64,000 nucleotides of DNA from Mobula hypostoma (lineage: Eukaryota): assembly GCF_963921235.1 (NCBI RefSeq), contig NC_086108.1, forward strand, positions 53,446,001-53,510,000, given 5' to 3'. The notes under the pieces are model-generated. The model was not told where the DNA came from. It ran no database searches and saw nothing but the letters and a program-made list of their open reading frames with translations. Both the position numbers and the translations under genes were made by a program. Each line of letters begins with the position of its first letter. The stretch's first letter is position 1. Shown piece by piece: positions 1-64,000 of the stretch.

Positions 1-540
1 CTGCGGCACTCCACTAGTCACAGGCCTCCAGTCAGAGAGGCAGCTGTCTACTACCATTCTCTGGCTTCTCCCAAAAAGCCAATGTCTAATCCAATTCACT
101 ATCTCATCTTGAATGCCGATCGACTGAGCCTTCTTGTTCAACCTGACATGTGGGACCTTGTCAAGTGCCTTACTAAAGTCCATGCAGACACCATCCACTC
201 CCTCGCTTTCATCAACTTTCCTGGAAACTTCCTTGAAAAGCTTTATAAGATTAGTTAGACATGACCTACCGCACACTAAACCATGCTGACTATCCCTAAT
301 CTGTCTATATCTATCCAAACACTCATATATCCTATCCTTTAGAATACCTTCCAATAACTTCCTCACTACTGATATTAGGCTCACTAGCCTATAATTTCTT
401 GGTTTATTTTTAGAGCCTTGCTTGAACAGGTGAACAACGCTGGCTATCCTCCAATCCTCTGATACCTCACCTGTGGCTAATGGTGACTTACGTATCTCTG
501 CTAAGGGCCTGCAATTTCTGCACTTGCCTCCTGCAGAGTC
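1..540 (-). mobile_element. CR1-clade LINE, RT fragment
   Basis: Minus strand reads decayed CR1 RT motifs (SQHGxVxGRSCLT, VxMDFSKAxDKVPH). Confidence 0.8.
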
Positions 541-824
541 ATTTGTCATATATACTTTGAAACAAGCAGTGAAATGCATAATTTGTGTCAAATCAAATCA
601 AATGAGATTGTTGGGCAGCCTGCAAATTTTGCCATGCTTCTGACGCCAACATAGTATGCCCACATCTTCAGAACCCTACTTTGGTGTGGAACAAAGACAT
701 AGTACCCAGTCATGGGAGAACTTGAACATACGAAACTTGTATAAACAATGACAAGAATTGAACCATGATGTTACAGCTACCCAAAGTAGCAGGAGCAACC
801 TTCCCCAACTTTCTCATTATAGCT

Positions 825-1285
825 GAGGGGCATCACCAGATGGTATGGAGGGACCACTGCATAGGATCGGGAAAAAGCTAAAGAGAGTTGAACTCTCAGC
901 CAGCTCCATCATGGCACTAGCCTCCCGAGCATACAGGAAATCTTCAACAGGTAATGCCTCAAAAAGGGTATCCATCATTAAAGATCCCTATCACCTAGAA
1001 CATCCCCTCTTCTCATTGTTACCATCAAGGAGAAGATACAGATGCCTGAAGATGCACATTCATCATTTCAAAATAGCCTGTTCTCCTTTGCCATGACAGT
1101 TCTGAATGTATAATGAACCCATGAACACTTCCTCTGTATTTTTCCTCTTTTTGCTCTACTTAATTTATTTTTTAATAGGTACTTATTGTAACTTGCAGTT
1201 TTTATTACTGTGTGTTGTGGTGTGCTGCTGCTGTGGAATGGCAAGTTTAATGATGTATGCCGGTGAAATTAAATCTGATTCTGAT
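825..1285 (+). mobile_element. Rex1/Babar-like LINE 3' end
   Basis: Decayed C-terminal IIKDPxHxxHPLFSLLPSxRRYR (ORF 845..1096) followed by a TCTGATTCTGA tail. Confidence 0.7.
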
Positions 1286-1286
1286 G

Positions 1287-1831
1287 CACTCGGTGACCAT
1301 TTTATTTGGTACAAGAGAAGAATTTGGTGTGCCCTTATGTTGCTGTAGCCTATCCACTTCAAGGTTCATTGTGTCATGAGTTCATCTATGCACTTCTGCA
1401 CACCCTGTTGCAATGCGTGGTTATTTCAGTTAGTGTCACCTTCCTGTCAGCTTGAACCAGCCTGGCCATTCTCCTCTGACCTCTCAGGAACAAGGTGTTT
1501 TCACCCACAGAACTGCTGCTCACTGGATTTTTTTTTGCTTTTCGCACCATTCTCTGTAAGCTCTAGAGACTGGTGTAAGTGAAGATCCCAGGAGATCAGT
1601 AGTTTCTGAAATACTCAAACCAGCCTGTCTGGCACCAACAATTTATTCTACAGTCAAAGTCACTTAGATCACAATTCTTCCCCATTCTGATATTTGGTCT
1701 GAACAACTGAACCTTTTAACCATGTCTGTATACTTTTAATGCATTGAGTTACTGCCACATGATTAGCTGATTAGGATTTTGTCATTAATGAGCAGGTGTA
1801 CAGGGGTACCTAATAAAGTGACTATTGAGTG
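1287..1831 (-). mobile_element. Tc1-derived non-autonomous DNA transposon
   Basis: Imperfect TIRs CACTCGGTGACCATTTTATTTGGTAC ... GTACCTAATAAAGTGACTATTGAGTG followed by TA. Minus strand keeps a remnant of the Tc1 N-terminus (MGKxxDLSDF..VGARxAGLSISETxDLLG). Confidence 0.75.
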
Positions 1832-2319
1832 TATATTTCCTTCACTTTGTCCCTATACCAGAGGATAAGTGGAAAATGTTGCTGTACTAAACTGGCTAAG
1901 TTATTGACAATTTTGTTGCTAATGACAACAGTTGGAAATTTTTAAAAATCCCATAATGTGATTATTTCTCAATTTGCTATTCTGCTGTGCCAGGTATAGA
2001 GGCACGAATGGCAAAGCAGATTGTGGTGAGAATTCAGATGCTTGCTGATATGAGATGTGTTCATTGTGGTTAAATATATAATTTGTACCACAATTTGATT
2101 GCAGTGCACATCACCACTGCATTAGACAAATGGAAAAGTGGAGGTTGGTAGGTTCTTGATCAGTGAGGGCGTCAAAGGTTACGGGGAGAAGGCAGGAGAG
2201 TGGTGTAGAGAGGGATGATTAAATCAGCCATGGTGGAATGGTGGAGCAGACGTGATGGGCCAAATGGTGTCTTACGGTCTAACAAATGCCCTTCATTTTC
2301 TCCTGATTCTCCACCCTCA

Positions 2320-2485
2320 TCAATAGCAATTTACAGTAGCCAATTAACTTGCACAGTTGTATGAAGAAACCAGAGCATCTGAACAAATTTGCGGTCATGG
2401 AGGACATGCAAACTCCACAAAGACATGACCTGAGGTCAGGATCAGATGCAGATGCTGGAGCTGTGTGGCAGCAGTGCTAACTAAT
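2320..2485 (-). mobile_element. tRNA-derived V-SINE/HE1-like SINE fragment
   Basis: Reverse complement gives ttagcactgctgccacacagc.. and a gtggagtttgcatgtcctcc V-core-like segment; similar to the copy at 34700. Confidence 0.6.
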
Positions 2486-2646
2486 CTTTGGAGGCTGTCG
2501 ATGTTTCAGCACTGGCAACTTGATTATTCCCTATTTTATTTAGCCTTCCACTTGTGGCTTTGTTTTCTGCTCCAAGCTGCTCTGAAATAATTTCCCATAT
2601 CATTCTAGTTCTTGGCCCTTTTAATTCCTGTAAAATGTGCCCCCTT

Positions 2647-2710
2647 TGTCCAAATTATTGATAGTCTGCTGTAATGTGTCCAAATTATTGATAGTTTGCT
2701 GAAATGTGTC
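2647..2710 (+). repeat. 30-bp tandem duplication (2 copies)
   Basis: TGTCCAAATTATTGATAGTCTGCTGTAATG followed by TGTCCAAATTATTGATAGTTTGCTGAAATG. Confidence 0.85.
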
Positions 2711-2754
2711 TTTTTATTGCTCAGTTGAATTTCATTTGAAACATTCTTGAATCA

Positions 2755-3300
2755 TATAACATAGACGAGCTCGTTTGACAATGATGTTGTGCCATCCTCT
2801 TAAGCTACTCCAGGATCAATCTAATGCTTCCCTCCTGTCTGGCCCTCTATATTTCTTTCATCCACATGCCTATCTAAGAGTCTCTTAAATGCCTCTAACA
2901 TAACTACCTCTACCACCACCCCTGTAAAAGTATTCCATGCACTCATCACACTCTGTGTATAGAGAAAAAAAATCTACCAGACATTTCCTCCTATACTTTC
3001 CTCCAATTACCTTAAAATTATGTGGCTGGCTGTCCATTTTATCAATGCCTCCTATCATGCATACCTTTATTAAACTACCTCTCATCCTCTTTGTCTCCAA
3101 AGAGAAAATCCCTAGCTCGCTCAACCTTTCCTCATAAGACACGCTGGTAAATCTCTGAACCCTTTAAAGCTTCCACATCCTTCCTATAATGAGGTGACTA
3201 TAATTTAACACACTACTCCAACTGTGGTCTAGCTAGAGTTTTATAGAGCTGCAATGTTACCCTGCTGTTTGAACTCAGTCCCTTGATTAATGAATTGGCC
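2755..3300 (-). mobile_element. CR1/HER1 LINE 3' fragment
   Basis: ORF 2885..3142: SYEERLSELGIFSLETKRMRGSLI is the CR1 ORF2 C-terminal signature. Confidence 0.8.
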
Positions 3301-3684
3301 TTGGTTGCAAGTTTCCAGACTTTGCCCTTTTTTGTGCTTGGGTATACTGCTCAGTATTTTCCTGCGGCGGGGTTAGAAGTTAGCACAGCATGCATAGAGT
3401 GGAAAGATAAATGTGGAGATAGGCTGGTCTGGAGAGAAGCTGTCACTAGGAATTGGTGGAAAGCAGCAGCAGATTAGATTGACATAAAAATATGGTGTGA
3501 GGGTGGAAATTGCTGGATTAGAAAGGGCAATGTGAAGATTGGGTGTTGGGAGATCAGGAAGAGAAATGTGAAGATGGAGTGGTGGGAAGGTCAGATAGTG
3601 GGGAAGAACAGGGAAGCAGGTAGATATGGTGAGGTAGTCAGAGAGGTTTGCATGAAGCTGAGGAGGGAGAATGTGTCTGGGAAA

Positions 3685-4293
3685 TTAGATTATGAAGACA
3701 TGTAGTCCTCTTTTATTGTCATTTAGTAATGCATGCATTAAGAAATGATACAATATTTCCCTCCGGTGTGATATCACAAAACACAGGACAGACCAAGACT
3801 GAAAAAACTGACAAAACCACATAATTATAACATATAGTTACAACAGTACAACAATACCATAAGTCCATGAGCACAGTAAAAGTTGAGTGTCTCAAATGTC
3901 CCACATCTCACGCAGACAGGAGAAGGAAGAAAAACTCTCCCTGCCATGCCGACCACAGTCCGACTCTGAGTCATCCAAGAACTTTGAGCTCTGATCAGCT
4001 CTCCAACACCGAGTACTGAGTGCCATCTCTGTCTGAACGATCCAACCTCAACCTCGGTCGCCAACAGCAGGCAAAGCCGGGGATTTTGAGGCCTACCCTC
4101 CGAAAGATTCCTGACCATGCAGTAACGACAGCAGCAAGCGAGCGTTTCAGAAATTTCTCCAGGTGTTCCTCTGTGCTTTCACGTCCATTCTCCATCAAAT
4201 CAGAATTGTCCACTGCCCCTATTTAACAGATACGATATCATTTTTCACCGGAGGGCTGCGCACGCGCAGGCGCGCTGTTCTCTCTCCTCCCGC
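3685..4293 (-). mobile_element. Non-autonomous retroposon family X, copy 1
   Basis: Near-collinear with 27362-27990 and related to 33581-34262. GC-rich 5' end; 3' end ATGCATGCAT..GACAATAAA..CATAATCTAA. Confidence 0.75.
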
Positions 4294-5249
4294 TGAGGGT
4301 GTTTTGGAGAGAGCTGTGGCTTGAGGATTTGGATACATTTCTGATTTACCTGCTCGTATGGTGCTGATGTTGCAGGGCTAAGATTTTGTTGTATTAGGAA
4401 TTCCCAATAGTGAACTGTTCCAAGGCAATGTGATCCATATTTCCTTGCTTTACACAGGTAATCCTGAGTCACCTGATTCCATGACATAGAAATTGTGGCA
4501 GGGTTGCAAGGGCAACTTGTAAATATATATAAACATTTATTTGAGATGTTTTTGATTCTTGTAATTTGAGGTGGAAATTGTCACAAGTGCAGTTTATTCT
4601 ATGTTAAATTGATTTTTAGCAACAGTGTTGAAATATTTTGAGACAGATGTGATCTAATGGCTTTCTCATTTTGATGATGATTGATTCAACAAAATATAAT
4701 TTGACTGATACCATCACCATAAATCTCTGAATATGATGATCTGTGCCAAATGGCTTCAAGGTTATAAAACTGCACATTTTCCAATTAAGCTAAACTTATA
4801 TCATGATGGTCTGCTACATATAAATGAACAATTTTACATGTAACACAATTCTTGTATTCTCTTAAAGTTCTTCTGTTGTCTATTCCATTGTTTTGGCACA
4901 TCACTTCTGTCTATCTTTCAAATTTCCACCATAATATTTTATTGCAGTTTGAGATTCCATTTAGATTGCTCAGCTACATATTTGAGGATGTTGTCACAGT
5001 TCAGTTCATTGCCATCTCTTGAAGCTTTTTTCTCTAATTCTCCGCTACATAAGAAATGACACCCTCCGATCCTCTTCCAGGCTTTATCTTGAAGTATAAG
5101 CTGAGCTTTTACTTGACTATTTTAATTGACAGTCTTAATGGTAAACAAAAGCCAAATTTCTGGTCATGAGTTATTTGGTAAGCACCTGACATGCTTTTCC
5201 ATTTTTATGCCTCATTAATGCGTTTGTTCAGTTGATCACATCTCTAAGG

Positions 5250-5850
5250 GAGCAACACTCACAAAATGCTGGAGGAACTCAGCAGACCAGGCAGCATCTA
5301 TGGAAAAAAAGTACAGTCAATGTTTTGGGCCGAAACCCTTTGGACAGGACTGAAGGAATAAAAGCTGAGGAGTGGATTTAAAAGGTAGCGGAGGGGAGAG
5401 AGAAACACAAGGTAATAGGTGAAACTGGGAGGGGAGGGATGAAGTAAAGAGCTGGGAAGTTGATTGGTGAAAGAGATGCAGGGCTGGAGAAGGGGGAGCT
5501 TGATAGGCGAGAACAGGAGGCTATGGAAGAAAGAAAAGAGGGGAGGAGCCCCAGAGGGAGGCAATGGGCAGGCAAGGACATAAAGTGAGAGAGGGAAAAG
5601 GGGATGGGGAATGGTGAAGGGGGGAGGGGACCATTACCAGAAGTTCGAGGAAATCGATGTTCATGCCATCAGGTTGGAGGCTACCCAGATGGAATATAAG
5701 GTGTTTTTCCTCCAACCTGAGGGTGGCTTTGTCGCAACAGTAGAGGAGGCCATGGATTGACATAACAGAATGGGAAGTGGAATTAAAATTAGGTGGCCAC
5801 TGGGAGATCCCGCTTCTGGTGGGTAGAGTGTAGGGAACTGCATTGTGAGT
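5250..5850 (-). mobile_element. Penelope-like element 3' fragment (GIY-YIG C-terminus + pLTR with decayed hammerhead)
   Basis: ORF 5521..5856 MSIHGLLYC..ATLRLEEKHLIFHLGSLQPDGMNIDF matches the C-terminus at 25553..25879. Confidence 0.85.
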
Positions 5851-6189
5851 ACTCAATAGCTAAGCCACAAAGTCAAGTTTAGTCCATTAGGAAATACTGT
5901 ACCTCTAAATTATTGCTATTCATGATATGTTAGGATGGTAAACTTAAATTGAGAAATGGCCATCATAAAACATGGGAGCAGAATTAGGCTGTTTGGCCCA
6001 TCGAGTCTGCTCCATCATTCAACTCTGGCTGAATTATTTTCCCTTTCAACTCTATTTTCCTGCCTTTTACTTTTTTAATGCTAATATAATTATTCTCATT
6101 GTTGGCAAGCACTGTGGATCCAGACACTTCTGCCACTTGTCCAGCCTCATTCTCCATGGTCCAACGTTGCATCCTCTCCAGTAGGCCCA

Positions 6190-6455
6190 TCCAGTGGGCA
6201 ATTTATTATGTACGCCTGGACATCTGCTTGTTAATGCAAATACCTAATCAGTCAATCATGTGGCAGAAACTCAATGCATAAAAACGTGCTGATATGTTCA
6301 AGAGGTTCATTTGTTGTCCAGACCAAACATCAAATTGGGAAGCAATGTGATGTATGTGACTTTTGACTGTGGAATGATTGTTTGTGCCAGACGGGGTTAT
6401 TTGAGTTTCTCAGAAATCGCAGATCTGCTGGGATTTTCATGCACAGTCTCTAGAG
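6190..6455 (+). mobile_element. Tc1-derived fragment (same family as 1287-1831)
   Basis: ORF 6311..6520 FDCGMIVCARRGYLSFSEIADLLGFS resembles the Tc1 N-terminal HTH; sequence resembles the reverse complement of 1560-1830. Confidence 0.7.
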
Positions 6456-6464
6456 CAACAGTCT

Positions 6465-7365
6465 CTCACAAAATGCTGGAGGAACTCAGCAGGTCAGGCA
6501 GCACCTATGGAAATGAATAAACAGTCAATGCTTTGCGCTGTGACTCTTCTTCAGGAAGAGGGAAGGAGGATAGCTAGAAGGTGGTAGCTGATGCCAGGTG
6601 GATAGGAAAGTTAAAGGACTGGAGAGGAAGGAATTTGATAGGAGAGGAGAGTGGACCATCAGAGAAAGAGAAGGAGGAAGGGACCCAGGGAGAGGTGGTA
6701 GACAGGTGAGAGACAGGTGAGAAGAGGTAAGTGGCCAGAGTGGGGAATAGAAGAAGTGGGGAGGGGGAGGGAAAATTTTTTATCAGAAGGAAAAGTCTGT
6801 ATTTGTGCCATCAGGTTGGAGACTAATCAGACGAAGTACAAGATGTTGCTTATCCCCCCCCCCCCCGCCACCTTCGGGTGGCCTCATTGTGGTACAAGAG
6901 GAGGCCATGGACCAACATGTCAGAATAGGAATGGGAATCAGATTTTAAATGTTTGGCCACCGAGAAATTCTGCTTTTGGTGGATAGAGCGGAGGTGCTCG
7001 ATGAAGCAGTTGCCTAATTTACAATGGGTCTCACCAATGCAGAGAAGGCCAGTTTGAGAGTACTAGACACAACAGGCGACCACAGCAGATTCACAGGTGA
7101 AGTGTTGCCTTACCTGGAAGGACTGCTTGGGGCCCTGAACGGAGGTTAGGGCGGTAATGAATGGGCAAGTGTAACACTTTGGCTGCTTGCAGAGATAAGT
7201 GCCAGGTGGGAGATTAGTGGATGAATGAACAAGAGAATCATGGAGGGAACAATCTTTGTGAAAAGCAGAAGTTTGGGGGGGAGGGTGGAGATAATGATAT
7301 GTTTGAGGGTAGGATCCCTTTGGAGATGGTGGAAGTTGAGGAGAATGATGTGTTGGATGCACAAG
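6465..7365 (-). mobile_element. Penelope-like element 3' fragment
   Basis: ORF 7063..7491 SLHDSLVHS..PGTYLCKQPKCYTCPF..QGPKQSFQVRQHFTCES matches the linker/GIY-YIG region of the element at 23023-26308. Confidence 0.85.
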
Positions 7366-7917
7366 CATTGCTTCTTCCAATTTGCCCAGGTGAATATATT
7401 TATACTTGCATTCCTGCATTGTGTGAGTCAACCTTGTGATGATGTTCTTGCAGGGGCTGTACTGTAACTGTGAGAGCCTGAAATGTGTCATAAAGACTTT
7501 ATTCTCTGTCCCCTAACCTTGTCCAAAGCCACAAAGGCATCTGTCAGTTCTGTAGGTGCAGAGCATTGAAATATTTTGGCAGGCTGCAATCAGTGTGAGA
7601 GGTCATCCATTAGTGAGGCAACGTGAGGTATTTAAAAAAAAGCTCATGGTCTTTCAAGACATTTCGGTGGGCTGCAATCATCACAAGAGGTTGTTCATTG
7701 GTGACGCAGTGTGAGATTTAAAAAGAGCTTGGGAGCTTTTGTGATCATAACAATCTATTAGGCACTTTGCAGGGGCCAATAAAAAGAAGCAAGATCTAAG
7801 CAGAGTGGCCATTGTGTGAGTAACCAGTGTTAGAGTAGTCAGGATTTGGCTTTCGGGCTCAGGCAAGCAGAGGCGGTGGTTCTAAGCAAATTAGTAAGTT
7901 TTTTTTCCATTAGTACA

Positions 7918-8410
7918 TAGTAAATCCAGCTGCTGGCCTTCACATATGGCTTGCACTACTGAGTCTTGCAGAACTATTTTTGCTGACGAGGAGGAGCAAA
8001 GGCAGGTTACTAGTGCCTTAAAACCAGTCACTTTGGTCAGATGAGACTCGTCAGCCATGGTTAGCAGCTCATCTACGAGAAAGAAAACTCTGATCTCTAA
8101 CTTCCACTGCCTTGTGACTATACCCACTCATGGGGAAGGCCTTTGGAGGTAACCCTGAGGAAGAATCCAGAGCTGGAGTCCCTAAGGTAGTCCAACTTCG
8201 AGTTTAACGCTGTTTGGCGACTCCAGCGACGCTGCTGGTACCAAACTGTATTGGTCTGCTGTTCCTTTGGATTCATCAACGGTGTTGAGAAGGGGAGACT
8301 GTTGCATGGGCAACAGCTTGCTCACCATATGGAACTGCCCTGGCTTGTGAATCACGGAGAAAGCAGGAACACAATAACCATGGGTTGACCCCAACCAGTG
8401 GAGGGCCTCA
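7918..8410 (+). mobile_element. Short non-coding retroposon insertion (RTE-5'UTR-like SINE)
   Basis: Flanked by the 7-bp direct repeat TAGTACA (7911-7917, 8411-8417). Contains gcagctcatctacgagaaagaaaactctgat, which resembles RTE 5' UTR motifs from memory; family call tentative. Confidence 0.55.
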
Positions 8411-10410
8411 TAGTACACTGAGAATGCTCCAGAGTTAATGGTATGTGAGATGTGGGAACTTTGGGAGCTTCAGCTCTTTAGAGAATGTGTTAAACAGCTT
8501 AATGTCCTTCAGCTCATATGGGAGAATGAGGAAGTGATTGGTATTACCTACAGGGATATAATCACTCCTGTTACAGGAGGCAGGTACCTGGATGACTGTC
8601 CAGAAAGGGAATAGGTAGCCTCTGCAGAGTACCCCTGTGGCTATTCCTCTCAATAATAAGTATACCACTTCAGATACCGTTGGGAAGGAATGTCCTATGG
8701 GGAGAAGTTGCATGACCTGATCTGTGGCACTGAGTCTGTCTCTGTGGCTCGGAAGGGAAGGGGGAAAAAGAGGAGTGCAGTAGTGATTGGGGATTCCATA
8801 ATGAGAGCAGCAAACAGCAGATTCTGTGGATGTGAAAGAGACATCCTCCCAGGTGCCAGATGCAGAGATGTCTCAGTTCAGGTTTGCAGCATTCTAACAG
8901 CCGGAAGTCATGGTTCATATTGGTACCAATAACATAGGAAGGGAAGGTAGGAGGTCCTGAAGAGAAAATACAGGGAGTTTAGAAAACTGAAAAGTAGGAC
9001 CTCCAGGGTAGTAATCCTTGGATTGCTGCCTGTACCATGCTCCACTGAGGATAAGAATAGGATGATTTGGTAGATGACTGATTTGTGGCTGAAGATTTGG
9101 TGCAGGGGGCTGGGTTTTAGATTACTGGATCATTGGGATCTCTTCTGGGGAAGATGTAACTTGTACAAAAAAAAACACGGGTTACACCTGAACCTGAGGA
9201 GGACCAATGTCCTTGTGGGAAGGTTTGCTAGAGCTGTTGGGGAGGGTTTAAACTAATTTGGCTGGAGGATAGGAACCAGAGTGATAGGACTGAGGATGGG
9301 GCATTTGGTATACAACTAGGTGCAGTGTGCAGTGAGACTATGAGGAAGGACAGGCAGATGATAGGGATGGATTGAAGTGTAACATGATGCCAAAATCAAA
9401 AAGGGTGATGAATTCAGGACTAAAGGTGTTACATTTGAATGCATGCAGTATACGCAATAAGTCAGGTGAACTTGTAGCGCAGTTAGAGGTCAGCAGGTAT
9501 GATGCTGTGGACAGTGCTGAGTCATGGCTGAAAGAAGACCATTGTTGAGAGTTTAACATCCAAATACAGACATTGTATTAAAAGGATAGCTAGGTAAGAG
9601 AAGGGGTAAGGTGTTGGTAAGAATGAAATCATATCCTTATAAAGTTGACACATAGGATTGGAATATGTAGAATTCCTGTGGGTAGAGTTAAGAAACTGCA
9701 AGGGTAAAAAGACCTTAATGGGAGTTGTATAGAGACCTCCAAACAGTAGCCAGGATCTGGGATACAGGTTAAAACGGGAGATAGAAAAGGCACATAATAA
9801 GGGCAAAGTTACGAGAATCTAGGGGGATTTCAATTTCAGGTAGATTGGGAAAATCAGGTTGGTGCTGGATCCTGAGAGTGAGAATTGGTGAAATGCCTAT
9901 GAGATGGCTTTTTAAAGCAGTTTGTGATTGACCCTACCAGGGGAACAACAATTCTGGATTGCTTGTTAAGTAATGACCCAAATTTGATTCGGGAGCTGAA
10001 GGTAAACGAACCCTTAGTTGATCATATTATGACGAATCCACCCTGCAATTTGAAAAGGAGAAGCTGTGGAATAAAGAAAATTACAGGACCATGATGAAGG
10101 AGCAGGCCAAAATTGATTGGAGGGAGACACTAGCAGGGATGACAGCAGAGCAGCAATGGCTGGGTTTTCAGGGAATATTTCGGAAGGTGCAGGATAGATA
10201 CATCCCAAAGATAATGAAGTACTCTAAAGGGAGGATGAGGGAACCTTGGCTGGCAGGAAAAGTAAAAGCCAGTGTAAAAGCAAAAATGAGAACACATAAT
10301 ATAGCAAAAATTAGTGAGAAGGTAGAGGATTGGGATGCTTTTAAAAATCAAGAGAAGGCAACTAAAACAGCCATGAGAGAAAGAAGATGAAAGAGGAAGG
10401 TAAGCTAACT

Positions 10411-13071
10411 CAGCGGTTTTCAAACTTTGCCTGACCATGGCCCACTTATGACTTCCATTTACCTCCGTGGCTCCCACCCTCCATCGTCTGTTAGTTGCTA
10501 AAGTTTTTGTTTTGGTTAGCTGTCCTCGTTATTCTAATATGCAGCCGATATTTATGTTTCAGCAGGTTATTATGTTAAATATAATGTTACACTTGTATAT
10601 GAAGACTAAAACTATTTCAAAGCTCTGAATAGGATACTTCATTTATATTATATATACTATTTTTCCAACTAGCAAATAAAACGCTTAATATTGTTACATC
10701 GGGTATATAGTGAGATCCTTGCGACTGATGCAAACTAGCGAGTCTATGACTATCTAGTTGCAACTTGGTTAAAGATAATCAAAGGTCACCGCTTTTCACA
10801 ACATCAAGACAGTTACAAGCTTTTGCTATCAAGTGAAGAGCTTGACTAAAACCACACTCAATTAGATAACAGGTGGAAAATACAATTTTAAATAAATTTG
10901 CTTTCTCTCAGAGCTGTGGAAATTTATTTTGAACATCACTAGTTATCCAGAAATTTTCCTTGCTGCATTTGAATTTTGCTTGATCTGTTAAGTCACTCAC
11001 TCTGCAGTTCAATACAGTGTAAGACATTCTTGCAATGTGGTGCATTCACCCCAAATTGGTCCACCACCCAATCTGGAATCTGCATCTCTAGCAGACCTCT
11101 GAACTGTAATTCCATATTGATGTGCAGTTGTTTCAAATGATCAAGATATACAATCAGAATATTTGTGATATTCCTCACAAAGCTGCTGAAAAAAGACCAT
11201 CTTGAAGTGCATTTGATTTGTTGAAGCTGACAGACATTGTTACAGCAGCAAGGGTGTCGTGCAAGTCCTCTGAATTTTTTTTTTGCAACCAAATGTCGAT
11301 GGTGGTTGATACTGTGTATGGCGAAAAACATCAGGCACAGCATTTTTTAAAATGAGCAATGAATTCTCTATCTTCCTGCTTTCAATGCAGCACCATTAGT
11401 TGCAGAAGCCATTATATTTTCCAGCGGAATATTGTTTTCCAAGAAATAACTCTTGACTTCTTCAAAAATAGTTTCACCTTTGGTATCTGTCTTAAGCTTT
11501 CAGGCAAAAAAGCATTTCCTCTACTAGCCTGATCATCATTCAAAAATCTAACATGTGTCATCAGAAGAGCTTCATTATCACGTAATGTGTTTTCATCGAT
11601 TTACAGGGCAAACTTCTTAACTTGCAGTTGTGCAGCTAGTTGTTTTTCCACATCATCTGACATATCATCAATACGCCTTGATACTGATGAGTTGCTCAAG
11701 GGGATAGCTTGAATAGTTTCATATGTGCTCTGATTCATAACAGTAGAAATTAACAACAGAAACTGCAGGCTGAATCAATGATTCACCTTTATTATGTGGC
11801 TTGCCAGATTTTCCAATTAAGTTTGAAATCTCATAGGATACAAATAAACCTTTGTCTATCTTAGCTGCTTTTTCACTAAACATTTGCTTTACTGTTGGCC
11901 TTGATTGAAAATTATCACGTAGTAATAATCCAGTAACCCACAATTTGGAGTAATTCAGTGTCTTGTCTTTCTTGTCCTTGTGCACTGTCTCAAGTGCTTC
12001 CTCAGTTTATGTGGCTGCATGCTTCCATTTGAAAGTGGAGTCATACAAATTAGACACAGTGGCAGGTAATAAAGCCATGGGCAAGATACTCAATTGCTGA
12101 CATTTTTTCTTTGCCATGGATAATCTGATATTCAAAAAAATTAACATATATATATCTGTGTATATACGTACATATATACACAGTAATAATGCAATTCTGT
12201 GAAAAGGCTCTATAGCAAATTAGTAAATGTCAAAGAATTATATTAAGTATAATCTCACATGAAAAAGTATCAGTATTGAATATACACGTAAAATAAAACT
12301 AGCTTTTTGGGCAATATTTTTCGGCAAATTTTTAAAATATTATAATATATGCAAATTCTATGTAGCAATAAAGAGCATGTACTCACCAATAAAAACAAAT
12401 TGAACCCATTCAAAATATAAGTATCAGGAATTTAATGGAAGTTGTAGTCATAGACTTTAGGCATTCTTGCCTCTCTGCAGTTGAGCCATTTCTGACAGAT
12501 GGCCCCACTGCTGTAACTGTTGCCTTCATGTCACTTTTTATAAATATTATAACAAGCAATGGTCAGTGGAAGGCAAACAGAATCAGCCTCCTGTTGTATA
12601 CTAACTAACAGGCCTTGCTGCAGACAACCCTACCCAACCTGCAGTTTGTGATTTGGGGGTAGAGTTGGAGCATGGCTCAGTGAGCCACCCTGCAGGGTAT
12701 GAACAGTGATTTATGTGTGGTCAAGCAGGAGCAGAGATGGCATGGCCAGATTCCATACACACATATACACACCTCTTTTGCTGCTTCATTTGCATCATCT
12801 AGCATATTTTCCAATTTATTTAATTCAGGGTTCCGTTCAGAAAATCCTGTGGCCCCCAGTTTCTTCACAGACAAGAGAAGATGTGCAGATGCTGGAAATT
12901 CAAGCAGTCCTGCCGAAGGGTCTCAGCCTGAAAAGTCGACTGTACTTTTTTCCATAGACGCTGCCTGGCCTGCTGAGTTTCTCCAGCATTTTGTGTGTAT
13001 TGCCCTCAGTTTCTTGTTTTCTTTTTTACTTGTGGCCCCCTATGAAATATGGTCCTTGTTAAGAACCACTG
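10411..13071 (-). mobile_element. hAT (Charlie/Buster) DNA transposon, decayed transposase
   Basis: Ends CAGCGGTTTTCAAAC ... GTTAAGAACCACTG. Minus-strand remnants SYEISNLIGKSGKPHNKGESLIQPAV and IHSINHHRHLVAKK are Buster/SCAND3-type motifs. Confidence 0.85.
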
Positions 13072-13083
13072 ACCTGGCCAATA

Positions 13084-13424
13084 ATAGTCATAGTCATACT
13101 TTATTGATCCCCGGGGAAATTGATTTTCATTACATTTGCACCATAAATTATTAAATAGTAATAAAACCATAAATAATTAAATAGTAATATGTAAATTATG
13201 CCAGGAAATAAGTCCAGGAGCAGCCTATTGGCTCGGTGTCTGACCCTCCAAGGGAGGAGTTGTAAAGTTTGATGGCCACAGGATGACTTCCTATGACGCT
13301 CTGTGTTGCATCTTGGTGGAATGAGTCTCTGACTGAATGCACTCCTGTACCCAACCAGTACATTATGTAGTGGATGGGAGACATTGTCCAAGATGGCATG
13401 CAACTTCCTTTCAGACACCACCGT
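13084..13424 (-). mobile_element. Rex1/Babar-like LINE 3' end
   Basis: KLHAILDNVSHPLHNVL..RSAFSQRLIPPRCNTERHRKS (ORF 13101..13547), then AATAAA and a (TATGAC)n tail on the minus strand. Confidence 0.75.
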
Positions 13425-13992
13425 CAATATAAAAGAGGATAAAAAAAGCTTTTTAATATAAAGAGTGAAAAAGAGACCAAAGCAGATATTGGAGCATTGG
13501 AAAATGATGCTGGAGAGGTAGTAGTGCAGGGCAAAGAAATGGTGCATGAACTTAATAATTATTTTGCATCATTCTTCAATGTGGGAGATACCAGTTGAAT
13601 GCCAGAAATGCGAGAGAGTCAGGGGCAGAAGTGAGTGCCGTTGCTGTTACTAAGAAGAAGGTGCTTGAGAAGTTGAAAAGTCTGAAGGTACTGTAGATAA
13701 ATCACCTGGACCAGATGGACTACACCCCATGGTTCTGAAAGTTCTGAAAGATGTAACTGAAGTGATTGTGGAGGCATCAGTAATGATCTTTCAAGAATCA
13801 CTGGATGCTGGAGTGGTTCTGGAGGACTAGAAAATTACAAATATCTCTCCAATCCTTAAGAAGGGAGGGAGGCAGAAGAAACAAAATTATAGGCCAGTTA
13901 ACCTGACTTCAGTGGTTGGACGTCTATAAGGGATGAGGTTTTGGGATACTTGGAGGTACATCATAAAATAGGCCAAAGTCAGCCATGGTTTC

Positions 13993-16900
13993 CATAAGAC
14001 ATAAGAGCAGAATTAGGTCACTTGGCACATCGAATCTGCTCTGCCATTTCATTATGGATGATCCAGTTTTCCCTCTCAGCCTCAGACTCCTGCCTTCTCC
14101 CGGTATCCCTTCTTGCCCTGACAAATCAAGAATCTATCAACCTTTGTCTTTAGTGTACGTAAAGACTTGGCCTCCGTAGCTACCTGAGAGTAACAAATTC
14201 CTCAGATTCACCACTCTCTGGCTAAAGAAATTCCTCCTCATCTCCATTCTAAAAGGACGTCCTGCTATTCTGAGGCTGTGTCCTTCGGTCCTAGACTCTC
14301 CCATTGTAGGAAGCATCCTCTCCACATCCACTCTGCCGAGGTCTTTCAACATTCAATAGGTTTCCATTAGGGCACTCCTCATTGTTCTGAATATAGACCC
14401 AGAACCATAGAACACTACAGCACAGAAAACAGGCCATTTGGCCCTTCTAGTCTGTACTGAAACATTATTCCGCTAGTCCCATTGACCTGCATCCAGTCCA
14501 TAACCCTCCAGACCTCTCCCATCCATGTACCTATCCAACTTATTCTTAAAACTTAAGAGTGAGCCCGCATTTACCATGTCAGATGGCAGTTCATTCCACA
14601 CTCCCACCACTCTCTGAGTGAAGAAGTTCCCCCTAAACCTTTCCCCTTTCACCCTAAAGCCATGTCCTCTCATATTTCTCTCTCGTAATCTAAGTGGAAA
14701 GAGCCTATTCACATTTACTCTGTCTGTACCCCTCATAATTTTGTAAACCTCTATCAAATCTCCCCTCATTCTTCTACCCGCCAAGGAATAAAGTCCTAAC
14801 CTGTTCAATCTGTCCCTGTAACTTAACTCCTGAAGACCCAGCAACATCCTAGTAAACCTTCTCTGCACTCTTTCAATCTTACTGATATCCTTCCTATAGT
14901 TAGGTAACCAGAACGGTACACAGTACTCCAGATTTGGCCTCACCAATGTGTTATACAACCTCCGCATAACATCCCAACTCCTATACTCAGTACTTTGATT
15001 TATGAATGCCAGGATGCCAGAAGCCTTCTTTACAACCTTGTCTGACTGTGACACCACTTTCAGGGAATTATGCATCTGAACTCCCAGATCTCTTTGTTCC
15101 TCCGCACTCCTCGGTGCCCTACCATTTACTGTGTATGTCCTACCTTGATTTGTCTTTCCAAAATGCAACACCTCACACTTGTCTGCATTAAATTCCATCT
15201 GCCATTTTCTGGCCCATTTTTCCAGTTGGTCCAGATCCCTCTACAAGCTTTGAAAGCCTTCCTCGCTGTCCACAACGCCTCCAATCTTAGTGTCATCAGC
15301 AAACTTGCTGATCCAATTTACCACATTATCATCTAGATCATTGGTATAGACAACAAACAACAATGGTCCCAGCACAGATCCCTGAGGCACACCACTAAAC
15401 ACAGGCCTCCAGTCTGAGAAGCAATCATCCACTACCACTCTCTGTCTTCTCCCACACAGCCAGTTTTGAATCCAGTTTACAACCTCTCCATGGATACCTA
15501 GTGTCTGAACCTTCTGAACTAACCGCCCATGTGGGACCTTGACAAAGGCCTTACTAAAGTCCATGTAGACAACATCCACAGCCTTTCCTTCACAGTATCT
15601 TCATATGTCAAACTATTCAATTCTGGAATCATTTTCGTGAACTTCCTTTGAACCCTCTCCAATGTCAGCACATCTTTTCTTAGATAGGGGTCACAAAATT
15701 GCTCACAATACTCCAAGTGAGGCCTCATCAGTGTTTAATAAAGTCTCAATATTACATCCTTGCTTTTATATTCTAGTCCTCTTGAAATGAATGCTAACAT
15801 CGCATTTGCCGCCTTCACCACGGACTCAAACTGCAAATTAACCTTTGGGGAACCCTACAAGAACTCCCAAGTCCGTTTGTGCCTCAGATTTTTGAATTTT
15901 CTCTCCATTTAGAAAATAGTCTACCCATTTATTTCTTCTACCAAAGTGCATGACCGTACACTTCCTGACACTGTATTCCATCTGCCACTTTTTTGACCAT
16001 TCTCCTAATCTAAGTCCTTCTGCAGCCTCCCTGCTTCCTCAGCACTATCTACCCCTCCACCTACCTTCATATTATTTGCAAACTTTACAACAACCCATCA
16101 TCCAAGTCATTGACATGTAACGTAAAAAGAAGCAGTCACCACTCAAACCCTAGTGAAACACCACTAGGCACTTGCTCCCTTTATTCCCACTCTTTGTCTC
16201 CTGCCAATCAGCCACTACTGTATCCATGCTAGTATCTTTCCTGTAATACCATGGGCTCTTAACTTGTTAAACAGCCTCATGTGTGTCACCTCGCCAAAGA
16301 CCTTCTAAAAATCCAAGTACACAACATCTACCAATTCTCCTGTGTCTATCCTGATTGTTATTTCTTCAAAGAATTCCAATAGATTTGTCAAGCAAGATTT
16401 TCCTCTGAGGAAACCATGCTGACTCTGGCCTATTTTACCATGTGCTTCCAAATACCCTGAAATCACATCCTTAACAATCAACTCCAACACCTTCTCAACC
16501 ACTGACGTCAGACTAGGTGGCCTATTTTTTTTTTTGCCTCTCTCCCTTCTCGAAGAGTGGAGTGACATTTGCAATTTTCTGGTCTTCCAGAACCATTCCA
16601 GAATCTAGTGATTCTCCACAATCACTTCAGCCACCTCTTTCAGAACCCTGGGGTGTACACTATCTGGTCCAGGTGACTTAGTCAGTTCATCCACAATTTC
16701 CTTGTCCCCCTTACTACCTCTCCAGCATTGTTTTTCAGCGTTCTGATATTCACTCTCACCACTCTTTTACACTTTATGTATCTGAAGAAACTTTTGGTAT
16801 CATCTTTAATATTATTGCCTGGCTTACTTTCGTATTCTATCTTTTCCTTCTTGGTTTTTTTTTTAGTTGTCTTCTGTTTGTTTTTAAAAACTTCCCAATC

Positions 16901-18090
16901 CTCTCTAGCACTAATTTTTTGCTCTATCATATGCTTTCTCTTTGGCTTTGACTTCTCTTGTTAGGCACAGTTATGTCATTTTGCTATTAGAGTAATTCCT
17001 CTTTGGGATGTATATATCCTGTGCCTTCTGAATTGCTTCCAGAAATTCCAGCCATCGCTGCTCTGCCATCATCCCTGCCAGTGTTCTTTTCCAATCAATT
17101 TTGGCCAGGTCCTCTTGCATGCCTCTGTAATTCCCTTTACTCCACTGTAGTACTGATATATCTGACTTTAGCCTCTCTTCAAATTTCAGGGTGAACTGTA
17201 TCATATTATGATCACTTCCCCCTTAGGATTCTTTTACTTTAAGCTCACTAATCAATTCTGATTCATTGCACAACGCCAGTCCAGAATAGCTGGTGCCCTA
17301 GTGGGTTCAACCATGAGCTGCTCTATAAAGCCACCTCATAGGCATTCTAGAAATCCCCTGTTTTGGGATCCAGCACCAACCTGATTTTCCCAATCTGCCT
17401 GTATATTGAAATCCCCCATGACTATTGTAACATTGCCCTTTTGGCATGCATTTTCTATCTCCCATTGTAATTTTTAGACCACCTCCCCACTACTGTTTGT
17501 GAGTCTGTAACTCCCATCAAGGTCTTTTTACCCTTGCAGTTCCTTAGCTCTACCCACAACAATGCAACACTTTCCAACCCTACGTCACTTTTTTCTAATA
17601 ATTGGATTTCATTTTTTACCAAAAGAGCCATGTCACCCCTTTTCCTACCTGCCTGTTCTTTTGATACAATGTGTATCATTGGATGTTAAGCTCCCATCTA
17701 TAATCTTCTTAAAACGATGATTCAGTGATGCCTACAACATCATGTATGCCAACCTATAACTGTGCTACAAGTTCATCTACTTTATTCCGTATACAGTACT
17801 GTGTGCATTCAAATATTACACCTTCAGTTCTGTGTTAAACTTTTTTTGATTTTTGTCTGGCTTTTACATTGTTTCTCATCCCGTTGACTGCAGTTTTACC
17901 CTATTGTCAGCCTCTCCTTGATCGGAGTCTCACTACACATTGCCCCTGTTTGTAAACAAACTACTTCGTCCTCAGCACATTCACTCTGGTTCCTATCTCC
18001 CTGCCAAATTAGTTTAAACACTCCCAACAACTCTAACAAACCTGCCTGCAGGTATATTGGTCCCCCTCGGGTTCAAGTGTAACCTGTCCC
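13993..18090 (-). mobile_element. CR1 LINE (second copy, antisense) inserted in the host CR1
   Basis: Minus-strand ORFs 14137..14352, 15519..15728, 16305..16574, 16682..17204 and 17455..17679 give collinear decayed CR1 ORF2 (APE to RT to C-terminus); (CTTATGT) tail at ~13995. Confidence 0.85.
14400..15595 (-). mobile_element. Young 5'-truncated CR1/HER1 LINE nested in the second CR1
   Basis: ORFs 15241..15579 and 14473..15198 are in one frame, separated by a single TAG (DVVYMDFSKAF..GVPQGSVLGP..KFADDTK..MEFNADKCEVLHFG..); GTTCTATG tail. Confidence 0.9.
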
Positions 18091-19689
18091 TTGCCTGACA
18101 AATCTGTTGAAATTCTTTGAGGAAAATAACATGCAGGATAGACCAAGATGAGTCAGTGGATGTTCAGAAGGCCTTTGACAAGGTGCTGCACATGACCCTG
18201 CTTAACAAGGTAAGAGCCCATGGTATTACAGGAAAGATGCTAGCATGGATAGAAGATTGGCTGACTGGCAGGAGGCGAAGAGTGGGAATAAAGGGGGTCT
18301 TTCCTGGTTGTCTACAGATGATTGGTGGCTTTCCACAGGGGTCAGTGTTGGGACTGCTTTTTATGTTACATGTCAATGATTCAGATAAAGGAATTGATGG
18401 CTTTGTGGCCAAGTCTGCAGACGATACAAAGATGGGTGGAGAAGCAGGTAGTGTTGAAGAAGCAAGTTGTCTGCAGAGGGCTTAGGCAGATTGGGAGAAT
18501 GGGTAAGGAAGTGCATGATCGTGCACTTTGGATGAAGGAATAAAGGTGTGAACTATTTTCTAAATGGAGAGAAAATTCAAAAATCAGAGGTGCAAAGGGA
18601 CTTACGTTCTCGTGCAGAATTTCCTAAAGGCTAACTTGCAGGTGAGTCGGTGATAAGGTAAGCAAATGCAATGTTAGCATTCATTTCAGGAGGATTGGAA
18701 TACAAAAACAAGAATGTAAAGCTGAGCCTTTAAGGCACTGGTGAGGCTTCACTTGGAGTATTGTGAACAATCTTGGGCTGGCATTGGAGAGAGTCCAGAG
18801 GAGGTTCATGAGAATGATCCCATGAAGAAAAGGATTCACGTATGAGAACCAGTTGATGGCTCTGGGCCTGTACTCGTTGGAGTTCAGGAGAATGACAGGG
18901 ATCTCTTTGAAACCTATCAAATATTGAGAGGCCTGGATAGAGTGTATGTGGAGAGATGTTTCCTATAGTGGGGGGGGGGGGGGAGCCTAGGACCAGCAGG
19001 CACAGCCTCCAAATAGAGTGATATCCACTTAGAACAGAGATGAGGAAAAATCTCCTTAGCCAGAGGGGGGTGAATCTGTGAAAATCATTACCACAGACTG
19101 GTGTGCAGGGCAAGCCTTTGGGTATATTTAAGGTGGAGGTTAATGGGTTCTTGATTAATCAGGTCCTTAAATACTATGGGGAGAAGACACGAGAAGGGGG
19201 TTGAGAGGTATAATAAATCAGCCATGAATGGTGGATTAGACTTGTTGGACTGAACGGCCTAATTCTGCTCCTATGTCTTCTGATTTTATTTCAGCTTGAA
19301 TTCTCCTAAATGCATGCAGAGCAGCCTGAGTGTTATTGTTTCCACCAGCTTTGTTGCTGGTGTTAAAATTAGTAGGAATTCAATGTAGTCCTTGAAGATT
19401 TTATTTCATTGCAGCCAGGTTCCAAGGGGTTGGTTTTGCCATAGCTGCAGCTGTAAATAGAGATCATTCTTGTTTAGATTCCTGTTGACAACTGTTATGT
19501 ATGAATGGAGCAAGAAAGACAATGGAGTAGTAGGATTAAATGTTCTTACTGAGTCATGTTAGTTGGGCAACTTACAGTGCAAGAGTGATGACCCGGGACC
19601 TCTGAGATGAATAAATGTACACTTCAAAGCCATGCAATCAATCAGCCGCGAGCATACTTACCACATTCTTGCAATTGATCTGATACAAT

Positions 19690-20075
19690 TCACCTATTAA
19701 CCTCCACTTTAAATATACCCAATGTCTTGGCCTCCACAATAGACTGTAGCAATGAATTCCACACATTCATCACTAAAGAGATTTGACCTGATCTTTGTTC
19801 TGTAGAGATGTCCTTCTATTCTGAGGCTGTGCCCTTGGGTCCCCGACTCTCCCACTGTTGAAAACATCCTCTTCAACTCTCCTCTATCTAGGCTATTCAA
19901 TATTTGGCAGGTTTCAATGAGATTCCCTCTTATTCTTCTATACTCAAGCGAGTACAAGCCTAGAGCCTTATACGTTAACAGTTTCATTCCTGGAATTATT
20001 CTTGTAAACCTCCTTACGACCGTCTCTAGTACCAGCACATCCTTCCTTAGATATGAGGACCAAAATTTCTCACAA
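19690..20075 (-). mobile_element. CR1 LINE 3' fragment
   Basis: ORF 19709..20038 RRFTRIIPGMK..LGLYSLEYRRIRGNLIE. Confidence 0.8.
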
Positions 20076-20811
20076 ATGGTCCTCTGAATGAATCTTCCAG
20101 TTATGAAGAGAAAATTTCCCTTGCCATTTCAAAGTACTTCACAGTCATTAAAGTAACTTCAGAGTATATTAGTAGACCTAATTTATTCAGAATAACTTAT
20201 CACCCTAATAATATATTTTGTTACAAATAATGAAATGCATTGACTTCAACTTGCTATAAATAATGTCAAAGGATCCTCGCTAGTGGTGAATAAAATCTTG
20301 TAGAAGCCTTTTAATCAAGAATTTCTGCACTCTGTTTATATTTCACAAATTATTCCAGTCTTTTAGAACTCATAGTTATTGGTAAACATGGATTAATAGA
20401 ATACATCGACGAGTCTGTGTAGATAGACTGTACTTGCTTTTGGCTTGAATATGGCTATTTTGTTATCTGTTGAAATGGCTGTGGGTAAAATGTATTTGGA
20501 GGAGTCTCAATCTGATTGCTAGGAATGAATAAAGGCATAAAATTGTCCATAATTTGGCAATAAATTGAATATTAAGAAAGATCTTATCAACTGAGGATGT
20601 AGATATATTGAAGATATTCTTGAGGTTGGAATCAGAGCATACATTGTTCATACAATAGGAAAGAAACTCAAATTTTAATTAACTCCAAGCCATGTCCTAA
20701 ATGGGTAATACTGTATGGTGGTACTGGCAAGAAAAGTTTTTTTTATTACTCGCTACAGAGATACTTTGTGTTTTTATGAGTGGATATCACTTAAAAATGA
20801 TGTCTGACTAG

Positions 20812-21012
<201 letters not shown>

Positions 21013-23022
21013 TAGTAATACAAGCAAAATTGGCTGTTGATTAACTAATGAGTTTAAAATCTGTGCTTTGATAATTCATTTTTATATTGTTTGGATAGTT
21101 TGAATGACAATAATTGCTACATTTAGTTTCATCTGAGACCAGACATCATTTAGACCCAACTCATTTTCAGCTGCTTTAAAAAAAATCATTATGATGCAAC
21201 TTTCTTTTACAGCATTTGCCAGATTGAGATTTTGTGACCCATCTCATGTGTAGATATTTGGAGTATGGGTGAAATAGAGTAAGATACAGAAGGGATACCA
21301 GAAGAATGTATTTAACAGAAAGCTGATGGAAATATTTGTTTGACATTATTTTATGATTTCTGAGAAGCGTAGCTGTTTTATCTTTATTTACATCTGCCTT
21401 ATTTGTTATTTTTCATTCCCGGAAAGAATAGAATGGTCTATCTTGAAAATTTACCTCCATAATGGGCTTCCTTTTACTGACCGTGTTTAGGTATTTTTCT
21501 CAGTCTTGAATGCTGATACCATTTTAGCTAGTGAGATCCTCAGGTGGCAACTCGGATAAAATGGGAATCCTCCTCAGCTCAATAGCGCCATCTTGAGGTA
21601 GTATTTGAATAGGTCATATTTGATGTTTGCTTGTAGTTCAAGCAGAAAACACCTGTTTTTGAAATAGATGTTTTTCATTATCTTCACTTCTCATCCCAGT
21701 CATAATTGTTCTACTTATCCCTCTAATAGCACTGAAGGTGGCTATTATATCTATCCCTTCCTCTTCACTCTTTGAAAGAACTATCTTATTATTTCCACTC
21801 ACCTGCTTTTAATTTAGGATGATACTCAGACAAACACTGGGTATTGATGCATGTATTTAGGCTGCCAAGTTTGTATTAATGTTTTTCATTTACTCTGCAG
21901 TTTGAAGCAAAACAGATTGTGCTTTTCATAAATATAGCCTTTCTCTGCACTTTCCATTCCTTTGCTATCTTTAGACGTTTGAGAAGAACTGAAAATCACA
22001 AATGTAGAGCATGTTTCAGGTGGCGTGCCTTTTGGAAATATCCTGAGGTATTACATCTCACTTCTGAGTTGATTATAATTGCTACCTAGTCACAAAAGGA
22101 GTGCCTTTGTGGTATTTATTATGTTTTATTTGTTTTTAAGTTTCTGTTACTACTTGAGATTTGGTTTTGTTATCCTATTCGTATCGTTACCAATTTCTGT
22201 CTAAAGGTTATGCTACTATTAATTTTGCCAACAGGTTTGTTAATATTAAACTCTGTATACTATGTATATTAGTTTTAGTATTGTTGGCACAAATAATTAC
22301 TGAAATTGTAGTTGCGAAAGTGATTTCTTGGCAGATCTTATTTGTTTAAGTTGCATGTTATAACTCTCCAGTGTAGAGAGTCAATGGAGAGGTGGTTGTT
22401 TTTTTTTGTGATTGACTAGGCAGAGTTAACAATTCTGCAGAATTTCTGAGGCAGATCTCTTGCCAAACCAAGCGGTCACACATCTGCAATAATTGGTGAG
22501 GGTCATCAGGGTCATGCTGAATTTCCTTGGCCTTATATAGAAATAGAGGCACTGGTGTGCTTTCTTGTTCATTTTTATAGTTTGAAACTTCACTTCTACT
22601 CAGCATCGCTGATACAAGGCAAAAACAGAAGGATCTGAGGTTGTACATGTGTAAGTCATTGAAAGTGGAAGCATAATGTAATTTCCTATTGAGCTTTTAT
22701 GGAATAGTTGGTTTAGCCACGACAGGGGAAATGTGTTGATTTCCCAACACCATATTTTCATAAAGATTTGAAGATCTTAAAATGCAGAAGAGGTTGACAG
22801 GAACGATTGCAGAGATGTAGGATTTTAATCACTAGTCCTCCAGTCAATCCATATAACTCCACTCCTTGGCAAAGATGACAGATCTCAATAGAGGTACTTA
22901 AAATTATGAAGGATTGACAGAGAAAATATTTCATTGGTGGAAAAGCCAAGAAGCAGAACACACAAAATGAAGGTGATTAGCAGAAGAACTAAATGTGACA
23001 TGTGGAACAACTTATTTATACA

Positions 23023-25879
23023 TTCGTTTCCAAGCCTCTCAATTTGGACCTTCTGAGGATCCCAGGTACTCACATTTTATTGACTCTGCCTCTCGCCGCT
23101 TCTCCCGTCAAGCTCTGAAGGCGACGCTCTCTGCCATGAGGAGGTACTTGGTGTCCCTATCCCAGACTCTTCCACACCTTCGGGACACTTTCTTCGCCGT
23201 CTGTAATGGTCCTACCCGCTATTTCATCCTCCGTCGGATCCACACCTGCAATCGCCGTTTCTTTGACTTTGTCATGTTAGGCAAAGATCGCAAGATCTTA
23301 CATCTACGGACTGCAGAGCCTGCCGGCCCCGACGCTAGCAGGCATGAACTTTCGGTTGCGGCCTCTGCCGTTGGTCTCGGCGGCTCCAACACCTCAGGAC
23401 ATATTCAAAACCCGGACTCCAGCAACGACCATGGAGACATTCAAAGCGATCGCGCAACCACCAACTGCGACTCCAGCCTTGAACTCCAGGCCGGGTCTTT
23501 ATGTGCTGCTGTTGTGACTCCCGTCTCCCCTTCCCCCACCACCACTCCGCAGCCCCGTCTTCCTCAGATCCCACCGTCAGCTCCTGGGCCCTCAGAGGCT
23601 CCATCTTCCTCTCACCCCAACCCTCCCCTCTCCATTGACACCCCTAGCCTCCCCCCTCCCCCCTCTGATCCCAGCTCTCATCCGTGCCGGGTCTTTACCA
23701 TCCCCTCCGACCTTCAACTGTCGGAGGCAGAACGCTCTGTTCTCAGTAAGGGCCTCATGTTTGTCCCCCTTCGCCCACACCTCAGCGAGTTCCGTGTTCG
23801 CCACGATGCGGAACTTTTCTTCCGCCGTCTCCGTCTCCGAGCCTACTTCTTCGGCAAGGACTCTTCCACCCCCACCGATGACCCCTTCTCCTGTCTTCAT
23901 CCCTCCTCTTCTTCATGGACACCCCGCTCTGGTCTTCTGCCTGCTCTGGATCTCTTTATTGCCAACTGCCGACGGGACATCAACCGTCTCGACTTCACCG
24001 CACCTTGTCCCCATTCCAACCTCACTCCTTCAGAACGCTCTGCTCTCCACTCCCTCCGCACTAATCCTAACATTATTATTAAACCCGCTGATAAGGGGGG
24101 TGCTGTTGTAGTCTGGCGTACTGACCTCTACCTTGCTGAGGCACAGCGACAACTCGCGGATACCTCCTCTTATTTACCCCTCGATCGTGACCCCACTAAG
24201 GAGCACCAGGCCATTGTCTCCCACACTATCAACGACTTTATCCGCTCAGGGGATCTCCCATCCACTGCTACCAACCTTATAGTTCCCACACCCCGCACTT
24301 CCCGTTTCTACCTCCTACCCAAGATCCACAAACCTGCCTGTCCTGGCCGACCTATTGTCTCAGCTTGCTCCTGCCCCACCGAACTCGTTTCTGCATACCT
24401 CGACACTGTTTTATCACCCCTTGTTCAATCCCTTCCGACCTATGTTCGTGACACTTCTCACGCTCTTAAACTTTTCGATGATTTTAAGTTCCCTGGCCCC
24501 CACCGCTTTATTTTCACCTTGGATGTCCAGTCCCTATATACTTCCATCCCCCATCAGGAAGGTCTCAAAGCTCTACGCTTCTTTTTGGATTCCAGACCTA
24601 ATCAGTTCCCCTCTACCACCACTCTGCTCCGTCTAGCAGAATTAGTCCTTACTCTTAATAATTTCTCCTTTTGCTCCTCCCATTTCCTCCAAACTAAAGG
24701 TGTAGCTATGGGCACCCGTATGGGTCCTAGCTATGCCTGCCTTTTTGTTGGGTTTGTGGAACAATCTATGTTCCGTGCCTATTCTGGTATCTGTCCCCCA
24801 CTTTTCCTTCGCTACATCGACGACTGCATTGGCGCTGCTTCCTGCACGCATGCAGAACTCGTTGACTTTATTAACTTTGCCTCCAACTTTCACCCTGCCC
24901 TCAAGTTTACCTGGTCCATTTCTGACACCTCCCTCCCCTTTCTAGATCTTTCTGTCTCTGTCTCTGGAGACAGCTTATCCACTGATGTCTACTATAAGCC
25001 TACTGACTCTCACAACTATCTGGACTATTCCTCTTCTCACCCTGTCTCTTGCAAAAACGCCATCCCCTTCTCGCAATTCCTCCGACTCCGCCGCATCTGC
25101 TCTCAGGATGAGGCTTTTCATTTTAGGACGAGGGAGATGTCTTCATTTTTTAAAGAAAGGGGCTTCCCTTCCTCCACTATCAACTCTGCTCTTAAACGCA
25201 TCTCCCCCATTTCACGTACATCTGCTCTCACTCCATCCTCCCACCACCCCACTAGGAATAGGGTTCCCCTGGTCCTCACCTACCACCCCACCAGCCTCCG
25301 GGTCCAACATATTATTCTCCATAACTTCCGCCACCTCCAACGGGATCCCACCACTAAGCATATCTTTCCCTCCCCCCTCTCTCTGCATTCCGCAGGGATC
25401 GCTCCCTACACAACTCCCTTGTCCATTCGTCCCCCCCATCCCTCCCCACTGATCTCCCTCCTGGCACTTATCCGTGTAAGCGGAACAAGTGCTACACATG
25501 CCCTTACACTTCCTCCCTTACCACCATTCAGGGCCCCAAACAGTCCTTCCAGGTGAGGCATCACTTCACCTGTGAGTCGACTGGGGTGATATACTGCGTC
25601 CGGTGCTCCCGATGTGGCCTTTTATATATTGGTGAGACCCGACGCAGACTGGGAGACCGCTTTGCTGAACATCTACGCTCTGTCCGCCAGAGAAAGCAGG
25701 ATCTCCCAGTGGCCACACATTTTAATTCCACATCCCATTCCCATTCTGACATGTCTATCCACGGCCTCCTCTACTGTAAAGATGAAGCCACACTCAGGTT
25801 GGAGGAACAACACCTTATATTCAGTATGGGTAGCCTCCAACCTGATGGCATGAACATTGACTTCTCTAACTTCCGCTAG
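23023..25879 (+). pseudogene. PLE reverse transcriptase / GIY-YIG endonuclease ORF with one -1 frameshift (~25370-25385), lacking its native start
   Basis: KPADKGGAVV, YLLPKIHK..PGRPIVS, TLDVQSLYTSIP, GVAMGTRMGPSYA, RYIDD, LPFLD, VYYKPTD. After the shift: SAFRRDRSL..YPCKRNKCYTC..VIYCVRCSRCGLLYIGET..RFAEH; TAG at 25877-25879. Confidence 0.9.
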
Positions 25880-26174
25880 GCCCCACCTCCCCCTCGTACC
25901 CCATCTGTTACTCTTTTTAATGCACACATTCTTTCTCTCACTCTCCGTTTTCTCCCTCTGTCCCTCTGAATATACCTCTTGCCCATCCTCTGGGTCACCC
26001 CCCCCCCCCGTCTTTCTTCCCGGACCTCCTGTCCCATGATCCTCTCGTATCCCCTTCTGCCTATCACCTGTCCAGCTCTCGGCTCCATCCCTCCCCCTCC
26101 TGTCTTCTCCTATCATTTTGCATCTCCCCCTCCCCCTCCAGCTTTCAAATCCCTTACTCACTCTTCCTTCAGTT

Positions 26175-26210
26175 AGTCCTGACGAAGGGTCTCGGCCTGA
26201 AACGTCGACT
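26175..26210 (+). ncRNA. Minimal type I hammerhead ribozyme in PLE pLTR
   Basis: AGTC-CTGACGA-AGG gtctcgg CCT-GAAA-CGTC^GACT: stem I AGTC/GACT, intact core, stem II, minimal stem III; predicted cleavage after 26206. Confidence 0.85.
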
Positions 26211-27361
26211 GCGCTTCTTCCTATAGATGCTGCCTGGCCTGCTGCGTTCACCAGCAACTTTGATGTATGTTGCTTGAATTTACAGCATCTGCAGAATTCC
26301 TGTTGTTTTTATTTATACAATAAGTGTTTACGGTCTTGAATACATTGCCAGGGAACAGATTCAGTTGTTATGTTCAAAAGGAACTAAGTATTTTAAAGAA
26401 AAAAAGTTATGTAATATGGGAATGGTGCTAGCTGTATTGCTCTTGCGTTGGGATTGCATAGGCAGTAGCTCAAATAGCCTCTTAACATGCTGTAGCATTT
26501 CTGTGGTTCTGTAAAATCATCATACTGCCACTCGAGCTACTCTCACCAGCACCTGCACTTGTTCTTTCCAGTAGGTTAAGGAACATTAATTAGCAATTGT
26601 CCCTCTTCCTTGCAACCCAGATTTCCTGAGATCAATTACAGTATCTATTTTGCCACACATGGAAGGATCTTCGCTTCCATTTAGTGAGAACCAAAGCCAT
26701 GGCACTCTGAAGGTAATAAGTAATGAATACAAGGCATAAACAATAGAATGTCTTTTGGAGATGGATAGTATGCTCATGTATAATAGGCTCAATATGTTCT
26801 AATGAGCACAAAATGGTGGATTGGTCAAAGAAGATCCTGAAGATGTTAATTTTTTTTTGTTGTTCAGCCATGCAAATCCCACCTGAGATTCTGCTGTTGC
26901 TCTGGCATTCCTAGATCTAAATGTTAAGATTTATCCTTCTGCTATATCTGTATCTTTTAGGCTGGATGAAGAATGTACTGCCCACAATTAAGATGGCCTG
27001 TAAAAGTGACTGCACTCAAATTTTATTCACAGCCCATTATAACAATTATGAAAAGAAAATTCAGTATTTGAATGCTTTCCCACAATCCTATATATTGTCA
27101 TTCTATCAAGTCCCCTGATTGGGTTACGTTCAGTTGAGTGCTGTTAAGCAAGGGAATGATTTTCTGCCTCTTAAATGATGATCCACCAATTAATTAAAAG
27201 GCAAAAATGATTCTACCCAGAAAAAACTTATCTTACCTAACATAATGGAGGTGCTATGTTCAAAGGATCCACTCAAATGAAGCTTGCAATATTTTCCCCA
27301 CCTATTTCTGAGAGCTAAGTTAAGGTCATGATACTTTTAACATTCAGATACAGATTTTTTT

Positions 27362-27990
27362 TTAGATTATGAAGACACGCAGTCCTCCTTTATTGTCATT
27401 TAGTAATGCATGCATTAAGAAATGATACAATATTTCCTCTGGTGTGATATCACAAAACACAGGACAGACCAAGACTGGAAAAAAAACTAACAAAACCACA
27501 TAATTATAACATATAGTTACAACAGTGCAACAATACCATAACTTGATGAAGAAATCCATGAGCACAGTAAAAGTTCAAAGTCTCTCAAATGTCCCACATC
27601 TCGCGCAGACGGGAGAAGGAAGAAAAACTCTCCCTGCCATACCCGACCACGGTCCGACTCTGAGTCATCCGAAAACTTTGAGCTCTGATCAGCTCTCTGA
27701 CACAGAGTACTGAGCACCATCTCTATCCGAACGATTCGACCTCCATCTCGGTCGCCAACAGCAGGCAAAGCCAGGGATCTTGAGGCCTTCCCTCTGAAAG
27801 ATTCCCGACCGTGCAGTAGCGACAGCAGCGAACAAGCGTTTCAGAAATTTTTCCAGATGTTCCTCTGTGCTTTCACGTTCGTCTACATCAAATCAGATCA
27901 GAATTGTCCACGGCCCCTATTTAACGGATATGCTGTCATTTTTCACCAGAGGGCTGTGCATGCGCGGCGTGCTGCTCTCTCTCCTCCCGC
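27362..27990 (-). mobile_element. Non-autonomous retroposon family X, copy 2
   Basis: Collinear, highly similar copy of 3685-4293 with the same ends. Confidence 0.75.
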
Positions 27991-28802
27991 CGTCAATTAT
28001 GTACTCAATTGCAACATCAAAACCTAAAAGAATAGGGAAGTTTAAAAGGCAATCTCAAAAGTCAAGGTTGGTTGATCTTAGTTTAGGCAATACAGAACTA
28101 TTATTTACCTTGGGTTCAGGAGGCAAAATTTAAAAATAAAATGGAGAGGGCTTTTATTATGATTTCTGTTTTGTGTAACACATACTTAAATCTGACAGAT
28201 AATATTTCTGATAATTTAGTGTGAAATTTCATTCACCAAGAACATAAGATCTTGTTCGATAGCCCACAGACACCCTTCAATTGGTTGCCTAAAGAGTCAT
28301 TTAATCATGTGTCATGCCATATTAACAGACTACTCAATCCTGAGTGCAGCATAGACTATCTCAGCCTTATCCTTATCTGACAGCATATCACTGCAGAATT
28401 ATGTTCATGAATGTCAGCCTTACCAATCTTGATTTTAGCTTCTAGAACCCACAGTAATTTGTAGTTTTCCACTGCCTAAGATCTGCCGTCTTTGTAGTTT
28501 GGTCATTAGCTTTGTAAACTTTGATTCCCAAAAGGTTTTATATTCTGTTTGAATTTCTAGAAACATTTGGTGTTATGCTTTTTAACTTGGCTGTCTGAAA
28601 ACAAGCTAGAGAAAATCCTGTTAGTTTCAAGTGGATATTTTGAAGTAGAATGCAGCACTGTATACAAGAATGTTAAAAGTATCCTCATTCGGTGGCATAA
28701 TGGAAGATCCTTAGATTTAAAAAGTATACCTATGTTTAAAATCTGTTATTTGTTCTGATTTATCTTCCTTATAGTATATCAAGTATATTTTGCCACTTGC
28801 AG

Positions 28803-28949
28803 GTCCGGCTCCCGAGGCTGTCACAGAGAAGATTTTTCAGCTCAGCAAAACTATTGAAGAATATGCTATCTGTCCTGATCTGAAAGTTGATTTAAACACA
28901 ATCGGAAAACAACAATTTGACTTGGAGAACAAGTTTAAACCATTTACAG
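28803..28949 (+). CDS. PGM1: Phosphoglucomutase 1, exon 3
   Basis: [49 protein letters not shown]; cttgcAG / GTaacc; 147 bp, phase-compatible with exon 2. Confidence 0.96.
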
Positions 28950-30288
28950 GTAACCAATTGATCCCTCCATTTTAAAAATGCTGACATAAATTAAACTTTT
29001 ACTTATTTAATGTTAGTAAGTGTTTTCAATCTCTCACTGTCTCCTGATTTCTTCTTGAGTTCACTAATGGGCTTGATAATTGTTTATAAGACCATGCAAT
29101 ATTTGGCTCTGTAATAATTCTGTTTGTGTTCCTAACAGAATTGTAATTTAGACTTGCTAATCAATTAAATGATGTTTCAGATCCCAGTTTTCTTTTCCTT
29201 CACTCCTGGAGCAGCTATTTACTCTAAAGTACATGCAAAGCAAGTGCCTTATCCATTTCATAAATAGGAGCATAATTTGAATTGGCAGTTCATCAAAGAA
29301 TAGAACAGAACCCATCAAATTAATCAGATTATTTGTTACCTGACAATTCATTTGGATTTTCTTCCAGCTGTGGATCTTGATGGGTTGAATAGCCAAATTT
29401 TACTCCAGTGTCTTAAGGTCTTGAATAATGGTTTTGAAGACCTAGACAATTTGACTTTGTTTTTGTCTTTTTCACTCTCTACTTCAATAAAGAATGAAAT
29501 GCTTTTTGCTATACCACCGTACCCCCGCTGGTATAAGCAAGCTAACTAAGTGCAGACTGAAAGTGTTCATGTTGTCTTAGTATTGCCCAAAGAGATGTCA
29601 TTAGAATTTAACTACCCAGGAACCAGTATTAATAGTAACTATGAAAATAAAGAAATCAAGTAATAGAGGATTTGCCAATTAACTATGATTTTCTTGTCAG
29701 TTGGACCATGAATGATTATCCTTTAAAAGATATAGTCATAGAAACTATTTCTAACTGTCAGAGTAACAAATTGAGGAACTTTGTGAGGCGATAGGTTCAT
29801 AGAGTTAAGATCCATTGGGGGTGGGGAGATAGAGTTTTATGGGCAAAATAGTGTTTTTTTCAGATGGAACTTGATGCTTTTTGTCTACAGAGCAGTGCAG
29901 GTATTGATCTGTTATATGCAAAGTTACTCAAGTCACGATTTTCTGCACATTGCTGTGATTTGTACTGTTCATTTTTTTTCTGCCTTGCCTTGCAGTTATC
30001 ATTTATAAATTTTTTTTGTCCCTATTCCAAAGATAAAGCACATCAACTCCTTGGAACTCAATCATATGAAGCAAGAAATCCACTTGAACTTCTCTAGAAA
30101 CATTTCATCCAATCTCTAATTACTGGGTTATTACTCTTATGTCTTCAGTTGAAGTACAGCACAGATGACTGTATCTTCCGCTTTACCAATCTTTCATAAC
30201 AATTGGTCTTTTTGTCATGTGCACTATTATCTGCATAAAAAATAAATATTTCACTAGTATCTATAAGCAACTTGTGTTTATTTTGTAG

Positions 30289-30414
30289 TGGAGATTGTGG
30301 ATTCGGTGGAAGCCTATGCTAACATGCTACGAAACATCTTTGATTTTAATGCTTTGAAAGAGCTACTTTCGGGGTCAGAGCACTTGAAGATAAGATTGGA
30401 TGCCATGCATGGAG
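30289..30414 (+). CDS. PGM1: Phosphoglucomutase 1, exon 4
   Basis: [42 protein letters not shown]; ttttgtAG / GTatga; 126 bp. Confidence 0.96.
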
Positions 30415-31114
30415 GTATGACTGCAATGAGAAGTCTAGTTATTACTGTATTAATATTAGAACATACTTGTATCCTTGCTGAAAATTTCTGGTATAAAATG
30501 TAACTGCAAATGATGAGTATTCATGAAAATATGCTCAACAAATCGACTTAAATTTCTCAGCATTTTGTTAGGAATTACATAATTGAATTATTTTCAAATT
30601 TTAAAAAAAGAGCTCTCTAGCTGCTTGCAAAGCTAGTACCTCTTTAAGATTTCAAACTGCTGTAATTGATCTTTAATTAAGTAAAATATTGTATTTGCAT
30701 TATGTTGTAGTGTTACTCAGTTTCCTCAGCAGAACTATATCTCAAAAACCCTCCAGTTTGTATAGCACAGTGAACTATTGCTGCAGGTCTTTGCCACATT
30801 TCAGACTTTATTTGGTTATTTTCCTTTGGAAAAACATTAATTTTAATTTTCTGTGTTTGAAAGCTGCGAACATCACCTACAAGTTGCTGGAATAAACGTG
30901 TTACCTTATTCTGGTTCCATGTTGTGAGTGATCCACTGCTTTGCTTTCCTTAAATCTGTCCTAACCTTAAGTGGATCCTCCCATAGCAATTTTCTGAATA
31001 AACCCTGCTCCACTGTGATCAGTGAGTCCTTGTGAAGTGTATGTCCCACTGCTGACTTGCTGTTAAATAGCTGATATACCTATGAAGGCTTTTGACATTG
31101 GTACATATACGAGC

Positions 31115-31325
31115 TATTCACTTATTTTCTTTTTTCCATATACGGTATCTTTGAAATAAATGCCTCTCATAATTTTGTACACCTCCTTTGGGATCCCCTC
31201 AACCTCCTCTATGCCACTAAAAACAAATCCAGCCTGTCCAGTCTTACCCCATAACTGAAATATTTCATCCAGGCAACTTGGTGTATCTCTTCTATACCCT
31301 TCCCAATGCAGTAACACCTTCAAAT
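31115..31325 (-). mobile_element. CR1 3' fragment
   Basis: Decayed ..EVYKIMRGI.. on the minus strand. Confidence 0.55.
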
Positions 31326-32236
31326 TTACAAGAGACATTTTCTTATCAAGGCACCATCTCTACTTTTCTTAAAAGTCTAGGATCTCAAATTTATTTGTAC
31401 CTTGCAGTCCCTAAAATGCAGACATGTAAACTGATACCCTCCATCCCCATTTGGGAAGTTGCAGTGAGCCAATTGACAATAGGATCAAAAGAGGTTATCA
31501 AGCTTAAGGAAATTTCTTGTTTGGGACAGGTATATGTCTAGAAAAGGCACCTTTTTTGAAATGTCAAAGCTTGATCTTTGAGGGCAGAAAAGAAATCTTA
31601 CAAATAGTGTTAGCAGTTCTGCATGTTCTAAAGAACCTGCTGTTGATAGGGTGTATATTTTTGCTTTAGATTCAGTCTTGATATCATTCTTTGTGTCTTT
31701 GGATTGTGATAAACAGTTAATCCTCCCCCTGAACTGGTGAAAGTTAGAGGTAAAATAAGTTTTAAGATGGAGAGTAAAGGAAAGTGGGAGAGAGAACTGG
31801 GTTAAGGTCTGTGACAGATCGTCAAAGACTGTCACAATTTTTTTCTCTCCTTGCTGCTTTATCCACAGATAATGTAGTACAATAAATTTTAAGCTAATAT
31901 TTTTCCATTTCTGAAAGAGTCAAAGATAATTGAACCATAGATGTACAGCACAGAAATGGGCCCATTGGCCCACCAATCCATGCTCACCTTTTTGCCCACC
32001 TACAATAACCATCAAATTTTAAAATTTTGTTTCCATTTCTACAGAACTGTCTGGCTTGCTGAGTAGTTCCAGTATTTTCTGTTTTCTGATTCTCTTACAA
32101 GAGCTTACTTTGCTTTTGACAATATTTTGTGCAGTGTTCACTTCATATTAGTTTTGGATTTCAGGTTTTTAATTGTCAATGGGCTGTACTTTTGTCATCA
32201 GAATATTTACTTGTTTCATTCATTTTATTCTTTTGA

Positions 32237-32470
<234 letters not shown>

Positions 32471-33580
32471 TGAACCTGTTATGGTATAATATTCCAGTCT
32501 CTAATGCTGGTGACCAATGTAAAGGGATATGAATATATTTAAACAGACCAATTATGGCAGTGGAATGGTGCTGCATGTTAGTTGCCCTCATGTTTAGTGA
32601 TGTGGAATAGGCATATGTCAGAATTTAGTTTTGTGCTGGATTAGAGTTTCTACTTGATCGGGTTACATCTATATATCTCTTATTTTCTTTTGTAGAAGCT
32701 GCTGGTGATGTATCTGTGTACTGTATTTTTGTAAAGTATACTTCTCTTTGAAAAGTAATAGGGAAACCTGCACCCTTTTTTTCCCTTCAGAGATCATAAA
32801 CAGCCTGTGGTTGCTATGCTTTGCCAATTCTATGTACTTTATGTGCAAATAACTGTTGCTGTCTGAAGGGCATTGCTGCCAGAAATAAAGTGCCTTGTCT
32901 CATCCACAGATAAAACAATGGAGCAGAATTAAGAAATCTGACCTATCAAGTCTGCTCCATCATTCCATAGTAGCAGATTTATTATCCTTCTCAAACCCAT
33001 TCTCCTGCCTTCTCCCCATAACCCTTGATGCCCTTACTAATCAAGAACCTATCAACTTCCACTTTACCCATCTACTTTGGTCATCTCTTTTAACTATTTA
33101 TTTGAGGTGGTATTCAGTTTCTTTTGTATTCCTGTTCTTTGCTCATTTCTTTTGACTTGGGCAGTTTTTCAGATGGAGGATGACTTCCTTACAGTCCATT
33201 TCTGAGGACTGAATATTACCCATGTATGAATTCTTTCAACATGGATTGGCTATTGCATGTGGTCTCGACAAAAGGCAAATAGAACCCCAGCAATTGGATG
33301 CTAGGCTCTTTTTTAAAAAAATCTTTGTTACATTTTAACTAAAATACTTTTCAGTCTTGATGAAGCTTTGCTCGTTTGATCACATGTATTTTGCTGTAAC
33401 ATTGTTGCATTTAACTCTGACGGCTCTCAGACCCCTTCAAAAAATCAAGAAATTGATTAAGAAGCCAAACAGCTAGAATGAAGTGCTAAATTCAGACCTG
33501 CTTAGTTTCCAGTGAGACCACATTGTTTTCATTGCACAGTAATCTCAGAAAGGTGTTAACCCTTAAAGACATGTTCCTAA

Positions 33581-34262
33581 TGGCAAGGAGGAGGAGAAGA
33601 TGGCGGTGCAATGCAGCTTGCGCGGCCACTCCAGTGAATAATATCTGTAATCTGTCAAGTAGGGTGCCATGCACAATCCTGATTTGATGGAGACAGACGT
33701 GAGAGAGCAGAGGAACATCTGGAGAAACTTCTGAAATGCCTTTTTCACTGCCGCTGCTACTGTATGATCCAGAATCTCCGGAGGGGAGGGCCCCGAGTCC
33801 TCGGCTTTGCTTATTGCTCAGCAGCCGGGATGGGGTGGAAGCACTCGGCAGAGATGGTGCTCGGTGTCGAAGGGCTGGTTGGAGGCTCGAAGTTTTCGGA
33901 CGGACTCAGAGTCAGCTGTGGTTGGGTGCTTCCAATGCATCGACAGTTGTCGGTGCCTGGAGGTTTATGGCAGAGAGAGTTTCTCCCTTTTGCCACCTGC
34001 TATCGGGACTATCGGGAGTTGATCGGAACGTTGAGACTTTTTTTTTACCGTTCCCATGGTCTGCTCTTTATCAAATTATGGTATTGCTTTGCACTGCTGT
34101 GACTATATGTTATAATTATGTGGTCTTGTCAGTGTTAATCTTTGGTTTGTCCTGTTTTTTTTCTGATATCACTCTGGAGGAACATTGTACCATTTCTTAA
34201 TACATGCATGCATTTCTAAATGACAATAAACGAGGACTGAGTGTCCTCATAATCTAATCTAA
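33581..34262 (+). mobile_element. Non-autonomous retroposon family X, related subfamily copy 3
   Basis: 5' GGAGAAGATGGCGG; shares GATTTGATGGAGA..AGAGGAACATCTGGAGAAA and the 3' ATGCATGCAT..GACAATAAA..CATAATCTAATCTAA tail with copies 1 and 2. Confidence 0.72.
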
Positions 34263-34699
34263 GAAGGTTGTAGCTTTGGGGTTTAAGGGTTATGATCAGT
34301 TGCAATCAAGCTGAGTGGGTCTTGGAATGAGACTGTGATTGGCTAGAGTAAGCAGAGCCTGATACCATGTTGCATGTGGCAGCCATTTTTATTAAAATAA
34401 AACTTGGTTGAAACAGTGGAGACACAAAAGATTGTAGATGCTGGAAATCTGGAGGGACTCAGTGGGACAGGTAGCATCTGTTCAGAGAAACAGACAATCT
34501 TTATTAAATATGAAAACAGACCTCCAGCAGTGCCCCACAAGACTCACTTTACAGCATGATATGCTCCTTGTTGAATTGTGTGCTAACATGAGTCATTCAT
34601 CTTTAATTCAATTTTTGCTTTTGATCAAATAAATGCATAATTCACTCATAATATCATTAACGTACAAAATACTGCAAAGAAATGTTTGACACATTGAGT

Positions 34700-34855
34700 A
34701 TAACAGCTGCTTCACAGCGCTAGATACCCATGTTTTGATCCTGACCTCGGGTGTTGTCTGTGTGAAGTTTGTACATTCTTCCTGTGACTGCATGGGTTAC
34801 CTCTTGGTGCTCTAGTTCCTTCCATGTCCCAAACACATACAGGATGGCAGGATAC
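34700..34855 (+). mobile_element. tRNA-derived V-SINE/HE1-like SINE
   Basis: gctgcttcacagcgc..ttgatcctgacctcggg..tgtgtgaagtttgtacattcttcctgtgactgcatgggtt..ggtgctctagttccttcc resembles the V-SINE core. Confidence 0.65.
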
Positions 34856-34955
34856 AATTAATGTCTTAAAGATAAGAGTCAGAATGTTTTTTATCTTCAG
34901 TTTGTTTAAATTATGTTTGATCACATAGACTAAAAATGTAGTTTATTTCTTCTAG

Positions 34956-35111
<156 letters not shown>

Positions 35112-35599
35112 TGAGCATGATTTTCTTGTGGTCTGAAACTTAAACGGGTGACTGCATCCTGGTTATCTGTTTTGTTTTCTTAAAGGGAAGTCCCTGTTTT
35201 TGGGAAAAAGTACATTGAGCATACTAATAATCTTCTGAATTTCCCAGTACTTTCGTGACTGGAAACATGGGAGACTCTTTTGACTAATTCCACACAATCT
35301 TTAGAATTATTATTGAGCAAGATACTTCAAAACACCACTTGCTTTCAACTAGGGACAGCATTATTAAAGTAACTGAGGTTCATAATGTTTCTACATATTG
35401 TGCCTCAGTTAAATTTATGGCAAAGATCATCTATCCGATAATATGGATCATACAAATTCCAGATCTTAATTAAATAGTATTTTCTACTTCTAAGTGCTTT
35501 AAACTGAGTCAAGTGAATATGAATCAACTTAACCATTAACAGTGGTTTTTAGGGACTGGTAAGATTTCCTGTCAAGAAAAAACTTTTAGAAATAAAGAA

Positions 35600-36830
35600 C
35601 CTCGTGACATGGTATCATATGAGCAATCCTTCCCTCAATGTCAACAAAACAAAAGACCTATTCACCTATTTCAGAAAGAAGGCGTAATGCACACGCTTCT
35701 GTTTACAACAACTCAGCTAAGGTTGGGAGCATTGAGAACTTCACATTCCCCTGGGTGAATATGGCCAGTAGCCTGTCCTGTTCCAACTATGTTGATGCCA
35801 TGGCCAAGGAAACTCACTAGTACCTGTACTTCCTCAGGAGGCTAAAGAAATTTGGCATGCCCTCTTTGACCCTGACCAGTTTTTATTGATGCACCACAAA
35901 ATGCATCCGATCTGGATGCATCATGGTTTGGTATGACAACTGCACTGTCCATGACTGCAAGAAACTCGAGAGTTGTGAACACAGCTTAGCATAGCAAGGA
36001 AACCAGCTTCTCCTCCATAGACTCCGTGTTACCTTGGTAGAGCAGCCTGCGTTATCAAAGTCCCCACTCACCCCAGACCTTTTCTCTTCTCCCTCTCCTG
36101 TTGGGTACAAGATAAAAAAAAATCCTGAAAGCATGTACTGTCAAGCTCAAGGACAGCTCCTATCCCACTGTTATAAGACTCTCCCTCCATTGAATGATTC
36201 CCTAGCATCATAAGATGGACTCTTGACTGCACAATCTACCTTGTTATAAACTTGCAGGAAGGATGTGGAAGCATTGGAAAGGGTGCAGAGGAGATTTACC
36301 AGGATGCTGCCTGGTTTAGAAAGTATGCATTATGATCAGAGATTAAGGGAGCTAGAGCTTTACGCTTTGGAGAGAAGGAGGATGAGAGGAGACATGATAG
36401 AGGTGTACAAGATAATAAGAGGAATAGATAGAGTGGATAGCCAGCGCCTCTTCCCCAGGGTACCACTGCTCAATACAAGAGGACATGGCTTTGAGGTAAG
36501 GGGTGGGAAGTTCAAGGGGGATATTAGAGGAAGGTTTTTTACTCAGTGAGTGGTTGGTGCGTGGAATGCACTGCCTGAGTCAGTGGTGGAGGCAGATACA
36601 CTAGTGAAGTTTAAGAGACTACTAGACAGGTATATGGAGGAATTTAAGGTGGGGGGTTATATGGGAGGCAGGGTTTGAGGGTCGGCACAACATTGTGGGC
36701 CGAAGGGCCTGTACTGTGCTATACTATTCTATGTTCTATGTTTATTGTCTACCTACACTGCACTTTTTCTGTAACTGTAACACTTTATTCTGCACTTTGC
36801 TATTTTACCTTATGTTACCTCTAATGCACT
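35600..36830 (+). mobile_element. Rex1/Babar-like LINE 3' fragment, interrupted by CR1
   Basis: Remnants LYFLRRLKKFG..LTSFY, HP..FS.LP.G.R.., LKDSSYPTVIRL; the 3' UTR resumes at ~36741. Confidence 0.65.
36256..36740 (+). mobile_element. Young CR1/HER1 LINE 3' end
   Basis: ORF 36265..36549 ALERVQRRFTRMLPGL..RRMRGDMIEVYKI..RFFTQ; (TTCTATG)n tail. Confidence 0.9.
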
Positions 36831-37890
36831 ATTCTCTTACATACTATTCATACAGATATATTCATTACAAGTTTTTCATTGTAGGTATGATAAACCAATT
36901 TACCAATTTACTTTTAAACATCTTTTGGTGAAATTGCATTATTTACCTTTTGACAAAAATGCTTGCATGTTTTTAAATGTATCATATATTCAACTATTTG
37001 TACTGAAGGAACTGCTAATGAACAGTTTTACTGCTTAACACAGCCATAGTAAATCATAAGTCAATTATTGTGAAAATAATTTACATTTCACAAATATTCT
37101 AAATAATTATGATTAGCAATGACACCAAGTATGATTGAACAGTCACTGTTTTCCTGGTTACGCAGGAATCTCCTTTGCCTGTGTATGTTCTCATTTGGTG
37201 TATAAACTTAATCACCCTCTCTCTTTGTTAGCACACCAACCAAACTCATTCCAACATTTTCTGCACAGAACTTTGGATACAATTTTCCCTGGTTTTCCCT
37301 CTGTAAGCTTATCTTTTTACAAGGCGTTTCCATCACTCTTAAAACTATTTTCATTAAACCTCTGACTTCACATTTGCTATGTTATTAACATTACAAGTAG
37401 CTGCCATTCCTGACCCTATAATGGTCTTTATCATTGCCCACTTCTCAAAAACAATCCTTTGTCTCAAATCCGTTTACAATTCTGCTTTTTGTTTCTTGTA
37501 CCTGGTGTCTGTTATCTTTAAATTTTATTCATTTCTCCATTTGAGTTTCTGGGTCTGGCATGCTACTGATACACTCCTAATCAGAAATAATATTACTTAT
37601 GACTTTGACCACAATAATCAAATGCTGCACCTCTTCTAGAAACATCCTCCTCAATTTCTCTGTATCCTGACTATAATAGATGACACCATTTTCAATAGTC
37701 CTGTTCAATATTTTGATTGTATTTTGTCTGTATTTTGATCAACTTTTATAATATTGTAACAAGTTTCTCTTCCTGGTTCTGTACCTTTTAGAACTTGCAA
37801 GCAAATATTCTTGACTCCCTTTACATTTTGTTTTATTCTATAACTGTAGCCAAAGTTGTGAAGTCAAATTCTGCAATAAATTATAGATAC

Positions 37891-38849
37891 AAATAAACTC
37901 TTCTCAGGGTTCCAGCCGGGTATAGATATCAATTTTAACTGACATTTTGATGACAAACTCTGGCATCTTCATCAGGGATGATGCCTGGGTATGTATATCT
38001 GGTGATATTTATATCCCTGTCGCCCGTCCTTCCAGATTGGTTAGTCCACATCCAATCAGCTTTCCGCTCTCCCACCTTGTTTACAATCAAATTCCAGTTC
38101 ATGCTTGGAGTGAGACCTTCATCTTTGTTAAAGTTCTTTTCCTCCAGTTTTATTTCAATGGCTTCCTTTACCAGGTGTCCCCAAAAGCCATTGGCACGGC
38201 ACAGTAGTTTTGTGCCATTGAAGTCGATTCTACGGCCATTTCAACTGCAATGTTCTGCTACCGTTGATTTCTCTGGGTAACCCAAACAAGATACACCTCC
38301 TGTGCTCCTTGATATGGGTTTCCACTGTGCGTCCCATCTGGCCAATATACGCTGCTCTACATTCACAGGGAATCCTGTAAACACCAGGCGTTCTGAGTCC
38401 AAGGTAACCTTTGACCCGCATAAGCTGTGATTTGAGTTTCCTTTTGGGTTGCATTGCATTCGCAGTGGCCATAGGATTGACTTCAATGGCATAAAGCTAC
38501 TGTGCCACGCCAATGGCTTTTGGGACCACCTGGTGAAGAGAGCCATTCAAATATAACTGGGAGGAACAGAATTTTAACAAAGATGAAGGTCTCGCTCTAA
38601 ATAAGAACTGGAATTCAATTGTAAACAAGGTGGGACAGCATAAACCTGTTTGGATGAAGACTAACCAATCAGGAGGGATGGATGACGGGGGTATAAATAG
38701 CACTGGACTAGACATGCCCAGGCATTACCCCTGATGAAGATGGCAGAGTTTGTCATTGAAACGTCGTTAAAATCAATACCTGTACCTTGCTGGAAGCTCG
38801 AGAAGAATTTATTCATCATATACGTCAGGAAAGCACTAGATCCTTTTTC
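37891..38849. mobile_element. Second Penelope family (Poseidon-like) remnant arranged as an inverted repeat
   Basis: Arms ~37891-38252 and ~38452-38814 are reverse complements. The spacer encodes GIY-YIG TPGVYRIPCECRAAYIGQMGR..IKEHRR on the minus strand. Flanks AAATTATAGATA / AAATTATAAATA (37878-37889, 38850-38861). Confidence 0.85.
38728..38769 (+). ncRNA. Hammerhead-like motif in pLTR of second PLE family
   Basis: CTGATGA-A-GATGGCA gagtt TGTCATT-GAAA-CGTC: core intact, stem I weak. A degenerate mirror copy lies on the minus strand at 37941-37975. Confidence 0.6.
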
Positions 38850-38909
38850 AAATTATAAATAAATTTTTTGGATGGTATGACTTTTGTTTTATTTGTTGAA
38901 CAAAATTGA

Positions 38910-39059
<150 letters not shown>

Positions 39060-39797
39060 TAATTTTCTTATTTGATAGACGAAAGTGATATTAGTGACAT
39101 TACGAGATAAGAGGCCGACAAATCCCTTTACTATTGTAGTTGATTATCATGAGATTTTTAAAATCGTTGCTTTCAACATTAAGGCATAGTCTAAATCTTA
39201 AAAAAAAATGTGCAGTAGACAGTAATGTGATGATTTGGCAAAGCAGATTGCTCTAGTTTCCAATACTCGGGTGAATTAAAAGTCAGCAGCTAAGCCATTC
39301 CTGAAATTATTATCATGTGCTTTCTGGCAGATGTTGTGCTAATAAACTGAGAGAGAATTGTCATCTCCCTTTGGTCTTGTGACTTGGGGACAGTATTATT
39401 TGAAACATACTCTCAAAAGAATAACAGTTGTTTCTGAGGATTGGATCTGAAGATAACTGAGCTACAAAAATTGTAAGATTTGTCTTGAATTGTACTCTAA
39501 CGGAGCCTTATTTGGTTTCAGTAGTCCTACTGAGGAATGAGGGAAAACATGCACGTTTTTGTTTATGAATATTGGCCAGCTCAGGTAACTGGACAATATG
39601 CAGGAATGAAGTCTTGAATACGGAAGAAGGAACTTTATTGTTTAAATATAGAACATTTTCGAGGGCAGTTTTAGTGCAAAGCTTTTGCTTTATCTAATCT
39701 AACCTTGGAGTGCTTAATGAGAAACTGGAAATGTGTTTCTTCTGCCTGCATTCCCACACCATGATTCTTGAATTATTTTATTTAATTAAACCTTTGA

Positions 39798-40016
<219 letters not shown>

Positions 40017-41729
40017 TAGTTAGAGAAAAAATCTAAATGTGGTTCCAGAACTGATTTCCATGTTCAACGTCACACTTTACGCTCAAATTATGAAAAATAC
40101 TGTATTACCATTTGCCAGTAAGATAAAATTTTGAAGGCGATCTTGTTGATTATTGTCTAGTACCATTTGCAGTTCATTTTCAGGCATGTTTCTTAAAAAG
40201 AAATGCCAAACATAGTGAAGTATAATAGGGTCGAAGGAGTAGACTGCATATATCCCATTTATTTAGTAGAACAGTGCAAGCATTTCTCTGAGCAGTCTGC
40301 AGGATGAACAAACAGAGGGAATATCAACTGGGAAATTTATCTTTGATCCTGAAAGGATAAAAATGCTCATCATTTGGTAACTTGGATCTTAAGGTATATC
40401 ACCAAACACTGCCTCAAAACACATCCAAGAACTTGTTCAGTTTCATTTGACATTTAGCAAAGTGTAATTTTGGGAGAAAAGTATTGTAATTAATCTTTAT
40501 CTACTTGATGAGCCTGCAACCTACTTAGAACATGCACAATCACCTAACTTATAATTCCGCTACTGTGTGAACTAGACACAGTATTTTAGAATGGGTTAGC
40601 CAGTGGACTGGGCAAGAATATCATGCTGCTTTTTAATCTGTTTTTGTTTGTTGAGAGATCCTGATTTGAAAAAGAAACATGTTTTCACAAGTACATTCCT
40701 TACTATTTGGAAAGTTGGTTTTGCAGCAGAACTGTTGTCTTTTCCGCAAACTAATGCAGTATGCCTTTTGAAGACAAATCAGACTTCTGATGCTTGATCT
40801 GGAACGAAATCAAAGAAAAGTGGATTTAACCCTTTAGGTTAACCCTATGTCACGCTGGGATAAAGAGAAAACAAATTTGTTTAAAATTGCAAAGGATGAG
40901 GGAGGACTGGATAGGGCAAGTTGAAAATCTCTGGTGAGGTGAAGCCAAGGAAGTGGCAGAAATCGCCATGGATGAATTGTTAGCCTCAAAGACTCGGTAA
41001 AAAGGGAGTACCAGAGGAATTCTATCCTAGCTCTGCCCAGGAAGAAAGGAGGTGAGTGTGGAGGTGCCCAAGAATATATGTGAGGTGGTTTATGCTTTGT
41101 CAAATATGTCAAAAGGAAGCCATGGCTTAGGAAAAAAAAAAGAAGACAACATAGAGGTACCAGTGTGGAAAGTACATAATCAGAACAAATACAATAGAAA
41201 CAGGAGAATCCAGTTATAAAAGGGAATTCTTAAATGAGAATGGTGGGAAGAAGCATGGTCAAGATAGCTGTGAGAGTCTTTTTTTCCTTTTTTTTTGCTC
41301 GTCTGCCCATGAGATTGAAACAGAGATTCAGAAAGCAATGCATCTCACTCTCCACCCTCTGAGTTAAAACCAACTTGTCTTCTCTCACATAGTCCTGCCA
41401 AAGGGTCTTTATCTGAAATGTTAATTCTGTTACTATGTCTCCAGATGGTACCGAACCCGATGAGCATTTCAATTTTATTTTGGAAACATTATATGAACTG
41501 AGCAATCAGGAGTGTAGGCTGGTAATCATAAATGTCTGAGAGCCACACTTATTTCATATGAGCTATTGAATTTATTGTGTCTACATTCGTCACTTTTTCT
41601 GATGAACCAGTGTCAAATCTCCTCCTCCTGCTCTTAGTGGCAAATATCCAATTCCCTTCTAAAATATCTGAATTTTGCCCCAGTGATAATTCTTTCCTTG
41701 TGATTTATAAAATTTCTAACCTACCAGTG

Positions 41730-42420
41730 GTTCAATTTAATATCAGAGAATATATACAGTATACAACCTGAAATCTTTATTCTTCACAGACATCCACAAA
41801 ACAGGGGGAAAATCCCCAAAGAATGAATGACAGAAAATATTAGAACCCCAAAGCCCGCAGCAAAAGCATCCAACCTCCTCCCCCTCCTTGCTCCAGCAGG
41901 CATCAATCCCTCCACCATGCAAGCAAGAGCAAAGCCCCCAGACACCATGATCTGGAGTCCATCAGAAACCACTGTCCATCCCAACACTTCAACATTTCAG
42001 ACATGTGCTCTCTCTCACTAGCGAGGGAGAGAGATACAGTATATCACTCCTGCCACAACGTGAGGGGAGACCAACAGCTCGCTGTTTCAGTGTTATAATC
42101 TGTTGCATCACTTATCACTTGTCTGAATTCTTCTGACTTGAGGACTGTGGGGTGGGAGGATAGAGAGGGAGAGAGAGAGAAGGAAAATGAATGGGAATCA
42201 CTCAAGTGCACAGGCCATCTATTGACAGCAGCGTACGTCACCTGTCTGCATCTCACTGTCTCAAAGTTTCAAATTCCCGCGACGCTTCAGTTGGCAACAC
42301 TGGTTGAGGAATCGTGTCGTCTGTAGGACCACACGTCTTCCAGGCCGCACTAGAGATACCAAAATGCCAGTCCACTCAGCGAGTTCCAAGAGCGAGAACC
42401 CACTGCCCGTGAAGAACTGT
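41730..42420 (-). mobile_element. Non-autonomous retroposon with Rex-type 3' tail
   Basis: Its left end (tatacaacctgaaatctttattc) resembles the tail region at 57894-57960; GC-richer than the flanks; no coding remnant recognised. Confidence 0.45.
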
Positions 42421-42536
42421 AGTTTGAGCTTTTGTGATTATCTTAAATAAAACTGTTGAAGCAATATCACATTTACCCTATAATCCCAAATACTTACATT
42501 AAAAACTGTACATAATTGACTCTTTTTCAATGACAG

Positions 42537-42720
42537 GTATGATTATGAGGAAGTAGATGCTGCAGCAGCAAGTAAAATAATGAAGGATATGGAGGCAGTA
42601 ATGTTAGACCGTGCTTTCGTTGGCCATAAATTCACAGTTTGTGAAGAAGAATACATTGTGGAAAAGGCTGATAATTTTGAATACTGTGACCCTGTTGATG
42701 GCAGTATTTCCAGAAATCAG
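42537..42720 (+). CDS. PGM1: Phosphoglucomutase 1, exon 9
   Basis: Read manually as [61 protein letters not shown]; tgacAG / GTagga; 184 bp. Confidence 0.96.
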
Positions 42721-43987
42721 GTAGGAAATGTTAATGTGATGTAATTGCACAATAGCTTGTTTTCCATAGAGGTAAGTTAAGGGGTAACTTGTTGGTAACT
42801 TAAATTGTGGGAATCTTGAAGATCGTGCTCTGAAATGTATTTTGGGGGACAAGGTGGGAAAGAAGTACAGGTGCTGACTTCTAATAATTTAGTTTCTTTA
42901 AAGTTGCCAATCAAGGATACTTGTCAGGAAAGAACAGAAAAACCAGGAAGCAGCTGGGGTTATCTGTACAACTGATGAGAAATTTGGATGCTGTCTTTTT
43001 AAAAAGTAACTAATATGAGTTATATTGATCAAACAAGACTGATTAGGTTCAGTAGGTTTGTGTTCATTAGAATCTGGAAGAGTCAGAGAGATCTAATTTA
43101 AGCTTCCAAAGTTCAGACTAGGTGCAGGGAGGATATCTCCCATGGTTGGCATAAACAAAGGATTACTATCTCTTTAGTTGAAGAGATTCTGGACTAAGAT
43201 GAGGAATAATTTCTGAAGAGTAATGAATCTGTGGAATTGTCATCGGAAGACTTCAGAAGCCAAATTGCTTAATATATTTAAGGAGATGGGTAAATTTCTT
43301 GATGCAAGAGGTGGTAAAGAGAGAGAGTGGGAATATGGTACTAAAATAGATGACGGACTATGATCATGATTTCTGATCCTATTGAATGGCAAAGAAGGCT
43401 CAAGGAGTTGCATATCTTACTCCTATTTTCTGTAATTCAGTGTAATAATGAGCTGCAATCAGTTAGAACTTTAATTCTTTTTTGTTCAGAAATGAAAATC
43501 TATTTTATTGTGGACAGTGTAGTTCCTTGTGGGTCAATATTGAAAAGCAATTTGATTAAAATATTAAAAACCTAAATCATAAACTGACATTCATTTTTGT
43601 TGAGAATTATCAACTTTATTCAGAGTCAGAAGTTCAAACAAAAACATAACAGTATATTGGAATAGTACAAAGCTTTTAGTCTAAAATAGATTATGGCATA
43701 TCTATGATTTTTGAACATGCAGTAGCTGTGGTAGATGCTGAAAATTTTATCACTTTTTCCATCTCTGAAATCTGTCATAACAAAATAGAAGTGGTCAAAC
43801 AAAGATTTTTGTAAAGTCAGAAGGGGAAAAAGTTTCAAATTTTATTTCACATTTACATATTAAATATTTCAGTGTAATGTTCAATCCATTTACAGTTTAA
43901 CAAAATATTACCAGACTAAAATATTAATTTCCTTTCCGGCTAAGATGAATAGCCACAGGTAACTTCTATAACTACACCTATATAATG

Positions 43988-44740
43988 CTTCCAGGTGAGG
44001 CAACACTTCATCTGCAAATCTGTTGGGGTTGTCCACTGTATCCAGTGGTCCCATTGTGGCCTTCTGTATATTGTGAGACTATTGTAAATTGGGGGACTGC
44101 TTTGTCAAGCACCTCTGCTCCATTTGCAAAATGCAGCATTTCCCAGTGACCAGCCATTTTAATTTCTATCCCTGATCCCATTCCGACATGTCATTCCACG
44201 GCCTCCTCTTCTGCCACAATGTGGCCACTCTCAGTGTGGAAGAGCAACACCCATATTTCCTCTATGTAGCCTCCAACATGATGGCATAAGCATTGAGTTC
44301 TTCTTCCAGTAATTTTTTTTACCTCCCCCTTCCCTCTTCTTCTTTCTTACTCTGGACTCTTGCCTTTTCTTGTCTGCCTGTCACTTCCTCCCTGGTGCCC
44401 CTCTCCTTTCCTCTCTCCCATGGTCCACTCTCCTTCTCCCATGGCCCACTGTCCCTTCTTATCAGATTCCTACTTCTCTAGCTCTTGGCCTTTTCCACTT
44501 TTCACTTCCCAGCTTCTTAATTCATCCCCACTCCCCATATACCTGGCTTCATTTGTCATTTTCTAGCTTGTCCTCTTTCTCCTCCACCCAGTGTTTTATT
44601 CTGGCATCTTCCCCCTTCCTTTCCAGTCCTGATAAAGGGTCTTGGCCTGAAATATTGACATTTATTCATTTCCATAAATGCTGCCTGACTTGCTGAGTTC
44701 ACCCAGCATTTTTGTGTGTAACTTGCAGTTTTCTCAATTT
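43988..44740 (+). mobile_element. Penelope-like 3' fragment (decayed GIY-YIG + pLTR)
   Basis: ttccaggtgaggcaacacttcatctgc.. parallels 25547-25879; decayed hammerhead at ~44625-44660. Confidence 0.85.
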
Positions 44741-45242
44741 TTCTCCTCGAGTTGCTGAATGATTTTATGCAGTTGCCTCCGTTCCTGGGATAGACTATCC
44801 TCAAGCCTTTCCTTTATATATAAACTTAAATAAAAGTCAGCAAGATATTGGAACATCTGAGGAAGATGTTAACCAAAAACAAATTCTAAATTAATTGGAA
44901 ATTTATGCATACATGCTACCCAGGAGTAGTTGAGGGAAGATTACAGCTTTTCTCATTTGCCTGTTATCTCAAGTATCTAAGAGCAACAAAAAAAAATACA
45001 GTTGCTATTCTATCACCAATCTGCTAACTCAAAAACTAGGAATTAAATCTTCAGAAGAGATGTGAATATCTTTCTAATTTCTTGCTGGAAGATAATACAA
45101 ATATTCTACTTTTACATTTCTTATGCACCAATAGCTCATGGTAACAGAAAGCTGTGTGTATTTAGAATATATGTCATGTCGTTAACAAGTCACAGCATCA
45201 GTGTCAGCTTGTGAATAATTGTCATAAATCTTATGTTGACAG

Positions 45243-45377
45243 GGATTGAGAATAATTTTCACAGATGGATCACGCCTTATCTTTAGATTAAGTGGAACTG
45301 GCAGTGCTGGAGCAACCATCAGAGTTTATATTGATAGCTACTATAAAGATGCTTGTAAAATCTTCAAAGATCCACAG
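45243..45377 (+). CDS. PGM1: Phosphoglucomutase 1, exon 10 (phosphate-binding RLSGTG loop)
   Basis: Read manually as [45 protein letters not shown]; tgacAG / GTaatt; 135 bp. Confidence 0.96.
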
Positions 45378-46327
45378 GTAATTATTTAGTCTACAAAGTG
45401 AATTTCAATTCCCATCCTCCTTTATCTTTTATCTAAACACTTTATGTTGTGACCTTGCTTCTCCAAACTATATAATTATATGCAATAAGACAACAGCATA
45501 GAAGTTCATTTTTACTGGAAACCTGATTGGGATTTCTATAAATCAAGAAGAGGATAATTTTACTTCCTGCTGCAACCTTGGTTAAAACCTACAATTTAAT
45601 TCATGAAGTATCATGTTTTGTTAGAATTATTTATTGAGATATTGCAGATGAAAATTGATGACTACTTAATAAGTTTGTTTTGAGCAAGCCAAACGCAAAC
45701 AGCAGCACATGAGCATTTTCAGTACTGTATTTGGAAAAAGCTACCTGGCCCATAATTTACCAGGTTTGTTTGAAAACTGATTTTCTAACAAGTAAATGTT
45801 CAATCTTGGCTGACAATCTGCATGATTTTCTGGCAAATTTTCAAGCATGTATTAAGAAAAGAACATCTCAGCCTAATTTTCCAAGGCATTGATAGACAGA
45901 AAAATTCTCATAATAGTTCAACTGTTTCCCCAGAGTCTGGAAAAAAAATAAAAAGACTAAAATAAAACTAAATAGGATTGCCAATGAAAACAACTAATGT
46001 ACAATGTTTCTCTATGAAGGAATCTCTCCATGTCTGATTGAGTAATTGTGTGTAACTCATTTTGTGTTATTTTTACTTTGACCTTTTGCTTTCTTTTAAA
46101 CTTATGGCTCAATGCTTTGCTGATTGCAACATGAATCAAATGATAATTAACACAATAATTTCCAGTTTTCTAAAATGTATTTAATCTTATGAATATATCA
46201 TAACCATGTGGTTTGATCTTACTTGCTAATTTAGTCAGGGATGTTTCCCTTGTTGGAAGCATTATTTGAGGGGAAAGAACTCCTTTTGTTTTATCCATAG
46301 CATAAAGCTTTGGATAATTTGGGTCCA

Positions 46328-49148
46328 CAGTGGTTTGCAGACTTTTTTGGGTTTAACCCACCCCCCAGCCTCTCCAGTGCCCCTCTCTCCCTTTCTGGCT
46401 ATTACATAAAATATATATATATTGATTTATGATGCATCGTGAAAGAAAATGGAAACTTTTCATCAACAATTTTAGTGTACATTAGTAGTCCAACTATTTA
46501 CTACTTCATTGCTTCTTCAACTTTCAATGACGTGGATGGGCTTGGTGCAGTGATATCAGGCTGAATGTCACTCAGAAGGAGCCTCAGATAACCCACGTTC
46601 AGTAATTTGCAGTCTGTTCCATTGCTTTGAAAGAAGTTGATTGACTGTACTGAAAGCACATTCCACTAAAGATGGTGGTGGAAAGGAAATAAGGAACAGC
46701 TTGACCTTTATCCACAGCGCAAGATAGCATTCAGAGTTGTCTTTCTGCAACCAAAAGTCTTGATATGACTTCTTGAACCTTCAGTTCCAAGTAATTTTGT
46801 AGAGAGATCAATCCTTCTGCCATCTCCTCATTACAAGTATTCAAGAATAGATTTATTACCCAATCTGGAATTTGGATCAAGAGAAGATCCTGAAATCTCT
46901 CTGACATGTCTTTATGCAGCTCACCCAGGTGGGCACAGTATACTTGAAGATCATCATCTAGTGTTGTTTATTTCTCTTCTGTTACATACCCCATAACTGG
47001 GTTGCCAAACCAGCAGAAATGGAACGCTTGTTGGAGTCTGGATTACTAGGAACTAATAAAGTTTTATTAAAGAAATAAGTAATACAGTACACTAATCGTA
47101 AGGATATAATTGTAACAGGTTAGCAATGATAATACACACATATACACAGAACTAGGGTAATAGGAATCAACCAAGCTCTATCGCAGTCTAGGGGTAAAAT
47201 GATCAGTCTTAAGTGAAGCAGAGTTCAGTTCAGTTTAGTGCAGTTCGAAGTAGTCGCTGTTGTTGTACCGTTGGGGGGAGAAGGAGTGAGAGAGAATGAT
47301 GCAGTTGGTTTCGGGCAGACCTTTTGATGTCTTCTGATCCTGCTGTGGTCACCGACCGTGACCCTTCTGTTCCGGATACGATCGTTCTTCCGTGGTGAAC
47401 CCGGCACCCAGTCAAGGGTGGACACACACCCCAGGTTCCCACCAATCGTACCTTTACATCCTGTGAGCCTCTGACCAATTCCCGCGAACCGGTCCTCCAA
47501 ACTCTCACCAACTTGTGGGGGCACACTGCTCTTTCCAGGGTCTCGTGGCGTGTCGTGCCTTAGCAAACCTGCTCTTTTTATCCCCCTGCTGGGGTATCCC
47601 CGGTCCATCAAACTTCAAACAGTTCAGGTTCAAAGCAAATGGTCTGTCAATATCTGAATTGTGTTTCTTTCTCGTTAATCTCTCTCTTCTCTCACTAGCA
47701 TTTTGAATGTTTCTCCATTGTCTTCCGTTATCTCTCTCATTAGCATCATCCGTCCGGTAGCTTTGCTTGGTGTCATATATGACACTTACAACTCAGAGAG
47801 TTTCTGAAATTGGAAAAGGTGTAATGGCCAGTGTTGCACATAGAATTAACTTGGACAGAAATGTGAAGACAACTGATTTGACTTTGATAAGATTTGCATC
47901 ATTTCCTTGCAATTGAAGATAAAGTTTCATTAAACTTTATGAATAATTCTGACAAATAAGCAATGTCATGCCTAATATTCATGAGTGGATTACTGAATTT
48001 TCAAAGCATTTTATCACATTTTAAAAAATGCATAGAAGTATCTCAGGCAGTTCTTTTTTAGAGCCATCTGACTTCTGTGTGCAAAAGCAAGCATTCAATC
48101 TCATAATAATTGTTAATACAAAACTCTCAAACTAGTCAAGAACTGAGAGCGTGGGACTTGTTTTTATTTATCCCTGTGATAACCGTATTTAACAATTTGT
48201 ACAGCCAATCACTTAGGTTTTTTTGTGACTAGATGTTGTCTGTGAATTACACAGTGAATAGTAAATATGTTAGCTACACCTATTTCAAGAAAGTAATAAC
48301 CCCATGGTGGCATCTTGTCATTGATGGTGCCCTTTCTGTTGCACAAGCCAGAATGCTGGTGAGCAGAATATCCTTCTCTTTGGAAAAATTGCTTACAGCC
48401 CAAAATATTGACTCCCCTTCATGTCTGTTTCTAGTCCCTTTGCAAATAACAACTCTTAACCATGCTTTCATCTTTTGTGAAGCAAACATAGCCAAGGAAC
48501 AAAGATCTGTTGCCTGGCAAAGATGATTCATCCAACTGCAGAGCAAATTCTATTGTCCTATGTATGTTGCACAATGTGCTTTCCACATCCTCTTGTTTCA
48601 TTTATTCATCTTTGAACAGAGTTGTTGCTGAGCAGAATAATTTTAATTGTTTGATCTAGTGACTTAAGCAAATCCGTACTCAGAACCTGAACTTTACTCT
48701 ATTAAACACCATACCCTAGTTCACAGAAATTGTGTCACTGTGTGATTAGAATATGAGCGTTGTATTAGCTAACACTGTACTACAGTAGTGAATGGCAATA
48801 ATGCCATGGCCGAGCCTGGAAATAACATGATTTGTTAAACACAGATATCTCATGATATGCTAAATACAGAAGTAGCACATTGTTGTTCAACAACTATAAC
48901 GCACTTCGAGCAATGTCTAAGGGAACAGTGGGTTAGCAAGAGATGAGATGATGACGCGATCATTATAATCAATTGTGAGGCACTGAGGATCAAATGTTTA
49001 TAATAAGTAATTCATTTCTTAGATGTAATCCATCAGCTGTCGCCATTGCTGCTAAGCACTTGCCCCACATAACCCTTTATCTTTATCGCCCTCTTAGAAA
49101 CTCCCACCATCCCCAGGGGGGTGATATCGCCCACTTTGGGAACCATTG
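46328..49148 (-). mobile_element. hAT (Charlie/Buster) DNA transposon, decayed
   Basis: Ends CAGTGGTTTGCAGAC ... TTTGGGAACCATTG. Minus-strand IHCVIHRQHLVTKK, ACATERAPSM and LWIKVKLFLISFP..LVECAFSTVNQLL..RLQITERG. Confidence 0.85.
46980..47784 (-). mobile_element. Solo LTR (Gypsy-like) nested in hAT element
   Basis: TGTTACATA...TATATGACA termini; flanks CTTC/CTTA (4-bp TSD, one mismatch); AATAAA on the minus strand near 47055; the hAT transposase sequence continues on both sides. Confidence 0.7.
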
Positions 49149-52100
49149 ATTTGGGACCCTTAAATCAAATCTTAATGTGGCATACCTGAAATCCTTCTCT
49201 GAAGGCAATTAATTATAATTAAGATATAGCTTCTCATTGTTATCCCATCTTTTATTCATTGTCATCGTTGATGGTTAGTTTTCATGGTTTTCAGCTAAGG
49301 AGAATTGTTGCATCTAAATTCACTTGTGTTCTCATTTACGAATTGGCTTCTAGCCAGTGGTGCTGCATTGTAGTCAGCAGTGATACCATTGAAGTTTAAT
49401 AGTCTCCTTCATTGTAGATCATTGAAGCTTGATAGACCTCTGTTACACTGATTGAAATTAATTCGCAAAGTATGGCTGATGGAGCTCCCTTCTGAACTTC
49501 CCAGTTAGTGTAGTTCAATTACTAACTGGATGGCTCTCAGTGCTGTAGTTCGTAAGTGAATTGTAACACTTGGAATTTTGTTGCCAATCTCCATTGATGA
49601 TCGCTAATCAGAGGTGGTGTTACCACAGTTTGACTTAGTGTTTCTGCAGCAATGACAAAAGAAAAAACAAATCAGCTCGTGTACCTTGGTCTTGTTAGTA
49701 TTTAAGGATCTATTTTGAAATCATTAACTTCATTCCCTGTTTACTCAATAGACAAATACTGTACTCTCTGCTAGCTTTTATTATCTCAGGTAATCAAAGT
49801 TCATTGTAATAGGTATAGGAGGGTAACCAGCACTAATGGAATGTTTTGCCCTCAAATGGTGAGAAAAATTGATAGGGAATGATTTTCCCCTTTATATGCA
49901 CTGTATTTCATTAGCATTTTGTTATAATGACCCATAAAGTTGAGATCAGAGTAACTGAAATTTAAGTTGTTCTTCTACCAAAATTAGTAATGTCTGGCTA
50001 GAGTTCATGACTTGATTAACAACCTCCAGTTTAAGTAGAAACACATCTAGTGAGCTGCGCGAACTGAATGCTGAAGGAACTGAGCAAGTCAGGCAGATCT
50101 ATGGAGGGGAATAAAAGACTTCCATATGCTGCCTGTCCTGCTGAGTTTCTCCAGCATTTTGTGTGTTTTGCTCAGGATTTCCAGCATTTGCAGAATCTCC
50201 TGTGTTTACGATTAGGTGCTTTTAATGAGCTGTTTGCTTGGTGTGGGTCTGCACATGTGTGTGCATTATTAATGAGTTTTTAAACTATTGACTTACGTTT
50301 TAATTCTGTAACAAACATGCATAAAACAATGCTTTAGGTATAGTTATTTTTTGACAGTTTTATTAATTAAAATTATAAAAAATAGTCTTTAATATCTTAA
50401 TGGTTAAATAGAATCTTGGAAACCAAAAGGTTCCAGATCTGACCTTCACTGATAGGATAGCATTTGGGGTTCTATTTATGGTCCTTGAGTTCTTGTGTCA
50501 AAGTGAAGAAGTGCAGCCAAAATGCTGATTTCACTTCTGTGACTTGTGGTAGAAAGTGTGCATGTGTTTTTTTTTGATGGCTACTTCCCAAATTAAACAC
50601 CTACAAGAAATAAATTGGCTTCTAAGTCCACACAGGAAGAGTGGCCACTTGGATTAGGCGCAAGTGAGTTCCACTGCTGGTAAGACTCTGCAGGATCACT
50701 CAATGCCATCAGGAGCTAAAGACCAAAAAATTGTAAAAATAATGCAGTGTAATGTTACAATTTAATGAAACAGAAAAGTGCATGCTGTGAAATGTGTCAG
50801 TAGTTAACAGATGTGCTGTTAGGAGATTGATATTAACCATGACATTTTAGAAAAGCAGACTTCTCCCACAGAATGAAAAATCTTGAAAAGATTCAGACAT
50901 TAGTTTCCTTCCTGTGACCTCATGATATTGTATACAGAAGAACAAACTAAACAGAAAGATTCAACTCAGAAATTCACACATTTACTTTAAAGCAATAAAC
51001 TACAAGATACATTGAACATGCAAAATAGTGCAGTGAAAGTAAGACAAAATTGAATACACACATTATTTTGGAAAATGCCCACTCTGTTGTCATTAAAATT
51101 CTGAGAGATTCAAACCCTGAGGTTTATTTCAACATTGTATAAGAAGATGATTTGGTCAATTGGCTTCTTGTAGAGCAACTATTCAGCCACATTCCCTGAT
51201 GGTTTTTTTTTGGGAGTGGTCCTTCAAGTTATTTCCCCTCAAGTGCCTATCCAATTCACTTTTGGAAGTCCCAATGGACTCTAACTGTGATCCCATCACC
51301 CTTACAGTTAGTGACTTCCAGATCAATAAAAGGCAACCAAGTTCTGAATTTTGTTTTTAACGCATCTGTAGCTTTTACCCATCAATTTGAATCTGCTCTG
51401 CTTCTCTCTATTGCTCTTTCAGTCTACCATGACCTTGTTAAACTCTCAACTTCTGTGGCTCCAAGGGGAACAATACAAGCTTCTCCAGATGAGTGTTGTA
51501 TCTAAATCCCTCAACCCAAGTCTTTATGTGTACTGCTTCCAATTTTACTTAGACAGCATGCCTTTCCTTGGTAAAGACCAGCACAAAGTACTCAGTAAAT
51601 ATTTGAACATTGCAATTCCTTTCTCTTCACATGTTCCTTTCCTGGTCCTTAGTTAGCATCTAGCTACTCTGCCCCTCCCCATTTCCATCCCTTCACTTGT
51701 TTGACATCTTTGCTAGTCCTTTAGGTTCAAGGATGACTTGTTTCCACTGGCATTGTGGGTTCAGAAGTGGCGAATGAAGCTAATGAATGGTCTGTAGATT
51801 CTTGCAAAAGATAGGGCTGGTAGTTGGATGGTGGATAGTTGAGGTGGTAGGGCCTGATGTGTGCTCCTGATGAATGACCTTGATGTCCAGATACTGTTCC
51901 CAATGCTTGTATTCCACTTCTGGGTATTCTCAGGGAAGATATATATTTACCATCAGCTTGAGACATCCCCAGTTTAAAAGTCTCCGATTGTTTTCTTACG
52001 GGTTTACCTTCCAAAATATTGGGAATTCCCCAATATAACCACTCTAGAATTATTGCATATCAAACTTCCTGCAAAAATGCCCCATTTTTTCCTTTACACT

Positions 52101-52150
52101 ATTTAATGATATATAAATGACCTTCAATAGTATAATTTTCAATAGTATAA

Positions 52151-52467
52151 CTGGGTCACCCCCCCCCCCCCGTCTTTCTTCCCGGACCTCCTGTCCCATG
52201 ATCCTCTCGTATCCCCTTTTGCCTATCACCTGTCCAGCTCTCGGCTCTATCCCTCCCCCTCCTGTCTTCTCCTATCATTTTGCATCTCCCCCTCCCCCTC
52301 CCACTTTCAAATCCCTTCCTCACTCTTCCTTCAGTTAGTCCTGACGAAGGGTCTCGGCTTGAAACGTCGACTGCGCCTCTTCCTATAGATGCTGCTTGAC
52401 CTGCTGCGTTCACCAGCAACTTTGATGTGTGTTGCTTGAATTTCCAGCATCTGCAGAATTCCTGTTG
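52151..52467 (+). mobile_element. Short PLE pLTR insertion, nearly identical to 25990-26305
   Basis: Direct match to the 3' end of the long PLE; 15-bp TSD TTTTCAATAGTATAA (52136-52150, 52468-52482). Confidence 0.92.
52337..52372 (+). ncRNA. Minimal type I hammerhead ribozyme
   Basis: AGTC-CTGACGA-AGG gtctcgg CTT-GAAA-CGTC^GACT; core intact, one G-U pair in stem II. Confidence 0.82.
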
Positions 52468-53028
52468 TTTTCAATAGTATAATGTATATTTTGAATCTTA
52501 ATTTCCAACCATATGGTCTATTATTTGCACAAGGATATTCTTTCTCTAATCTATTATCTTCCTTTAAACTATTATTTTTCTTTACGCAGCTTCCTTGAAG
52601 AATATTATGAACATATTGTAGTACTCTATTATCTTAGCCACATCAATTGGGATGTATCTGCCCACAATCTCTTCCTAAACATTGGAATGCGTTTCAACTG
52701 GCTGTTTTCATCACTCCACATTCTCCACCACCATTAAACTGCCCATTGTATTTATTCAGAGTTTCACCCGCCCATCTATCATATTGAGTATTCATCATTC
52801 ATTCTCCCTACTCCTGCACTTTGGGATGATCAACCCCCTTGTTATCCTGAATAGCATTGTCATCCTGGACCACACAGGTTCAGGGTATGCTTACTCTCCC
52901 TTGTGTTCAAGATTGATTCCAGCTAAAAAGTCTTAGTTTAAATTTGATTACCTGGAAGTACTTTCTGCACTCGTTCCAGAATTCTGAAGATTCCACATGA
53001 TGTAAGAATTGAGTCTCAGCAGTCTTAG

Positions 53029-53388
53029 CAAGGGGTGATTGATAAATTTGTGGCCTAAGGTAGACGGAGTCAATTTTAGAAAACCTAGCACATTTATTTT
53101 TCTTACACTTACACACTTAGTCCAGCGGTCGTGGAGCATCTGGATCCCTTCTTTGTAGAAGTCGGCATCTTGGACCTCCAGAAGTGGTCCACAGCAGGGG
53201 TGATTGAAAGGTTTGTGGCCTAAAGTAGAAGAAGATGAGTAGAAACTTCAAACTTTCTGCATTTTCACTCAGAGTTGAACTGCATGTGCATGTAATGAGA
53301 GCTTCTTAACTCATCTCCTTCTACTGTGCTAGGTTTTCTAAAACTGATTCCTTCTACCTTAGTCCACGAACTTATCAGTCACTCCTCG
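53029..53388. mobile_element. Mariner-type MITE
   Basis: ~60-bp imperfect TIRs AGGGGTGATTGATAAATTTGTGGCCTAAGGTAGA..AGAAAACCTAGCACA / TGTGCTAGGTTTTCT..AACTTATCAGTCACTCCTCG followed by TA. Confidence 0.75.
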
Positions 53389-53439
53389 TATCTTACAAAA
53401 CTGTGTTGGTTGCATTATGTTGCCCATTGGACCATATGG

Positions 53440-54874
53440 CAGGCATCCCACCTCTCCCGGAAGTTCCAGGAGTCTCCCGCATTTTGATAGTGGCTCCCTG
53501 ATGCTCAGAAATTATATACAATATCCCGGAAATCGATTTTTTTTTAAGAGGGAGAGCGAGCATCCTGATTGGTGTCTCTTCGTGCTAAGAGTGGTCCCCA
53601 TCCGCTAGGCCGCGAGGAAACAATATGATTTGGCGATATGAGTCAGCTGCACCTTTCCTCATTCCCTGTCACGCACTGTTGAATTTGAATGCAAGCGAGG
53701 TCATTATGGATGCATCATGTATGTCAGCGCGGGAAGATCAACTCCTCGAGCTTGCAAATGACGGTGGGCTGAAAAATATGTTTGACATAACATCTTTGTT
53801 GGCATTCTGGATCAAAGTCAAGGCTAAATATCCTGAGATAGCCACGAAAGCACTGAAAATGTTGCTTCCATTTCCAACATATCTCTGCGAAGTGGAGTTT
53901 TCTGCAATGAATGCAACGGAAACAAAATTGCGGAATAGACTGGACACAAGGATCCCCCTTTGAGTATCGCTGTCTCCCATCACCCCTCGATAGGACCGTC
54001 TTGTTGTAAGAAAACAAGCCCAGGGCTCCAACTATTCAGCGATGTTGGTGTGTTGCAATGATTTTATATGGTCATAAAAGGAAAATACGTGCTGTGTTTA
54101 ATATCCAAATGTTACTTGAAATGTTATGATGCTATTGACTTATAATTAACTTATCATTATATTCATACGAGGAAAATATGCGCTGTATGTTCAATATTAA
54201 ATTCGTTAGATAAACACTTTTAGAAACGAAATTGAGCGTATTAGCCGCTTATAAGTGACTTACAGTTGACTTATCACCTATATTCCGGTCGTGATTAACA
54301 CCCCGCCCCCCATGCGGTCAGCCGGTCTGCAAGAATGTTGTCAATATTAAACCGGTCCGCGGTGCAATAAATGTTGGGGACCCCTCCTAAGTAGACTTAT
54401 CAGTTTTCTCTGTGGGCGGGCTTTACAATCGACCTCAAAAATAATGACAGTGTTGCTCGCTGCACTGTTTGCAACAGTGACTTTTCTATTGCCCATGGTG
54501 GGTTAAAATGTAAAAGACATGTTGAGGTGAGCTTAACAGGTGTCATTCATTCATTAGCATAGCTAACGTTATTTAAACTAGCTGGCTGGCTGGCTGCTAA
54601 GGAGCTACGCTATTGATGTCCTACATGATGAGGCCAAACTCCCTGTAGACTTGCTTAAAGTTGTAATAGAATAAACATGATAATATAATATAAATACATA
54701 TTTTAATGTCACATTTTCTGCATATACCCATCTTGGTTTACAGATTAGACAAAATAACTAAACCAAGTATTACATACACCCTTGGAGGTCGACCGGGGGG
54801 TGGGGGGGGTAAGGGGTTGTGGGGGATGGGGGTGCTACCTCCCTGAAATGTGTTTTTGCAGGGTAGGATGTCTG
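53440..54874. mobile_element. Non-autonomous TIR DNA element (hAT-like) carrying an internal Charlie fragment
   Basis: Termini CAGGCATCCCACC ... GGTAGGATGTCTG; flanks ATATGG / ATGTGG. Confidence 0.55.
53606..54385 (+). mobile_element. hAT-Charlie 3' fragment with dimerisation domain remnant
   Basis: ORF 53625..53963 EDQLLELANDGGLK..FWIKVKAKYPEIATKALKMLLPFPTYLCE.EFSAM..KLRNRLD; ends in a GTTGGGGACCCCT TIR. Confidence 0.85.
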
Positions 54875-55573
54875 ATGTGGAGCAGATAGGATCTAAACAG
54901 TTGGAAGAAGCCATGCATGTGAAATGTTTAAAAGATTACCAGTTACTTCCAGTTTTATGAAGGATTCATTTGAGAAGAGAGCTTACTGATCTTTGCTGCA
55001 CTGCACTCAGAAGCTATGGCAGTTGTCAATAATCTATGAAACTCCATTTCTTTCTTCTTTCACTCTTCAGATGCACATTATTAATGTGTTATCCTAATTG
55101 AACCTTCAAGTGAATCACCAATAACATGCATTTTTCACCCCTGCTTTCCTGTTTAAACTCGTTACTAGAGAGTTGGTTTCTTTTAAATTTGTGCTTTATA
55201 TTTAATTCCCTGTTCCAATTGGAAAAGCCACAAATAATCTTATAGTCACGTGCCTTTCAGAGAGATCACTTTGTAAGTCCCAAAGAGTGTTTTCCTACTT
55301 AATAAACTTGATCTTCAATCTATATTAAACCTCCTATTCTGCCATTTAAACATGATCTTCCATTCACTTTGCTCCTCCTCTTTGCCCAAAGTTTGTCATC
55401 TGTGTATCTTGGTCTCCTGTACAGCTAATTCCTAATATCAGTCCTGAAAGTAGCCTTGTTAGTTGCAGATGGTGCAGAGATGGGAGTCATATAAGCACGG
55501 GGATAAAGGGGCATGGGCATAATCATAGTGTGTGTGCACACTTCTTAAAATTTAATTTCTGTTTCTTTTACAG

Positions 55574-55663
55574 GCAATGCTCAGCCCTCTAATAAAAATT
55601 GCTCTGAAGTTTTCTCAGATTCATGAACGAACAGGTCGCACCAAGCCAACAGTGATCACATAA
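55574..55663 (+). CDS. PGM1: Phosphoglucomutase 1, exon 11 coding part (last exon, TAA stop)
   Basis: Read manually as [29 protein letters not shown]; ttttacAG acceptor; ends in the canonical PGM C-terminal PTVIT, followed by an AT-rich 3' UTR-like stretch. Confidence 0.95.
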
Positions 55664-56333
55664 ATATATAATATTAAATCAGAAGATAAAATAATAGAGA
55701 AGTATTAACTAAAGATTTTAAAACACCTGAAAAATGTGAAGTGCTATTGTAAACTATCATCTCACACTGTTTTCTGAATATTAAGGCCTTATGAGGAAAA
55801 CTGAGGCTTAAATATTGTATTAAAATATCATTAATATATATTATATGCTCTTGATGTATTTTTTCAAATTGCAATGCAAACTCAAAATGATTGTAGTTCA
55901 TTACTATGTTTAATATCCTTTATCAATACCAGTTCTGTACTGCAACCAGAAACACTGCAAATTGTAACATATGATACCATCTGCTATTTTAAGGTGAAGT
56001 AAACAAGTATCAACAAAAATGGAGCTTTTTTTTAATAATAAGCAGGAGTTAATTATTACAAGAATTATTAAGGTGTTCATTTGTGCATTCTACTTAAGTC
56101 ACAAAATATTCATTTATTAGTTGATTTCAATTCACCAGAGAAACTTTGTTGATTGTATTGCATGTTCAGGATGACCCAGAAATTAAATTACAAATTTTTT
56201 TGCCTGAATTATTGCATAAAGTCACTTGTAAATTGCAGTACCAAGATTATTATTGTATGTTCTGGCAAAATGAAAGATTTCATCATTTGCTTTCATACTC
56301 TCAAAGTTAGCATCCAAACTACAGAAAACTGAC

Positions 56334-56339
56334 AATAAA
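56334..56339 (+). promoter_or_regulatory. Candidate PGM1 polyadenylation signal
   Basis: First perfect AATAAA I found after the stop codon (~670 nt downstream). ATTAAA variants occur earlier, so actual use is uncertain. Confidence 0.35.
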
Positions 56340-56929
56340 CATCATGTAATGCATATTTAATATCTGTCCTACCACCATGCATGTTGGCTGCTGTACATAG
56401 CATATTAGGCTATGTGGAGTAAACCTGATTTTAATAATAAGAAGCCATTCAGATGAAATAGTGTATGTCAAAGAATCAAAAACTAATTTCTAAATTTATT
56501 GGCGATTCATCTGAGAGGAGAACTTACTGGGTTTTATTGCACTGCACTTCGGAGCTGTGGTTGTTGTGGAGATGTTTCTTTTCTCTCAAGTTAAAACTTA
56601 TTAAACTTGGCCGTTCTACTAATTACTTTGGTAGAACTCCAGCATGAATCAGAAGCAGTCAAGGAGGAAGTTAAGCTAATCTCCGGAGGAGGTTGTAGGA
56701 GGCTGCCCTAAGAGTCTTCCAGTTATAAGTTTTATCACCATATTCAGAAAATAGTGTTTCTGGAGATTGAGATATTCAATATGGTCACAGAAGTCTAGGC
56801 GCAGCTCCAACCACATCTGTATGAGCCTTGCTGCATTTGAAGATGAAGGTTACCTTCACCCTGATCTGCTTAACATTAAATGCACACTGCATGGCTATAG
56901 CATCTGGTATATACAGTATGTCTTATAGC

Positions 56930-57475
56930 GACCCACACAAAATGCTGCAGGAACTCAGCTTGTCAGGCAGCATCTATGGAAATGAATAAACAGTCGACAT
57001 TTCAGGCCAAGAGCCTTCTGCAGGACTGGAAAGTGGGGGTAGGGGTGGATTTGCCAGAATAAAAAGGTGGGGAGAGGGAAAGGAAGATAGCTAGAAGGTG
57101 ATAGGTAAAGCCAAGTGGATGGGAAAGGTAAAGGGCTGGAGAGGAAGGAGACCATGGAAGAAAGGGAAGAAGGAGGGGCATCAGGGGGTGATGTCAAGCA
57201 GGTAAGAAGAGGTAAGAGGCCAGAGTGGTGAATAGAAGCAGGGGGAAGGAAAGAAATTTTACCAGAAGAGGAAATCAGTTCGAAGGCAGCAGAGAGCTAT
57301 CCTCCTTCCTCTCTCCCCTTATTCTGGCTTCTTCCCTTATCCTTACCAGTCTTGTAAGAAGGGTCCTGGCCTGAAATGTCGTCTGTTTATTTGTTTCCAT
57401 AGTTGCTGCCTGACCTGCTGTGTTCCTCCTGCATTTTGTGTGTGTTGCTTTAGATTTTCAGTATCTGGAGAATTT
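56930..57475. mobile_element. Two PLE pLTR fragments in inverted orientation
   Basis: 56930-57270 is a minus-strand pLTR and 57300-57475 a plus-strand pLTR; each has a decayed hammerhead. Confidence 0.75.
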
Positions 57476-57893
57476 CACATTAGGATTTGCTGCTCCACTG
57501 CAAAGTCTCTTTGAGGGATGCCTACTCTAAAAAAGTTTAAATCTTCTCTTCGACAGAAGTTCAGTGGTACCCTGTCTCACTGCATCCACTCTGTGATCTC
57601 CTTGTAAAGTAGGGTAGTCATTGCCTCTTACACGCGAGGATAAATGAAATAAATCCATTCCATGCTTGATGTGTGGGCACACCTTGTATCCTTATGGGGA
57701 TAACTTCACAAAATGAGGGCTCAACTAGAACTACAATTTGTGCCCAAGCATACCAAGACCTCGGCACCATTTGGACTTGGAATAATAATAAGCAAATTAA
57801 TATTGTGCCGCATTTTGGTCATGAATTACTATTAAGTTCAAATAGAAAGAAGCTTCACCAATTCCTCTTAACTCAAATGTACTATAATACATT

Positions 57894-58180
57894 TCAAAGT
57901 TCAAAGTAAATTTATTATCGAAGTACATATACGTCATCATATACAACCATGAAATTCATTTTCATGTGGGCATAATCAATCCATAATAGAATAATGCCCA
58001 TAATAGAATCAGTGAAAGACCATACCAATTTGGGCATTCTGCCAGTGTGCAAAAGACGCAATCTGTGTAAGTTCAAAAAGACGGAAACAATAATAGTAAA
58101 TAAATAAGCAATAAATATCGAGAACATGAAATGAGGAGTCCTTGAAAGTTGTAGAACATTGCAGTGATGGAGCAAGTGAA
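57894..58180 (-). mobile_element. Rex-type LINE/SINE 3' tail fragment
   Basis: GATAATAAATTTACTTTGAACTTTGAA tail on the minus strand. Confidence 0.5.
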
Positions 58181-58433
58181 ATTATGAAGGTTTCCAGCAT
58201 CTGCAGAATCTCCTGTGCTACATATCTAATATGCTAATAAAGCATTTTATACATTATGTGCCTTGTAAGGAGTCAGGAGGCCACTGGATAGGCTGGGCTA
58301 TGTAGCACCAGGGGAACAGAGTGTGGCACCTATCGCTGTCTTTTACACCTGGGTTGGACTATGTGCTTTGCATGGAGGGTTGGCAAATTATCTCAATGTC
58401 ATGAGGACATGACTAAATTTGGTGGGGGGAGAG

Positions 58434-58975
58434 TGTAACACCTTGGGAAATGTTTCACCGCTAATGTAATGGTCTTTCTGTAGAAGCAGTGTTTGGGTTA
58501 TGGTTAGAAATAACAGGTGCTTTGGAATGTGGGCCATCCAATGAGGGGAGTGTGTTTTCATGCTATGTGCCTGACACCGAGGTAATCTGGGTCTCGTGTT
58601 CGGCGGAAGATGGAGAGAGAAGGAGCCAGAAAGGAGTGGACTTGGAGTGGGGCCGGGAGTTGATGAAGCCCAGGGAAATCGATGGAGGACCAGCAGAGGG
58701 GAAACCGTGAACTCCAACTTGTGCACATTAGACTTTCATTAAAATGGACCCTTTTTGTTTTTCTTTTCTAACCCTTTAGTCAAATTAAGAATTATAACGC
58801 TAAATCATTTACTATGGTGTACTGTCTGTTATTTCATGGTTCTGATTTGTAACGGGAACAAATCATTTCAGCATCCACACGAACAAGAGGTTTTGCACCT
58901 CAAACTTCACATGGTTGGCGGGGCCAGAGATCATCTTCCCTAGACTTACGCCACCAACCAAACCAGAGGGTTACA
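58434..58975 (+). mobile_element. Probable solo LTR
   Basis: TGTAAC ... GTTACA inverted termini around ~540 bp of non-coding sequence; no clear TSD. Confidence 0.5.
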
Positions 58976-59244
58976 TACAAAATAGAAGGCAATAATTCTA
59001 ACAGGTGGAGAGTGGACTGCTATGTTTCATGATCTTCATTTGAAATTGGAATTGATTTATTATTGCCACCTGTGCAGAGAAACTGTAGAATATTTTCCTA
59101 TTCCTGTATTCTTTTCATTACTTTGATTGACTGCTATTGCAGTATTGTTAGGGCTCCTTCATAGCAGCATTACAATACATCACCTTAAATGGACATGGGG
59201 ACCAGTAATACATGCTGACCTTGTCTAAGTGATCACCCACTTTG

Positions 59245-59790
59245 AACTGAGCAGGACTTACTTCCATTGTAGTACTTTAAATTCTGAAGTGGCTAATGAG
59301 TGCAATATGGGGCCCACAGGTGAAGGAATCCTGACAAGGCAATGGTTAACAGGCCAAGTAGGTGGGTGATTAAAGAGGTGGTGTACTCCGCCCTTTGTTC
59401 AAAGTGTGCTCCCAGTGCATGGACTTGAGTCCCTCAGCATCGTCCCAGATACTTCTCCGCTATTTTGAGCAGTCATGAACCAGAGTTTCCACAAGTGTTC
59501 AAGTATGTTACACTTTTTTCAATGTTTTGAGAACATACTAGTTTTGAGAATTTGATGCCATCAAGCGAATGATGTGATCTGTTCATTGGAACCAACAAAG
59601 CTTAACTCGGGCTAAACTAGGGATGTCAGTCTAGGCTATGGCGCTGATATTAAGTTGCTTATCCTGTTAAAAGGTTTGAAGGATATTACAAAGGTAACAT
59701 TGTGGGTATCTTCCGTTACCCTGAGGTGCCTGCTGCATGGAGTCCATCAATCAAAATCAATAACGGACCTTGGTCTTTGTACCAGATTTG
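59245..59790 (-). mobile_element. RTE-like LINE 3' remnant
   Basis: Resembles the decayed stretch at ~51725-52020 (gacttacttcca..tctgaagtggctaatga); family call tentative. Confidence 0.4.
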
Positions 59791-59800
59791 ATGTCTTGTT

Positions 59801-59836
59801 CTTCTCAGCCTTTTGGCTAAGATCAAGTGTAGTATC
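59801..59836 (+). pseudogene. U2 snRNA 5' fragment (nt 5-40)
   Basis: CTTCTCAGCCTTTTGGCTAAGATCAAGTGTAGTATC versus U2 CTTCTCGGCCTTTTGGCTAAGATCAAGTGTAGTATC: 35/36 identical (one CpG transition). Homology stops just after the branch-point recognition sequence GTAGTA. Confidence 0.92.
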
Positions 59837-62800
59837 GTGGTGGATCTCTGAGTATGCTGACATTGAGGATGGAAGAGGGACGTACTTGTCATGATCAAGG
59901 GGCTGACAAGAGTATAACCTGCTGACATAGGGGTGGACCCTCATGCTGATTGGGAAAGCAATCTAAAACCACTTTCCAGCATTTTATTAACACCCAATCA
60001 GAATGGATACACCTTTATTGACTGGAGGACCTGTGATCCAAAACACTTCAGGGTGGCAGAAGAGGGTCACAGTGAGAGAAACCCCTTCAACAGGGATCAC
60101 TTCATTTGGAAGGTCCTGCTCAAATACTGCAAGTTCAAGGCAAACAACATTTTCTGAGTGCAGGACTTCACTAGTAATGGCTTTTTGATGTGACCTTCAA
60201 GTACACGGCAGCATGGCAGAAGTTCCTCCAGGATTTTCAGAAGAAGGGGGATTGAGGTACCACTGTTGCTACTGAAGGTGCTGCCACTCTTCACCCAGAA
60301 GGAGTGTGTGACCACAGTGCACACATTCAATCCATATGTATCCATTGTGGATATCCTCACCTTCCTTGTCCATTAATTCAAGGGAGCAGGAAACTGTGTG
60401 AACATTAAAGATATGGTTGGGATCTGGACAAGCGAGCCCCAGGTGAAGGTCAAGTTGAGGATAGGTTTGAATGGCTCCATCATCCACCCTCCCTCAGACT
60501 TAGCCATAACTGCAACATCTGGACGTGTGGCAGTGCCATCATCTGAAGAACTGCAAGCAGAAAGGTCATCAGACAAAAGACTGCCTGGAGAGCAAATGCT
60601 GTAACCTCTGAGGAGAAGCAGGCCATTTCTACAAAGCCTGCCCAAAGCATGCCAGCATCTAGACATAGGCAATAAGAGGAGGAAATGGCATTGATAATGC
60701 CCAGGCAAATGTCGACGTACCCACCAGCAGTGTGGAGGCCAAGGCCAACAATGAAATGCAGACTGTGATATCACGAGCCCCTACTCCCCAACCGAAAATC
60801 CCCAGGCCCCTCCACATTAGCAGGAGGAGTCCATGGAGGAGGGATAAGCAGAACCAGGCCATTCAGCCCATTGAGTCCACTCCGCCACTCCACCGTGGCC
60901 AATGCAGGATCCTACTTAACCCCATACACCTGCCTTCTAACCATATCCTTTGATGCCCTGACTGATCAGGAAATATCAACTTCTGCCTTAAATATACCCA
61001 CAGACTTGGCCTCCACCGCAGTCTATGGCAGAGCATTCCACAGACTCACCACTCCTTGGGTAAAAACAAAATCCCTGTTCTAAAATTGCCGCTCAATTTT
61101 GAGGCTGTGCCCTCTAGTTCTGGATACCCCCACCAGAGAGAACATCTACTTCATATTCACCTTATCAAGTCCTTTTAACATTCAATAATTCTCAATGAGA
61201 TTCCCACACATTCTTCTAATTTCCAGTGAGTACAGGCCCAAAGCTGCCAAACACTCCTCATATGCTGACCCCTTCATTCCCGGAATCATCCTCGTGAACC
61301 TCCTCTGGACTCTCTGCAATGACAACACATCTTTTCTGAGGTATGGGGCCCAAAACTGTTGACGTTACTCCAAGTGCGGCCTGACTAGAGTCTTATAAAG
61401 ACTCATCATTATCTCCTTGCTTTTATATTCTATTCCCCTTGAAATAACTGCCAACATTGCATTTGCCTTACTTAACCTGTGAATTAACCTTCTGGGACTC
61501 TTAGACAAAGACTTCTGAGTCCCTCTGCACCTCTGATGTTTGAACCTTCTCCCCATTTAGGTAATAGTCTGCACTATTGTTCCTTTTACCAAAATGCATT
61601 ATCATTCATTTCCCAACACTGTATTCCACATTTTTGCCCTTTCTTCCAACTTATCTAAGTTCTGCAGCAATTGCATTGCTTCCTCAGCACCAGATACCCC
61701 TCCACCCCTATCTTTGTATCACCCGCAAACTTTGCCACAAAGCCATCAATTCCATTATCCAAATAATTGACAAACAATGTGAAAAGTAGTTATCCCAATT
61801 CTGATCCCTGTGGAACACTACTAGTCACTGGTAGCCAACCAGATATGGCCCCTTTTATTCCTACTTGCTGCCTCCTGCCTGTCAGCCATTCCTTTATCCA
61901 TGCCAGTATCTTTCCTGTAACTCCATAGGATTTGATCTTGTTAAGCACCTTATCAAATGCCTTCTGAAAATCCAAGTGAATGACATCCATTGCCTTTCCT
62001 TTGTCCACTCTGCTTGTTACTTCCTCAAAGAACTCTAACAGATTTGTCAGGCAGGATTTCACTTTACAGAAACCATGCTGACTTTGACTTACTTTGTCAT
62101 CAGCCTCCAAATACCCCAAAACTTCATACTTAATAATAGACTCCAGACTCCAACACTTTCCCAACCACTGAGGTTAGGCTAAATGACCTATAATTTCCTT
62201 TAATTTGCCATCCTCCCTTCTTAAGGATTGGAGTGACATTTGCAATCTTCCAGTCCTCTGGGACCATGCCAGAAACAAGTGATTTTTTAAAGATCATCAC
62301 CGATGCATCTGCTATCTCTTCAGTAACCTCTCTCAGGACTCTGGCATGTTATCCATCTGGTCCAGGTGACTTATCCACCTTAAGACCTTTGAGTTTGCCT
62401 AGCATGTTTTCCTTTGTTATAGCAATGGCACTCACTTCATCTCCCTGACACTCGTGGACTCTGGCACACAGCAAGTGCTTCCACAGTGAAGACAGATGCA
62501 AAGTAGCCATTAAGTTCATCTGCTATTTCTTTGTTCTCCCCCCCCCCCCCATTACTACCTCACCAGCATCATTTTCCAGTGGTCCAATACTATCTCTCAC
62601 TTCCCTTTTATTCTTTATATAACTGAAACACTTTTGGTATCCTGCTTTATATTATTGGCTAGTTTGCCCTTGCATTTCATCCTTTCCCTTATAGCTCTTT
62701 TAGTTGACTTTTGTTGGATTTTAAATGCTTCCCAAGCATCCAACTTCCCACTCACTTTTGCTACATTATAGTCCCTTTCTTTTGCTTTTATGCAGTCCTT

Positions 62801-64000
62801 AACTTACCTTGCCAGCCACAGATGTCTAGCCCCGCCACCTGAGAACAACTTCTTCTGTGGGACTTGCCTTGCGTCTTGTGAACTATTCTCAGAAAGTTCA
62901 GCCATCTCTGCTCTGTCATCATCCCGCCCAGTACCCTCCTCCAATCCATCTAGACAAGAAGTGAAATGGCAGGTGGTGAAGAGAAGAAATCCCTGAAGAC
63001 AACATCCAAAAGATAGTGGGCTGCCTAGAGTTAAAGGAATAGGAAGGACAGGACAACAAACAGATGCCAGCAACCTCTCTTTGTCAGAGGATGAAGCAAG
63101 CACAGGAATCTGATAGCCCAGGCATAGGAAGTACCAATTAATAGAGGAAAAAGTATAAAGGAACCAACAGGCAATTATGGATAGGGAAAGAATTATGTTA
63201 CCCAAATCCCAGACCGGGTGCAGCACAAAATCCATAAGCTCCCAGCTCCAGGAGCGGCACAGTGCCCAATCAAAACCAGCACTGGGAAACCGGGAGCTGT
63301 ACAGAGGCCACTTGCTCCCAGCTCCAGGAAACCAGGAGCAGCAGAGGAGACAACCACCACCAGCTCCAGGAGTCTGGGAGCAGACCAACATCTGAGAGGT
63401 GGACAGTGTGGATCGACTAGAGCAGGATGTCGGAGGAGGAACAGTGACCAACCTCCCCCCAGGCACACCACCAGCATCGCCACACCCAAGGGAGGATCAT
63501 CCTCAGTACCTGAACCCACAAGCAGTATGCCAGTTCACCAATGCTGTGTGCATGATAGCTCAAACTGAGTGACAAGTGGACTGTGATACAAGAACTCAAT
63601 CATGGACATAAAACTGGCATCTTTGAATGTGTGCAGTGTGAAGAGAATGGTGCGACCTGTCAACGCTTTACAATAGCTGGCCAAGCCAAGGCGTGTGTGA
63701 CTTTTTTTCAGGAGTACGGGCTACCACACCTCCACAGCTACCAGAGGTGGGCGTGATGATGGCCCTATGGTTTTTCTGTGTGGTTGGGGGGCAATCATTG
63801 TTGTGCTTTGGGCCTGGGAATTTTGCTATGGGGAAGCAACTTGTCAATCACCCATCAGAGAGGTGGTTGGGGGGGGAGGGTTCACCTCCTCATGGCAGAC
63901 ATAATGAACCGGAACACTCTGCTGCGGCTAATTAATGAGTATGCCTCATCTGTGCAGAGCGAGTGGCTGGCCGGTTCCAACCAGTTCCCACCACTGATGC
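59837..64000 (+). mobile_element. Decayed Tx1-clade L1 retrotransposon, Keno-like (U2-targeting); runs off the window end
   Basis: ORF1 remnant from ATG 60003: NRDHFIWKVLLKYCKF..IF*VQDF..FDVTF, NPYV, KDMVGIWTS..VKVKLR..IIHPPS (ZCCHC3-like) and knuckles KNCKQKGHQTKDC, CNL*GEAGHFYKAC (60546-60644). ORF2 APE remnant from ATG 63602: MDIKLASLNV..FFQE..GLGILL..LRLINEYA. Confidence 0.85.
60845..62945 (-). mobile_element. CR1 LINE fragment inserted in the Tx1 ORF1
   Basis: ORFs 61790..62164 (SQHGFCKVKSCLTNLLEFFEEVT..DFQKAFDKV..VPQGSELG) and 61365..61556 (LYKTLVRPHLE). Confidence 0.88.

What the first reader, a model, noticed from the sequence alone, without database searches (positions are those of the whole stretch)
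59801..64000. U2 snRNA 5' end fused to a Tx1-clade L1 (Keno-like) element outside a U2 gene
Seen: a 36-nt U2 5' fragment (35/36 match) ends just after GTAGTA and runs directly into a 5' UTR, a ZCCHC3-like ORF1 with CCHC knuckles, and an APE-type ORF2. Established: Keno elements (Tx1 group of L1) insert site-specifically into U2 snRNA genes close to this position. Inference: the upstream DNA looks like another repeat remnant, with no U2 nt 1-4 and no promoter I can recognise. So this copy probably came from a U2-promoter-driven U2-Keno co-transcript that integrated off-target, carrying its U2 leader. It would then record a U2-parasitising retrotransposon lineage in this genome. The ORF track does not show it, because both ORFs are broken and a CR1 splits ORF1.
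Basis: partly seen in the sequence, partly recalled or inferred. Interest (0 to 1): 0.75.

Follow-up and report, generated by a model that had tools for sequence, protein, structure and literature searches.

The report
Dead LINE copy with U2 head
A broken jumping gene (a LINE) begins with 36 bases of the U2 splicing RNA although no U2 promoter is recognisable in front of it; it is likely a stray copy of a U2-gene-seeking family, and LINEs with such heads are already described.

Summary
The anatomy is real. U2 positions 5-40 (59801-59836, 35 of 36 matches to the Rfam consensus) lead into a 166-nt leader, a broken ZCCHC3-type ORF1 split by a 2.1-kb opposite-strand LINE, and the first 400 nt of an AP-endonuclease ORF2 (weakly supported). 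No octamer or PSE-like motif lies upstream. ORF1 falls in a 100/100 clade of cartilaginous-fish Tx1-like proteins. One basking-shark member has an N-terminal extension that reads like the same head, so the head is probably a family trait. Best reading: a dead, off-target copy of a Keno-like family, copied from a parent inside a U2 gene. Keno membership, the U2-promoter origin and the off-target claim could not be tested: there was no genome, no 3' end, no read data and no Keno reference sequence. U2-headed Tx1 families outside U2 genes are in print (crocodilian Tx1-Mar, PMC4494074), and this scan noted the same thing several times on other DNA, including this genome. One new detail: the 5' junction overlaps the window's only near-match to Keno's target motif, which suggests relaxed targeting. 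Low interest.

The parts
59801..59836 (+). U2 snRNA-derived head, model positions 5-40
   Evidence: Rfam alignment, 35 of 36 matches
59797..59808 (+). 5' junction that also matches the Keno 3' target motif (U2 nt 41-52) at 11 of 12 positions; possible target-site duplication or microhomology
   Evidence: only match with at most 1 mismatch in 64 kb, 0.58 expected; the 4 bases outside the head occur at 0.7% of positions; noticed post hoc
59837..60002 (+). 5' leader of the LINE; no U1 or other RNA family, no unusual fold
   Evidence: z 0.68, on 59841-60005; end set by the inferred ORF1 ATG at 60003
60003..60853 (+). ORF1 5' part: two ZCCHC3-type RNA-binding domains and CCHC knuckles, with stops, frameshifts and a deletion of about 60 nt
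   Evidence: start codon inferred
60854..62952 (-). later insertion of a CR1-like LINE fragment (label recalled); no shared flank word longer than 5 nt
   Evidence: RVT_1 E 4.4e-6; copies elsewhere in the window; junction check; ends approximate
62953..63575 (+). ORF1 3' part, low complexity, broken
   Evidence: tblastn of P0007 E 2e-6, P0047 E 2.5e-4
63602..64000 (+). start of ORF2, AP-endonuclease type, broken, cut by the window end
   Evidence: two-sequence profile E 7.8e-4; 48% identical over 79 aa to a whale-shark gene model that also carries the ORF1 domain, E 2e-17

Best explanation
This is a decayed copy of a Tx1-like LINE that starts with U2 positions 5-40, and it is likely an off-target daughter of a Keno-type parent that sat in a U2 gene and was probably transcribed from the U2 start site. 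Shown: head, leader, broken ORF1, nested LINE, endonuclease start, no promoter motif upstream. Inferred: (1) the parent lay at the Keno site, so its RNA began with U2 nt 1-40; (2) that RNA was reverse-transcribed to nearly full length by target-primed reverse transcription at a site outside a U2 gene; (3) the 5' end was joined with loss of nt 1-4, possibly through microhomology with a target-like sequence; (4) the copy then decayed and was interrupted by another LINE.
For: The head ends at nt 40, two bases past the published Keno/Utopia site (3' flank from nt 39). The LINE under the head is full length at its 5' end (leader plus ORF1 start). Template-switch chimeras are usually 5'-truncated and mostly U6; 1 of 58 characterised human U2 copies was attached to a repeat (PMC4476161). 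ORF1 sits in a 100/100 clade of 11 rows (the window plus 10 shark and ray proteins). The basking-shark member P0010 has an N-terminal extension matching the head's translation at 8 of 11 residues; 1 of 300 random peptides scored as high against the same 56 proteins. No octamer within 1 mismatch between 58374 and 60702, and no PSE-like match within 3 mismatches between 57881 and 63559. Carrying upstream target sequence in the element's RNA has a precedent in R2 (PMC3774820 passages).
Against: The 3' end lies beyond the window, so 'off-target' is not proven. No Keno sequence was available, and the same kind of ORF1 occurs in many fish Tx1-like elements of unknown target. Pol II started at human snRNA promoters does not appear to enter long-range productive elongation (PMC3337830), which sits badly with a multi-kb co-transcript. 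Published U2-headed Tx1-Mar families prefer DNA transposons, not U2, so a head does not imply U2 targeting. The PSE consensus is recalled and the locus is decayed (CpG observed/expected 0.14-0.25), so a lost promoter could be missed. P0010 is a single gene model, three frames were tried, and its DNA was not seen. 3'-truncated U2 copies also end in short preferred segments.
Confidence: 0.55

Rival explanations
1. The U2 piece is a fixed, inherited 5' head of a dispersed Tx1 family, as in crocodilian Tx1-Mar (Tx1-11_Crp). It was acquired once, and the family no longer needs U2 genes or their promoter.
For: Such families are published and co-cluster with Keno (PMC4494074). The head seems shared with a shark relative. 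snRNA promoters elongate poorly.
Against: No DNA-transposon target was found upstream (0 relevant Pfam hits in 83 pieces). The head is less decayed than the ORFs and ends at the Keno site. Unchecked earlier notes report Keno-like copies inside U2 genes of this genome.
Confidence: 0.22
2. An on-target insertion into a promoterless U2 pseudogene, or into a U2 gene whose upstream part was later lost. The rest of U2 would follow the element beyond 64000.
For: The break is at the canonical site. Dispersed U2 copies are common in vertebrate genomes (1,708 hits in human). The 3' flank was not seen.
Against: U2 nt 1-4 and promoter motifs are absent. Most human U2 pseudogenes are 3'-truncated (57 of 58) and may therefore lack the downstream half of the target.
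Confidence: 0.14
3. A one-off chimera: the reverse transcriptase switched to U2 RNA after copying the LINE, or the LINE landed directly behind a 3'-truncated U2 retrocopy.
For: Template switching onto snRNAs is documented across LINE clades, and truncation points cluster. Kojima reports repeated independent additions of U1/U2 pieces to SINEU.
Against: It is rare for U2 (1 of 58) and usually involves 5'-truncated LINEs. A relative shows a similar head.
Confidence: 0.09

Closest known systems
Keno (Tx1 clade, U2 snRNA gene-specific; Kojima and Fujiwara 2004, not seen, known through PMC4494074, PMC4640811 and PMC6136364)
   Same: AP-endonuclease-type two-ORF LINE joined to U2 at the same position (nt 38-40)
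   Different: No U2 promoter and no nt 1-4 upstream; 3' flank and RT not seen; no sequence comparison with any Keno was possible
Crocodilian Tx1-Mar families with snRNA heads (Tx1-11_Crp with U2; Tx1-2_Crp, Tx1-2B_Crp, Tx1-4_AMi with U1) and SINEU (PMC4494074)
   Same: Tx1 element carrying a U2-derived 5' head outside a U2 gene; lineage co-clusters with Keno
   Different: No Mariner-type target recognised upstream here; host appears to be a cartilaginous fish (inferred from ORF1 relatives)
Reptile Utopia with weakened specificity (PMC4640811)
   Same: Off-target copies with short U2-target-like sequence at the junctions; 20-bp target-site duplications reported for reptile families
   Different: Utopia has a restriction-like endonuclease and generally a single ORF
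R2 elements that carry upstream 28S sequence in their RNA (PMC3774820)
   Same: Host-gene 5' sequence would travel with the element RNA and help 5' joining
   Different: R2 uses a ribozyme and rDNA; no ribozyme-like Rfam hit or stable fold in this leader

Membership tests
Tx1-clade LINE | ORF1 with RNA-binding domains and CCHC knuckles | tested here: met
Tx1-clade LINE | ORF2 with N-terminal AP endonuclease | tested here: met
   (E 7.8e-4, best of 2329 tiles); weak: not significant
Tx1-clade LINE | RT groups with the Tx1 clade | not testable with these tools
   RT lies beyond 64000; relatives' gene models join this ORF1 type to endonuclease and RT (P0062; P0027)
Keno | 5' junction at U2 nt ~38 | tested here: met
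   head ends at nt 40; published 3' flank starts at nt 39
Keno | 3' flank is U2 from nt 39 | not testable with these tools
   beyond the window; no genome held
Keno | this copy resides in a promoter-bearing U2 gene | tested here: not met
   no nt 1-4, octamer or PSE-like motif; the PSE consensus is recalled
Keno | phylogenetic grouping with KenoDr1, KenoFr1, Keno-1_SSa | not testable with these tools
   none of the 30 relatives looked up bears a Keno name; supplement unavailable
Tx1-Mar | snRNA-derived 5' head outside an snRNA gene | tested here: met
   (5' side only)
Tx1-Mar | insertion into a Mariner-type DNA transposon | tested here: inconclusive
   no transposase Pfam hit in 83 upstream pieces; a non-coding element would be missed
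Utopia | single ORF with C-terminal restriction-like endonuclease | tested here: not met
   two ORFs, AP-endonuclease start

The most novel reading that the evidence does not exclude
U2 genes act as donor loci for a shark and ray Keno lineage that scatters copies to degenerate U2-like sites, and the U2 head doubles as a joining handle. U2 nt 5-12 resemble target nt 45-52, so the end of the cDNA pairs with the duplicated target, which would explain both the missing nt 1-4 and the single mismatch at nt 11. This would be direct evidence of an snRNA promoter driving a multi-kb LINE transcript, and of how a site-specific element relaxes into a dispersed family.
Probability: 0.2. Interest if true: 0.45.

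Novelty: new member of a known kind. Interest (0 to 1): 0.2.

Why it matters
It adds a cartilaginous-fish example of a Keno-like, U2-headed Tx1 family. How snRNA-headed elements are transcribed is stated as open in PMC4494074. A genome-wide set of such junctions could test whether the U2 promoter drives them, but this single decayed copy, with its 3' end unseen, cannot.

Tried and rejected
No whole genome is held. The run search listed 24 runs, 15 holding part of 58900-60900; no RNA holder listed. No reads or contigs were laid, so other copies and empty sites remain unexamined. Indexed homolog searches with two short pieces found nothing. Atlas searches gave no usable hit and an unsupported HTH family. 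Profile-profile and frameshift-aware endonuclease tests against one distant comparator were not significant (46 of 600 and 15 of 150 controls scored as high). The metagenome scan returned 72 loci, of which 3 (L003-L005) are distant Tx1-like elements with no snRNA hit; the viral and prokaryote scans returned none. A tandem Keno array was rejected: no ORF2 homology upstream and no A-rich tail before the head (A fraction 0.17, longest run 4). A second, U1-derived head in the leader was not found. An upstream transposon or repeat was not found. A host ZCCHC3 gene was rejected: many lesions, an endonuclease ORF following, and multicopy relatives.

Full report
Observation. Rfam finds U2 at 59797-59992 (38.5 bits, E 1e-5, gathering score 46), but only model positions 5-40 match, at 59801-59836, 35 of 36 with a mismatch at position 11. 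Nothing in the window reaches a gathering score. Behind the head lie a 166-nt leader and a broken ORF1 whose pieces match the ZCCHC3 RNA-binding domains. A search of 1.84 billion representatives with an 89-residue piece gave 33 hits; the best are skate, ray and shark 'ZCCHC3-like' gene models at 43-67% identity, so the host is probably a cartilaginous fish (inference). These relatives align on both sides of a 2.1-kb minus-strand LINE at about 60854-62952 (the label CR1 is recalled), and they show about 60 nt lost from the knuckle region. ORF2 starts near 63602. Its AP-endonuclease identity rests on a profile of two non-shark sequences, best of 2329 tiles at E 7.8e-4, and on 48% identity to a whale-shark model that also carries the ORF1 domain. 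Single-sequence, Pfam, PDB and profile-profile tests were negative or not significant.

Upstream. There is no octamer within one mismatch between 58374 and 60702 and no match to a recalled PSE consensus within three mismatches between 57881 and 63559; the expected positions are from passages of PMC3464664 and PMC5493778. There is no ORF2 homology or A-rich tail in front of the head, so this is not a tandem array.

Is the head a family trait? In an ORF1 tree of 26 rows (the window plus 25 relatives; short fragments, near-duplicates and unrelated low-scoring hits were left out), the window falls in a 100/100 clade with 10 shark and ray proteins. One of these, basking-shark P0010, has an N-terminal extension matching the head's translation at 8 of 11 residues. 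The other two frames reached 6 and 4, and 1 of 300 random peptides reached 8 against the same 56 proteins. This suggests a U2 piece in front of a relative, but it is one gene model whose DNA I did not see, and it cannot tell an on-target from an off-target copy.

Junction. The 3' flanks of Keno and Utopia begin at U2 nt 39 (PMC4640811; target printed in PMC6136364). The head ends at nt 40, which fits a parent at the Keno site. The only match in 64 kb within one mismatch to the target motif (U2 nt 41-52) lies at 59797-59808, across the 5' junction (0.58 expected). Eight of those bases belong to the head itself; the four outside occur at 0.7% of positions. This was noticed post hoc. It would fit insertion at a degenerate target with a duplication joined to the head by microhomology, and weakly specific Utopia copies show target-like junctions. 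The mismatch at nt 11 is equally explained by CpG decay (observed/expected 0.14-0.25).

Mechanism. Most likely (0.55) a Keno-type parent in a U2 gene produced an RNA starting with U2 nt 1-40, which was reverse-transcribed almost to full length elsewhere and then decayed; every step of this is inferred. In favour: the full-length 5' end, the break position, and the rarity of U2-LINE template-switch chimeras (1 of 58 human U2 copies; PMC4476161). R2 offers a precedent for carried host sequence (PMC3774820). Against: human snRNA promoters elongate poorly (PMC3337830), and published U2-headed Tx1 families target DNA transposons. Rivals: a fixed family head (0.22), on-target insertion in a U2 pseudogene (0.14), a one-off chimera (0.09). 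No genome was held, no reads were laid, and the 3' end is outside the window, so these cannot be separated here.

Comparison and novelty. It works like Keno at the 5' junction, but membership is untested: none of the 30 relatives looked up carries a Keno name and the RT is unseen. PMC4494074 (parts 1-4 of 5 read; supplements unavailable, and they hold the Tx1-Mar target figures) describes Tx1-Mar families that co-cluster with Keno and carry U1 or U2 heads. Of PMC4640811 I read parts 1-2 of 5, section 11 and passages; of PMC4476161 the outline, sections 5 and 8 and passages; of the other papers passages only, including PMC4275248, which was uninformative. Kojima and Fujiwara 2004 was not seen. 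Eight library searches listed no paper on Keno in cartilaginous fish by title or abstract, but the library lacks Repbase Reports and most subscription papers. Earlier notes of this scan report U2-headed copies and Keno-like copies in U2 genes in this genome and in another; they are unchecked and not counted as support. Verdict: real, a new member of a known kind, interest 0.2.

Noticed in passing
window 22977-25879 +: Nearly intact Penelope-like element (label inferred): 859-aa frame with RVT_1 (E 3.4e-5) and an overlapping frame with GIY-YIG (E 6.8e-5); CpG-rich, so probably young.
   Followed up: partly
window ~53780-53950 +: By eye it reads like the C-terminal end of a hAT/Charlie transposase (recalled); Pfam gave no hit.
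   Followed up: partly
window ~58420-58860: Looks by eye like a solo LTR or other repeat about 1 kb upstream of the head; not tested.
   Followed up: no
P0010 (XP_078387188.1), residues ~42-55: Directly after the U2-like stretch the residues look, from recall, like a translation of the U1 5' region, which would mean a stacked U2+U1 head as in SINEU; no DNA available to test it.
   Followed up: no
P0013 (XP_078284208.1): A skate 'histone H3-like' model is an ORF1 fragment of this family (67% identical) fused to histone H3: a relative sits next to a histone gene, or the model is an artefact.
   Followed up: partly
L003:3249-8881: Two tandem Tx1-like LINEs from a metagenome contig, the second intact (1309-aa ORF2), directly followed by two 5S rRNA matches: possibly a 5S-array-associated family.
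   Followed up: partly
P0020 (MGL6081714.1): A Tx1-like ORF1 grouping with fish sequences is deposited as a Gammaproteobacteria MAG protein, probably host contamination.
   Followed up: no
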